Sequence record: OK040806
DNA: 64,000 nt
Direction: 5' to 3' (one strand)
Source: Escherichia phage CL1
The translations under genes and the position numbers were made by a program. Positions 1-64,000 of the stretch are shown here, piece by piece; position 1 is the first letter of the stretch, and the number at the start of each line of letters is the position of its first letter. The notes under the pieces are model-generated. The model was not told the DNA's origin. It saw only the letters and a list, made by a program, of their open reading frames with translations, and made no database searches.

Positions 1-535
1 GTCTGAGCTATTGCGTCGTTGCAAACGCTACCAGTATGCACAGGTAAACGTCTGTCACGTTCGTAAGAGTGCAGGTGGTCAGAAAGCTAACTCTGAAGGT
101 GGAGATATCTCTGAAGAGGACATTAAAGGCTCTGGTGCGTATTTCCAGATTTCCATGAACAACATCCTGTTAATGCGTAACAAGGTTGACCCAGACCCTG
201 TTAAGAAAAACTTGACAAAAATCAAGTTAACTAAGTGTCGTCGTCATGGTAAGTCAACAGGTATTGCTGGTCATACTTGGTACAATCCAGACACAGGGCG
301 TCTTATCAAAGCTTCTGGGTGTGGTGTTGACATTGATGGTGCAGCAGAAAATATCCGTCAGCAGTTTGGCATTGGTGAAGCTGAAGACCATTATGACGAC
401 TCTTTACCTCATTATGATGATGAAGTATTTGACCGTGAGACTGGTGAAGTTTATACTGAAGAACAGCGTCAAAGCTCAACGATTCCACCTGTATTAAGTG
501 AGGATGCAGATGACTGCCCATTCGAAACTGAATGA
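1..535 (+). CDS. hypothetical protein, 5' end lies outside the window
   Basis: Reading frame open from window start to stop at 533-535; no recognisable motif. Confidence 0.4.
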   Translation, partial: SELLRRCKRYQYAQVNVCHVRKSAGGQKANSEGGDISEEDIKGSGAYFQISMNNILLMRNKVDPDPVKKNLTKIKLTKCRRHGKSTGIAGHTWYNPDTGRLIKASGCGVDIDGAAENIRQQFGIGEAEDHYDDSLPHYDDEVFDRETGEVYTEEQRQSSTIPPVLSEDADDCPFETE

Positions 536-791
536 TAGTTATAAAAGAGAGGGGTTCATACCCTTCTTTGAAGAAAAAAGTTTAAATGAATTTCAGGAAG
601 AGTGTTTGACAAAGGTTGATAGGTTCTATAGAATGCTCTACATGAAATGTGATGGAGGCGTTGAGGTAGAAGAAAAGTTCCATCACAGTATGATAACAGT
701 CACTATTACTATACCTCGACATAATATTGGTTGGCTGTTTATAATTAAAGAAAATGTGTTTGAATATCAAGTATATCGGAGAATATCATGA
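504..791 (+). CDS. hypothetical protein
   Basis: ORF from track; start uncertain (GTG 498 or ATG 504), overlaps end of upstream ORF. Confidence 0.25.
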   Translation: MQMTAHSKLNDSYKREGFIPFFEEKSLNEFQEECLTKVDRFYRMLYMKCDGGVEVEEKFHHSMITVTITIPRHNIGWLFIIKENVFEYQVYRRIS

Positions 792-937
792 AACACTCTA
801 AAGCATTTGAACAAGTTTTTGGGGATTCCTTAAAAGCCACTGCTGGTAAACCAGCAAAATACTATGAAGAGAAGCGTGTAAGAACTGGAAAAACTGCACG
901 TAAAGCAGCTTCTAAAGATAAGCACAACTTCCAGTAA
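788..937 (+). CDS. small basic protein (49 aa), below ORF-track cutoff
   Basis: ATG at 788 preceded by GGAG; Lys/Arg-rich product; ends just before promoter 945-973. Confidence 0.3.
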   Translation: MKHSKAFEQVFGDSLKATAGKPAKYYEEKRVRTGKTARKAASKDKHNFQ

Positions 938-944
938 TTAATGT

Positions 945-973
945 TTGACAATAGAGTATCAACAAATTAGAAT
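945..973 (+). promoter_or_regulatory. sigma70-like promoter (TTGACA-N17-TAGAAT)
   Basis: TTGACA 945-950, 17-nt spacer, TAGAAT 968-973, about 37 nt upstream of ATG 1010. Confidence 0.5.
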
Positions 974-1009
974 TGGTACTCTTCATAAATTGAGATAGAG
1001 GTTTAAATA

Positions 1010-1867
1010 ATGTCTAAAGTTGTTAAAATGAAAGCTCCGGTAGAGAAGTACAATGGTACTGAACGTCAAACTCTGCGTTACCTGCTGAAAGATGTTTGGT
1101 TTTATTACCTGAACACTTCACCACGTCCGGGAAAAGGTAAATCCATTGATAAGAAATTCCCAGGCAAAGACTGCAACTACAGTGTTTCAATTCTGGCAGA
1201 AGATGGTAACAAGCTGTTTAAAGAGTTTACTAAGTCTAAGAAAAACCCAGAAGGTTGGGATAAAGTTACTACTGAAGCAGTTGATGCAGATGACTTCGAA
1301 GAGAAGTTTGGTTGCAAACCACCATTTGAAGCAGACACTTACTACATCCTGAAAGTAAGTCGTGCAGCAGCTTATAAAGATGGCGCTGTGTGGACAGCTA
1401 AACAGTCATTCCCTGTAATGCTGATTGAAGAAGTGAATGGTAAGCGTGTAGCTGTTAAACAGCCGATGAAGAAAATCAAAGCTCAAGCATCTGACAAACA
1501 TGAAGATGACAAGAACTATGATGTAATTCATCCAGATATTGCAGTTGGGAACGGTTCTTTTGGTAGTGTGATTCTTTCTACTCACTTCTACACTTTTGAG
1601 AACAATGTTCTGACAAAACCTATTCAGGAACAGTTTATCATTGATACTCTCGTACCTTACACTGGTGGTAACGGTGCTAACGGTGAACCTGAACTGGATG
1701 AAGACGAACTGGCTATGCTTGGTCTTGACGGTGTTGAAGATAACGGTGAAATCACTGAAGAAGACGCAAAAGACCACAAACCTTCGAATGATTCTGATGA
1801 TGGTGACGATGAAGACTTGCCAGACCCAGATGACGAAGAAGATGAAGACTTCGATACAGAAGACTAA
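1010..1867 (+). CDS. putative ssDNA-binding protein with acidic C-terminal tail
   Basis: 285 aa; C-terminus DSDDGDDEDLPDPDDEEDEDFDTED resembles phage SSB acidic tails; function inferred only. Confidence 0.4.
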   Translation: MSKVVKMKAPVEKYNGTERQTLRYLLKDVWFYYLNTSPRPGKGKSIDKKFPGKDCNYSVSILAEDGNKLFKEFTKSKKNPEGWDKVTTEAVDADDFEEKFGCKPPFEADTYYILKVSRAAAYKDGAVWTAKQSFPVMLIEEVNGKRVAVKQPMKKIKAQASDKHEDDKNYDVIHPDIAVGNGSFGSVILSTHFYTFENNVLTKPIQEQFIIDTLVPYTGGNGANGEPELDEDELAMLGLDGVEDNGEITEEDAKDHKPSNDSDDGDDEDLPDPDDEEDEDFDTED

Positions 1868-1885
1868 TCTCTAAAAGTTACTTTA

Positions 1886-1914
1886 AAGCCCTGTACTTAG
1901 TATGGGGCTTTTTC
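1886..1914 (+). terminator. intrinsic terminator
   Basis: Hairpin AGCCC..GGGGCT followed by TTTTT. Confidence 0.5.
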
Positions 1915-1929
1915 ATATGGAGAGTCATA

Positions 1930-2970
1930 ATGGAGCAGTATACGCTAACAAAACTTCCAGATTCAGTTACACATGTCTTTATTGACTCTGACAGTATTGC
2001 CTATAAAGGTGCTTGTGTAGTTGAGAAAGCAAAATATAAATATGTCAATAAACTCACAGCAGAAGAATCTGAACCATTTGATAATGCAAAAGATGCTGCA
2101 AGATGGTTAGCAGACCAGAGAATCCTTGTAGAAGAGCTTGGCCTAACATTTGATGAAGATGAATGGGAAAGACAGACTTGGAAAGAAGCTAAGAGTGAAA
2201 AAGAAGCTATCATGGCTACTCAGCAGGTTCTTCAGGAATGGCTTAAGATTGTTGGTAAAGAAAGAACTTGGGTAGGTTACTTAACAGAAAAGGGTGTACA
2301 TAAACATAAAGACATTAAAGGTCTTGAGCACCAATATCAAGGTAACCGTAAGGATGCTGTCACACCAACACACTTAGTTGCTTGTCGTGAATATCTTCTG
2401 TCAAGACCAGAGTTTAAGCTTCTCCGTGGGGGATTTGAAGCCGATTCCATCGTAATTGCTAAAGCTGAAAAGATGGGTAAGAAGGCTGCTCTTATGAGTA
2501 TTGACAAAGACCTTCGACAAGCTGAGGGGACTTATTGTATTGATATGACTTATGAAAAGTCACCACTAATTTTTATTGCTGATAATAATGTTGGTGATAT
2601 CTGGGATTGTCCTATCAAATCAAAACCAAAAGCTGCAAAAACAGTTGGTGTAGGTTTTAAATTCTTGTGTTATCAGGCTGTTGCTGGAGATAATGCAGAC
2701 AACTACTTCGGCCTTAAAGGTGCTGGAAAGGTAGCTGTGATGAATGCTTTAGATGGTAAAGAGACATATAAAGAGTGTCTTGATGCTATCTATGAACTCT
2801 ATGCTAAAAAAGAGTCTTACACCTATGTATCATGGGATGGACAGACTGTCACAAAGACACCATTAGAGTTAATGGAACAGCATTTCTGGATAGCATATCA
2901 AGAGAGAAGTCCAAAAGATAATTTCTCTTTTAAGAAATATAATTGGGAGCCGTGTATGAATGAAGATTAA
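1930..2970 (+). CDS. 5'-3' exonuclease / flap endonuclease (RNase H-like)
   Basis: N-terminal VFIDSDSIAYKGA and helix-3-turn-helix motif AGDNADNYFGLKGAGKVAV typical of the FEN family. Confidence 0.7.
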   Translation: MEQYTLTKLPDSVTHVFIDSDSIAYKGACVVEKAKYKYVNKLTAEESEPFDNAKDAARWLADQRILVEELGLTFDEDEWERQTWKEAKSEKEAIMATQQVLQEWLKIVGKERTWVGYLTEKGVHKHKDIKGLEHQYQGNRKDAVTPTHLVACREYLLSRPEFKLLRGGFEADSIVIAKAEKMGKKAALMSIDKDLRQAEGTYCIDMTYEKSPLIFIADNNVGDIWDCPIKSKPKAAKTVGVGFKFLCYQAVAGDNADNYFGLKGAGKVAVMNALDGKETYKECLDAIYELYAKKESYTYVSWDGQTVTKTPLELMEQHFWIAYQERSPKDNFSFKKYNWEPCMNED

Positions 2971-3457
2971 AGGATTTGGCAATTGTCCCACCTATGGACA
3001 TTGGGTGTCTTTATGTGGGGAAGTTGACCCCACTAAACATTTTGGTTTTGTCTATTTAGTACACTGTAAGAAAACCGGACAATATTACATCGGAAAGAAA
3101 CAGCTTAATAGTGTGACCAAAAGAAAAGTTGCTGGCAAGACTCGGAAGAAGGTAGTCACTAAGGAAAGTGATTGGATGACTTATGAGACTTCTTCTGAGT
3201 ATATTAAAAAAGATATTGAGAGTTTTGGGAAAGAATTTTTTGACTTTTACATTATCCAAACCTACTACACGAAAGGTGGCCTAGTTTATGGTGAAGCAAA
3301 TCTCCAACATAAATTCGATGTAATGACAAAAAGGATTGACTCTAAGCTCAGACTCTTCTACAATGCCAATATTGCAGCAATTAAGTTTATTACTAAAGAA
3401 ACTTATGAAGATGCTGAAAAAAGAATCCATAAGGTAATGAAAGCGAATTGTGCTTGA
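2960..3457 (+). CDS. GIY-YIG family nuclease (endonuclease II-like size)
   Basis: Motif FVYLVH-x8-YYIGKK followed by basic stretch; 165 aa. Confidence 0.45.
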   Translation: MKIKGFGNCPTYGHWVSLCGEVDPTKHFGFVYLVHCKKTGQYYIGKKQLNSVTKRKVAGKTRKKVVTKESDWMTYETSSEYIKKDIESFGKEFFDFYIIQTYYTKGGLVYGEANLQHKFDVMTKRIDSKLRLFYNANIAAIKFITKETYEDAEKRIHKVMKANCA

Positions 3458-3478
3458 TAACTATTGAGAGAGAATAAA

Positions 3479-3727
3479 ATGTTTAACAAAAGTAAAGCTG
3501 TGAGTCATGTAGCAAAAGTTGACAGCAAGATTGAAGAACTTGAGCGCATTCTTGCAAATGCCAGAGAGTCAATCATTAAAGAAGTTGAAGCTGTTGAATC
3601 TCAAATGCAGCACCTAATGCTTAAACGTCAAGAGCTACGTGAGCATCTGGAATATATTGAAACGCGAGAGCTAAAGGTTAACAAATATTTTAAGGAGTCA
3701 GAATGTTTAACTCAAGAGAATCAGTAA
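3479..3727 (+). CDS. hypothetical coiled-coil protein
   Basis: ATG 3479 after GAGAGAG; track start 3464 is TTG. Confidence 0.45.
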   Translation: MFNKSKAVSHVAKVDSKIEELERILANARESIIKEVEAVESQMQHLMLKRQELREHLEYIETRELKVNKYFKESECLTQENQ

Positions 3728-4458
3728 AAAACTGGAACCTTCGTTGTGGAAACACCCAAAAGCAACCTTACAGTGACGAGTATTGGGAATCTTTAAAGTC
3801 TCAATCTCTATGTATGCTTGAAGAAGCAAAAGAGCTTGTGAAGGCAATTGAAGAGAAAGACCCAATTGAGACACTGGATGCTCAGGCAGATTTGCAATAT
3901 GTTCTTGACGGTTTGATTTACCTGTCACAACATGACCATAACGGTGCTATGAAAGCTGTTTGCCATAATAATGACCTGAAGTACACAGATGACTATGAAG
4001 AAGCTTTAAAACGTCTTGCAGATATTGAGAAGCGTACTGGTCAAGAGTGTATCATCAGAATGTCAGTAGTTGATGGTAAAGAGTGGTATGCAATTGTTCG
4101 TGCATCCGATGGGAAGATTATGAAACAGTCTAATCTCCCTAAAGTTCAGCTTGGTGAATACATTGTAGAACTTGAAAGCCAAGAACTTTTTGTGGTAGTA
4201 TCTGACACATGCGTTATCTGCAAAGGTATTGTAGGTAGCTTAAAGGATTTGGGTGTAGATGGTTTTGTAGAAGTTAATCCAATTACCTCTAAAGCAGATA
4301 AAGATTTCTGTAAAGAGAATGGACTATGGATTGCAGATATTATCTACTATGATGGTGAGCAGTTCCATGTAACCTCATACCCGAAACTGAATTATGATGC
4401 TAATAACCTGAAGTGCTGGTTAAAAGGGGTTGGTTATAATGGATTCACAGAACATTAA
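3703..4458 (+). CDS. hypothetical protein, possible MazG-like NTP pyrophosphohydrolase
   Basis: AAGGAG RBS; EEAKELVKAIEE ... DAQADLQYVLDGL acidic helix pattern weakly resembles the MazG EExxE/DxxD motifs. Confidence 0.3.
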   Translation: MFNSRESVKNWNLRCGNTQKQPYSDEYWESLKSQSLCMLEEAKELVKAIEEKDPIETLDAQADLQYVLDGLIYLSQHDHNGAMKAVCHNNDLKYTDDYEEALKRLADIEKRTGQECIIRMSVVDGKEWYAIVRASDGKIMKQSNLPKVQLGEYIVELESQELFVVVSDTCVICKGIVGSLKDLGVDGFVEVNPITSKADKDFCKENGLWIADIIYYDGEQFHVTSYPKLNYDANNLKCWLKGVGYNGFTEH

Positions 4459-4762
4459 TAAAGAAGGTGTGGCTCAGAAGAGCCACTTCTCAAACTACAA
4501 TATCTCTATGACGGTGTTTATGAATGACCCGTTACTTGAGAAGTATGGTGAGACTCCAGATACACTTCTGGATAATGAACAAGTTTTAAAAGCAGTTCTG
4601 TACAAATACGGGATTGATATTGAGAAAGAGTATTCTTTTGAAATCTGTCAACACAGGAATACTTTTGGTAAAGTTGTAATGGCTCCACTCTTCATGGGTG
4701 TAGAAAGAACTGACTATGGTTGGTTATATCTAAAAAGAAACTTGGAGAAATACCGTGTCTAA
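4439..4762 (+). CDS. hypothetical protein
   Basis: ATG 4439; track start 4430 is TTG. Confidence 0.45.
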   Translation: MDSQNINKEGVAQKSHFSNYNISMTVFMNDPLLEKYGETPDTLLDNEQVLKAVLYKYGIDIEKEYSFEICQHRNTFGKVVMAPLFMGVERTDYGWLYLKRNLEKYRV

Positions 4763-5090
4763 AGCAAAAAAGCTGTCTTATGATGACATTATCTCAGGTG
4801 CTAAATTAGGTGTTGATAGTATCGGACAAGATGTTAAGCACGGGGACACAGTTATGTACTGTGACGACCGAAGAGGCAGAAGTGCAATCTTGTTTGGAAG
4901 AATTGTTTGCAAAATGCGAGGCAATTACGTTGTTGCAGACATGGATGTGAATGTCACACAAAAACTCGAAACAATTATGGATGCTAGTACACCATCATGG
5001 TTCCTGAATTGTATGCACACCTCTTCAGTCACAAAGGTAAGCGATAAGTTTTACGATATGTGGCAGAATGAGCAAATTTTCAAGATTTAA
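4755..5090 (+). CDS. hypothetical protein
   Basis: GTG start at 4755 with GGAG 8 nt upstream; first in-frame ATG far downstream. Confidence 0.4.
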   Translation: MSKAKKLSYDDIISGAKLGVDSIGQDVKHGDTVMYCDDRRGRSAILFGRIVCKMRGNYVVADMDVNVTQKLETIMDASTPSWFLNCMHTSSVTKVSDKFYDMWQNEQIFKI

Positions 5091-5096
5091 ACTAGG

Positions 5097-5118
5097 GAGC
5101 CTCTTCGGAGGCTCTTTT
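5097..5118 (+). terminator. intrinsic terminator
   Basis: GAGCCTC-TTCG-GAGGCTC hairpin then TTTT. Confidence 0.6.
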
Positions 5119-5136
5119 CATCTGTAGGATTCAAAA

Positions 5137-7371
5137 ATGATTAAGACAATTAAAAAATCAAACGGTACAGTAGTAAGCTTTGACCCAGAAAGATTGAATA
5201 AGTGGGCATCATGGGCAGACAAGCGTGGAATTATCTGGTCAGAAGTCACTATGGAAGCCATGAAGCGCGTCTATGAAGGTTGCACTACAAAAGAGATGCA
5301 CCAAGCCATGATTGATGTTTGTGTTGATAAACAAACTCAAGAGTACTCAGACATGGCTGGACGGCTACTTCTGGGGATTATCTACAAAGAAGCCTTTGGA
5401 GGCTTTACTAAGGTTCCTACGCTGGTTACCTTCGTTAAAAATATGGAGAGAGCAGGACTTTGGGAGAAGATGGACTATTCTCAGGAAGAGCTTGAATACC
5501 TGCAAGGGTACATTGTGCACTCAAAAGATATCTCTTACGGCTATGCAGTGTTGAAACAGTTCAGAGACAAATATGGTATCCGTGATATTAAAACTGGAAG
5601 ACTTTTTGAGTCACCACAATTTATGTTTATGGGTATGGCTATGAAAGCCTTTGAGAAGCAACCAAAGCACCGTAGACTGCAAGATGTTATTAAGCTGTAC
5701 ACTTACCTATCTGACCTGAAGATTAATGCTCCTACGCCTTATCTGAATGGTTTAAGAGCCACTAAGTCAGGTTATGCGTCATGTTGTTTGATTAAGGCAA
5801 ATGATACTGCTGAGTCACTTGGTATTGCTGCAAAGGTTGCTTATGATATGACTACAAAGCAAGCTGGTATTGGTATGCTGATGGAGACTCGCACTATTGG
5901 TGATGGTATTCGTCAAAACACTATCGAACACATGGGTAAGCTACCTTATTACAAGCTTGTACGTTCATCTGTAGAGGCAAATAAACAGAAGAGTCGTGGT
6001 GGTTCAGCTAACAACTTCTACACTGCTCTAGACCCGCAGATTGAAGATTTACTGCGTTTGAAGCACCCTACAACGGTTCCTTCTAAACGTATTAACGAGA
6101 TGGACTACTCATTTGGTACAAATGACTATTTCTGGCAGTGTGTTCAATATGATACAGACTGGTTGTTATTCTCTTATAAGGATGCACCAAAACTTTATGA
6201 TATGTTCTACACCGCATCTGCTGATGAGTTTGCTATGGCAGTTGGTCACGCAGTACATTCTGGTGTTAAACACAGACGAGTAAAGGCTCGTGAAATTGCT
6301 AAACTATTTATCCAGCAGCGTTACGCAACAGGTCGTGTGTACCCATTCTTCACAAATAATGCAAACACACATACACCATTTAAAGAGCCTTTGAAGATGT
6401 CAAACCTTTGTATGGAAATTGTGTTGCCAGTATACGGTTTTGAGAAGGAGACAGACCTTTACAGAGATGATGCTGTGAAAGAGGATGGTGAGGTAGCTCT
6501 TTGCTTCCTAGCTAGTTTGGTTGCAGGGAGAATTTCAGAAGATGAATACGCTGACGTTGCTTATTATGCTCTTGCAATGGTTGACTCCGTTATTGACCTT
6601 ATGGATTATCCGTATCCGTCGATGCGTAACCATGTTCAGAAGCGTCGTTCTGTTGGTATTGGCCTTACAAATGTGGCTCATTACCTTGCGAAAAACTACG
6701 TGAACTATTCTTCAAGAGCAGGTAAGACAAAGCTTCATGAGCTTGCTGAAATGCACTCTTACTACTTACATGAAGCCTCTTTAAGACTTGCTAAAGAGCG
6801 CGGTGTACCTGAATACATGAAGTTCACTAAGTATCCTGAAGGGTGGGTTCCTCCAAAGACAGCTAACAAGAAGATTGATGAGAAGCATGATGCAAAACTA
6901 AGATATGATTGGGATGACTTAGCACAACGTATTAAAGAAAATGGTGGAATCCGTAACTCTGTATTAGAAGCTTACATGCCTAATGAGAGTTCTTCACTGG
7001 CAACTAATACGACAAATGGCTTGTACCCAATTCGTGACTTTATTTTAACTAAAAAGTCTGCAACTGGTAACGTACTGTTTATTGTTCCAGATTATGAAGA
7101 GTTGAAGTATGTCTATGAAATTGCTTGGGATATTGACACCTTTGACCTGATTGATTGTTATGCAATTGTTCAAAAGTTCACTGGTCAAGCTATCTCTTCA
7201 GATTTCTATGTTGACTACGCAAAAGCTAAGAAGGTATCATTGGCTCAAGCTTTGAAGTACATGATTTATGCCAACTCAGTAGGTATGAAAACCATGTACT
7301 ACCTTAACAGTCGCATCGGTGTAGGTAAGTCTGCACTGCAAGATGCTTATTGCGAGGGTTGTGGTGTTTAG
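5137..7371 (+). CDS. nrdA: ribonucleoside-diphosphate reductase large subunit (class Ia)
   Basis: N-terminal ATP-cone-like IKKSNGTVVSFDPERL, active-site NLCMEIVLP, C-terminal CEGCGV; 744 aa. Confidence 0.95.
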   Translation: MIKTIKKSNGTVVSFDPERLNKWASWADKRGIIWSEVTMEAMKRVYEGCTTKEMHQAMIDVCVDKQTQEYSDMAGRLLLGIIYKEAFGGFTKVPTLVTFVKNMERAGLWEKMDYSQEELEYLQGYIVHSKDISYGYAVLKQFRDKYGIRDIKTGRLFESPQFMFMGMAMKAFEKQPKHRRLQDVIKLYTYLSDLKINAPTPYLNGLRATKSGYASCCLIKANDTAESLGIAAKVAYDMTTKQAGIGMLMETRTIGDGIRQNTIEHMGKLPYYKLVRSSVEANKQKSRGGSANNFYTALDPQIEDLLRLKHPTTVPSKRINEMDYSFGTNDYFWQCVQYDTDWLLFSYKDAPKLYDMFYTASADEFAMAVGHAVHSGVKHRRVKAREIAKLFIQQRYATGRVYPFFTNNANTHTPFKEPLKMSNLCMEIVLPVYGFEKETDLYRDDAVKEDGEVALCFLASLVAGRISEDEYADVAYYALAMVDSVIDLMDYPYPSMRNHVQKRRSVGIGLTNVAHYLAKNYVNYSSRAGKTKLHELAEMHSYYLHEASLRLAKERGVPEYMKFTKYPEGWVPPKTANKKIDEKHDAKLRYDWDDLAQRIKENGGIRNSVLEAYMPNESSSLATNTTNGLYPIRDFILTKKSATGNVLFIVPDYEELKYVYEIAWDIDTFDLIDCYAIVQKFTGQAISSDFYVDYAKAKKVSLAQALKYMIYANSVGMKTMYYLNSRIGVGKSALQDAYCEGCGV

Positions 7372-7426
7372 TTTTAATAACTATGAGGGTCGTAAAAGAC
7401 CCTCTAAAAATAACTTTGGAGAAACT

Positions 7427-7684
7427 ATGAAAGACTTAATAGCAAATCACGAATGGCCCATATACTTGCTCCACAAACCTCGGAAAACGCTGTACTATGT
7501 GAGTAGCACAGATATGATGATAAAACAGAAGGATGACTCATGGGTCGCTGGTGTCTCTTACATCTCTACAGCAGATGGTAAAATCTATGCAAGACCTTAT
7601 GACATGTTTAATAAAGAAAATTGGGAAGTTTTAGACAGAAAACAAGCCTTAGAGATGATAAAGAAAGGAGAAATCACACTATGA
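7427..7684 (+). CDS. hypothetical protein
   Basis: ATG 7427 after GGAG; track ORF start 7343 lies inside nrdA; stop overlaps nrdB start (ATGA). Confidence 0.4.
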   Translation: MKDLIANHEWPIYLLHKPRKTLYYVSSTDMMIKQKDDSWVAGVSYISTADGKIYARPYDMFNKENWEVLDRKQALEMIKKGEITL

Positions 7685-8754
7685 CTAACCAACACCCAAT
7701 CTTTTTAGGTGGTGAGAGAAAGACATTTGACTCACTTAATAAACACTACCCAAAAATCTTTGAACTATACAAACAACAAAAAGCACAAGATTGGTCAGAA
7801 GATGAGTTCCCTTTTGAACAATCACGTCTTGACTTTGAAAGCGTACCAGCATCAATGTCAGGTGTAATGCTTGAGATTCTTAAGTGGCAGTGGGAAGCAG
7901 ATACCCAAGTTGCTAAGAGTTTAGCGTTTGCTTTTGCACCATTCATCTCTGATGACATTTATGCAACTGCAATTATGAAGCAGTCTGAGATTGAAAACTT
8001 ACATGCTCTGACTTACTCGGAAATTGTAAGACAATGTATTAAAAATCCTGAAACAATCTTAGATGAGATTAACCAGAACATTGCTGTACAAGACCGATTA
8101 AAAACTGTGAATCGTGTTCTTGAAGAATTACTGGATGAAGGTATAAACTATCGACTGAGTTATGTCCGTGACTCACTTCTGGACAAAGACCCTTTGCACT
8201 TCCATAAAGTGATTCTAAAAGGTCTATTTGCAGTGACTGCACTGGAAGGTATATCCTTTATGGCATCCTTTGCATGTACTTTTGCACTTGATGCTCAAGA
8301 TAAATTTCAGGGTATTGCTCAAGCTGTACAGAAAATTATGCTTGATGAAATCCTTCACACTAAAATTGATATTGAAGTTTTAAAAGAAACTTTAAGAGAT
8401 GATGAGTGGCAAAAAGCTTTCCAACAAATTCTTCCAGAGATTAAAGTAATCTTAGATGAAGTAGTTGAAAGCGAAGAAAAATGGTCGTATTATATCTTCT
8501 CCGAAGGACGTGCTGTAGTTGGGTTAAATACAAAGCTTCTTCATGAGTGGGTTTACTATAATGCTGCCCCACTGTATGATATGTTTGGCATTCCTAGAGA
8601 TTTTGTAGCTCCTAAAGAACCACCTTTGAAGTATATGATTAAGAAGATGGAAATTGATAAAGAGCAGAATGCTAATCAGGAGCAACAGAACGGTGCGTAT
8701 TTATTGAATACTGTTGTAGATGATTTGAATAGTGGATTTTTAGAGGTTCCTTAA
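7681..8754 (+). CDS. nrdB: ribonucleoside-diphosphate reductase small subunit
   Basis: ATG 7681 after AAAGGAG; ferritin-like helical protein directly downstream of nrdA. Confidence 0.9.
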   Translation: MTNQHPIFLGGERKTFDSLNKHYPKIFELYKQQKAQDWSEDEFPFEQSRLDFESVPASMSGVMLEILKWQWEADTQVAKSLAFAFAPFISDDIYATAIMKQSEIENLHALTYSEIVRQCIKNPETILDEINQNIAVQDRLKTVNRVLEELLDEGINYRLSYVRDSLLDKDPLHFHKVILKGLFAVTALEGISFMASFACTFALDAQDKFQGIAQAVQKIMLDEILHTKIDIEVLKETLRDDEWQKAFQQILPEIKVILDEVVESEEKWSYYIFSEGRAVVGLNTKLLHEWVYYNAAPLYDMFGIPRDFVAPKEPPLKYMIKKMEIDKEQNANQEQQNGAYLLNTVVDDLNSGFLEVP

Positions 8755-8996
8755 TGACTTATGTAATTTACTCCAAAACTGGATGCCCTCAGTGTGAGAC
8801 TGCAAAGAATTTTGCAAAAGCTCGTGGTGTTGACCATGTTGTGAGAATGTTAGGGCAGGATTATGAACTGTCAGACCTGATAGATATTGCACAGATGCCA
8901 GTTCGCCAGATGCCATTCATCATGAAAACGGATGGTCAAAATCTAAAGCCTGTCGGAACACTACAGAATTTTATGGCAGAGGTGAATAATGCTTAA
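8754..8996 (+). CDS. glutaredoxin/NrdH-like redoxin
   Basis: 80 aa with CPQC active-site motif near N-terminus (YSKTGCPQCETAK); placed between nrdB and nrdD. Confidence 0.8.
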   Translation: MTYVIYSKTGCPQCETAKNFAKARGVDHVVRMLGQDYELSDLIDIAQMPVRQMPFIMKTDGQNLKPVGTLQNFMAEVNNA

Positions 8997-9195
8997 ACGC
9001 CTTTGGGAAGGCTTGGTTGTTGATGCACCAGCCATTGTGATTGGTATGCTTGTTGTTAACCTATTTACTGATTTTGAACAAGGTTCATTGTTTGGAGCCA
9101 TGTTACTATGGGTTATCATTGAAATATTAGAGATACAGCTAGGCATCACTAAAAAACTAAGAAAACTCATTTCAAAGTTTTCTAAAAAGATTTAA
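8989..9195 (+). CDS. small membrane protein
   Basis: 68 aa with two hydrophobic segments. Confidence 0.4.
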   Translation: MLKRLWEGLVVDAPAIVIGMLVVNLFTDFEQGSLFGAMLLWVIIEILEIQLGITKKLRKLISKFSKKI

Positions 9196-9201
9196 AATGA
9201 A

Positions 9202-9224
9202 AGGGTCTCTTCGGAGACCTTTTT
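9202..9224 (+). terminator. intrinsic terminator
   Basis: GGTCTC-TTCG-GAGACC hairpin then TTTTT. Confidence 0.55.
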
Positions 9225-9243
9225 AGCATGTAAAGGGGCAATA

Positions 9244-11388
9244 ATGAACAAAGTACAGATTATTAAAAAGAATGGCTCACTTGAAGAACCTGATATCAAA
9301 AAAGTTTTAGCAGCAGTAACTAAGTCAGCTAACAGGGTTGGGTATAAAGAACTTCCACCAGATGTTACCCAAGCTCTTGAGTCAGCATTTATGAGGATTC
9401 TGGTAAAGTCCACTAAGCAGAATAATTTGCTCATCTCGGTAAATGATATTCACAGTATTGTTGAGGGTGCTTTGGCAGAAGTTAATCACGAGATTTATGA
9501 GTCCTACTCAACATATAGAAATTACCGTAAAGAGGTTGCTCAAAATTGGGACGAGCTTTACCAAAAGACTAGAGATACACTCTTCTTAGGTGACCGTGAA
9601 AATGCTAACTTTGACAGCAGTTTAATTTCTACAAAAGGTTCAATTATTCGTGGTTATCTGACTAAAGAAATCTTTAAACAGTACCATTTAACACCAGAGG
9701 AACTTGAAGCCATTGAAAAAGGGTTTATCTACATCCATGACTTAAGAGACCTAATTTTTGGTGGTATCAACTGTTGCCTGTTCGACATTGGTAAAGTACT
9801 GAAAGGTGGCTTTGAAATGTCTGGAATTGAATACTGTGAACCGAAGTCTGTGCTGTCAGCCTTACAGGTTATTGGTGATGTAGTTCTTTCAGCAACTGCA
9901 CAGCAATTTGGTGGCTTTACTTTAGCAGAGATTGACAAGGTACTTGTACCGTATGCTAAAAAATCTTTAGTGTACCACTCAGAGAAAGCTGAAGAGTACG
10001 GAATACCTAAAGAGCAACACTATAATTACGTAATGGAGCAATTACAGAATGAGTTAACACAAGGTTTCCAATCTCTTGAAATGAAACTTAACACTGTTCC
10101 TTGCAGTCGCGGTGATTTTGCATTTACTACTCTGACATTTGGCCTGTTGGAACCAGATATGCACAATGAAGATAACCGTCTTCAGTTTATGATTGCCAAT
10201 ACAATCCTTAATGTAAGGATGAACGGGCAAGGAAAAAGCAAAAAACCTGTTGTGTTTCCTAAACTTGTGTATATCTATGAAGAGACAAGACATAAACTTG
10301 ATGTGTGCCAAGCAAGGTTGTTTGAAAAAGCTATTGAGTGTTGCTCTAAAGCGATGTATCCAGATTTCTTAAGTGTATCTGGTCATGGTGCTGTAGCAGA
10401 TGCTTTTAAGCGTTCTGGTAAGGTGATTTCACCGATGGGTTGCAGAGCTTTCTTATCTCCATATCTTAACGAGAATGGGGAAGAGTTCTATGTAGGTCGT
10501 GCTAACATTGGTGCTGTATCTTTGAACTTGCCAATGATTTACCAGTATTCTAAAGATAATGGTTTAGATTTCTGGAAAGAGCTTGATAAGTACCTAGAGA
10601 TGATTCGCAGCTTCCACAAGAAACGCTATGAAATGATTGCTAACATGCCAGCAAGCTCTAACCCTCTTGCGTTCACACAAGGTGGTCTGTACAAAGGGAC
10701 TAAGAAGCCTACTGATAAGGTTGGTTGGGATATCGTGAAGTCCTTCACAGCTTCTTTTGGGGTTACTGCGCTTGATGAGTTATCTGTTCTCGCTGAAGGT
10801 AAACGACTTCATGAAGTTGGTAGCTATAGTTTTGCATACGATGTTCTGGCATACATCAACATGAAAACTGAAGAGTTTAAAAATGAAGATGGTTTCTTAT
10901 ATGCTGTCTATGGCACTCCAGCAGAATCACTTTGTGGAACTCAACTAAAACAGTTCAGAGAAATGTTTGGTGTTATCAAAGGTGTTTCTGACAAGGAATA
11001 CTTTACAAATAGTTTCCATATGAATGTTGCAGCAGACATCTCACCATTTGAGAAGCAGGACTTAGAAGAGCCATTCTTCCATATCTGTAGAGGTGGCAGA
11101 ATCCAGTATGTCAGGGTAGCTAACCCAGAAAACTTAACAGCACTTAAGAGTTGTATTACAAGAGGGATGTTGAAAGGTTTTTATCAGGGACTTAACTTTG
11201 ACCTAGCAATTTGTGAGCATTGTGGTAGCAGACCAAAGGCCGATGTTGAAGAATGTGAGGTTTGCCATTCACATGATATCTCTGTGATTAACAGGGTGTG
11301 TGGGTATCTTGGGTGGACTAAGATTAAAGGTGAATCCCGAATGAACGATGCAAAAATTGCTGAGATTCGTGATAGAGTCTCTATGTAA
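9244..11388 (+). CDS. nrdD: anaerobic ribonucleoside-triphosphate reductase
   Basis: C-terminal glycyl-radical motif NRVCGYLGW and CEHCG..CEVCH zinc ribbon; 714 aa. Confidence 0.95.
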   Translation: MNKVQIIKKNGSLEEPDIKKVLAAVTKSANRVGYKELPPDVTQALESAFMRILVKSTKQNNLLISVNDIHSIVEGALAEVNHEIYESYSTYRNYRKEVAQNWDELYQKTRDTLFLGDRENANFDSSLISTKGSIIRGYLTKEIFKQYHLTPEELEAIEKGFIYIHDLRDLIFGGINCCLFDIGKVLKGGFEMSGIEYCEPKSVLSALQVIGDVVLSATAQQFGGFTLAEIDKVLVPYAKKSLVYHSEKAEEYGIPKEQHYNYVMEQLQNELTQGFQSLEMKLNTVPCSRGDFAFTTLTFGLLEPDMHNEDNRLQFMIANTILNVRMNGQGKSKKPVVFPKLVYIYEETRHKLDVCQARLFEKAIECCSKAMYPDFLSVSGHGAVADAFKRSGKVISPMGCRAFLSPYLNENGEEFYVGRANIGAVSLNLPMIYQYSKDNGLDFWKELDKYLEMIRSFHKKRYEMIANMPASSNPLAFTQGGLYKGTKKPTDKVGWDIVKSFTASFGVTALDELSVLAEGKRLHEVGSYSFAYDVLAYINMKTEEFKNEDGFLYAVYGTPAESLCGTQLKQFREMFGVIKGVSDKEYFTNSFHMNVAADISPFEKQDLEEPFFHICRGGRIQYVRVANPENLTALKSCITRGMLKGFYQGLNFDLAICEHCGSRPKADVEECEVCHSHDISVINRVCGYLGWTKIKGESRMNDAKIAEIRDRVSM

Positions 11389-11397
11389 AACTTGACA

Positions 11398-11438
11398 AGG
11401 TGGTGTGAGTCTTGATAGGCTTACATCACCTTTTTTAT
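11398..11438 (+). terminator. intrinsic terminator after nrdD
   Basis: 12-bp stem AGGTGGTGTGAG/CTTACATCACCT (two G-U pairs) then TTTTTTATT. Confidence 0.6.
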
Positions 11439-11450
11439 TGGATGTTAGAT

Positions 11451-11564
11451 ATGGCAGAGAGTATTATTGGGTTGTTCATAGGTTCTGTCTTACTAGGGTT
11501 CTTTTTAGGACTCTCCTATTGTGAGTTGAGAGATAAGCTAAAATGTTTAAAATACCAAAAACGT
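11451..11564 (+). CDS. small hydrophobic peptide (37 aa), speculative
   Basis: ATG 11451; product MAESIIGLFIGSVLLGFFLGLSY... has a single TM-like segment; no clear RBS. Confidence 0.2.
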
Positions 11565-11739
11565 TGATATACATACTCCACATACTAATCTTCTTCTTTG
11601 GGGTTAGTGTTATGGTATGGGGTTTTTCAGACCCACAATGGAGTTTCGCATATCATGGTTAGATGGATTTATGGTCATGCTTCAAACCATTTTTAGGGTT
11701 AGCTATAGCATTCAGTGCATTGCCAACTAAGGTGAAATT

Positions 11740-12135
11740 ATGATTAAGTTGAACAAAAAACAGTTAGAGTGGATTAAAGATTACGCCTCAGAGTGTGGCT
11801 CTTGCGAAAAGAGTCACGTAAGATATTCAATATTCCATATAACCTTCACATTGTATATCAGTGACAACGTTCTGAGTGATTCCGTAGAAGACGGTGTAGC
11901 ATTAACTAATGAGTTACTTGATAAACTAGCTGTAGTCACTGGAACTTGGTCTGAAGAAGACGGTCATGAATTATCTGACAATGTTGTCTTCTACACCATT
12001 GAAAACATTATGAACCCAGAGTATATTGCACTCATGACTTGTGCACAAGACTGTGTGCTCTTACAAGACTTCATTAAAGAGCACTGTGAAGAGTTTATTA
12101 CTAAATATGTTCCTTGTCAGGTAGTGTTTGAATAA
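11740..12135 (+). CDS. hypothetical protein
   Basis: 131 aa ORF. Confidence 0.5.
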   Translation: MIKLNKKQLEWIKDYASECGSCEKSHVRYSIFHITFTLYISDNVLSDSVEDGVALTNELLDKLAVVTGTWSEEDGHELSDNVVFYTIENIMNPEYIALMTCAQDCVLLQDFIKEHCEEFITKYVPCQVVFE

Positions 12136-12194
12136 GCAAAACAATTCGAAGAGAAGGTTTAAATAATATTTATATGTATTGGTGAGGTAACTAG

Positions 12195-12681
12195 ATGAAT
12201 TACATGGAGATTAGGCCATTTGACACAGCTAATGGTGAAGGGGTTCGTGTAAGCCTCTTTGTAGCTGGTTGTAAGCATCACTGTGAAGGCTGCTTTAACA
12301 GGGAGTCTTGGAAGTTTAATGCTGGTAAAGAGTTTACTTATGCAAACCTCTACGGCATCATTAAGTTAATGGATGATGAGGCCATCAGTGGGTTGTCAAT
12401 ACTCGGTGGAGAGCCTCTGGATGACAGAAATATTCAAGAGGTTACCAACATATGCAAACGTATTAAAACAGTTTACCCAGAAAAGTCTATATGGCTCTGG
12501 ACAGGTTTTCAGTTACACGAAAAAAATTCACTTAGATGTGATGAAATATGTTGACGTGGTGATTGATGGTAAGTATGATTCATCTAAACCAACAGTTAAA
12601 CCTTATCGTGGCTCTGATAACCAAAACCTCTGGAGAAAAGAGTATGGGTGGCAAGGTGATTGTCAATGGCGAGCAGAATAA
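12195..12681 (+). CDS. nrdG: anaerobic RNR activating protein (radical SAM), interrupted by apparent +1 frameshift in an A7 run
   Basis: CKHHCEGC radical-SAM cluster motif and ILGGEP in frame 1 (12195-12554); NrdG-like C-terminus VDVVIDGKYD..RGSDNQNLW in frame 2 (to 12681); frames join if A-run 12520-12526 has one fewer A. Confidence 0.8.
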
Positions 12682-12763
12682 ATTTAAACATTGGTGGCAA
12701 TGTTGTTGGTGTCACTGAAGAAGAACCTAAAACATTTTGTGAAAAGATTGAGAGAGATATGAA

Positions 12764-13021
12764 ATGGGAATCTGGAACAGTTTTAAATCAAAAGTAAAAG
12801 CAGCACTGGCATCACTAGGTATGCTCACTGGTGTTGATGTGACTCATCTCATGCAGCACTTCAAGATGGATGAGAAACTAGCTAATGAGATTATGAAAAG
12901 TATCTATGTAGGTCGTGGTAAAGGTGGTAAAAAACAAGCACATCGACCAACTGGTGCAGCAGCTATTAAACGGGCAGCTAAGAAAGCTCGTAACCGTAAA
13001 CGTAACAAGAAGGCTAAATAA
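12764..13021 (+). CDS. hypothetical protein with basic C-terminus
   Basis: 85 aa ending KKARNRKRNKKAK. Confidence 0.5.
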   Translation: MGIWNSFKSKVKAALASLGMLTGVDVTHLMQHFKMDEKLANEIMKSIYVGRGKGGKKQAHRPTGAAAIKRAAKKARNRKRNKKAK

Positions 13022-13023
13022 TC

Positions 13024-13344
13024 ATGAGCAAAGTTTATAACACTCGTAAATTACAGATTTTCGTACTGTGCCAGTTTATGGCTAAAGAGTATAACTACTA
13101 CTACTGCGGTACAGGGTTCATTAGTGATGATGACGGCTCATATCTACCATTCAAAGAGGCTGTAAAACTCTTCAATGAAGAGGAAAGCTCTAAGAAAGAT
13201 ATTGAAAAGGTTAAGCTAACCTACAGCAAGAAAGATAAGAAGATTATCTGCCTAGATAACTTTGTAAAAGTTACTGGAGAAGCGAAAGAGTTTATGGATG
13301 AGAGTGAGATTTCATTCACAAGCATCTTGAAAGTAGCTCAGTAA
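13024..13344 (+). CDS. hypothetical protein
   Basis: 106 aa ORF. Confidence 0.5.
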   Translation: MSKVYNTRKLQIFVLCQFMAKEYNYYYCGTGFISDDDGSYLPFKEAVKLFNEEESSKKDIEKVKLTYSKKDKKIICLDNFVKVTGEAKEFMDESEISFTSILKVAQ

Positions 13345-13356
13345 ACAGATACTATA

Positions 13357-13383
13357 AGGGGACTGTAAAGGTTCCCTTTTTAT
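13357..13383 (+). terminator. intrinsic terminator
   Basis: GGGGAC..GTTCCC hairpin then TTTTTATTTT. Confidence 0.5.
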
Positions 13384-13395
13384 TTTGGAGATAAC

Positions 13396-13911
13396 ATGTA
13401 TCTGTCAAACCTGAAACGTTCGGCTGCAATGTCAGTTCTAAGACTCAGTTTTGAGGAACGTCAAGAGTTCATTGACTCCCACCAATACGACCCTTCTAAC
13501 TCAAATCACATGATTCTCTGGAATCGTGAGAGTACTCGTGAAAGAGCACTATTCCGCTATTACCCACACTACACTATAGATAACTTGTATGAATGTTTTG
13601 TTGTGAAGAACACCATTGCAGTGCTCAATAAGCTTTGCAGATACACAGGTAACAAGTCCTTCACATTAGGTCACCACAAACCTGTTACAAAAGGTGGTGA
13701 ACATCACTGCGCAAACTGGTTTATCCAAACTAAAGCTGATAACCAGAAGCAAGGAGATAGACTCCTAAGCATCCCTAAGATGACCTATGAAGAGCAAGAG
13801 AAATATATCAAAAATAATATGCCAGATGTGCTTGACAACAACTATACAGATTTGGCAATATCTCTCCTGTTGAAGTTCGAGACAGTTTATAGGGCAACTT
13901 ACAATGGCTAG
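13396..13911 (+). CDS. HNH endonuclease (putative homing endonuclease)
   Basis: GHHKPVTKGGEHHCANWFIQTKADNQKQGD resembles the HNH core. Confidence 0.55.
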   Translation: MYLSNLKRSAAMSVLRLSFEERQEFIDSHQYDPSNSNHMILWNRESTRERALFRYYPHYTIDNLYECFVVKNTIAVLNKLCRYTGNKSFTLGHHKPVTKGGEHHCANWFIQTKADNQKQGDRLLSIPKMTYEEQEKYIKNNMPDVLDNNYTDLAISLLLKFETVYRATYNG

Positions 13912-14182
13912 AACAGATTGGGAAGTAAAAGAACTTGTAAGTGATGCTGGAAATGGCTGTGAGATGTATATGATTCGTGGTCATGTACCAGACCCATTAG
14001 CTATTGAGATGATTGACCATCACACAAGTGGATTCTACAAAGAACTCGGTGAACCAAGTATTGAAAGAACTTGGACAAAACCAGTTCCAGATAGCACAGG
14101 TAACTGCTCAGTAATCTATCACATTGTGAATCCACAAAAATGCAAAACAGCTATGGCTGTGACATTCGTAACTTTTGATTGA
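13904..14182 (+). CDS. hypothetical protein
   Basis: 92 aa ORF. Confidence 0.5.
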   Translation: MARTDWEVKELVSDAGNGCEMYMIRGHVPDPLAIEMIDHHTSGFYKELGEPSIERTWTKPVPDSTGNCSVIYHIVNPQKCKTAMAVTFVTFD

Positions 14183-14193
14183 GAGGGAAAACT

Positions 14194-15075
14194 ATGAAAA
14201 CATCTATCCGTGTTACAGTTCATTCACCAACTAAAGGTACTCATGAAGAAGAGTTTAACATCATCCAATTTCCTTCTGGTGAGATTGGTGGACACTTTTC
14301 ACAAGAGCTTGTTGATTTCACTGCTTATGCAGCATCATCCATCAACAATGTGATTATGATTGTAAAAGGTTATGATAAAGACACATTGTTTGCTGTGGCA
14401 CTTGCTAAAGAAGCAATTGATGATTTAGTCCCTCATGATTATGCTTTAAAGACTGTCATCTTTTACTACTTACCAAATGCACGATACGACCGTCACATGT
14501 TTAAAGGTGATGCAGCAGCTTTAAAGGTTTTTGCTAAGCAGGTCAATGCAATGGGGTTTGGCGCAGTCTGTGCAGTTGACCCTCACAGTTATGTACCAGA
14601 TAACCTGTTTAACTGCTTCCAGAGTATTCCTCAAAAGGAAATTGCAGTCCACTATGCAAATGACCCACTGGTTGATTACTTAGTAGCCCCAGATGCAGGT
14701 GCTTCTAAGAAGATTGCAGAGACTGCTAAAGAGGTGGATAAACCATATGTCACAATGTCTAAAGTACGTAACCTTAAGACTGGTGAAATTACTGGTATGC
14801 GAATCCTTGATGATGTTGATTTGACAGATAAAACCGTCATGATTCTGGATGATATTTGCGATGGTGGTCGAACCTTCATAGAGGCAGCTAAACATCTTCG
14901 TGAAGCAGGTGCAAGACGTGTGGAACTCTATGTAACTCATGGCATTTTCTCTAAAGGTGTTGAAAACTTGCTTGACAACGGCATTGACCACATCTACACT
15001 ACAAACTCTTTAGGGGAAGCTAAAGACCGTGGCTTAACACATTATGGTCAAGTTACTGTAGCAAACCTTGATTAA
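14194..15075 (+). CDS. prs: ribose-phosphate pyrophosphokinase-like (PRPP synthetase family; candidate ADP-ribose pyrophosphate synthetase)
   Basis: PRPP-binding motif VMILDDICDGGRT; ATG 14194 after GAGGG; immediately upstream of NampT-like gene. Confidence 0.85.
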   Translation: MKTSIRVTVHSPTKGTHEEEFNIIQFPSGEIGGHFSQELVDFTAYAASSINNVIMIVKGYDKDTLFAVALAKEAIDDLVPHDYALKTVIFYYLPNARYDRHMFKGDAAALKVFAKQVNAMGFGAVCAVDPHSYVPDNLFNCFQSIPQKEIAVHYANDPLVDYLVAPDAGASKKIAETAKEVDKPYVTMSKVRNLKTGEITGMRILDDVDLTDKTVMILDDICDGGRTFIEAAKHLREAGARRVELYVTHGIFSKGVENLLDNGIDHIYTTNSLGEAKDRGLTHYGQVTVANLD

Positions 15076-15084
15076 AACTTTATA

Positions 15085-15105
15085 GGGGCTTACAAGCCCC
15101 ATTTT
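15085..15105 (+). terminator. intrinsic terminator
   Basis: GGGGCTT-AC-AAGCCCC hairpin then ATTTT. Confidence 0.5.
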
Positions 15106-15120
15106 GAGAGAGATTAAAAG

Positions 15121-16902
15121 ATGACTAACTCACTTTATGCAGTACCAGCAGGTTTAAACGCAGATGCTTACAAATCTGGCCATATTTATCAGTATCCTAG
15201 TGTAACAGAGCATCTAATGTTCAACCTGACACCACGTAGTGATAAATGGTTTAACAGCCCTTTAGCAATTGATGGTGTAGTAGCTTTTGGTATTCAACGT
15301 TTTGTTAAAGATTACTTGATAGACCACTGGAATGCCACCTTCTTTGAACGTGACAAAAAAGAAGCAATTGACGAAATCTTGGAAGTCATGAACGGTGTTC
15401 TGGGTAAAGATGCTATTGGTCGAGAACATTGGGAAGCACTTCACGACTTAGGTTATCTACCAGTTGAAGTATACGCTGTAGAAGAAGGTACAGTTGTCCC
15501 TATGCGTGTTCCAATGATTGTATTCCAGAACACTGTTTCAGGTTTCCATTGGGTAGCAGGGTATCTAGAAGATGCTTTCTCTGCTGAGATTTGGAAGGCT
15601 TGTACCATTGCAACTATTGCATTGCACTACAAACGTATCTGTAAGAAGTGGTCTGACCTTACTTGTGACAATGACTTACATTTACCTTATCAGTGCCATG
15701 ATTTTGCTATGCGTGGTATGTCCGGCTTTACTGATGACGCATTTAACGCTGTAGGTCACTTGACTAGCTTTAAAGGAACTGATAGCTTCCCTGCTGTGTA
15801 TACAGCTAAACGCACCTATGGACAGTCCTACCCAATCTCTGATATCGGTGGTTCTGTACCAGCCACTGAGCATTCTGTAATGTGTGCAAACATTGCTTGG
15901 GAAGGTGGTAATGAGTTGATTGAAGAAGAAAGACGCTTTAAAGGTGAGTTACAAACCTTTCGTCGTTTCTTAACAGAAACTTACCCAACTGGTATTGCAA
16001 GTGTTGTTTCAGATACTTATAACTTCTGGAGAACTGTGTCAGAAATCTTACCAGCACTTCGCAAAGAGATTATGGAACGTGATGGTAAACTGGTGATTCG
16101 TCCTGACTCTGGAGACCCTGTACATATTGTCACAGGATATAAAGCAATCCACTTAGAGTGTGCTAAAAAGGCTTATTATGAACACCTAAGCAAGCTGGAA
16201 GCCAGTGACACAATGCTGAATGCTGTTCTGAACATGAAGCTTGAGAACATCAACTATGGTATTGCTGGGTGGCTACTGTCAGAAGGCTACGAAATGGTTG
16301 TTGACAGAGAAGACTTTGAAGTTGCCGATACAGTAATGTTGAAAAATGCTTATATGGTTGGTTCTGCAAACGTTGTAACGCGTCCTGTAGCGGAGATTGA
16401 TGGAGCTATCAAGACACTGTATAACATCTTTGGAGGAACTATCAACTCTAAAGGTTTTAAAGTACTGGATGAGCACATCGGGCTTATTTATGGCGACTCT
16501 ATCACGTTGGAACGTGCAAACGAAATACTGAAGCGTTTGTATGAAATGGGTTTTGCAAGCTCTAACGTAGTGTTTGGTGTAGGTTCTTACACTTACCAGT
16601 ACATGACTCGTGACACCTTTGCATTTGCTGTCAAAGCAACTCTTGCAAGCATTGGTGGTAAAGAGATTATGCTTGCAAAAGACCCTAAAACAGATAGTGG
16701 TGTTAAGAAGTCTGCTTTTGGTGGAGTAGCACCTATGTGGGATGGTGAAAATCTGAAAGCTGTAGATGGCTATGGGTTCCAGAGCTTTGCAGATGCACTT
16801 GAACACCCAGCTTGTGCTTTACGTTTAGTCTTTAGCGACTCTGAGCAGTTCGGCTACACGACTCTTGGTGATATTCGAAATAATATTGACAAGCAGCTTT
16901 AA
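15121..16902 (+). CDS. nadV: nicotinamide phosphoribosyltransferase family protein (NampT/NadV-like)
   Basis: 593 aa; N-terminal AVPAGLNADAYKSGHIYQYP typical of NampT. Confidence 0.85.
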   Translation: MTNSLYAVPAGLNADAYKSGHIYQYPSVTEHLMFNLTPRSDKWFNSPLAIDGVVAFGIQRFVKDYLIDHWNATFFERDKKEAIDEILEVMNGVLGKDAIGREHWEALHDLGYLPVEVYAVEEGTVVPMRVPMIVFQNTVSGFHWVAGYLEDAFSAEIWKACTIATIALHYKRICKKWSDLTCDNDLHLPYQCHDFAMRGMSGFTDDAFNAVGHLTSFKGTDSFPAVYTAKRTYGQSYPISDIGGSVPATEHSVMCANIAWEGGNELIEEERRFKGELQTFRRFLTETYPTGIASVVSDTYNFWRTVSEILPALRKEIMERDGKLVIRPDSGDPVHIVTGYKAIHLECAKKAYYEHLSKLEASDTMLNAVLNMKLENINYGIAGWLLSEGYEMVVDREDFEVADTVMLKNAYMVGSANVVTRPVAEIDGAIKTLYNIFGGTINSKGFKVLDEHIGLIYGDSITLERANEILKRLYEMGFASSNVVFGVGSYTYQYMTRDTFAFAVKATLASIGGKEIMLAKDPKTDSGVKKSAFGGVAPMWDGENLKAVDGYGFQSFADALEHPACALRLVFSDSEQFGYTTLGDIRNNIDKQL

Positions 16903-16916
16903 AAGTATATGATAAA

Positions 16917-16939
16917 AGGCTCCTACGGGAGCCTTTTTA
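16917..16939 (+). terminator. intrinsic terminator
   Basis: AGGCTCC-TACG-GGAGCCT hairpin then TTTTT. Confidence 0.6.
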
Positions 16940-16955
16940 ATTTCTGGAGAATGCT

Positions 16956-17300
16956 ATGGACAACCTTTCCATATGGTTTAACAAGAAACCTGTGCAACCA
17001 AAATACTTACAAGTTGCATATACAGACATCCTTGAAGTTCTCGGTAAAGAAAAGTTTGAAAAGTTTTGTGAAGGTATCTACAATCACCACTGCCAATTTG
17101 CTACAAAAGAAGGTATGTTTGTCATAGAACAGTTCTTTGGCAGAGACCCAGATGACTACGAAGAGATTAGCTTTGTAATGAAATACATGATAGAGTATAT
17201 TGAAAATCGTGGATTCGAAGTTAATCCTGAATTTTATGAACATGAGGGTGTGCCTTTAGTAAAAGGTTTTGATGGCATACTCGTTAACTGGACTTGGTGA
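16956..17300 (+). CDS. hypothetical protein
   Basis: 114 aa ORF with ATG start. Confidence 0.5.
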   Translation: MDNLSIWFNKKPVQPKYLQVAYTDILEVLGKEKFEKFCEGIYNHHCQFATKEGMFVIEQFFGRDPDDYEEISFVMKYMIEYIENRGFEVNPEFYEHEGVPLVKGFDGILVNWTW

Positions 17301-17305
17301 AAATT

Positions 17306-17641
17306 ATGAAAATCAAAGAAATGAACATCAATATTGTCTTAGAAGAGCGTTGGGAGAACATCAAGAAGCATGAGAGTGGTCATAAGTTCCTTAACAAAAT
17401 CTTAGTAGCAGCCAAAGAAGAACTGACTGGCAAGGTTGCAGCAGCAATTACAATAAAGGTCTGTGTAAAAGGTCTTCCAGACAATCACCAATTTGCACTT
17501 GACGAGTTTAAAGAAAGCTTCTACAATCCAAACAAACAGATGCTTGAAAGTAACTTTGCAGTGTCTACAAGTATTGTTCATGACAGAAGTTTTATCCTTT
17601 ACAAGAATATGAGAGGTGAGTCATGCAAGCATATTGGATAG
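17306..17641 (+). CDS. hypothetical protein
   Basis: ATG 17306; track start 17294 is TTG. Confidence 0.45.
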   Translation: MKIKEMNINIVLEERWENIKKHESGHKFLNKILVAAKEELTGKVAAAITIKVCVKGLPDNHQFALDEFKESFYNPNKQMLESNFAVSTSIVHDRSFILYKNMRGESCKHIG

Positions 17642-17799
17642 AAATTTTACTGTCACTTGGTAGTGTAGCAGTGTTTGTTTACCTTCTTTGCAAGTACTAT
17701 GCAGAGCACAAAAAATGTGACTACTGTAATGGGGAAGGTTATACAAGAGCAGGTTGTTGCCCTATGTGTGGCGGTTCTGGTAAAATGTTTAATAAGTAA
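17623..17799 (+). CDS. small membrane protein with CxxC..CxxCxGxG zinc-finger-like motif (58 aa)
   Basis: N-terminal TM segment ILLSLGSVAVFVYLL, then CDYCNGEG..CCPMCGGSG; below track cutoff. Confidence 0.35.
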   Translation: MQAYWIEILLSLGSVAVFVYLLCKYYAEHKKCDYCNGEGYTRAGCCPMCGGSGKMFNK

Positions 17800-17827
17800 C
17801 TTAACAGTAAACTAAGAGGAAAGTATT

Positions 17828-20194
17828 ATGCGCATGGTAAACGACCACGCAGAAGTGATTAAGAGTTCAACTTCTTTAGAGACGTCTCAAGCACAGATTA
17901 CAATGACACCTGAAATGTTCAGCCTTTTGAGTTCTGGTGTATACACCTTTAAAGAAAGGGCAGTGATTCGTGAGCTGTCATGTAACGCAGTAGATGCTCA
18001 GAAAGAAGCTGGAAAAGAGAACATCCCGTTCCATGTGCATTTGCCTACTCGTTTTGAGCCTTACTTTGAAGTTCGTGATTTTGGAACTGGATTAACTCAT
18101 GATAAAGTTATGAGTTTGTACCTAAACTACGGGGCTTCTACGAAGAATGACTCTAATGACTACATTGGTGCAATGGGTATCGGCTCGAAATCCCCATTTG
18201 CAATTGCTCAGTCATTCACAGTGTCCAGTTATGTTGATGGTGTTGTTAATAAGTACTCTGTTTATCTTGAGAATGGTATCCCTCAAGTGACTAAACTTAC
18301 TACTAACCCAACAAAAGAGCCAAATGGCTTAGCTGTACGTGTAGCAGTTGCTGACCATCGTATCTCAAAGTTCTTTGAAGAAGCTGGTCACGTATACTCA
18401 TACTTTGCTGTAAAACCGGAAAGTAATATCGAGTATGACGATGTACTAGCAGATATGAACGTCATTGCCCGTGAAGAAGGTGTTTACGATGCTATGATTC
18501 ATAAGCAAAGCTGGCGTTCTGGTGCTAATAGGACAGAGTTTAATGTGGTGATGGGTAACATTGCATACCCTGTTAATATGGAAGCATTACTTGGTGATGA
18601 TTTCTTCAAAGTCTTGCCAGAATTTTTCCGTAGGAGCGTAGACCTTGTAAACATCTACATGCCTATTGGTTCAGTTGCTATTGCAGCTTCTCGTGAAGCA
18701 TTGCAGATGAATGACACGACAAAAAATGTTATCATTGAGGCTACTAAAAAGATAACCGAAGCAATTACAAAGGATGTTATCAAGAAAGTTAATAACCAAC
18801 CTACACTCATGGATGCTGCACAGGCTTATGCTGAGTTACGTTTGAACTCACGAGAGATGTTTAATGCTGTGTGTCCAAAGCTAGAGTGGGGTGGTGTTAA
18901 GCTTGATTCTCTGGAAGAAGAATTACTAAACATTCGTCGTGGAATTATCTACGCAGAAGACGGCTCAGTCATTTATGAACGTGACGGTAAAGGTAATATT
19001 AAGGTTGATAGGAACGGGAACAATATCCCTAAAGTAGATTATCTTTATGACCCAGTTGCTTATGTCAAGTTCAACTCTTTAGAGAGTAAGATTCGTGCAA
19101 CATCGCTTTCCTACACTCAAGAGGCAAGTATGTTCAATATCTTTGGCGCAATGCGTAAAAGCCAAATTGAACAGTTTTTGTTTGTTATCAATGACCGTCG
19201 CAATAAAAATGGTACTGAGAAGACTGTAGGACGCAATCAAATCTTGCGTGGTGCATGTCGAGACTATGCCAGTGAGTCAAATCTGTTTCACAGATACAAC
19301 GGTATTGTCTTTGTATTCTCTACTGAGAAAGAGTTAGACGACTTAATCAATCTGCACAAACTTGATAAAAGCTTGTTAAAGATTGTGAAGATGTCTGATA
19401 AGGAACACCATTATCAGCGTAAAGAAGCTGTAAGAGGTGTTGTAAAACTCTGGAAAGCTGTTCCAGCAGAAGGTGTAGCTTCATACACAGAGGTGTCAGA
19501 AGACTTAGACACAATTGAAGAGCCTCAACTTTATATCAAGGCAGTAGGTGATACTGTTGATGGTGAATGTTTTTGCTCATCTCCAGATGATGTAGCTAAG
19601 TCAGTTGCCAATGTCATTGGAAAGACAGTCTATGTTTTCCGAAAAGCAAATTGGAAAAAGATACCAGAAGACTGGATTGAAGTAGATGAGAAGCTCTTGA
19701 ACGACAGCTTAACTGATGTTCACTGGATTAACCATAACAGATATATGACACGTATCTACATGAATGGTGTCCTTGACCTCACAAGCAGTTGGATTATTGC
19801 CAGAAACTTTACGTTCAATAACAAGAAGATTTCTCGTGGCTATTGCTATTCACGAGACACAAACAAAACTATCTTCTTAGAAGGTAATGAAGATGCTGTT
19901 GAGGCAATGTTTGGTAAAATCCAATACGTTGCTGCACCGTTTGCATACACTTACACTATTAGCGTGTTGCAAGATTTGAAAAGTTGTCTTGATAATGATA
20001 CAAAGCTTTACAAGAAAATTAAGAAAGCTGGTGACCGCATGGTCATTAAGGTGACAAACTACCTTTCAAAAAGAAAACAAGAAAACTTCTTGCTTTCTCA
20101 TTTAGATTGGAATAAAGTGTCACCCATCGAAGTGAGTAAGTTCTTAGGCTTTGATGTGAAGTGTGTTCCAGAAGGGACTACAATTTACGATTAA
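17828..20194 (+). CDS. rIIA: rIIA-like protein (GHKL ATPase fold)
   Basis: GHKL motifs IRELSCNAVDAQ, VRDFGTGL, GAMGIGSKSPFA; order and motifs match T4 rIIA as recalled. Confidence 0.85.
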   Translation: MRMVNDHAEVIKSSTSLETSQAQITMTPEMFSLLSSGVYTFKERAVIRELSCNAVDAQKEAGKENIPFHVHLPTRFEPYFEVRDFGTGLTHDKVMSLYLNYGASTKNDSNDYIGAMGIGSKSPFAIAQSFTVSSYVDGVVNKYSVYLENGIPQVTKLTTNPTKEPNGLAVRVAVADHRISKFFEEAGHVYSYFAVKPESNIEYDDVLADMNVIAREEGVYDAMIHKQSWRSGANRTEFNVVMGNIAYPVNMEALLGDDFFKVLPEFFRRSVDLVNIYMPIGSVAIAASREALQMNDTTKNVIIEATKKITEAITKDVIKKVNNQPTLMDAAQAYAELRLNSREMFNAVCPKLEWGGVKLDSLEEELLNIRRGIIYAEDGSVIYERDGKGNIKVDRNGNNIPKVDYLYDPVAYVKFNSLESKIRATSLSYTQEASMFNIFGAMRKSQIEQFLFVINDRRNKNGTEKTVGRNQILRGACRDYASESNLFHRYNGIVFVFSTEKELDDLINLHKLDKSLLKIVKMSDKEHHYQRKEAVRGVVKLWKAVPAEGVASYTEVSEDLDTIEEPQLYIKAVGDTVDGECFCSSPDDVAKSVANVIGKTVYVFRKANWKKIPEDWIEVDEKLLNDSLTDVHWINHNRYMTRIYMNGVLDLTSSWIIARNFTFNNKKISRGYCYSRDTNKTIFLEGNEDAVEAMFGKIQYVAAPFAYTYTISVLQDLKSCLDNDTKLYKKIKKAGDRMVIKVTNYLSKRKQENFLLSHLDWNKVSPIEVSKFLGFDVKCVPEGTTIYD

Positions 20195-20199
20195 AGTGT

Positions 20200-20229
20200 T
20201 TGACAAGGGGCTTCAAAGCCCCTTAGAAT
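20200..20229 (+). promoter_or_regulatory. sigma70-like promoter (TTGACA-N18-TAGAAT) with hairpin in spacer
   Basis: TTGACA 20200-20205, TAGAAT 20224-20229; spacer contains GGGGCTTCAAAGCCCC. Confidence 0.45.
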
Positions 20230-20273
20230 AGCCTTACAAAATGATTTATTAACTAACAAGAGAGAGTAATAAG

Positions 20274-21383
20274 ATGACTACTAAAACTAAAGCACAGATT
20301 GACGCAGAAATTTACGAACTGGTTAAAGAAGGTAAGCTGACTAAAACAGCTATTGCACAGAAGTTCAATACTTCAACCCGTTCAGTTGGTCGTGCTGTAG
20401 AGCGTCATGAAGCAACCTTAAAAGGTAAGAAGAAGGCGACTTCTACACCAGCTAAAAAGACCCTAAAGCAAGTTGCTAAGTCAGTTAAAAAGAAAGCTGA
20501 CAAACCAGTTGAAAAGGCCGTTAAAGACGCTGTACAGAAAGCTCCAGTAAATAAACTGCATGAAGCTATGCAGAAAGATGACAAGATTGAGTACATGATT
20601 ACTGGTGACTCTGTAATTATGACTTACGGTTCAGAATCTGAAATTGTTGAGTCTACTCATCCGAACTATCAAGAGATTGTAGTTCATGTTGTGAAAGGTG
20701 AGTTCAAGAAAGCATTTGAACTGATGAACATTCGTAAGTCTATCGAAAACTTCACTCAGGGTGCTATCACAATCAAAGGTGACAAGCTCTTCTACGGTGC
20801 TGTTGAGATGCGTTCTACTCTGGTTGACCGTATTCTTCATATGATGAAAACTGGTGATAAAGGTTTTGAACGACTTGTAATGTTCTTCGAAAAACTGATG
20901 GAAAACCCATCTAAAGATTCTGTAGAACAACTTTGGGGATTTGTATCACACCTTGATGTTGAAATTGATGAAGAAGGCTACATCATTGGTTGGAAGAAAG
21001 TCTCTACTCGTGAAGGCAAGCTGGTTGACTCTCACACCTACAAAGTGCCTAATGATTTGGGTAACATTGTAGAGATGCCACGTTGGATGGTTGATAACAA
21101 CCGTAACGTAACTTGCTCTCAAGGTCTTCATGTTGGTGCTTGGGATTATGTTCGTTGCTTCTCAGGTGATACCATCCTGAAGGTTCGTGTCCATCCACGA
21201 GATGTTGTATCTGTTCCGACTGATTACAACGATATGAAGATGCGCTCCTCTCGTTATGAAGTTGCAGCAATCGTTGATAATCAACGTAAAGTGCTGAAAG
21301 CATGGGATGGTAAGACTGAAGCTTTGCATGTCATTGTTGGCACTGCTGGTGAACTCATCTCTCAACGTAAACGTGAAATCTAA
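20274..21383 (+). CDS. rIIB: rIIB-like protein
   Basis: C-terminal KVRVHPRDVVSVPTDYNDMKMR and SQGLHVGAWDY match rIIB as recalled; directly downstream of rIIA. Confidence 0.85.
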   Translation: MTTKTKAQIDAEIYELVKEGKLTKTAIAQKFNTSTRSVGRAVERHEATLKGKKKATSTPAKKTLKQVAKSVKKKADKPVEKAVKDAVQKAPVNKLHEAMQKDDKIEYMITGDSVIMTYGSESEIVESTHPNYQEIVVHVVKGEFKKAFELMNIRKSIENFTQGAITIKGDKLFYGAVEMRSTLVDRILHMMKTGDKGFERLVMFFEKLMENPSKDSVEQLWGFVSHLDVEIDEEGYIIGWKKVSTREGKLVDSHTYKVPNDLGNIVEMPRWMVDNNRNVTCSQGLHVGAWDYVRCFSGDTILKVRVHPRDVVSVPTDYNDMKMRSSRYEVAAIVDNQRKVLKAWDGKTEALHVIVGTAGELISQRKREI

Positions 21384-21398
21384 TAAGTAATTTCTTAA

Positions 21399-21425
21399 AA
21401 GGCTGCTTCGGCGGCCTTTTTTTAT
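21399..21425 (+). terminator. intrinsic terminator
   Basis: AGGCTGC-TTCG-GCGGCCT hairpin then TTTTTTT. Confidence 0.6.
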
Positions 21426-21484
21426 TTGTATTTTGTGCAGAGTGCTGTATAATTGTTGTCACGATAAACTAAACAGGAGAACCA

Positions 21485-22033
21485 ATGAAGAAATTGATTC
21501 TAGGCTTGTGCTTAATGTTTACAGCACAATTATCTTATGCAGTTGACTGCCCAGAGCTATCAATTAGCCAAAAAGTTAACATGTTAAAAGCTTACCAGTA
21601 TGGTGAGAATAATATGGGGAAAGGCTGGGGTATTACTCTAGCAGCTATAGCCTTACAAGAGTCAGAGTTAGGTCTGAAGGTAGAGAATAAAAAGACCCAC
21701 GACTATGGTATTTTCCAGAATCACTTGAAGACTGTTGTAAAGCGTAACAAAATTAGTCCTAATGTGGCTAAAAAGAAACTCTTAAAAGATTTTGACTATG
21801 CAGCAAAAGAGACACATAAAGAGCTTGAGTTTTGGACTAAGGTGCATGGCCACCCGAAGTCAAAGAAGACTTTACAAAAAGTTTTAGCATCATATAATGC
21901 TGGGTATTCGTACAAAATCCCTAAAGCTAAGAAATACTCTCAAGACGTCTATAACAATATGAAAGTTATCGCTCAATGTGAATTTGCAACAAACATTTCT
22001 AAGGTAAATCATGAAAAAATTAAGAAAGTCTGA
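21485..22033 (+). CDS. secreted lytic-transglycosylase-like (SLT domain) protein
   Basis: Signal-peptide-like N-terminus MKKLILGLCLMFTAQLSYA; SLT-like motifs QESELG, YGIFQN, SYNAGY. Confidence 0.5.
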   Translation: MKKLILGLCLMFTAQLSYAVDCPELSISQKVNMLKAYQYGENNMGKGWGITLAAIALQESELGLKVENKKTHDYGIFQNHLKTVVKRNKISPNVAKKKLLKDFDYAAKETHKELEFWTKVHGHPKSKKTLQKVLASYNAGYSYKIPKAKKYSQDVYNNMKVIAQCEFATNISKVNHEKIKKV

Positions 22034-22706
22034 TGAAGTACTGTGCCATGCTTACGACTTGCATCCTCATGAGTTAGGTCTTGATTCCTGTGTATGGACT
22101 CCAGAACAGTGCAGAGATTTTGAAGATACTGCAAGAGAAGTTGTATGTTCACTTGAAGAGTTCCACACATCACAACCAATTGTGAACGTTGTGGATAAAG
22201 AGACGGGGCAATCTATAGGTGTAAGACGTGACAGTTTAGTCATAGTCAATAAAGACCTTGTAGAAAAAGGTAACCTCATCTTAGCAGATATTGATGGTGT
22301 TCTTACAAATTTTAATCACGAAGATTGCTCAACGGAATTGACTGATGGGTCATTCTCACAGTACACTAATCTTCTTGACTCTGTAAGAGCAAAACCAACG
22401 TATGTTTTTAGTATTATTGATGCAATCGCTAATCATGCTGCCATTGGACTCTTGACAGCAAGAGGTGAATCTCAGAGAATACCTACTGAGATGTTTTTAA
22501 GGCATAACATAGAGCATGATTACATGCTTTTTATGCGTGGTTTTGGAACTAACTCTATAAGTGCAGAAAGTTTGAAAGTCAGGATGATTCAGTCTTGCAT
22601 TCTACCTTACTTTAATATAGTATGCTTTATAGAAGATACAGAGAAGAATGTTCAGAAGGTAAACAGAGTCCTTCCACACATTAAAACCATGTTAGTTAAA
22701 CATTGA
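22011..22706 (+). CDS. hypothetical protein, possible HAD-like hydrolase
   Basis: LILADIDGVLTNF resembles HAD motif I (DxDG); weak. Confidence 0.35.
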   Translation: MKKLRKSDEVLCHAYDLHPHELGLDSCVWTPEQCRDFEDTAREVVCSLEEFHTSQPIVNVVDKETGQSIGVRRDSLVIVNKDLVEKGNLILADIDGVLTNFNHEDCSTELTDGSFSQYTNLLDSVRAKPTYVFSIIDAIANHAAIGLLTARGESQRIPTEMFLRHNIEHDYMLFMRGFGTNSISAESLKVRMIQSCILPYFNIVCFIEDTEKNVQKVNRVLPHIKTMLVKH

Positions 22707-22717
22707 GAGAAAAACTT

Positions 22718-23182
22718 ATGAACAATATCATTACGGTAGCACTGGACGATACGGCAAACAAATCTGAAGTAGTTCGTAAAATGATTCAAGGTAACTTTGA
22801 AGGTAAAATTTTCCGTGCTGTTAATGTAAAAGCTGATGGCAGCATTCGTGAATATCGTGCATTGTTGAATGTTAAAAAGCACGTGAAAGGTGCTGGTTCA
22901 ACAACTGCACACAAAGAAAACCTGATGACTATCTATGATATGGGTAAGGCTTCAGAGTTAGGTGCTGAAGGTATCGTTAAAGAAGGTGCTCCGTATCGCT
23001 CTTTCAATCTGGAAACTACTCTTATGCTTTCCTTTACAAGTGGTTCTAAAACAATCACTTACCTCTTTACTGATGCTGCAACGGTATCTGCTATTAAGGA
23101 TAGCACTGTCAAAGCTGGCGTAGTTGCTGCTGCAAAAGCTTCTTCGATGGCTGCGAATATCCTTGCTAAAGTCCTCGGTTAA
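22718..23182 (+). CDS. hypothetical protein
   Basis: ATG 22718; track start 22703 is TTG. Confidence 0.45.
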   Translation: MNNIITVALDDTANKSEVVRKMIQGNFEGKIFRAVNVKADGSIREYRALLNVKKHVKGAGSTTAHKENLMTIYDMGKASELGAEGIVKEGAPYRSFNLETTLMLSFTSGSKTITYLFTDAATVSAIKDSTVKAGVVAAAKASSMAANILAKVLG

Positions 23183-23193
23183 GGTTAAGATAC

Positions 23194-23216
23194 AGGCTCC
23201 TTCGGGAGCCTTTTTC
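23194..23216 (+). terminator. intrinsic terminator
   Basis: GGCTCC-TTCG-GGAGCC hairpin then TTTTT. Confidence 0.6.
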
Positions 23217-23234
23217 ATTTCAGGAGATTGTTAA

Positions 23235-23582
23235 ATGACATTTAAAGAGTTCTGTCAAGCTACTTTCATAATTGTTTTCTTAGTTGGGGCAGGTGTCTGG
23301 GGAGGATACTCTTACAGAGACTACCAAGTTGCTGAAGCTGAGCTAAATAATGAGAAACTAATAAGTGTTGCCAAAGATGCTTATCAGGAAGGTTTAGCCA
23401 CACTCAGCACCAATTACAAAAATGATTTGAAAGATGTGCTTGCTAAGAATAAGCATACAAAAGAGGTACTAACATATGAAAAAACTAAGCCAGAGTTTTA
23501 TAATGTTTGTGTTACTGATAACTATGTCAGGGTGTTCAACGAACAAAGTGAACAGTACATTCAAAAACTCCCAAGTAAGTGA
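23235..23582 (+). CDS. membrane protein with N-terminal TM helix (i-spanin-like)
   Basis: TM segment ATFIIVFLVGAGVWGG followed by charged helical region. Confidence 0.35.
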   Translation: MTFKEFCQATFIIVFLVGAGVWGGYSYRDYQVAEAELNNEKLISVAKDAYQEGLATLSTNYKNDLKDVLAKNKHTKEVLTYEKTKPEFYNVCVTDNYVRVFNEQSEQYIQKLPSK

Positions 23583-23745
23583 GAGTGATAAGTACACACA
23601 AGAAGAATCAAGATTCACCGTCAAAGGTAATACTGGTAGTGATGTGGCAGCAGCCCTTGAGTTTTATCGTGATGGTTTTTATCAGTGCACAATAAAAGCT
23701 AATAACCTTATTGACATGATTTTATTAGGGAATAAACAGCAATGA
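23476..23745 (+). CDS. putative lipoprotein overlapping previous gene out of frame (o-spanin-like)
   Basis: Signal peptide with lipobox-like LLITMSGC; gene starts inside 23235-23582 in another frame. Confidence 0.35.
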   Translation: MKKLSQSFIMFVLLITMSGCSTNKVNSTFKNSQVSESDKYTQEESRFTVKGNTGSDVAAALEFYRDGFYQCTIKANNLIDMILLGNKQQ

Positions 23746-24011
23746 CAGAGAATGAAGATACTTTCTATGTAGAAGGGTACTTACTGCTACCACGACCAAA
23801 AGAAACTTATGTGCGGGTTGATTTCTCACCAACCATTATGGATAACGTGATGTGTCATATCTTTATGCAAGGTGTCACAGCACAGCTTAAGCATGTTGGA
23901 AAAGAGTGCAAAATAAAGGTTGACACTCATCCAGAAATCAAAGAGAATCACTACACATGGTTCTTACCAGACTCTAAAGAAATCTTAGCAGTTCTTAAAA
24001 CGAGGAAATGA
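23742..24011 (+). CDS. hypothetical protein
   Basis: 89 aa; start overlaps upstream stop. Confidence 0.45.
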   Translation: MTENEDTFYVEGYLLLPRPKETYVRVDFSPTIMDNVMCHIFMQGVTAQLKHVGKECKIKVDTHPEIKENHYTWFLPDSKEILAVLKTRK

Positions 24012-24319
24012 TTATGCAATTCCAGCCAACCAATCGTGGATTTTCTTATGCAGAATTTAAAGATGCTAAAGGGGAAATTTGTACTTTACAGGAGAGTTCA
24101 TCATATGAACCATGTATTTGGTTAGGTGCTAAAGAGGTCTCTGTTCAGTACCTAGATGGTGGCTGGAAAACACTTGATATCCCATCATTAGTAGGCAAAG
24201 ATTTTGTAGGTAACCAAAGAATGAAACTCAACCAAGAACAGGTGAAAGAGTTATTGCCGTACCTTCAGTACTTTGCTGAAAATGGTGAATTACCAACAGA
24301 GGAACTTACAAATGGGTGA
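24008..24319 (+). CDS. hypothetical protein
   Basis: 103 aa; ATGA overlap with upstream gene. Confidence 0.45.
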   Translation: MIMQFQPTNRGFSYAEFKDAKGEICTLQESSSYEPCIWLGAKEVSVQYLDGGWKTLDIPSLVGKDFVGNQRMKLNQEQVKELLPYLQYFAENGELPTEELTNG

Positions 24320-24716
24320 CTGTGCAGATGATGCAGACCGTTGGGCTGAACTTCAAGACTTAAGAGCAGAGTTTAGAGACCTCTTAGTGAGGTCTTCTAA
24401 AACAAATGTAGAGTACACACAAAAGGATTTTCCAAAGGTTCCTTTATATGTTATACACCAAAATAATCTAATGAACTCTGGATTAAGTTTGCAACAAAGG
24501 ATGGAAATTTGCCTAGCAAGGTATTACATTAATGTTGACGCCAAAGTTGGTGAATTGATTAAGTGTCCGTGCTGTAATCTTGAATTTAAGAAGAAGTCAT
24601 ACCAACAAAAGTTTTGTGGAGTTAAAAAGAGAGGTCGCTCTAACTGTAAAGACTTCTTCTTTAATTTCACTGACTTAAAAAGAAATAACAGAGCTAAGTT
24701 CTTTATTGTGGGGTGA
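24312..24716 (+). CDS. hypothetical Cys-rich protein
   Basis: ATG 24312 after GAGGA; contains CPCCN..C cluster; track start 24273 is TTG. Confidence 0.4.
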   Translation: MGDCADDADRWAELQDLRAEFRDLLVRSSKTNVEYTQKDFPKVPLYVIHQNNLMNSGLSLQQRMEICLARYYINVDAKVGELIKCPCCNLEFKKKSYQQKFCGVKKRGRSNCKDFFFNFTDLKRNNRAKFFIVG

Positions 24717-24718
24717 TT

Positions 24719-25045
24719 ATGGAAGTGAACGGTAAAACCATTGTAGCTGTCATCCAAGATAGTGAAAAAGATATTGGTGTAGCACAAGTCACATATGGTA
24801 ACGGCAAGTTCCTATATGGTGTTGTGGCAATGGTAGGAACAAGAAGTGATACAAAAACTTTTAAAGATTGTGTTGACCTTCTTGAAGAATCCATCCACAA
24901 TCATTGGTGTCTGATATGGATGACTGACAACGAAGTGATAGAACGCTTCAAAAAGATTGATATCAACATTGATAGTATTGAGCATGTTGATTTATATGAG
25001 CTAACTGAGAAGGTAAACTATGAAAGTAATACTAGCCAGAGATAA
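24719..25045 (+). CDS. hypothetical protein
   Basis: ATG 24719; track start 24713 is GTG. Confidence 0.45.
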   Translation: MEVNGKTIVAVIQDSEKDIGVAQVTYGNGKFLYGVVAMVGTRSDTKTFKDCVDLLEESIHNHWCLIWMTDNEVIERFKKIDINIDSIEHVDLYELTEKVNYESNTSQR

Positions 25046-25253
25046 AAAGACCCGCAAGATTGTACGTTCAGCAGTATTCATAGGGAGAGATGAAGTCGTT
25101 CCGTTTGCAGGGGAAGATGTGTTAACTTATAAGAAAGGTTTAAAACGTAAATTCAGTGACCGTTTACGTGGCTTCATATCTGAACCATTAGAAGATTTTA
25201 AAAGTCGCTGTGGTAAAGGCATCATCACTCAAGAGGCAATTATTCATGGCTGA
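25020..25253 (+). CDS. hypothetical protein
   Basis: 77 aa ORF with ATG start. Confidence 0.4.
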   Translation: MKVILARDKKTRKIVRSAVFIGRDEVVPFAGEDVLTYKKGLKRKFSDRLRGFISEPLEDFKSRCGKGIITQEAIIHG

Positions 25254-25446
25254 TTTCTGCAAAGATTGTGCTATCGAAATGTTCGGACGTGATACAGGTG
25301 ACTTAAAAGGTCTTATCACTGAAGATGACTTTAAAGCTGGCTATGCAATGCCAGTAATCTGTGAAGGTTGTGGATGTATCTGGGTAGACCACGAAGGGCA
25401 ACGTGTAAAACCTTCAGAAGATAAAGAATCTTGGGAGAGATGTTAA
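25246..25446 (+). CDS. small zinc-ribbon-like protein
   Basis: CKDC ... CEGCGC four-Cys pattern; ATG 25246 overlapping upstream stop. Confidence 0.4.
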   Translation: MADFCKDCAIEMFGRDTGDLKGLITEDDFKAGYAMPVICEGCGCIWVDHEGQRVKPSEDKESWERC

Positions 25447-26232
25447 ATGGGTATTGTGAAAATCATCAATGGTGATATCTTTGCAGCATTTGATAAAGGT
25501 AAGTTTGATGTCATCGGTCACGGTTGCAACTGTATGAACTTAATGGGTGCAGGTATCGCTGACAAGATTTCTAAACTTTACCCAAAAGCATATGAGACTG
25601 ATACAGAAGTTTATCTGTATGCAGGTGGCATAGGCCACAAGCCCTGTGAGAATTTACTAGGCAATTTCTCTGTAGCACGTTTAAAACAAGGTCGTATAGC
25701 TAACCTTTACACTCAGCTTAAGACTGGTAAAGATGCCCGATACAGTGCTTTAGAGTCATCTTTGAAACAACTTAACAGATACTGTGAAGTAAATCAGTTG
25801 AAGAAAGTTGGCTTGCCTATGATTGGTGCAGGTATCGGTGGGCTAGACCCTCAAGCCGTCACAGTTATCATTAATCAGGTGATGAAGAGTGTAGATGTGT
25901 ATCTGTATGTCTACGAGACAAAGATGTACAACGAGTTACACTCAGGTTGGAAGAACTACTGCGAACCAGAATACTTTGCAGGTGTAGTAACGTTCACAGA
26001 CAATACAGTTACCCTCTTCAGACGAAGAAAAGGTAAGATACATCAAAGTAACCCTCCGGTTGAGAAGATGTCTCTAAGTAACGCTCTAGTTACCCACCTG
26101 TCGAAGAGCAATCACAGGATAGCTGTAACATTTGGTAGTGATGCAGATACATATATCTATGCAAGAACTGATGAGGATATCGAGACGGTCTTCTCTTCAC
26201 CAGAAGTTACCTTTTTAGGCGCAAAGAACTAA
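25447..26232 (+). CDS. macro-domain-like protein (putative ADP-ribose binding/hydrolase) with C-terminal extension
   Basis: INGDIF..DVIGHGCNCMNLMGAGIA and VGLPMIGAGIGGLDP resemble the two conserved macro-domain glycine-rich motifs. Confidence 0.45.
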   Translation: MGIVKIINGDIFAAFDKGKFDVIGHGCNCMNLMGAGIADKISKLYPKAYETDTEVYLYAGGIGHKPCENLLGNFSVARLKQGRIANLYTQLKTGKDARYSALESSLKQLNRYCEVNQLKKVGLPMIGAGIGGLDPQAVTVIINQVMKSVDVYLYVYETKMYNELHSGWKNYCEPEYFAGVVTFTDNTVTLFRRRKGKIHQSNPPVEKMSLSNALVTHLSKSNHRIAVTFGSDADTYIYARTDEDIETVFSSPEVTFLGAKN

Positions 26233-26304
26233 GAAAATCTGTATAATATTCACAATAGACTAAGCCTTTCTTATCTGGTAAATTTTTTCAGGTAAGGAGG
26301 GCTT

Positions 26305-26500
26305 TTTTTATTTCAAGATTGTGCAGGTAGAGTTCTGTAGAGAAATCTGTAGAGAGAATTTTGAACTCCAAAGAGAAAATTCATTTTCAAACTGTGCAGG
26401 TAATCTCCAAAGAGCTTTTTCATTTTCAAAACGTGCAGACCCCGCTCAGGTCGGGCAAGAAAAATCATTTTAGAATTGTGCAGGTAGGTGGGTGCAGGTG
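26305..26500. repeat. degenerate direct repeats TTTCAA(A)NTGTGCAGGTA (4 copies) plus tandem duplication of a ~38-bp unit
   Basis: Copies near 26315, 26383, 26423, 26471; unit CTCCAAAGAG..CATTTTCAAA..GTGCAG repeated at 26368-26445; no credible coding frame. Confidence 0.5.
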
Positions 26501-26662
26501 GGAATGTCGCCATTTCTCACAAGGCTACCACATCTGGAAATAAAAGTCAACAGAAAAATTTGTAGCGGATTGAAAAATAATTCTTGATTGTAGTTCTGTT
26601 TTGTGGTAGTCGCGCGCACCCGTTTCATTACAATTTTGCAAAAAATATTTTTAAAATTCCTA

Positions 26663-26691
26663 TTGACTCTTTGAGTATGGTTATCTAATAT
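26663..26691 (+). promoter_or_regulatory. sigma70-like promoter (TTGACT-N17-TAATAT) for the small-ORF array
   Basis: TTGACT 26663-26668, TAATAT 26686-26691, about 50 nt upstream of ATG 26742. Confidence 0.55.
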
Positions 26692-26741
26692 TTGCATCAG
26701 ACGGGCAAGCCAGCCCACTTCCTAAACTGGAGAATCTAAAA

Positions 26742-26948
26742 ATGCTTTACAGTCGCGAATTGATGGTTACAACTAACGTTAACACAGGTGTAAAACGTTT
26801 CTACATGCAAATCTGCGGCGTATGGTCCAGAATATCAGAAGATGACTATTGCAACTATGTAGGAACGGCTATTAATTCTAATTGCTATCTGACAAGAAAC
26901 ACTAAGAAATTTACAAGGCAGACAGCGATTTACTACTACGACAAATAA
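26742..26948 (+). CDS. array ORF 1, hypothetical (68 aa)
   Basis: ATG preceded by conserved CTAAACTGGAGAATCTAAAA. Confidence 0.5.
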   Translation: MLYSRELMVTTNVNTGVKRFYMQICGVWSRISEDDYCNYVGTAINSNCYLTRNTKKFTRQTAIYYYDK

Positions 26949-27036
26949 AGTACTTTACAGGGGGCTTAAAAGCTGATATCTTAAGCCCCAGATAAAGAGC
27001 TTTACTAAATTAACCCTTAAACTAGGAGATTCAAAA
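26949..27036 (+). repeat. type A intergenic cassette (copy 1, variant)
   Basis: GGGGCTTAA..TTAAGCCCC hairpin + AGATAAAGAGCTTTAC + CTAGGAGATTCAAAA leader. Confidence 0.6.
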
Positions 27037-27417
27037 ATGGCTTATCGTGCACCGAAATTCATCAACAAAGACAACTTCCGCAACGCACTGGAGAAGTCAC
27101 TTGATGAAAAATTTAACGGCAAATTGATTGTTGTTCACGCATTCAATTTTAAGTATGATATTAACGGGAATAAAATCAACCATTACACGGCAACCATGTT
27201 AGATGGTACGCTATCAAGTGAAAAAGCCGTACTGAATGCACTTGCAGGACGTGGTAAAAACCTGATAAGATGCGATAAGAGACGTTATCAGGGTGGCGCA
27301 TATGGTTATGATGATGCTGTTTATCATCTTGAAAATATGGGCTATTCAGTGGAAAAAGCTGGAGTGTCTCAAATAATCGGCAGTGATGGTTATGTAACAA
27401 TCTTCAAAATTAACTAA
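27037..27417 (+). CDS. array ORF 2, hypothetical (126 aa)
   Basis: Conserved leader AAACTAGGAGATTCAAAAATG. Confidence 0.55.
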   Translation: MAYRAPKFINKDNFRNALEKSLDEKFNGKLIVVHAFNFKYDINGNKINHYTATMLDGTLSSEKAVLNALAGRGKNLIRCDKRRYQGGAYGYDDAVYHLENMGYSVEKAGVSQIIGSDGYVTIFKIN

Positions 27418-27505
27418 TAAAGTACTTTACAAGGGGCTTATAGTTCGATAAAGTAAGCCCCAGATAAAGAGCTTTACCACTAAATCCTAAATTGGAGATT
27501 CAAAA
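27418..27505 (+). repeat. type A intergenic cassette (copy 2)
   Basis: TTTACA-N17-TAAAGT promoter-like element overlapping hairpin GGGGCTTATAGTTCGATAAAGTAAGCCCC, then AGATAAAGAGCTTTAC and conserved leader. Confidence 0.6.
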
Positions 27506-27763
27506 ATGGCTATCATCAAAAACGTTGTAATTACTGCAAAGACTCGTGATGACGCTCGCATCATGGCGAAAAAGTTAGGCGGGAAAGTGGTTGACAACGG
27601 AAAACAATCTGCTGTAAGATGGGGCGTGAAGGCTGATAAAAAGTTAACCTTAAAACGCAGTTCAAATAACCTCTTTAAAGGTGTAAAATCACTCGGTAAA
27701 GTGAACGTGTTTACTAAACAAGGTTACAAAATGCACTTATCATTAACTGGCAATTTAATCTGA
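27506..27763 (+). CDS. array ORF 3, hypothetical basic protein (85 aa)
   Basis: Conserved leader; Lys-rich. Confidence 0.55.
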   Translation: MAIIKNVVITAKTRDDARIMAKKLGGKVVDNGKQSAVRWGVKADKKLTLKRSSNNLFKGVKSLGKVNVFTKQGYKMHLSLTGNLI

Positions 27764-27852
27764 TAAAGTACTTTACAAGGGGCTTATAGTTCGATAAAGT
27801 AAGCCCCAGATAAAGAGCTTTACTAACTAAATCCTAAACTGGAGATTCTAAA
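27764..27852 (+). repeat. type A intergenic cassette (copy 3)
   Basis: Near-identical to copy 2. Confidence 0.6.
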
Positions 27853-28365
27853 ATGAAAACTGTAGACGCTACCTTTGAAGTTGTAAAAGAAAAATTCACC
27901 ATTATTTATGAAGCTGTCAATTGCTTTGAAGCAAGCCATAATCTTGATAATTGGAAGTTTACAGATGACCATCAAGGCGGCGTGACGATTAAAAATCCTA
28001 ACTGTCAGAGTAATGAATTTAAATATGCAATCCCTTTGCATTACAGCCTTAAGCAGCTTTCAAGTGACTATGCAAAACAAGGCCGTGAGAATCCATCGAA
28101 AGAGGCTTACACGAGCTTACAGAAAGAACTAGAAAGGGATTTAGAGGCTTCAGAGTATAACATTGCCGCGAAAGTTGTAGATGCAAACGGTAGCACGGTT
28201 TTAGAGAGTTTTTATATTGGTTATGCTTTCGATTGGTGCTACAGTGACGGCGATGATTTAGATGACAGACTAAAAGAGGAAGTGAACAACGCAGACGCAG
28301 AATCTGAAGTATTAGAACGCTTGGAAGCATTAAAAGATTCAGTGATGAATATCTTTAAGAACTAA
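27853..28365 (+). CDS. array ORF 4, hypothetical acidic protein (170 aa)
   Basis: Conserved leader; acidic C-terminal region DGDDLDDRLKEEVNNADAESE. Confidence 0.55.
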   Translation: MKTVDATFEVVKEKFTIIYEAVNCFEASHNLDNWKFTDDHQGGVTIKNPNCQSNEFKYAIPLHYSLKQLSSDYAKQGRENPSKEAYTSLQKELERDLEASEYNIAAKVVDANGSTVLESFYIGYAFDWCYSDGDDLDDRLKEEVNNADAESEVLERLEALKDSVMNIFKN

Positions 28366-28453
28366 ATAGATTTCTTTACACGGGGCTAACAAGCGGATAT
28401 GATAGCCCCAGATAAAGAGCTTTACTACTAAATCCTAAACTGGAGACTCTAAA
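28366..28453 (+). repeat. type A intergenic cassette (copy 4, variant loop)
   Basis: GGGGCTA..TAGCCCC hairpin + AGATAAAGAGCTTTAC. Confidence 0.55.
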
Positions 28454-28750
28454 ATGAAATTATCGAATAAAGTTCGTGAAAACCTTAGTAAATTACTCAA
28501 CAAAATTGATTTTATCGAGACATCAAGAAATAATCATGATGTTATGGAATGGTTGCACGGCAAAATAAAAGGCCGTCGCGTAGTGATTTGCTTATGGAAT
28601 AGTTGCAGGGAGTATAAAAAGCCTGTATTGCAAATTAATGTTTATGATGATACTTTTAAAAGTCCTGTAAAGTCTAAAAGCGATTTATTAGAATCCTATG
28701 AGATAACTGTAAATGGCAAAGTATCACGTAAAGAGGAAACACCATGTTAA
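28454..28750 (+). CDS. array ORF 5, hypothetical (98 aa)
   Basis: Conserved leader. Confidence 0.55.
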   Translation: MKLSNKVRENLSKLLNKIDFIETSRNNHDVMEWLHGKIKGRRVVICLWNSCREYKKPVLQINVYDDTFKSPVKSKSDLLESYEITVNGKVSRKEETPC

Positions 28751-29076
28751 TGACTGGTATCACTGCAATCATTGCCATTTTCGCGCTATATAAGGCATAT
28801 AAAGCCTATAATCTAGCAAATAAGGCAATCACACAGCAAGTTAGTAATAACCTTGTAGAGAGCTTTCTAGGGCGTTTAAGTGATGAGCAAATAAAGCGGC
28901 TAGAGATGAGCTTCAGATATAAAGCGAAAACCTATCAGATAAGTGACATCTTCAAAGAGGATTTTCAGCTTGTCGATGATTATAACTCACTGATAAATGC
29001 TTTAAATATCAGTGACTTAAAAGATTATTACGCTGTAATTGTCCAAGAACTGAACAAACGAAAACAAAACTGTTGA
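28744..29076 (+). CDS. array ORF 6, membrane protein (110 aa)
   Basis: ATGTTAA overlap with ORF 5 stop; N-terminal TM helix GITAIIAIFALY. Confidence 0.5.
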   Translation: MLMTGITAIIAIFALYKAYKAYNLANKAITQQVSNNLVESFLGRLSDEQIKRLEMSFRYKAKTYQISDIFKEDFQLVDDYNSLINALNISDLKDYYAVIVQELNKRKQNC

Positions 29077-29162
29077 CACTGATTTTTAGATAACCTAAAT
29101 TACTAATCAACGGGAGGGATGACCTCCCACTAAACAAAGTCCTTAAACTAGGAGATTCAAAA
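29073..29162 (+). repeat. type B cassette (copy 1): promoter + GGGAGG..CCTCCC leader hairpin
   Basis: TTGACA 29073-29078, N17, TAAATT 29096-29101; leader AATCAACGGGAGGGATGACCTCCCAC; then AAAGTCCTTAAACTAGGAGATTCAAAAATG. Confidence 0.6.
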
Positions 29163-29435
29163 ATGTATACTACTAATAACGGTCGTACTCTAAATGTAAC
29201 TTTGCGCCACTATGTTAACGGCGTGATGCACTTTGAAGATTTACAAGCTGAACAACATATCTTAGATTGGCAACTTGCAGGACTACAAAAAACTGCTACA
29301 GGATACGGGAAAAAGATTCCAACTAGTTGGAAAGTATACTATGAAGGGCGTTTGCGCAGAATTTATCAAGATGTATACAGCAATAGCGCAACAAGTTACA
29401 TCATGGTAAAAGGTAAAAAATTACACTTAGTATAA
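29163..29435 (+). CDS. array ORF 7, hypothetical (90 aa)
   Basis: Conserved leader. Confidence 0.55.
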   Translation: MYTTNNGRTLNVTLRHYVNGVMHFEDLQAEQHILDWQLAGLQKTATGYGKKIPTSWKVYYEGRLRRIYQDVYSNSATSYIMVKGKKLHLV

Positions 29436-29521
29436 AGTACTTTACAAGGGGCTTATAGTTCGATAGAGTAAGCCCCAGATAAAGAGCTTTACTACTCAAT
29501 CCTAAATTGGAGAACTTAAAA
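29436..29521 (+). repeat. type A intergenic cassette (copy 5)
   Basis: Same hairpin and AGATAAAGAGCTTTAC element. Confidence 0.6.
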
Positions 29522-29926
29522 ATGGCTATTAATAACCGTGAGTTATCAATCTTAAAAGCACGTTTGACCGTTAACCGGATTAATGTTATTACGTCATCAG
29601 CACCGGACGAAACATTACACAACATTATTGGGAAGATTCAAAGTGTTATCTTAGACGTTGAAAGCGTAAAAAACTCATTGGCTGACGTTGCAGCAGGTAT
29701 CACGCTAGACGGTGCACAATATGAAATGGCTGACATGTTAGGCAAATCAAAGGTAATGAATAAAGAGCTTGATTTAAAAATGTTCCGTTTTGCCGTGAAA
29801 GTGTGGCTATCTGTCGAGTATGACGCAAATTTTGCAATCGCTGACTTTTTCGCAACATGGTTGCAACGTAATTTAACAAATTATGATTTTCGTGATATCT
29901 GTGACGCAATTTACGCAGAACTCTAA
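29522..29926 (+). CDS. array ORF 8, hypothetical (134 aa)
   Basis: ATG 29522 follows conserved leader; track start 29507 lies in the leader. Confidence 0.5.
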   Translation: MAINNRELSILKARLTVNRINVITSSAPDETLHNIIGKIQSVILDVESVKNSLADVAAGITLDGAQYEMADMLGKSKVMNKELDLKMFRFAVKVWLSVEYDANFAIADFFATWLQRNLTNYDFRDICDAIYAEL

Positions 29927-29935
29927 AAAATTTTA

Positions 29936-30025
29936 TTGACACTGATTTTTAAAACAAGTAAATTACTAATCAACGGGAGGGATGACCTCCCCACTAAGTA
30001 AAGTCCTTAAACTAGGAGATTCAAA
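29936..30025 (+). repeat. type B cassette (copy 2)
   Basis: TTGACA 29936-29941, TAAATT 29959-29964, GGGAGGGATGACCTCCCC hairpin. Confidence 0.6.
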
Positions 30026-30226
30026 ATGGCTATTATCAACGGTTTAAACATTGAAACTACTCATATCAAAGATATCAAAGTTGGCGATGTAGTCCTTTCC
30101 CACGGCGTAGAAAAAACTGTCACTGCAAAGGATATTAAAGAGGATTCTTTCATGGGTAGGACTCTCTTCGGTGATTCTTATTGCTTAGGTTATCTTGCAG
30201 TTTTAAAAGTTGTCAAAAATAACTGA
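30026..30226 (+). CDS. array ORF 9, hypothetical (66 aa)
   Basis: Conserved leader. Confidence 0.5.
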   Translation: MAIINGLNIETTHIKDIKVGDVVLSHGVEKTVTAKDIKEDSFMGRTLFGDSYCLGYLAVLKVVKNN

Positions 30227-30321
30227 TAAAGTACTTTACAAGGGGCTTATAGTTCGATAAAGTAAGCCCCAGATAAAGAGCTTTACCACTAAATCAAGTC
30301 CTTAAACTAGGAGATTCAAAA
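30227..30321 (+). repeat. type A intergenic cassette (copy 6)
   Basis: Same hairpin and leader. Confidence 0.6.
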
Positions 30322-30885
30322 ATGAAATGCTATCACGGAACTACACTCAAAAACTTTGTAAACCTGCTGAATGGTGGCGATAAGCCTGAAGGTATCTGGA
30401 ACTGTTCCTACATGGACGATTGTTTCTATGTTTACCCAATGAATAAGGTTATCAAAATGGGATGTCTGGAAGATGAAGAAGATTCTTACATCCGTGAACG
30501 CTGCATTCAAAGTGCCTTAGAGTCGGGGCTTATTACGGCTGCTTTCCAAATGGAAACGCAGGACGTGATTGTTATTGAAATGGATATCCCAGAGGAAGAA
30601 CTAGAGGACGATTATTCTTGTGACAACATGAGCGAAATTGCCAGCTTTACCGGATACTTTGATAAAAATTGGATTGTTAGCATCCACTCAACGAAATTTA
30701 GTGCGATGTATGCACCTTTCTTTGTACCTGATACGAAAAACCGCAACTTGGGATATGTTGACGATGATTTGTTGAGTATTGCAAAAATTGTACAGAATAG
30801 CGGTGATAGTTCCGTGTTTTGTGACCTACTGGATAAAATCACGGAAAACCTCACAGAACGCAATTTAAAGGACTTTTTAGGATAA
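30322..30885 (+). CDS. array ORF 10, hypothetical acidic protein (187 aa)
   Basis: Conserved leader; acidic stretch DIPEEELEDDYSCD. Confidence 0.55.
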   Translation: MKCYHGTTLKNFVNLLNGGDKPEGIWNCSYMDDCFYVYPMNKVIKMGCLEDEEDSYIRERCIQSALESGLITAAFQMETQDVIVIEMDIPEEELEDDYSCDNMSEIASFTGYFDKNWIVSIHSTKFSAMYAPFFVPDTKNRNLGYVDDDLLSIAKIVQNSGDSSVFCDLLDKITENLTERNLKDFLG

Positions 30886-30948
30886 GCAGTACAAAGACAC
30901 CAACTTTTAACTTAAGGCCCACACAGGGCCATTTAGAGGGCTTCAAAC

Positions 30949-31182
30949 ATGCTTACAACCGTTTATCTTATCCTTTCTATTTGTAATGGTCATTCATGTG
31001 ATTTTAAAGGGCTTGAGGAGTTTACAGGAAGTAAAGAAAATGCCGTTCAGGTCTGTCAGATAGCAAGACAAGACTACCCCGCCAGTGATGATATACAATG
31101 TTACTTTAAGACAGAAGATGAAGAGGGTATCTATTTCGATAGTGTAGACGGGCAATATGAAATTATCATTGAAAAAGACTAG
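30949..31182 (+). CDS. array ORF 11, small protein with hydrophobic N-terminus (possible secreted/lipoprotein)
   Basis: MLTTVYLILSICNG; no standard cassette upstream, GGCCCACACAGGGCC hairpin instead. Confidence 0.4.
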   Translation: MLTTVYLILSICNGHSCDFKGLEEFTGSKENAVQVCQIARQDYPASDDIQCYFKTEDEEGIYFDSVDGQYEIIIEKD

Positions 31183-31271
31183 ACAAGCCTGATAAAAGTC
31201 TGTAAATTGTCAATCAACGGGAGGCGATAACCTCCCAACTAAACAAAGTCCTTAAACTAGGAGATTCAAAA
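31183..31271 (+). repeat. type B cassette (copy 3, variant)
   Basis: TAAATT + GGGAGGCGATAACCTCCC hairpin + conserved leader. Confidence 0.5.
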
Positions 31272-31613
31272 ATGGCTTATGTAACCGTAATTACCAATAA
31301 AGAAGATTCATCTTGGTCAACTCAAGTAAGCGATAAGATGTCACCTATGCAGTGCCTAAAATACTTTGAGCAATGGAACAAAGGCGAGGATACCAGCCCC
31401 TTTCAAGTGATGCAGATTATCCATACAGATAACGAAGGGAATAAAACTGTTTTGAATAGTGAGTACTATGCAACCAGATTCGAAACGAGAAGTAAAGCAA
31501 TGAAGCTCTTACGTGAATCCGGTTATTCTCATATTGCCGCGCTAATCTGGGATGACCTGCTAAAAAATCAGCGTATCAGCTACGTAAAACCTGAAAAAAT
31601 ATTCATCAGTTAA
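31272..31613 (+). CDS. array ORF 12, hypothetical (113 aa)
   Basis: Conserved leader. Confidence 0.55.
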   Translation: MAYVTVITNKEDSSWSTQVSDKMSPMQCLKYFEQWNKGEDTSPFQVMQIIHTDNEGNKTVLNSEYYATRFETRSKAMKLLRESGYSHIAALIWDDLLKNQRISYVKPEKIFIS

Positions 31614-31739
31614 TCAATAACTTACAAAAAACTTTTAAAAAAGTGTTGACAATACCCCTTGACATTGGTAACTTTGTTCGAGGGGGTTTATCTAAAAGGG
31701 ATTAACTTAAAAGATTCTTTATAGATAAACTTAAAAAAT

Positions 31740-31836
31740 TGCTTGCAATCAGATATCAAAACAAGTAAATTACTAATCAACGGTGAGGGAATGAACTTCC
31801 TCACTAAATAAAGTCCTTAAACTAGGAGATTCAAAA
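31740..31836 (+). repeat. type B cassette (copy 4, variant)
   Basis: TAAATTACTAATCAACGG + GAGGGAATGAACTTCCTC hairpin + leader; preceded by extra TTGACA element near 31647. Confidence 0.5.
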
Positions 31837-32367
31837 ATGAACAAATTTCAAGCTATCAACTACATTCGCTCAAATGCTGTAATGTCTAAGCCTGTTAAAG
31901 ATACCTATGAATTTCGCTGCAATGGGGTACACTTTGCAACCATTACCAAATCAGAAAACGGGGTTTATTACATTCATCGCCGTAATGTTTATACTGTTGT
32001 AGTCTCTCACTTTATGAAAGCTGTAGCGGAATTATTACCGTTATTCTTAGAGATTTACTTGGATGAGTGTAAAAACGTTCATAGCCACGTTAAAAACCTT
32101 TTAAATAGCTATAAAATGGCTTATGAACGTTCAATCAAGTCCTTAAACAAGTTCTATAAAGCCCCTGTAAATACTGTTTCAATGGCCTACGCTGCAAATG
32201 GTGAAAGAGTAAGACTATCCGATGTGGAAGATATCGAGCTTTACGACCATCGCCCTAACGGTTACTCTCAGACCCTCGGTGAAGGTTTAACGTTCAATAT
32301 CAAGAACTTAGAAAAAACTTTAAAAGATATTGAAAAAGATATTGACGAGACAATCAAAAATCTGTAA
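31837..32367 (+). CDS. array ORF 13, hypothetical (176 aa)
   Basis: Conserved leader. Confidence 0.55.
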   Translation: MNKFQAINYIRSNAVMSKPVKDTYEFRCNGVHFATITKSENGVYYIHRRNVYTVVVSHFMKAVAELLPLFLEIYLDECKNVHSHVKNLLNSYKMAYERSIKSLNKFYKAPVNTVSMAYAANGERVRLSDVEDIELYDHRPNGYSQTLGEGLTFNIKNLEKTLKDIEKDIDETIKNL

Positions 32368-32432
32368 ATTATCAATCAACGGGAGGGATAACCTCCCTAC
32401 TAAGCAAAGTCCTTAAACTAGGAGTTATCAAG
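32368..32432 (+). repeat. type B cassette (copy 5)
   Basis: TAAATT + GGGAGGGATAACCTCCC hairpin + leader. Confidence 0.55.
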
Positions 32433-32705
32433 ATGGAACACGTCGAACTGACCACACTTTTACAAATTGCAACCGACAAAGAGGATGTAGCATTATTCCA
32501 CCGCATCGAAAGTGATTTATTCAATGGTGAAATCATTAAAGAATCTTACGAAGTTGTCGGATTCAAAGACGGTAAAGCGTTCGGATTCTTTGACCTCGAC
32601 AAAGGCAAAGCGGTTACAAAATATGATGTTTTATCTTGTGAGATTCTTACAAAATACAACGAAAAAAAGGCTTGCAACATACGCCAACATGCAGTAAATT
32701 ACTAA
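32433..32705 (+). CDS. array ORF 14, hypothetical (90 aa)
   Basis: Leader variant CTAGGAGTTATCAAGATG. Confidence 0.5.
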   Translation: MEHVELTTLLQIATDKEDVALFHRIESDLFNGEIIKESYEVVGFKDGKAFGFFDLDKGKAVTKYDVLSCEILTKYNEKKACNIRQHAVNY

Positions 32706-32762
32706 TCAACGGGAGGGATAACCTCCCTACTGAATAAAGTCCTTAAACTAGGAGATTCTAAA
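32706..32762 (+). repeat. type B cassette (copy 6)
   Basis: TAAATT + GGGAGGGATAACCTCCC hairpin + leader. Confidence 0.55.
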
Positions 32763-33011
32763 ATGGCAACTATCCGCGCAACTATCAATGCTTATGGCTG
32801 TTATACTCTGGACGTTAAATTTGATATTGGTGGAACTGATGAATGCTTTTCATTAGTGAAGACAGTTATCAAGCAAGTTATCCCAGATTATAACCCTACT
32901 GATGACTTCTGGAAAGATGCTGTAAAAGAGGCATTAAACGATGAGCATCACTATCATTACTGGGGTGACTTGATTGTCTCCCTGTACTACAATAAACAAG
33001 GTTACAACTAA
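32763..33011 (+). CDS. array ORF 15, hypothetical (82 aa)
   Basis: Conserved leader. Confidence 0.55.
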   Translation: MATIRATINAYGCYTLDVKFDIGGTDECFSLVKTVIKQVIPDYNPTDDFWKDAVKEALNDEHHYHYWGDLIVSLYYNKQGYN

Positions 33012-33049
33012 TCGACGCAGCGGGGCTAAATAGCCCCAGATACCTTTAC

Positions 33050-33071
33050 AGCCCCTTAAATGGGCTTTTTT
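33050..33071 (+). terminator. intrinsic terminator ending the plus-strand array
   Basis: AGCCC-CTTAAAT-GGGCT then TTTTTT; preceded by GGGGCTAAATAGCCCC hairpin. Confidence 0.55.
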
Positions 33072-34650
33072 ACGTCTTATTAAATCCTTTCCCTTTCCTT
33101 TCCAGAATCTTACTAGACCTTAAAAGCAATAACTCTATAGTCTACTCTATAGCCTTTTATCAAATCAACTTAAATATAAGCCCATAACCCGAAAGGGAAG
33201 GGCAACCATTTAAACGCTCTATAAAGCCCTATAACAGCCTTATCAACCTAACTTAAGGGATTGCATTACTCCACGCTTAAAAGCTCTTTATAAAGCTTCT
33301 CAGAGCCTTAAAAGAATCTTATAAGGGTGTAAGCTTTATCATCTCGTTAGTATCTTGTGAATAACTAAAAAGGGCTTGTTAGTGTCTTAAAAGTATGTTA
33401 TAGGGGCTATAAAGTTGCTTAAAAGTTGCTATAAAGTTACGTAAATGCTAGCCCCCTTAACATTTTCTTAACAAATTTTTAACAATCCCTACATAGTTAT
33501 GCTTTTAAGGCACTTGTTAACAACTTGTTAGCCCCTTGTTAAATCTCTGTTAAGACCACGTAAAAGCCTTGTAAGAGTCTTTGACATAGCCTTAAAAGCT
33601 CCTGTAAAGCCCTATAAAGAGCTTTCTATATAGTTGGGGTGCAATTACTAGGGAGAGGCTTAAAAGAGCTTACAAAGAGCTATAGAGAGCTTTTAAGAGG
33701 GCTATTTAAAGGGTCACTAAGAGGGAAAGGGAACTATAGACCAAGAGATAGTGACCATGTTAATAGCTTGTTAAAAAGATTAAACACTTGTTAGGAACTT
33801 GTTAATTATCTTAACAAAATAACTCTTAAAAATTAACTTGTTAGCTCTTGTTAGTCATCTGTTAAGACTCTGTAAAGCCTACGTATCAACTGTTAAAAAA
33901 CTGTTAAGCTCTTGTTAGTTCTGTTAAGAATCTGTTAAGACCTCTGAAGAGATGTTAAGAAGATGTAGCAACTGTTAAGAGATTGTTAATGATATTTTAA
34001 AATTTTGCAAAGGGGATGTTACAGGGATGTTAAGGGCTACCAAGCAGATATATATCTTCTACAGATATTTTTGAGTTCCTTCAAAGACCCTAAAAAATGA
34101 CTTGATAGCTCTATTTTATAAAAATTTTAAAATTCTGAATAATTACCTAGACAGTCTTTTAAAAATACAGGTAGAAACAGGCTTATAAGATACCTTGTTA
34201 GTACCGTGTTAGACCTTGTGAGATAAGGTCTGTAAAGATATTCCTGTTAAGTTTGCTAAAACAGTCTATATAGAGGCTTAGTATTTCCTAGTGAACACCT
34301 ATAGAGAGTGTCATAGCTGACATAGAGATTAAGAGGTGTATAGGAGCTTCTAAGAGGGTATAGAGGGATGGTTAAGGTGATTGTATAGGTTGTTAAGAAG
34401 GCTTGTTAGAAGAGTGTTTAAAGGGCTTGTTAGAGGGTTATTTAGAAGGCTTATACAGAGGGGCTATTAAGACCACTAGATAGTGACTAAGATACTATAT
34501 AGTACTATATAACTATATAGAGAGTAAGATTAAGAAGGTTGTTAAGAAGGGTAGATATTTTATTCACATATGATGGTGACCCAGAGGTTGGGACAACCGA
34601 TGAAATTTTATAAAAATTAAAAAGCCCCCAATTAAGGAGGCTCTTAAGAT
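33072..34650. repeat. 1.6-kb ORF-free AT-rich region densely packed with short direct repeats (TGTTAAG/CTTGTTAG family, TATAAAG/TTAAAAG words)
   Basis: More than 25 copies of NTGTTAA/G, clustered 33500-34020 and 34190-34560; palindromes near 34044 and 34490-34520; sits between converging plus and minus gene blocks. Confidence 0.6.
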
Positions 34651-34653
34651 ATT

Positions 34654-35202
34654 TTAAATCAGTGTTTCCAGAACTGTCTTCAGTGATGACTTGGTTGTCT
34701 GATAAAAATGAGCAAATCCATTGTTACTATCGAATATCTGCATCATGATATCATCTCCCTTGATTGGGTACACTCGGATATCATAGTGGAACCCATTAAA
34801 GACAGCAGAACCATTACAGAATGAACTAAAGTCATCCACTGAGATATACTCTTCATGACCTGTGATTTTTATACAAACACCTTTACTCGGTCTCTTAGGG
34901 TTGATATCTTCCATCACAGACATATTCTGTCCACCAAGAGACACCATAGTGACCACTTTACGGTTCTTCTGTCTAAAGTACATCTTAACTTTCTGCAAAG
35001 TGTCTTCATAGAACGGATAAGACCTTTCTACAAAGATTCCTTCAAGTGGCTCTTTACCATTTTCAACTTCTCGGTTATGCCGTACTGCAAAGATAATCTG
35101 TTCGAACCAGTCAAGATTTTCTTCGGAGAGTGCTTCCCGAATATCACTCCAATCAAGGACTAGATAGTTACCTTCAACTTCTTTTAAGTTATCTTTTTCC
35201 AT
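34654..35202 (-). CDS. hypothetical protein
   Basis: Track ORF 34654-35247 (start there is TTG); first ATG at 35202. Confidence 0.4.
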   Translation of the reverse strand: MEKDNLKEVEGNYLVLDWSDIREALSEENLDWFEQIIFAVRHNREVENGKEPLEGIFVERSYPFYEDTLQKVKMYFRQKNRKVVTMVSLGGQNMSVMEDINPKRPSKGVCIKITGHEEYISVDDFSSFCNGSAVFNGFHYDIRVYPIKGDDIMMQIFDSNNGFAHFYQTTKSSLKTVLETLI

Positions 35203-35215
35203 ATCTATCACACCA

Positions 35216-35680
35216 TTATCGTAAAACTTGGTAAGCTGGAACTGCAAACTTGTTGCCGTTGTTCTTAATGAGGTCTTCTTCTGTTACTAAGAATGTAATC
35301 CCACATAAGTGTGTGTAGTGGCTATCATACTCAAATATTTTAAGTAAGTATTTACCATCGTGATAAACAGATTCTACTACACCTTTTGCAACAATCTTTC
35401 CAGTCTTGAAATCTTTAAGATGGTATACATTTCCAACTTTAGGAACTGTTTTCATCTCAGGTTCTTTTAGTTTCTCACCAGCTTCTACATCACCTAGTAA
35501 GTGAGAACTTTCAAAAGCTACATGTCTCATATAAGCTTCTGAGCATTCCAAGATAAAGCAATGCACAAGAGCCTTAGCAGCATGTCTTGAACAATTCAAC
35601 TTATCACAAATCTCTTTGTACATTTTATCTTTAGTTGAATTGTTAAGCATTGCTTTTTGAACTACTACTTTAACTTTCAT
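35216..35680 (-). CDS. hypothetical protein
   Basis: 154 aa ORF with ATG start. Confidence 0.45.
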   Translation of the reverse strand: MKVKVVVQKAMLNNSTKDKMYKEICDKLNCSRHAAKALVHCFILECSEAYMRHVAFESSHLLGDVEAGEKLKEPEMKTVPKVGNVYHLKDFKTGKIVAKGVVESVYHDGKYLLKIFEYDSHYTHLCGITFLVTEEDLIKNNGNKFAVPAYQVLR

Positions 35681-35733
35681 TTCGCTACCTTCTAAGTTTC
35701 TACAAAGGGGCTATCAAGTAACCCCTCAAGCTA

Positions 35734-35958
35734 CTACTCAGACTTTTCAGTTTTCTTTTCAGATTTCTTACTAGTCTTCTTCTCAGCTTTCTGCTCAGGT
35801 TCCTTCTCAGAAGTTGCCTTGATAACCATATCAAGAAGCTCTGATAAGTCACTCTTCAGCAAAGTAACAGGCTGCTCATTGTAGAAGTTTTTGTCAAGAT
35901 AAACTTTGAACTCTTCTATAGAAGGAAATCCAAAAATTGGTACAGGTGTCTTAATCAT
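35734..35958 (-). CDS. hypothetical protein with Lys/Glu-rich C-terminus
   Basis: 74 aa; ATG start. Confidence 0.4.
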   Translation of the reverse strand: MIKTPVPIFGFPSIEEFKVYLDKNFYNEQPVTLLKSDLSELLDMVIKATSEKEPEQKAEKKTSKKSEKKTEKSE

Positions 35959-36034
35959 TACTTAGTTTCTCCATAGGCATCTTTTAAGATTGCCTTGTTA
36001 ATCATTTCAGCGATTGCAAAACGAACACATACAG

Positions 36035-51337: not shown

Positions 51338-52804
51338 ATGGCAGAAATTACAGAAACACAAGAAAGCTTACCACCATTTAGAATGGGTGAAGTAGGTTCT
51401 TTGGGTCTGAAGGTTAAGAATGGAAGAATCTATGAAGAACCTCGTCAGGCACTAAGGTTCCCTGAAAGTATTAAAACTTTCCAATTAATGATGCGTGACC
51501 CTGCTGTAGCAGCATCTGTAAATATTATTAAGATGTTTGTCAGAAAAGTCAACTGGAGATTCGTACCTCCAAAGGGAAAAGAGCAAGACCCTAAAATGCT
51601 TGAAAGAGCAGACTTCTTTAATTCTTTAATGGATGACATGGAGCATGATTGGGCAGATTTTATTAACTCTGTAATGTCATTCTGCACTTATGGGTTCTGT
51701 GTTAACGAAAAGGTTTATAAGAAACGTCAGGGTAAAAAAGGAAAGTACCAGTCAAAATTTGATGATGGTCTAATTGGGTGGGCTAAATTACCAATCAGAA
51801 ACCAGTCAACACTTGATAAGTGGTATTTTGACGAAGACTTTAGAAAAGTTACTGGTGTTAGACAGAATCTGAGAAATGTTTCACATATTGCTGGAGCAAT
51901 TAATCTTGGAGAAAGACCTCTAACAAGAAAACTTCCACGAGCTAAATTCATGCTGTTTAAGTATGACGATGAATATGGAAATCCAGAAGGTCGTTCACCA
52001 TTACTTAATGCTTATGTACCGTGGAAGTATAAAGTACAGATTGAAGAGTATGAAGCTGTTGGTGTTTCAAGAGACTTAGTAGGTATGCCAAAGATTGGTT
52101 TACCACCAGACTATCTGGATGAAAATGCAGAGCCTGAAAAGAAAGCTTTCGTACAATACTGCAAAACTGTTGTTAACGATATGATTGCTAATGACAGGGC
52201 AGGTTTAATCTGGCCTAGATATATCGACCCAGAAACTAAAGAGGATATCTTTGAGTTCTCATTAGTCTCTAGACAGGGTGCTAAAGCATATGACACAGGT
52301 TCTATCATTGACAGATATTCCAAGCAGATTATGATGGCATTTATGTCAGATGTTCTTGCTATGGGTCAGTCAAAATATGGTTCATTCTCTCTTGCAGATT
52401 CTAAGACAAGCCTATTAGCAATGTCAGTAGATATTCTGCTGAAGCAAATTAAGAACGTAATTAACCGTGATTTAGTTGCACAGACTTATGCTCTTAATAT
52501 GTGGGATGATGAAGAACATGTGCAAATCACATATGATGATATCGAAACTCCAGACCTTGAAGCAATTGGTTCTTATATTCAGAAGACTGTTGCAGTAGGT
52601 GCTTTGGAAGTTGACAAAGAGCTATCTAACAAACTTAGAGAGCATATTGGTCTTCCTCCTGCTGATGAGTCTCAGCCAGTATCTGAAAAGCTTTCTCCAA
52701 ATAGCCAAAGCCGTTCAGGAGATGGTTACAAGACCGCTGGGGAAGGTACTGCAAAGACACCTTCAGCGAAAGACCCAAGCACAGCAAATAAGGCAAATAA
52801 ATAA
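51338..52804 (+). CDS. putative portal protein
   Basis: About 490 aa immediately after terminase and before prohead protease; assignment by position and size. Confidence 0.55.
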   Translation: MAEITETQESLPPFRMGEVGSLGLKVKNGRIYEEPRQALRFPESIKTFQLMMRDPAVAASVNIIKMFVRKVNWRFVPPKGKEQDPKMLERADFFNSLMDDMEHDWADFINSVMSFCTYGFCVNEKVYKKRQGKKGKYQSKFDDGLIGWAKLPIRNQSTLDKWYFDEDFRKVTGVRQNLRNVSHIAGAINLGERPLTRKLPRAKFMLFKYDDEYGNPEGRSPLLNAYVPWKYKVQIEEYEAVGVSRDLVGMPKIGLPPDYLDENAEPEKKAFVQYCKTVVNDMIANDRAGLIWPRYIDPETKEDIFEFSLVSRQGAKAYDTGSIIDRYSKQIMMAFMSDVLAMGQSKYGSFSLADSKTSLLAMSVDILLKQIKNVINRDLVAQTYALNMWDDEEHVQITYDDIETPDLEAIGSYIQKTVAVGALEVDKELSNKLREHIGLPPADESQPVSEKLSPNSQSRSGDGYKTAGEGTAKTPSAKDPSTANKANK

Positions 52805-53304
52805 TGGCTGAAGTTATCTCTATTTCAAATGCTACACGAGTGCATTCGTATAGGGGTGTCCTTATCATCACTGACAAGTTATCTGTAGAGGCTGGCTCAA
52901 GGGTCAGCCTTTCAGGTTATGTTAGTGATGGTGGAATCTCTGACGTTTTCACTATTTGCAGGTTACTTGATGCACCAATGAGTGGAAAACCGTTTATTTC
53001 AGGAAATTGTAGTGAAATTGTTAAAATTCCATTTGACAGTTCATGCCTTTTGGGTGTAAAGTTATATAACTGCGAGAATAAACGTATCAATGTTAATAGC
53101 ATTGAAGCCGCTTTCATTACCCTTGATACTGCATTTCAATCTCCAATGACAGTTAATAAAGAAACAAACAGACTTGAATACATTTTTTCACAAAATGATT
53201 ACAAAGTACTTGTCAAAGGCAAAGTATATGATATGATTGTAAATGTGGTAGATGAATCTGGTAACCATTCAACAGTCCTTAAACAAAAAGTAAGGTTTAA
53301 TTAA
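52804..53304 (+). CDS. hypothetical structural-module protein
   Basis: 166 aa ORF. Confidence 0.45.
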   Translation: MAEVISISNATRVHSYRGVLIITDKLSVEAGSRVSLSGYVSDGGISDVFTICRLLDAPMSGKPFISGNCSEIVKIPFDSSCLLGVKLYNCENKRINVNSIEAAFITLDTAFQSPMTVNKETNRLEYIFSQNDYKVLVKGKVYDMIVNVVDESGNHSTVLKQKVRFN

Positions 53305-53636
53305 TGGGAACATTAACTATTGATGGTAAGAATAAAATCCTCGCCACGCTAACCCCAACGACTATTATTTTACACAATGTAGACCCAACGGCAGACCCTA
53401 CAGCAAATAAGGTTACTCAGCCAGTGGCTATTTATTTTTCTGAACCGGATAATGGCTTAATTGCCTCAGAAGACACAGTTAACATTACTGTTCCAGCTTC
53501 TGCAACGGTCTCACACTATAGCTTGTGGGATGCTAACGATAAATGCGTGGCAACTGGTGCTCTTAGCAAACCTCAATTCTTTGCTGAAGAAGGTATCTAT
53601 GTTATCTCTTCAGTCTCTGTAGATTTAAACAAATAG
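53304..53636 (+). CDS. hypothetical structural-module protein
   Basis: 110 aa ORF. Confidence 0.45.
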   Translation: MGTLTIDGKNKILATLTPTTIILHNVDPTADPTANKVTQPVAIYFSEPDNGLIASEDTVNITVPASATVSHYSLWDANDKCVATGALSKPQFFAEEGIYVISSVSVDLNK

Positions 53637-53647
53637 GGTGAGTAAAA

Positions 53648-54994
53648 ATGAGTTCGAATATCTTCAGACTTGCTGATAGATTATTCAACCAACCTTTACT
53701 AGCCACTGAATCATTAGCTCACTCAGCAGCAACTTATGTGAATAACAGATTGCTGGGTGATGTCCAAGCAGCAGTAAACTTTGATAAACCCAAAGGTGAA
53801 GCAAGAAGTCTTTTAAAAGTAAAAGATGACATTGCTATTATCCCTATTATGGGTGGTTTAACTCATCGTATGACATTCATTGATGCAATGTGTACAGGTG
53901 GTTTAAGCTCTTATGAAGGTTTACGTAGAGGCTTTGACGAAGCTTTAGCAGATGAGTCAATCAAGACTATTGTTCTGCATATTGATTCTGGTGGTGGTGA
54001 AGCTTCAGGTTGCTTTGAATTAGCACGTCACATTATGGCTTCAAGAGGCCAAAAGAAAATTATTGCTTATGTAGATGAGTTCGCTTGTTCCGCTGCATAT
54101 GCTCTTGCATCTTCTGCTGAAGAAATTATTGCATCACCAGATGCAGATGTTGGTTCTATTGGTGTAATCATGGTTCATCAGGAATTAACTAAGGCATTTG
54201 AAAAGAATGGCGTAACAATTAACGTCATTAAAGCTGGTGAATTTAAAGGTATGGGTTCACCATTCCAAGCACTTTCAGAAGAAAGCAAAGAAAGACTTCA
54301 AAAGAGAATTAATGATACCTACGCAACCTTTACAGGTTTTGTAGCTGAATCTCGTAATCTCTCTGAAGAAGCTGTAAAGAATACTGAGGCGAATGTTTAT
54401 TCTGCTCAGGAAGCTCTTGAACTTGGTTTAATTAACTCAATCATGTCTCAAGATGATTTCTTAAATTACTTACAAGGTTCTGAAGAGGCTCCTGTAAGTT
54501 TAAACGTTAACAATTCAGGTGAAGAAATGACTGAACAAGAAAAGCAAGAACTAGAAGCTTTGCGTCTTCAGGTTGCTCAAATGAAAGCTAAAGAACAGGA
54601 AGCTGCTTTGTCAGATTTGACTAATAAGATTTCTGCTTCTGCTGAAGCTTTTGGATTTGATGCAAAAGAAGCTGCAACGACTATTTTAGGTGCTGGTCTT
54701 GATAACCCTCTGAGTGTTCTGTTTATGAATGCTATGGAAGGTGCTAACCAGAAACTTAATGAAACTATCGCGTCCCATGCTTCTGCAATGGAAGAAAAAG
54801 AATCAGAAATTACCAAGCTGAAAGAAACTGCTGGTGCTGTTCTTGAACACTCCAACGCTATGGAAGAAATGGGTAATGACGGCGAAGCTGATTTGGTTGA
54901 AGAAGAAAAAGAACCAGCTAAGAATGCTTCCGAAGACACCGCTGAACAACGCAAACTGGCTCTCCAGAATGCTCTAAAATCTCTTATCAAATAA
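53648..54994 (+). CDS. prohead protease (S49/ClpP-like) with C-terminal scaffold-like helical region
   Basis: IVLHIDSGGGEASG and YVDEFACSAAYALAS resemble S49 serine-protease motifs; C-terminal half helical and Glu/Ala-rich. Confidence 0.7.
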   Translation: MSSNIFRLADRLFNQPLLATESLAHSAATYVNNRLLGDVQAAVNFDKPKGEARSLLKVKDDIAIIPIMGGLTHRMTFIDAMCTGGLSSYEGLRRGFDEALADESIKTIVLHIDSGGGEASGCFELARHIMASRGQKKIIAYVDEFACSAAYALASSAEEIIASPDADVGSIGVIMVHQELTKAFEKNGVTINVIKAGEFKGMGSPFQALSEESKERLQKRINDTYATFTGFVAESRNLSEEAVKNTEANVYSAQEALELGLINSIMSQDDFLNYLQGSEEAPVSLNVNNSGEEMTEQEKQELEALRLQVAQMKAKEQEAALSDLTNKISASAEAFGFDAKEAATTILGAGLDNPLSVLFMNAMEGANQKLNETIASHASAMEEKESEITKLKETAGAVLEHSNAMEEMGNDGEADLVEEEKEPAKNASEDTAEQRKLALQNALKSLIK

Positions 54995-55005
54995 GGAACA
55001 CAATA

Positions 55006-55383
55006 ATGGCATATCAAGGTTTTACTAAGTTAGGTAAAAGAGAACCTCTGAATGATATCATTCTTTGGGAACAGGTTACCCCAACAGGCCACTCTCGTAA
55101 AGAGTATACCCCACAGGCATCTACAGAATACCGTGTAGGTGAAGTTCTGAAAGCAGATGGTACTAAAGTACAAGCTGGGGAAGAAACTCAGGCTGATTCT
55201 GTATGTATCGTTAACTTTTATGCAGACCTGCAACTGTCTTACCACGGTCAGTTGAAAGTTGTTGGTATTTACCGTGATGCAGAATTAAAAGACATGCTAA
55301 CTCTTGAATCAAGCGTCGATGCTGATGCAGTCAAGAAAGCACTGGCTGCTAAAGGTATTGATTTCGTACCAACTGGCCTGTAA
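55006..55383 (+). CDS. putative head decoration protein
   Basis: 125 aa between protease/scaffold and major capsid gene; assignment by position. Confidence 0.4.
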   Translation: MAYQGFTKLGKREPLNDIILWEQVTPTGHSRKEYTPQASTEYRVGEVLKADGTKVQAGEETQADSVCIVNFYADLQLSYHGQLKVVGIYRDAELKDMLTLESSVDADAVKKALAAKGIDFVPTGL

Positions 55384-55416
55384 TAACAATAATAAGACAT
55401 TCTGGAGAATTTTACA

Positions 55417-56522
55417 ATGTTGACTAATTCTGAAAAAAGCAGATTTTTCCTTGCTGACCTGACTGGTGAAGTCCAGTCTATCCCAAATACTTATGGGTAT
55501 ATTTCCAACTTAGGTCTGTTCCGTTCAGCACCAATCACCCAAACTACTTTCCTTATGGACTTGACTGATTGGGATGTTAGCTTGCTTGATGCGGTAGACC
55601 GTGATAGCCGTAAAGCAGAGACTAGCGCACCTGAGCGTGTTCGTCAAATCAGCTTCCCAATGATGTACTTCAAAGAAGTTGAAAGCATCACTCCTGATGA
55701 AATTCAGGGTGTACGTCAGCCAGGCACTGCAAACGAACTGACTACTGAAGCAGTAGTACGTGCTAAGAAGCTGATGAAGATTCGTACCAAGTTCGATATT
55801 ACTCGTGAGTTCCTGTTTATGCAAGCTCTGAAGGGTAAAGTTGTTGATGCTCGTGGTACGCTGTATGCTGACCTGTACAAGCAGTTCGATGTTGAGAAGA
55901 AGACTATTTACTTCGACCTTGATAACCCTAATGCGGATATCGACGCTTCTATCGAAGAACTGCGTATGCACATGGAAGACGAAGCTAAAACTGGTACTGT
56001 AATCAACGGTGAAGAAATTCACGTAGTTGTTGACCGTGTATTCTTCAGCAAACTGGTTAAGCATCCTAAGATTCGTGATGCTTACCTTGCACAGCAGACT
56101 CCGCTGGCTTGGCAACAGATTACTGGTTCTCTGAGAACTGGTGGTACTGACGGCGTTCAGGCTCACATGAACACTTTCTACTACGGTGGTGTTAAGTTTG
56201 TCCAGTACAACGGCAAGTTCAAAGACAAGCGTGGTAAGGTTCACACTCTGGTGAGCATTGACAGCGTAGCGGACACTGTTGGTGTTGGTCATGCTTTCCC
56301 TAACGTTTCTATGCTGGGTGAAGCTAACAACATCTTCGAAGTGGCATATGGCCCATGTCCTAAGATGGGTTACGCAAATACACTTGGTCAGGAACTGTAC
56401 GTATTCGAATACGAAAAGACCGTGACGAAGGTATTGACTTCGAAGCTCACTCTTACATGCTGCCATACTGTACTCGTCCTCAGTTGCTGGTAGATGTTCG
56501 CGCTGACGCTCAAGGTGGCTGA
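55417..56522 (+). CDS. major capsid protein, with apparent -1 frameshift near the 3' end
   Basis: Strong host-like codon bias; track frame ends 56493 with implausible tail TVTKVLTSKLTLTCCHTVLVLSCW; -1 frame from about 56418 reads DRDEGIDFEAHSYMLPYCTRPQLLVDVRADAQGG to stop 56520-56522. Confidence 0.7.
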
Positions 56523-56542
56523 TAAACTTAGGAGGGTTATGA

Positions 56543-56992
56543 ATGTGTTATACAGGCGACCCAGCCAATAACCCTCTTGATAGAGTAAGAATCCTCTGCA
56601 CAGACACCAATAATGATGAAATTCTTATTGAGCAGTCTGTGCTAGAGTGGTTCTATCTAGAATCTGGAAAGGATGAAAAGAAAGCAGCCATCAAAGCTCT
56701 TAAATATTTACTCTTTCAAGTAGCCAAGATGGGAGATGAGAAGGTTGGTGGTGTTTATTTACGTAACTCTTCCAGATTCAAATCTCTTAAAGCTGTTTAT
56801 GACGACCTTGTTAAAAGCTCTGTTTCAGGACTACCCTATGCAGGTGGTATTAATCAGTGCGACATTGATATGCGTCGTCAGAATCCTTGCTCTGTCAAGA
56901 AATACACAGAATATGGTGATGCTGCCAGATACGAAGGCAGAGATTACTGCAACCGTGTTAATGGCGTATTTATTATCGAGCGAGATGAATAA
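56543..56992 (+). CDS. hypothetical head/neck module protein
   Basis: 149 aa; GGAGGG RBS. Confidence 0.5.
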   Translation: MCYTGDPANNPLDRVRILCTDTNNDEILIEQSVLEWFYLESGKDEKKAAIKALKYLLFQVAKMGDEKVGGVYLRNSSRFKSLKAVYDDLVKSSVSGLPYAGGINQCDIDMRRQNPCSVKKYTEYGDAARYEGRDYCNRVNGVFIIERDE

Positions 56993-57474
56993 TGGTTAAA
57001 AGGGTTATTCACCCCGCTAGAGCAAAATTAGTCGGGGCTATGAAGAACTTGCAAACGGCTAATGCTCAAGTTGGGTATTTCCAAGAACAAGGTCAACATA
57101 GCTCTGGTTTTTCTTATCCTGCTTTAATGTATTTACAAGAAGTTATTGGTGTTCCTTCAGCTTCTGGTAAAGTATATCGTAGGTTGTTTGAAATCACTAT
57201 GATGCTAAACAGACAGACCTTGTTAGAGCAGACTAAGAAGAATCTATATAAGCAACTTAGCAGTCTCAACACAGACCCTTCAGATACCTTAGAAGCATTT
57301 GCAAAGAATGCTCAAAAGGCAATTAAAAGAGGTTTTGGTAATTCTGCTATTCTCCCTCCTAACGCGCCTTCCACAGTCAAGAAAAAAGGCTTTAATGCAC
57401 CTCTTGTTGAGACAGGTGACTTAAGGGATAACCTTGCTTATAAAATTTCTACTAAGAAGGGTATTAAAAAATGA
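56992..57474 (+). CDS. hypothetical head/neck module protein
   Basis: 160 aa ORF. Confidence 0.5.
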   Translation: MVKRVIHPARAKLVGAMKNLQTANAQVGYFQEQGQHSSGFSYPALMYLQEVIGVPSASGKVYRRLFEITMMLNRQTLLEQTKKNLYKQLSSLNTDPSDTLEAFAKNAQKAIKRGFGNSAILPPNAPSTVKKKGFNAPLVETGDLRDNLAYKISTKKGIKK

Positions 57475-57872
57475 GGCTCTTAAACAGACACAGCTTTGTA
57501 GTAAAGCGTAAAGTCTCTGAAGACGGTTATTATAATGATGATGGTGATTGGGTAGCTTCACAAGATATTGTTGAGGTTAACTGCAAAGGTAATATTCAGC
57601 CATACATCAAAGGTTCTGTAAAGAACGGTACACAGATTGCTTTACCGGAAGGTATCAGGCTAACCGATACAAGAATCCTGTATACCACATATAAACTTAG
57701 GACTTCAGATGATGTAGAGTGGAATGAGTCTGATATTGTTATGATTGATGGTCATGAGTATGAAGTATTTATGACTATGGATTGGTCACAGCAATTAGCC
57801 CATACATCCCATTATGAATATATCATTATTAGAAGGGATAAAATGAATGCAGTTAGAAACAGCAGAACTTGA
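57471..57872 (+). CDS. hypothetical head-tail joining protein
   Basis: 133 aa ORF. Confidence 0.45.
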   Translation: MRLLNRHSFVVKRKVSEDGYYNDDGDWVASQDIVEVNCKGNIQPYIKGSVKNGTQIALPEGIRLTDTRILYTTYKLRTSDDVEWNESDIVMIDGHEYEVFMTMDWSQQLAHTSHYEYIIIRRDKMNAVRNSRT

Positions 57873-58446
57873 AAAAGGTCTAGTTAGAACCTTAGTGGAT
57901 GTTATTGGTCACAGGTTAGCTCGTGATAAAAATAATAGGCCAAACGTAATTAGAGCTTACCCTTCTGATAACTCAAATGACAAAGGTTTAAAACCTGACC
58001 AACCATTTATTACCGTATATTGTCAAGATGCTGCAACACCTTATGGTTGGGTTCTTGATAAATTTGTTGAAGATGATGTAGTTTGTTACAGAATTGCTTT
58101 TCAGATTCCAGTATTAATTACGGTGAATGGTAAAGGTGCTCACAGTATTATGCTTGAGCTTAAACAACGATTAGAGATGAGTTCAGTCAGAGATTTAATT
58201 CTTGAAGAGACAGGAGCAACAGTTTTAGACACTGGAGCTATCCCAAATGATTACACTTATCTCAATACAGATTTCGAAAATTCTGCACCTCTTGTTGTAA
58301 CCCTTGTAAAAAACTCAGTCCTGAAAGATGAACGTGGAAGTATTATTGAGCGTGTCATTGTTGATGGTGAGTTGGTTTATGAAGAAGGACAAGAGCCACC
58401 AGAATATACTATCCATCTAGATGTAGACTCCAAAGGGGTAAAATAA
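57847..58446 (+). CDS. hypothetical neck/tail protein
   Basis: 199 aa ORF. Confidence 0.45.
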   Translation: MQLETAELEKGLVRTLVDVIGHRLARDKNNRPNVIRAYPSDNSNDKGLKPDQPFITVYCQDAATPYGWVLDKFVEDDVVCYRIAFQIPVLITVNGKGAHSIMLELKQRLEMSSVRDLILEETGATVLDTGAIPNDYTYLNTDFENSAPLVVTLVKNSVLKDERGSIIERVIVDGELVYEEGQEPPEYTIHLDVDSKGVK

Positions 58447-59799
58447 ATGTGGAATCCAATTGTTAATGTAGATATTACATTGAACACCGCAGGAACTACA
58501 AGAGAAGGTTTTGGCTTACCACTATTCTTGGCTTCAACAGATAATTTTGAAGAAAGAGTCCGTGGTTACACTTCCTTAACTGAAGTTGCTGAAGATTTCG
58601 ATGAGAATACTGCTGCATATAAGGCTGCTAAACAACTTTGGAGTCAGACTCCTAAAGTAACTCAGCTTTATATTGGTAGACGTGCTATGCAGTACACTGT
58701 ATCAATTCCTAATGCCGTTACTGAAAGTACAGACTACTCAATTACTGTAGCTGCTGGCGGTGGAATTTCTCAACCATACCAGTACACAGCACAATCTGAA
58801 GACACTGCTGAAAACGTGTTGCAACAGTTTAAAACACAGATTGAAGCTGACCCAACAATCAAAGATAAGGTTTCTGTGAATGTAACTGGTAGCAACGGTT
58901 CTGCCACAATGATTATTACCAAAGCTGGTGATAATGACTTTGTGAAAGTAACAACCACAGCACAGACTGTATATATTGCAAGTACAACTGCCGATACAGC
59001 AGCAACTGCTCTGGCAGCTATCGAAGCTTACTCTACTGACTGGTATTTCATTGCAGCAGAAGACAGAACTCAACAGTTTGTCTTAGCAATGGCTTCTGAG
59101 ATTCAGGCTCGTAAGAAAATCTTCTTTACAGCTAACTCCGATGTAACAGCCCTGCAAGGTACAGAATTAGCCAGTGCAAATGATGTTCCAGCACAGCTTG
59201 CTAAGAATATGTACACTCGTACAGTTTGCTTGTGGCATCACGCAGCAGCAGAAGATTATCCAGAGATGGCATACATTGCTTATGGTGCTCCATATGATGC
59301 AGGCTCAATTGCTTGGGGTAATGCTCAGCTAACTGGCGTAGCAGCTTCTCTACAACCATCTAATCAGAGACCTCTGACAAGTATTCAGAAGTCTGCTTTA
59401 GATGTACGTCACTGTAACTTTATTGACCTTGATGGTGGTGTTCCAGTGGTTCGTAGAGGGATTACTTCTGGTGGGGAATGGATTGATATCGTCCGTGGTG
59501 TTGACTGGTTAGAATCAGACCTGAAAACTTCTCTGAGAGACTTGCTAATTAACCAGAAGGGTGGTAAGATTACTTATGATGATACTGGTATTACCCGTAT
59601 TCGTCAAGTCATTGAAACCTCTCTACAAAGAGCAGTCAACAGAAACTTCCTGTCATCTTACACAGTTAATGTTCCTAAAGCCTCTCAAGTTGCTTTGGCA
59701 GACAAGAAAGCTCGTATCCTGAAAGACGTTACCTTCGCAGGTATCTTAGCAGGTGCTATCTTGGATGTTGACTTGAAAGGTACAGTGGCTTACGAATAA
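58447..59799 (+). CDS. putative tail sheath protein
   Basis: 450 aa directly upstream of a ~150-aa tube-like gene, chaperone and tape measure; assignment by position and size. Confidence 0.45.
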   Translation: MWNPIVNVDITLNTAGTTREGFGLPLFLASTDNFEERVRGYTSLTEVAEDFDENTAAYKAAKQLWSQTPKVTQLYIGRRAMQYTVSIPNAVTESTDYSITVAAGGGISQPYQYTAQSEDTAENVLQQFKTQIEADPTIKDKVSVNVTGSNGSATMIITKAGDNDFVKVTTTAQTVYIASTTADTAATALAAIEAYSTDWYFIAAEDRTQQFVLAMASEIQARKKIFFTANSDVTALQGTELASANDVPAQLAKNMYTRTVCLWHHAAAEDYPEMAYIAYGAPYDAGSIAWGNAQLTGVAASLQPSNQRPLTSIQKSALDVRHCNFIDLDGGVPVVRRGITSGGEWIDIVRGVDWLESDLKTSLRDLLINQKGGKITYDDTGITRIRQVIETSLQRAVNRNFLSSYTVNVPKASQVALADKKARILKDVTFAGILAGAILDVDLKGTVAYE

Positions 59800-59814
59800 T
59801 AGAGGTAAATTGGA

Positions 59815-60261
59815 ATGGCTATGTATCAGCAATATTCCCCTAAAGACGTTGTATGTAGCTGGAATGGTATCGCCATTGAAGGCTTTGCCCCAGACTCATT
59901 TTTACGTCTACAGAGAACATCACCACTTATTACACCAGTTGTTGGTGCAGGTGGTCAAGTTGCTCTGACAAGAAATGCAGACAAGACAGGTACTATTGAG
60001 ATTGAGCTAATGCAGACTTCTCTCTCTAACCAGATGCTTTCTGCAATTCAAGCTAAACAAGACAATATGGAACTTGAAGAAGATATCTCTTCTAACTTCG
60101 TAATCTACGACCCATCAGGCTCTGTTCTGGCAACTGGTATTAATGCTTGGTTGCAGGAATTGCCACAGATTGAACTTGGTCGTGACCAGAACTCTAAAAC
60201 TTGGATTTTTGGTTGTGAGAAGCTAGACTACACTTCTACAATTCCAGCGTCAAGTGTTTAA
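59815..60261 (+). CDS. putative tail tube protein
   Basis: 148 aa following sheath-like gene. Confidence 0.45.
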   Translation: MAMYQQYSPKDVVCSWNGIAIEGFAPDSFLRLQRTSPLITPVVGAGGQVALTRNADKTGTIEIELMQTSLSNQMLSAIQAKQDNMELEEDISSNFVIYDPSGSVLATGINAWLQELPQIELGRDQNSKTWIFGCEKLDYTSTIPASSV

Positions 60262-60273
60262 TAAATCCTATAA

Positions 60274-60306
60274 GGGGGAGACTTTAAAAGGTCTTCCCCT
60301 TTTTTG
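60274..60306 (+). terminator. intrinsic terminator after tube gene
   Basis: GGGGAGAC..GTCTTCCCC hairpin then TTTTTT. Confidence 0.55.
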
Positions 60307-60333
60307 TTTCTTTTAAAGTATTAAGGAATCACA

Positions 60334-60974
60334 ATGAAAACAGAATCTAAAGTAATCAATGGTAAGAAAGTGAATATCGTTCTGCTTGGGGCAAGAGATG
60401 GTATTAAGATGTCTATGAAGTTGGGTAAAATTGTTGTTCCAACCTTTGCACAGATGCTATCAAGTCTGACTGATAAAGATAAGAAAGAAGCTCCAATGGT
60501 TCCATTTAAAGAACTTGTTGAGGCTTGTTTTGACAGAATTGAAGAAATTAACCTAGAAGAAATGGCTACCATACTATTTCAAGGGGCAACTGTTGATGAC
60601 TTCCCACTTAATATTGATACATACTTCCAAGCAAACTATGGTGAATTTATTGATTACTTAGCATTTGCGCTGGAGGCAAACTTCGGAAGTTTTTTTCGAA
60701 GCAAGCATTTTCAAAAGCCTAACTTCTCAGTAAACATGGGTAATACTCTACAGACACCACTAACTGATGCTGCTGTAGAGGCAACCTATGAAGAAGCAGA
60801 CGAGATGAAATTTGTGCTTGCTATTTATGGTATGGAAGGGTGTAAAGAAACACTTGACCAACTCTTTGCTATGACATTCTCTGATTTATTATCATTGAGA
60901 CAATTTCTTGAAATTCAGAGGTCGTATAAAGAGGAAATTGCTTACAACGAACTTAGAAGAGCAGGAAAAATGTA

Positions 60975-60975
<1 letters not shown>
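60334..60975 (+). CDS. putative tail assembly chaperone
   Basis: 213 aa immediately upstream of tape measure with overlapping stop/start; assignment by position. Confidence 0.35.

Positions 60976-64000
<3,025 letters not shown>

Follow-up and report, generated by a model that had tools for sequence, protein, structure and literature searches.

A gene-free region filled with phased short words is probably the joint of the two genome ends in Escherichia phage CL1

The gene-free region at 33072–34650 of the window (the whole 64,000-nucleotide stretch of Escherichia phage CL1 DNA that we analysed, from record OK040806) is very probably the joint of the two physical genome ends, with the copies of a direct terminal repeat (DTR) collapsed to one in the assembly; we put the probability of this reading at about 80%. 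The terminus itself is an ordinary feature that has already been published; within the gene-free region, only the arrays of short words are new to description. The phage is a Felixounavirus that is 99.9% identical to Escherichia phage C600M2 across the region; in a sequence search, at least 80% of the region was covered in 196 of the 256 matching records, and the names of the matching records are nearly all those of Felixounavirus or of coli, Salmonella, and Shigella phages. A preliminary account made from the letters alone (the sequence-only reading) had described a stretch between converging gene blocks with no ORF of at least 60 aa and a small vocabulary of direct repeats, and this description is correct; the sole ORF is a 51-aa GTG ORF at 33639–33794. 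An Rfam scan of the region (E up to 1) returned sub-threshold noise only (best match 28.4 bits vs a gathering score of 71), the promoter-like sites found with a sigma-70 scan are at chance level (11 vs 7.9 ± 2.2), and a terminator scan placed one terminator in each flank of the gene-free region, both facing inward.

The evidence for a terminus comes from relatives. Record MW481326 has an annotated ‘short direct terminal repeat’ of 581 bp and record MH571750 a repeat of 613 bp, each 100% identical at both record ends, and both align to 33451–34041 in the window; their authors obtained these repeats with PhageTerm and called them T7-like, and the DTR lengths given by PhageTerm are 613 bp for phage Ro111lw and 581 bp for phage Pr103Blw. 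In phage UAB_Phi87, a DTR of 608 bp was obtained from Bal31 digestion, SpeI mapping, and run-off sequencing, that is, two specific SpeI fragments were sensitive to Bal31 and the run-off sequences showed drop-offs (Bardina, 2016). The printed UAB_Phi87 DTR, with AACATTTTCTTAACA at its start and GGGCTACCAA at its end, corresponds to 33459–34043 in the window; the PhageTerm and run-off boundaries are 8 nt apart on the left and 2 nt apart on the right. A genome terminus had been listed in the sequence-only reading as an item to be ruled out; instead, it is the interpretation that the mapped DTRs of the relatives support.

The ends of records from different laboratories fall at the same two points, as expected for fixed, non-permuted ends: those of BPS15Q2, ECOH1, SPT-1, and NBEco004 at the left boundary (to within about 15 bp), and those of pEP20 and Citrobacter phage KMM2 at the right boundary (to within about 12 bp). 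Also as expected for a genome of the DTR type, the same sequence is present at both virion ends in relatives, and it maps to 33451–34043. The boundaries are conserved between CL1 and its Felix O1-like relatives (left, A/GCCCCCTTAACA; right, GGGCTACC/AAGCAG; the slash marks the boundary). The terminal SpeI fragments predicted from these boundaries are 2747 and 4435 bp vs the published 2819 and 4322 bp, which match no more closely than ~70–110 bp; the GenBank version of the UAB_Phi87 genome has 87,603 bp vs 87,669 bp in the paper. We used the supplementary UAB_Phi87 sequence of the paper because the GenBank record opens in the tRNA region. No 20-mer of the DTR was found elsewhere in the window. 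For CL1 itself we infer the ends from homology, the identity to the DTR-bearing records being 85–91%.

Compared with the DTRs of UAB_Phi87, Ro111lw, and Pr103Blw, the CL1 repeat is homologous in sequence, has both boundaries, and falls in the same length class (591 bp here); it occupies the same site, between converging blocks that end at Felix O1 genes 23 and 24. The lengths differ by whole units of ~11 bp, and nothing essential differs. The published descriptions of Felix O1-like DTRs that we consulted give the repeat and its length and make no mention of phased word arrays. The features of the region, together with those elsewhere in the window that bear on it, are collected in Table 1.

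Table 1. Positions in the window of the predicted genome joint, its word arrays, and related features.
Feature	Position	Strand	Basis and remarks
Right-arm subterminal non-coding spacer	33012–33450		Extends from the last + strand ORF (stop at 33011) to the left DTR boundary; predicted virion position just inside the right-hand DTR copy; CTTAAAAG, CTATAAAG, and CTTATAAG words predominate; 19 CT-N4-AG, just 1 TGTTAR
Intrinsic terminator ending the rightward (early) gene block	33050–33066	+	Terminator scan; annotations of phages ASO1A and Mordin give a terminator at the homologous site
Direct terminal repeat (DTR), 591 bp	33451–34041		Terminal repeats of relatives align here; single collapsed copy in the assembly, predicted at both ends in the virion
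Three TGTTAA words in reverse (TTAACA on the + strand), 11-bp pitch	33457–33484	−	Next to the left DTR boundary, on its inner side
First forward TGTTAR array, 4 words, exact 11-bp pitch	33515–33553	+	TRF period 11
Mid-DTR block of CTTAAAAG, CTGTAAAG, CTATAAAG, TATAGAG, and TAAGAGGG words	33586–33735	+	
Main forward TGTTAR array, 17 words	33758–34033	+	Reaches the right DTR boundary; start-to-start spacings 11, 20, 11, 39, 10, 11, 31, 11, 11, 9, 11, 20, 20, 11, 33, 11
Left-arm subterminal non-coding spacer	34042–34653		Extends from the right DTR boundary to the first − strand ORF (stop at 34654); predicted virion position just inside the left-hand DTR copy; AT-rich stretch, then TGTTAR, TATAGAG, and CTATATAG words; 7 forward TGTTAR, 18 CT-N4-AG
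Palindrome AGATATATATCT	34046–34057		5 bp outside the right DTR boundary
Three tandem palindromic CTATATAG words	34493–34521		TRF periods 8 and 10; kept in Mordin and mistaenkt
Intrinsic terminator ending the leftward gene block	34620–34645	−	Terminator scan; annotated terminator in ASO1A and Mordin
Leader of the rightward late/tRNA operon, with array vocabulary	41991–42100	+	CTTAGAAG, CTTAAAAG twice, CTTTTAAGAGG, CTTATAAGAGG
DUF5681 protein with AT-hook-like GRPKGSRNK arm; candidate small terminase/array binder	42104–42541	+	Pfam
Large terminase (TerL)	49705–51321	+	Pfam Terminase_6N and Terminase_6C; PHROG 979

We compared the word counts in 33072–34650 with those in the rest of the window and in dinucleotide-preserving shuffles. 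More than 25 copies of NTGTTAA/G had been claimed, and TGTTA[AG] occurs 28 times in forward orientation (vs 1.9 ± 1.3 in shuffles) and 5 times in reverse; likewise, YTGTTAR occurs 24 times (vs 1.1), CTTAAAAG seven times (vs 0.2), and CTTGTTAG nine times, vs once on the + strand of the other 62 kb. The frame CT-N4-AG, which is common to the words, is found 61 times vs 11.6 ± 3.3. The units are words of 7–8 bp that belong to at least three families and follow one another at a pitch of 10–11 bp; nearly all have the same orientation, the exception being the three reversed copies at the start of the DTR.

The limits of the densest array are exactly those of the DTR: 21 of the forward TGTTAR words lie within it and the other 7 to its right, and to its left are the 19 CT-N4-AG words of the right-arm spacer. 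TGTTAAG and CTTGTTAG are found in the DTR and to the right of it, CTTAAAAG and CTATAAAG mostly to the left. Words adjoin both boundaries, with reversed TTAACA starting 6 bp inside the left boundary and TGTTAAG ending 7 bp inside the right one. The spacings of the CT-N4-AG words peak at 10–11, 21–22, 31–33, and 42–43 bp, and 34 of the 42 TGTTAR pair distances of up to 45 bp fall into these phase classes (vs ~29% by chance); with the words ~11 bp apart, successive copies therefore lie on the same face of the helix. In a Fourier analysis of the whole 1.6 kb, the power at 10–11.5 bp is 7–10, within the range of background tiles (maximum ~12), so the phase is held locally and not region-wide; the DTR alone has a strong AA peak at 11.2 bp (power 19.3).

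The recurrence of the words at ~41990–42090, also pointed out beforehand, is borne out by 6 AT-cored CT-N4-AG words per 120 bp vs a window mean of 0.57, and this is the sole non-coding CT-N4-AG hotspot outside the gene-free region; a connection of this leader to the terminal arrays is possible, judging by the shared vocabulary. Other CT-N4-AG hotspots were set aside: that at 35681–35820 is, from its translation, apparently coding sequence for a Lys/Glu-rich tail, and those at 14621 and 57201 are probable chance matches.

Among 20 aligned copies of the region, which are closely related and therefore of limited independence, the TGTTA core is conserved at 0.94–0.96 vs 0.75–0.89 at flanking positions (permutation p = 0.017). 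Indels among these copies cluster at 10–12 bp (18 events) and 20–24 bp (12 events), and the length of the DTR ranges from 569 to 658 bp in steps of roughly 11 bp; whole-unit change by slippage is expected of tandem arrays, functional or not. In other genera, the non-coding stretch aligns over 96–98% of its length vs 29–63% for the flanking genes, and the words are kept in place in 18 of 28 cases in Mordin and 22 of 28 in mistaenkt, where overall identity predicts ~4.5 and 7.6, respectively. The array layout recurs in Mooglevirus, Suspvirus, and an Erwinia phage, in four genera the clusters of words go with the DTR and its boundaries, and the block of reversed words at the start of the DTR is common to Mordin, mistaenkt, UAB_Phi87, and Prophecy. 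Prophecy, the Erwinia phage, is alignable in short patches only; it has 18 forward and 9 reverse TGTTAR words (vs 1.4 expected), its record begins at the homologous left boundary, and its equivalent of the right-arm spacer contains TTCTAA[AG] words instead (11 copies).

Within the left-arm spacer, 34062–34261 and 34462–34653 are conserved at 0.95–0.99, and an AT-rich tract at 34090–34150 is present and conserved. The palindromes that the sequence-only reading had picked out were both found (Table 1); the one next to the right DTR boundary reads AGATATACATCT or AGATATACATCC in relatives and AGATATACA in Prophecy. We dropped an argument from the GC content of Suspvirus mistaenkt, reported as 47%, on retrieving flanks with 36% GC. 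As judged from their enrichment, strand bias, phasing, and conservation, the arrays look functional.

Repeated short elements are known from the recognition arrays of small terminases (e.g., the R sites and IHF site of lambda cosB, the hexamers of P1 pac, and pacL/pacR of SPP1). As in those arrays, the elements in CL1 flank predicted terminase cut sites, and their phasing implies bending or wrapping of the DNA; however, there are far more copies here (~30 to 60 over 1.6 kb), two fixed cut sites bound a repeat, and binding by a small terminase is putative. At the concatemer junction of T7 and T3, short repeats (SRL and SRR of Dunn and Studier) reportedly form arrays both within a 160-bp terminal repeat and to either side of it; to our knowledge, the function of these comparable arrays in T7 is unsettled. 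In 828 bp of T7 sequence (the terminal repeat and its flanks), we found 13 CCTAAAG words in one orientation. Both T7 and CL1 have a short exact DTR with gene-poor subterminal DNA on either side and many 7-bp words of one orientation within and beside the repeat, and some of the words look alike (CTTAAAAG, CATAAAG, TAAAGAGGG, and CCTTGTTGTTAGCC). However, the phages are unrelated (T7 is a podovirus and CL1 a myovirus), the main word in CL1 is TGTTAAG, the pitch is 10–11 bp vs 13 and 26 bp in T7, and the CL1 repeat is almost four times as long; we read the likeness as a functional analogy and not as membership by descent. The T7 junction is cited in PMC13236587 as being sufficient in cis for packaging (Chung and Hinkle, 1990).

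By analogy with established T7-type DTR packaging, replication of CL1 would yield head-to-tail concatemers with one copy of the DTR per joint; the terminase would recognise the joint and cut at its two fixed boundaries (A/GCCCCCTTAACA and GGGCTACC/AAGCAG), with TerL as the enzyme expected to make these cuts, and duplication of the DTR would provide a copy at each end of every packaged genome. The terminators on both sides would keep the converging gene blocks from transcribing into the joint. We infer that the arrays may act in cis as a lattice for protein binding, by which the joint is marked and the DNA is given a shape suited to cutting and packaging. The suggestion in the sequence-only reading that these are binding-site arrays is thus retained in part: arrays that bind a protein are still plausible, but the evidence does not point to the array of a regulator.

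The likeliest protein to bind such a lattice would be the small terminase, for which the candidate is the DUF5681 protein (Pfam, E = 2.9e-14). Its GRPKGSRNK motif is invariant in 31 homologues, and a distant homologue overlaps the start of a large-terminase gene; in CL1 the DUF5681 and large-terminase genes are 7 kb apart. In a profile search of the PDB, the sole match was to an HMGA AT-hook, and it is weak (E = 0.23). An AT-hook is a minor-groove reader; the strictly conserved G in TGTTA is not obviously explained. The AF2 model of the protein is mediocre (pLDDT 67.5), and a Foldseek search of the PDB with it returned nothing below E = 1, the small terminases of G20c and P74-26 appearing only at E ~3. 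No word arrays were found beside distant DUF5681 genes in metagenome contigs. The gene position in other phages and the motif point weakly to the DUF5681 protein as a small terminase.

We tentatively propose, while considering it improbable in this specific form, that the phased TGTTAAG and CT-N4-AG arrays are the docking lattice of a new class of small terminase, with the DUF5681 protein as the candidate. The protein would be an oligomerising helical hairpin with one HMGA-like AT-hook arm per subunit; it would recognise AT-cored words one after another along a single DNA face and would wrap the joint of the concatemer, and in doing so it would set the two staggered cuts that give the terminal repeat. 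Binding to the similar words in its own leader (41991–42100) might in addition allow the protein to regulate itself.

Other explanations of the arrays were weighed against a role at the terminus. In an iteron-type replication origin, as the sequence-only reading had suggested, a phage initiator would occupy the arrays and the AT-rich DNA at ~34090–34150 would melt for replication to begin; such an origin might co-exist with the terminus. The likeness to the iteron origins of plasmids and phages (e.g., lambda ori, P1 oriR, and T4 oriE) lies in dense, helically phased direct repeats that adjoin AT-rich DNA, and there are two perfect DnaA-box 9-mers, TTATTCACA, at 33356 (−) and 34560 (+). However, the units are words of 7–8 bp from several families, too short and too heterogeneous for iterons of 17–22 bp from a single family, and both DnaA boxes are altered in Mordin and mistaenkt while the arrays persist. 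An initiator gene is not found next to the region, since the four flanking ORFs have no Pfam domain and their PHROGs are of unknown function. Cumulative GC skew, the check that had been proposed for an origin, does turn nearby (34–35 kb), but the turn coincides with the switch in gene orientation and is therefore uninformative; also, the coincidence of the densest array with the DTR is directly explained by a terminus. We consider an origin unlikely. Proteins that bind head to tail along one DNA face typically have direct repeats at an 11-bp pitch as their sites, and the arrays, which have this pitch, might instead bind a regulator or host nucleoid protein (IHF, HU, or an OmpR/PhoB-type protein), not for packaging but as a sponge, as a topological barrier between the converging transcription units, or for protection of the ends after injection. 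One-mismatch IHF-like sites are in excess (12 vs 4.0 ± 2.1 expected), but the exact IHF consensus is absent and the near-matches simply arise from the TAACAA-N4-TTA spacing of the words. The vocabulary of the arrays is also found in the late-operon leader, and look-alike words (CCTAAAG, CTTAAAAG) in the unrelated coliphage T7 could point to a common host factor; against this, the word clusters follow the DTR and its boundaries in four genera, and we regard such a factor as an unlikely explanation too.

The words might also be functionless, that is, filler generated by slippage in an untranscribed, gene-free zone that has only to furnish a repeat of adequate length. The higher conservation of cores than of spacers argues against filler, as does the number of words that stay in place across genera, which far exceeds the expectation from identity; the TGTTAAG words and the reversed-then-forward layout are kept in the Erwinia phage despite patchy alignment around them, and between genera the non-coding region aligns more completely than the flanking genes. 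Indels of whole 11-bp units, as from slippage, a DTR that varies between 569 and 658 bp without apparent harm, and several unrelated word families side by side would all fit filler, which we nevertheless judge quite improbable. Far less probable still is a non-coding RNA or repeat-array locus (e.g., a CRISPR-like array or a protein-sponge RNA): a long ORF-free sequence with many repeated motifs in the same orientation would be in keeping with one, but the best Rfam match is far below threshold (28 bits vs 71), promoter-like sites are as numerous as expected by chance, the flanking terminators point inward, and units of 7–8 bp are far shorter than CRISPR repeats.

Neither the arrays nor the terminus overturns current understanding, and the biological point is limited. 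For annotation, the non-coding block marks the true genome ends in Felix O1-like records that are collapsed or arbitrarily opened; these records could be re-opened at A/GCCCCCTTAACA, with the repeat of ~590 bp given at both ends. The true ends are relevant when phages in wide use for therapy and typing of Salmonella and E. coli are engineered or rebooted. The arrays provide a testable handle on how concatemers are recognised and cut in myoviruses with short DTRs, and on the missing small terminase; the parallel with the long-unexplained terminal word arrays of T7 suggests a common logic.

The gene-free region between the converging gene blocks had been read from the sequence alone as an iteron-like array of unknown function; comparison with its relatives identifies it instead as an ordinary genome terminus, homologous to mapped direct terminal repeats (DTRs). 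The region is matched in 256 phage records (at least 80% of it is covered in 196 of these), among them Escherichia phage C600M2 (99.9% identity over the region); a more sensitive search found two break points that recur within it in many records. In MW481326 (Pr103Blw), each end carries 581 bp annotated as a 'short direct terminal repeat', and both ends of MH571750 (Ro111lw) are identical over 613 bases; both repeats align exactly to window 33451..34041, and the authors, who obtained them from PhageTerm, describe them as T7-like short DTRs. The BPS15Q2 record starts at window 33437 and that of pEP20 at 34041 (in reverse orientation); the records of ECOH1, SPT-1 and NBEco004 break a few bases from the left DTR boundary and that of Citrobacter phage KMM2 ~12 bp off the right boundary. 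In experiments with Bal31, SpeI and run-off sequencing, a DTR of 608 bp was found in UAB_Phi87, a Felix O1-like phage (Bardina et al., 2016); the printed start (AACATTTTCTTAACA) and end (GGGATGTTAAGGGCTACCAA) of this DTR are equivalent to window 33459..34043. When the window boundaries are placed on the deposited UAB_Phi87 sequence, SpeI is predicted to release terminal fragments of 2747 and 4435 bp; these agree to ~100 bp with the published 2819 and 4322 bp (differences of 72 and 113 bp). The GenBank record (JN225449; 87,603 bp) opens in the tRNA region and has a DTR-equivalent stretch of 614 bp; the paper reports a genome of 87,669 bp, the 608-bp DTR included.

Because the relatives' mapped DTRs, the record breaks and the run-off DTR coincide there, the interval is, as judged by homology, one collapsed DTR copy flanked by two subterminal spacers. 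The Felix O1-like terminal repeat is already published and is annotated in a few records, so the region is an ordinary terminus masked by collapsed assembly. In deposited records it is unannotated, the marks, where given, being 'repeat_region', flanking terminators and tiny hypothetical CDSs; the Felix O1 genome paper describes it as the convergence of transcription units 97-131/1-23 and 40-24, and 41990-42090 as the divergent 40/41 junction. The DTR edges, 33451-33475 (GCCCCCTTAACATTTTCTTAACA) and 34017-34041 (reverse complement, GGTAGCCCTTAACATCCCTGTAACA), resemble imperfect inverted repeats of each other, an arrangement that would suit a single nuclease nicking opposite strands at both boundaries; it is not clearly retained in Erwinia phage Prophecy, and inverted word matches are numerous in the region.

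Features of the terminal region, the packaging genes and other sites with the same vocabulary
Feature	Position	Strand	Remark
Right-arm subterminal spacer	33012-33450		flanks DTR; words chiefly CTTAAAAG, CTATAAAG, CTTATAAG
Inward-facing terminator	33050-33066		left flank; terminator scan
Perfect DnaA-box 9-mer, TTATTCACA	33356-33364	-
DTR (one copy, by homology)	33451-34041
Left-arm subterminal spacer	34042-34653		flanks DTR
Palindrome	34046-34057
CTATATAG tandem	34493-34521
Perfect DnaA-box 9-mer, TTATTCACA	34560-34568	+
Inward-facing terminator	34620-34645		right flank; terminator scan
Hairpin/terminator elements	26940-27010, 31700-31730, 33036-33066		early-region, intergenic; CTTTACAGGGGGCTTAAAAG...TAAGCCCCAGATAAAGAGCTTTAC
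Tandem words	35700-35820	-	CTTCTCAG, CTTTTCAG, CTGCTCAG
Promoter and leader	41940-42103		TTGACA-N17-TATAAA (sigma-70-like); inverted repeat AGATATCTTTCTGGATATCT
DUF5681 gene	42104-42541	+	first gene of rightward operon, after divergent promoter
DUF2828/DUF7788 gene	42558-43973	+	471 aa; PHROGs label 'RNA-binding protein'; directly upstream of tRNA array
tRNA array	44139-49275		26 genes
Acidic, helical-looking ORF	49498-49698	+	66 aa; directly upstream of large terminase
Large terminase	49705-51321
Mu-type portal	51329-52804

The sequence-only reading was accurate in its description of the region. Between the last + strand ORF stop (33011) and the first - strand ORF stop (34654), the ORF scan found no ORF of at least 60 aa, in line with what had been noted for 33072-34650; the single ORF present is a 51-aa GTG ORF. 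The small vocabulary of repeated words is also real: TGTTA[AG] (TGTTAR) occurs 28 times forward and 5 times in reverse versus 1.9±1.3 in dinucleotide-preserving shuffles, the frame CT-N4-AG 61 times versus 11.6±3.3 in the same kind of shuffles, and CTTGTTAG 9 times versus a single + strand copy in the remaining 62 kb. The palindrome and the CTATATAG run that had been pointed out are present (the latter as a tandem), and similar words do recur near 41990-42090 (at 41991-42100). The spacing of CT-N4-AG words has peaks at 10-11, 21-22, 31-33 and 42-43 bp, and 34 of the 42 TGTTAR pairs separated by no more than 45 bp fall in these classes (~29% by chance); this helical phase is local and is lost across the full 1.6 kb.

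At its start, the DTR has three reversed TTAACA words with an 11-bp pitch, then four forward TGTTAR words with an exact 11-bp pitch; these are followed by a mid-DTR block of CTTAAAAG, CTATAAAG and TATAGAG words and by a last array of 17 forward TGTTAR words that reaches the right boundary. The palindrome is directly beyond this boundary, as is a highly conserved AT-rich stretch; additional TGTTAR, TATAGAG and CTATATAG words are found farther out in the left-arm spacer.

That the words are non-functional filler is, given their conservation, quite improbable. Conservation of the TGTTA core within the genus is 0.94-0.96 versus 0.75-0.89 at neighbouring positions (permutation p = 0.017), and 18 of the 28 words are in place in Mordin (Mooglevirus) and 22 of the 28 in mistaenkt (Suspvirus), versus ~4.5 and ~7.6 predicted from overall identity. 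The non-coding region also aligns to these genera over 96-98% of its length, the flanking genes over only 29-63%. Indel sizes in 20 copies are clustered, with 18 events of 10-12 bp and 12 of 20-24 bp, and DTR length rises in steps between 569 and 658 bp. Slippage alone suffices for such unit-sized indels, but it does not explain why the same core word and layout are kept across genera. The region of Prophecy (PP869456) is alignable in short patches only; its record nevertheless starts at the homologous DTR boundary (AGCCACTTTTACATTTCGTTAACA), and reversed words are again followed by forward words (TGTTAR, 18 forward and 9 reverse versus 1.4 expected). Its DTR retains TGTTAAG words, whereas in the right-arm spacer TTCTAA[AG] (11 copies in 568 bp) replaces the Felixounavirus CTTAAAAG and CTATAAAG words; this contrast suggests two separate recognition specificities that change at different rates.

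The replication origin suggested by the sequence-only reading could co-exist with a terminus, but we consider it unlikely: the repeat units are too short and too mixed for iterons, no initiator gene was found among the adjacent genes, and the GC-skew turn, proposed as a check, falls where gene orientation switches. Two perfect DnaA boxes, in opposite orientation, bracket the DTR; Mordin and mistaenkt have altered versions of both, so the boxes are probably fortuitous. Binding of a host factor or regulator by the arrays is likewise improbable, although the words resemble those of T7 and one-mismatch IHF look-alikes occur, the latter because of the word spacing. A non-coding RNA is hardly credible, given that Rfam gave nothing near any family threshold in the region and that promoter-like sites there are not above expectation.

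In concatemers of T7-type phages, each joint has one repeat, which is duplicated in packaging; the sites cut by the terminase are fixed. The T7 ends have 13 CCTAAAG words in a single orientation over the 160-bp repeat and both flanks, with a pitch of 13 or 26 bp; thus, T7 resembles the Felix O1-like phages in having one-orientation short words in the terminal repeat and its flanks. The T7 junction alone is enough in cis for plasmid packaging (Chung and Hinkle, 1990, as cited in PMC13236587). For CL1, the comparison establishes homology to mapped DTRs, conserved boundaries, and phased, conserved words adjoining both presumptive cut sites. From these we infer a packaging role: the arrays would be a cis-acting lattice for a multimeric DNA-binding protein that would recognise the concatemer joint and bend or wrap its DNA.

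The DUF5681 protein is a tentative candidate for the array binder, that is, the missing small terminase of Felix O1-like phages. In metagenomic phage contigs a distantly related DUF5681 gene runs into the start of a large-terminase gene, the classic small-terminase position, so the CL1 protein may have this function. The leader of its gene uses the vocabulary of the terminal arrays, and its N-terminus has an invariant FKKGQSGNPxGRPKGSRNK motif; the only PDB profile match is weak (E = 0.23), to the second AT-hook of HMGA (PsGRPKGSrNks against PRGRPKGSKNKG). Against this function, an AT-hook has no obvious way to read the conserved G of TGTTA. Likewise unfavourable are the AF2 model (pLDDT 67.5), a disordered arm and a helical hairpin, and the Foldseek search, which returned no significant match. 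The CL1 copy has 145 aa versus 123 aa in most homologues, that is, a C-terminal extension of ~22 residues. The 66-aa ORF is a second, weaker candidate small terminase or packaging accessory; Prophecy has a 60-aa gene at the equivalent position.

The DUF5681 leader is the only non-coding vocabulary hotspot in the window beyond the terminal region; its six CT-N4-AG words are CTTAGAAG, CTTAAAAG (twice), CTAAAAAG, CTTTTAAG and CTTATAAG. The hairpin/terminator elements use the same vocabulary and correspond to 57-bp repeats that were reported for Felix O1, where they lie between genes 15/16 and 19/20. By our own translation, the tandem words at 35700-35820 appear to encode a Lys/Glu-rich C-terminal tail; Prophecy has words similar to CTTCTCAG in its non-coding end region.

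In the accessible papers on these phages we found no description of phased, conserved word arrays, of their evolution in 11-bp units, of their persistence across four genera or of their T7 parallel; the arrays are a fresh instance of an already known type of feature. The most useful results are the correct annotation of the genome ends and a testable path to the missing small terminase.

Follow-up and report, generated by a model that had tools for sequence, protein, structure and literature searches.

A homopolymer under-call as the very probable cause of the split major capsid gene in Escherichia phage CL1

The question raised by this locus is whether the major capsid protein gene of Escherichia phage CL1 is really read in two frames near its 3' end, or whether the frame break exists only in the deposited sequence. 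The gene (HK97-fold, Pfam Phage_cap_E) occupies 55417..56522 on the plus strand of the window, by which we mean the whole stretch of 64,000 nucleotides analysed, and it stands last in the order S49 protease, decoration protein, capsid protein. Only with one A added at 56414-56417 does it form an intact gene of 368 codons.

Two frames at the end of the capsid gene

As written, the ORF spans 55417..56493 on the plus strand and, as read from the window sequence, encodes 358 aa ending in ...EYEKTVTKVLTSKLTLTCCHTVLVLSCW*; the peptide VLTSK is part of this frame-0 tail. In the -1 frame, the 3' end of the gene reads KDRDEGIDFEAHSYMLPYCTRPQLLVDVRADAQGG* with the TGA at 56520-56522, and the peptide DEGIDFEAHSYMLPYCTRPQLLVDVR is part of this alternative C-terminus. 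The two frames meet at GAAAAG (56413-56418), confirming a frame change near the end of the gene at the position given in a preliminary description made from the sequence alone. Within this junction lies an A4 homopolymer (56414..56417, plus strand), the site of the missing base, which is A5 (GAAAAAG) in relatives. When one A was added to the run, a single ORF of 368 codons was obtained, as that description had foreseen, with 34 codons remaining 3' of the junction. Thus the first 334 codons of the ORF as written are genuine capsid sequence and its last 24 are out of frame, and the true C-terminal coding segment (56418..56522, plus strand) consists of 34 codons and the TGA in the -1 frame relative to the annotated ORF. 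Upstream of the junction the capsid ORF shows no further damage, and at the protein level it is identical to that of a functional relative.

Codon usage switches at the junction, which had been noticed in the preliminary description and was reproduced quantitatively here. The geometric mean of relative adaptiveness was 0.22 for the frame-0 tail and 0.78 for the -1 tail; reading the upstream gene off-frame gave a mean of 0.24, and its in-frame 24-codon windows gave a mean of 0.77. When the codon reference was built from three neighbouring structural genes, the frame-0 tail gave 0.34 versus 0.74 for the -1 tail. Natural variation among close relatives follows the same frames: upstream of the junction, frame-0 third positions account for 40 of the 44 variable sites, and downstream of it, -1-frame third positions account for all of the variable sites, although these number only three.

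We compared both readings with known capsid proteins. The repaired 368-aa protein is identical (100%) to the major capsid protein (MCP) of phage mio (QIG66649.1) and matches Phage_cap_E, so that the earlier assignment of the gene as a major capsid gene stands. Residues 1-366 of the repaired protein aligned with the Bas63 capsid protein solved by cryo-EM (PDB 9ncf_A) with few differences (~99% identical), and this alignment takes in the whole -1-frame tail. In an alignment of homologues reaching down to ~26% identity, the -1-frame tail was conserved throughout, with C352, R354 and P355 nearly invariant, and no homologue in this alignment aligned with the frame-0 tail. Against the Phage_cap_E profile (PF03864), the repaired reading scored 264.7 bits and covered profile positions 2-328 of 329, whereas the reading as written scored 227.1 bits and covered positions 2-301 of 329, indicating that only the repaired reading is a full-length member of the family that includes the conserved C-terminal segment. 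Given its conservation to ~26% identity and its presence in the Bas63 structure, the -1-frame tail is the true C-terminus, as proposed earlier. The related phages' capsid proteins had been suggested as a check on this proposal, and none of them ends like the annotated frame. Sequence conservation therefore speaks against the frame-0 tail being a protein. In summary of its likeness to the Felixounavirus MCP (Bas63 gp8, PDB 9NCF; PF03864, HK97 fold), the CL1 protein is 368 aa long after repair, covers the full profile, and is encoded in a locus with the same order of protease, decoration protein and capsid protein; it differs in that, in the reading as written, the last 34 residues are missing and 24 unrelated residues stand in their place.

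Length of the A-run in relatives, assemblies and reads

The length of the run was then compared among relatives. A5 together with one continuous ORF was found in all 31 relative loci that were fetched and read, and A5 was likewise present in all 9 metagenome contigs and in 15 of the 16 contigs from IMG/VR (24/25 in all); the one IMG/VR contig with A4 is as long as the Si3 record. In addition, 56 further phage records, among the matches listed, all span 91 bases against the 90-base query. A4 was limited to C600M2 and CL1, Salmonella phage Si3, and one of two copies in the GE_vB_BS record MG969407. The Si3 A4 is present in both GenBank KY626162 and its RefSeq copy NC_041922, and the exact truncated 358-aa protein was found only in C600M2 (C600M2_7) and CL1 (CL1_145).

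The GE_vB_BS record (MG969407.1, labelled 'UNVERIFIED') holds the capsid region twice (~31032-32135 and 69588-69677), once with A5 and once with A4, so that homopolymer calls from a single DNA preparation are seen to be inconsistent. Note that this record is a draft from MinION R9.4 reads only, described by its authors as a map and not as accurate sequence (PMC5923466). GEC_vB_BS (MW006475), which seems to be the same phage sequenced anew, is one base longer here, as A5 would give. As a separate observation on Si3 (KY626162), its tail fibre gene (27333-29676) is annotated in two pieces and is one gene in Felix O1; this tail fibre region is 2 bp shorter in Si3 and ST11 than in Felix O1. The split, which ST11 shares, may be real or an error common to both.

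The window is of Felixounavirus type and can be aligned along its entire 64,000 bases to Escherichia phage C600M2 (OK040807.1), with an identity of 99.903%. Judging from this identity, the truncated protein common to both (CL1_145) and the number of features up to its end, it probably represents the final 64 kb of the CL1 record (OK040806). C600M2 and its sibling CL1, reported to be 99.92% identical, come from one study in which both were sequenced on the Ion Torrent S5, with a coverage of 6,746x for C600M2 and only 37x for CL1 (PMC8759396). Between the window and C600M2 there are nine one-base indels (4765, 21417, 26283, 33061, 38847, 40825, 42467, 44072 and 60690), and 9/9 are located in homopolymers, the run types being A6/A7, T6/T7, T5/T6, G3/G4 and T4/T5. 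The two sequences also differ by 53 substitutions, all of which are inside one 210-nt block, with zero in the other ~63.8 kb. Since the sibling genomes differ outside this block in homopolymer length only, these differences are better regarded as measurement noise than as divergence, indicating that homopolymer lengths in these assemblies are unreliable. Against three more distant relatives, the window differs from all three at the runs at 12520, 21417, 32662, 42467, 56414 and 60690; this comes from a filtered screen, because a first indel list was swamped by paired gaps in divergent intergenic DNA.

The capsid site has the features of a homopolymer artefact, in that a mononucleotide run changes length (A4 vs A5) on a platform prone to such errors (Ion Torrent S5), and further homopolymer-only discrepancies exist in the same assembly, namely the nine indels, a split nrdG and a T-run in the tail assembly chaperone gene. 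It resembles the miscalls known from Ion Torrent, 454 and MinION R9.4 sequencing in several respects: an Ion Torrent assembly is one base off within a mononucleotide run, further discrepancies are confined to homopolymers, additional conserved genes are split, the reads are ambiguous at the site, and a nanopore draft of a relative has the same change, which is not seen in the later GEC_vB_BS sequence. On the other hand, it differs from typical cases because the capsid run is only 5 long, whereas most of the other discrepancies are in 6-7-base runs, and because the under-call is common to two sibling assemblies and hence would be systematic.

Evidence closer to the reads was obtained from the Logan contigs of SRR15840093. 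Specifically, contigs were linked to the study's reads through look-ups of the decoration protein and the tape-measure protein, whereas look-ups of a 111-aa ORF and of the protease led only to widespread relatives. Contig SRR15840093_129 showed 100.000% identity to the window over 11,412 nt, and contig SRR15840093_407 showed 100.000% identity to C600M2 over 6,865 nt, with the chaperone T-run as its sole difference from the window. Because every other relative is at most ~98.8% identical, SRR15840093 represents the reads of the C600M2/CL1 study. Contig 129 ends with '...GAATACGAAAA' at window position 56417, and contig 407 begins with 'AAAAGACCGTG...' at window position 56414. A de Bruijn assembler halts where its graph branches. 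Exactly four As are common to both contig ends, the signature of a branch between reads with A4 and reads with A5 or longer; a branch between A3 and A4 would leave only three common As. The preliminary description had proposed a read pile-up at 56410-56420; as examined through the Logan contigs, that is, from contig ends rather than individual reads, the reads do disagree on the length of the A-run, and the break does not give the majority length. Apart from this, the far end of contig 129 (12,323 bp) was projected to the first base of an A6 run at 44095-44100, its last 911 nt being unseen, and if this projection is right, A-runs sit at both ends of the contig.

Explanations for the frame break

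It is very probable that the deposited A4 is a homopolymer miscall, and that the true sequence is GAAAAAG in an ordinary gene. Under this explanation, the genome would carry five As (GAA AAA GAC) in an uninterrupted 368-codon capsid gene; Ion Torrent sequencing would mis-measure the length of the homopolymer, and the assembler would fix the under-call as four As. Translation would then be ordinary, and the 358-aa 'hypothetical protein' would be an annotation consequence of a one-base deletion error. We infer A5 rather than A4 as the true state in CL1. Two facts stand against a miscall. The C600M2 assembly (at 6,746x) and the CL1 assembly are both A4, so that either the error is systematic (context- or flow-dependent) or the allele is real in the lineage, and Si3 (KY626162) likewise has A4. 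Of the two alternatives offered in the preliminary description, an indel error is thus supported, but a programmed frameshift is not, considering the continuous ORF in relatives, the lack of a stimulator at the junction and the loss of the conserved C-terminus from the frame-0 product.

The programmed frameshift would require that A4 is genuine and that the full-length capsid protein is made by a -1 shift at GA_A_AAG through re-pairing of tRNA-Lys from AAG to AAA, giving truncated and full-length isoforms. We consider this very unlikely. The A_AAG tetramer is in the correct register at the junction and, of all tetramers, shifts most readily in E. coli (PMC4066793), the A4 allele appears in three independent records, and T7 10A/10B offers an earlier example of a capsid gene with a -1 shift close to its 3' end (mentioned in PMC11482910). 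However, the shift rate of tetramers without a stimulator is ~0.15% (background, 0.11%), and even a strong pseudoknot brings A_AA.G to no more than 5.6% (PMC4066793). The Bas63 capsid has T=9 with 535 MCP copies (PMC12609058), and a T=9 capsid requires 535 full-length copies. The junction does not form a heptamer, since the P-site GAA cannot re-pair on CGA. A stimulatory element, looked for as a downstream hairpin or pseudoknot and as an upstream Shine-Dalgarno-like sequence, was not found at the capsid junction: the 82 nt of RNA downstream have a folding energy of -21.1 kcal/mol, whereas shuffled versions average -17.5 (z = -1.07) and 26 out of 200 of them equal or exceed the native stability, and GGAGG, AGGAG or GAGG does not occur within 20 nt upstream. 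In addition, it is the deletion that turns GAA AAA G into the A_AAG motif, within flanks that are the same in the A5 relatives, where no shift is needed. The two-frame layout is present in no independent metagenome-derived assembly, and it is not conserved, as the 31 loci and 24 of the 25 contigs carry the single A5 ORF and the 56 listed records are consistent with it. Furthermore, the frame-0 product lacks the nearly invariant C-terminal residues.

What the CL1 capsid gene shares with T7 gene 10A/10B is a change to the -1 frame a few dozen codons short of the 3' end. In T7, the frame-0 product is a complete functional capsid protein, the shifted product carries a dispensable extension, and the arrangement is conserved. 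In contrast, the CL1 frame-0 product is truncated and non-conserved, and the relatives have one ORF. It is not plausible that a capsid gene whose product is needed in 535 copies per particle relies on a site of this kind. The capsid/tail module of the close relative Bas63 is uniformly essential (PMC11482910), and after five rounds of plaque purification the source phage yielded lysates of high titre, with normal heads under the electron microscope (PMC8759396); both facts speak for the miscall. A variant in which A4 is real in the C600M2/CL1 lineage and in Si3, and in which an efficient stimulator-independent -1 shift at GAA_AAG produces an isoform with an altered C-terminus, has only a very small chance of being right. 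If A4 were real, an essential and very highly expressed structural gene would rely on efficient tetramer-only frameshifting, which would be surprising and finds no support here. Transcriptional slippage was also considered and rejected, as four As are too few. Runs giving appreciable slippage of RNA polymerase are far longer than this.

Two further explanations concern the material that was sequenced. A lysate that mixes defective A4 and wild-type A5 genomes, or a recent real A4 deletion kept by complementation, would account for the branch at the A-run in the independent read assembly as well as a miscall does. Nevertheless, we regard such a mixture as improbable, because five single-plaque purifications remove non-viable genomes and because an A4 mutant would need to have risen to the majority on separate occasions in C600M2, CL1 and Si3. 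Homopolymer-only disagreement at eight other sites in the same read set, with no substitutions outside the 210-nt block, also points to measurement noise and not to population structure, and the far end of contig 129 was likewise projected onto an A6 run, at window position 44095. That the genome is non-viable or degraded, with the capsid gene as a true pseudogene, is hardly conceivable: the ORF is indeed broken in the record, but the rest of the gene is undamaged and its protein is identical to that of a functional relative, and the culture history contradicts this explanation, since the phage was propagated, forms plaques and has heads that look normal under the electron microscope.

With a miscall as the preferred explanation, the case is also one of data hygiene. 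The capsid protein of C600M2, CL1 and Si3 (including NC_041922) is deposited as a truncated 358-aa protein, which enters protein databases and clusters. The same assemblies carry a split nrdG, and a mis-sized chaperone run in the window hides a genuine programmed frameshift.

Other sites in the window

In relatives, the tail assembly chaperone is encoded just before the tape-measure gene by a 132-aa ORF and an overlapping 79-aa ORF in the -1 frame, which are joined at the canonical heptamer T_TTT_TTC. In the window, a T7 run at 60690-60696 (context 60681-60702) hard-codes a fused 213-aa product (ORF 60334..60975), and this exact fused product is not on record. The run is T6 in C600M2, in Logan contig 407 and in all other relatives checked. 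Judging from this comparison with C600M2, with the same phage's read contig and with all relatives checked, the T7 is another homopolymer miscall. The relatives' T_TTT_TTC, located near the end of the PF21822 chaperone ORF, corresponds to the G/GT-type -1 frameshift of tail assembly chaperones. Unlike the capsid junction, this is a genuine conserved recoding site, in a different gene, that is obscured in the window by an extra T.

The gene for the anaerobic ribonucleotide reductase activase (nrdG) has A7 at 12520-12526, compared with A6 in relatives, and therefore runs to 119 codons instead of 161. The split is common to C600M2, in which two CDSs are annotated there, and an intact 161-aa NrdG was found in 6 of 6 independent contigs. 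Either this A7 is a miscall of the same type, or it is real and tolerated, nrdG being a non-essential gene. At 4765, the window has a 111-aa ORF whose exact product occurs in many independent contigs, so that at this site C600M2, and not the window, looks like the odd one.

The 53 substitutions relative to C600M2 are located at 63446-63655, inside a Dit-like gene (63203..64000), and cause zero amino-acid changes. This gene is the tenth feature when counted from the capsid gene (CL1_145), which agrees with a total of 154 features. All 71 codons of this block are the single commonest E. coli codon for their amino acid (CTG, GCG, AGC, ATT, ACC, GGC and so on), Ser, Arg and Leu codons are exchanged by multi-base swaps, and the GC content is 45% versus 34%. 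The block looks like back-translated, codon-optimised or synthetic sequence and not like natural divergence. The window ends exactly at the stop codon of the Dit-like gene.
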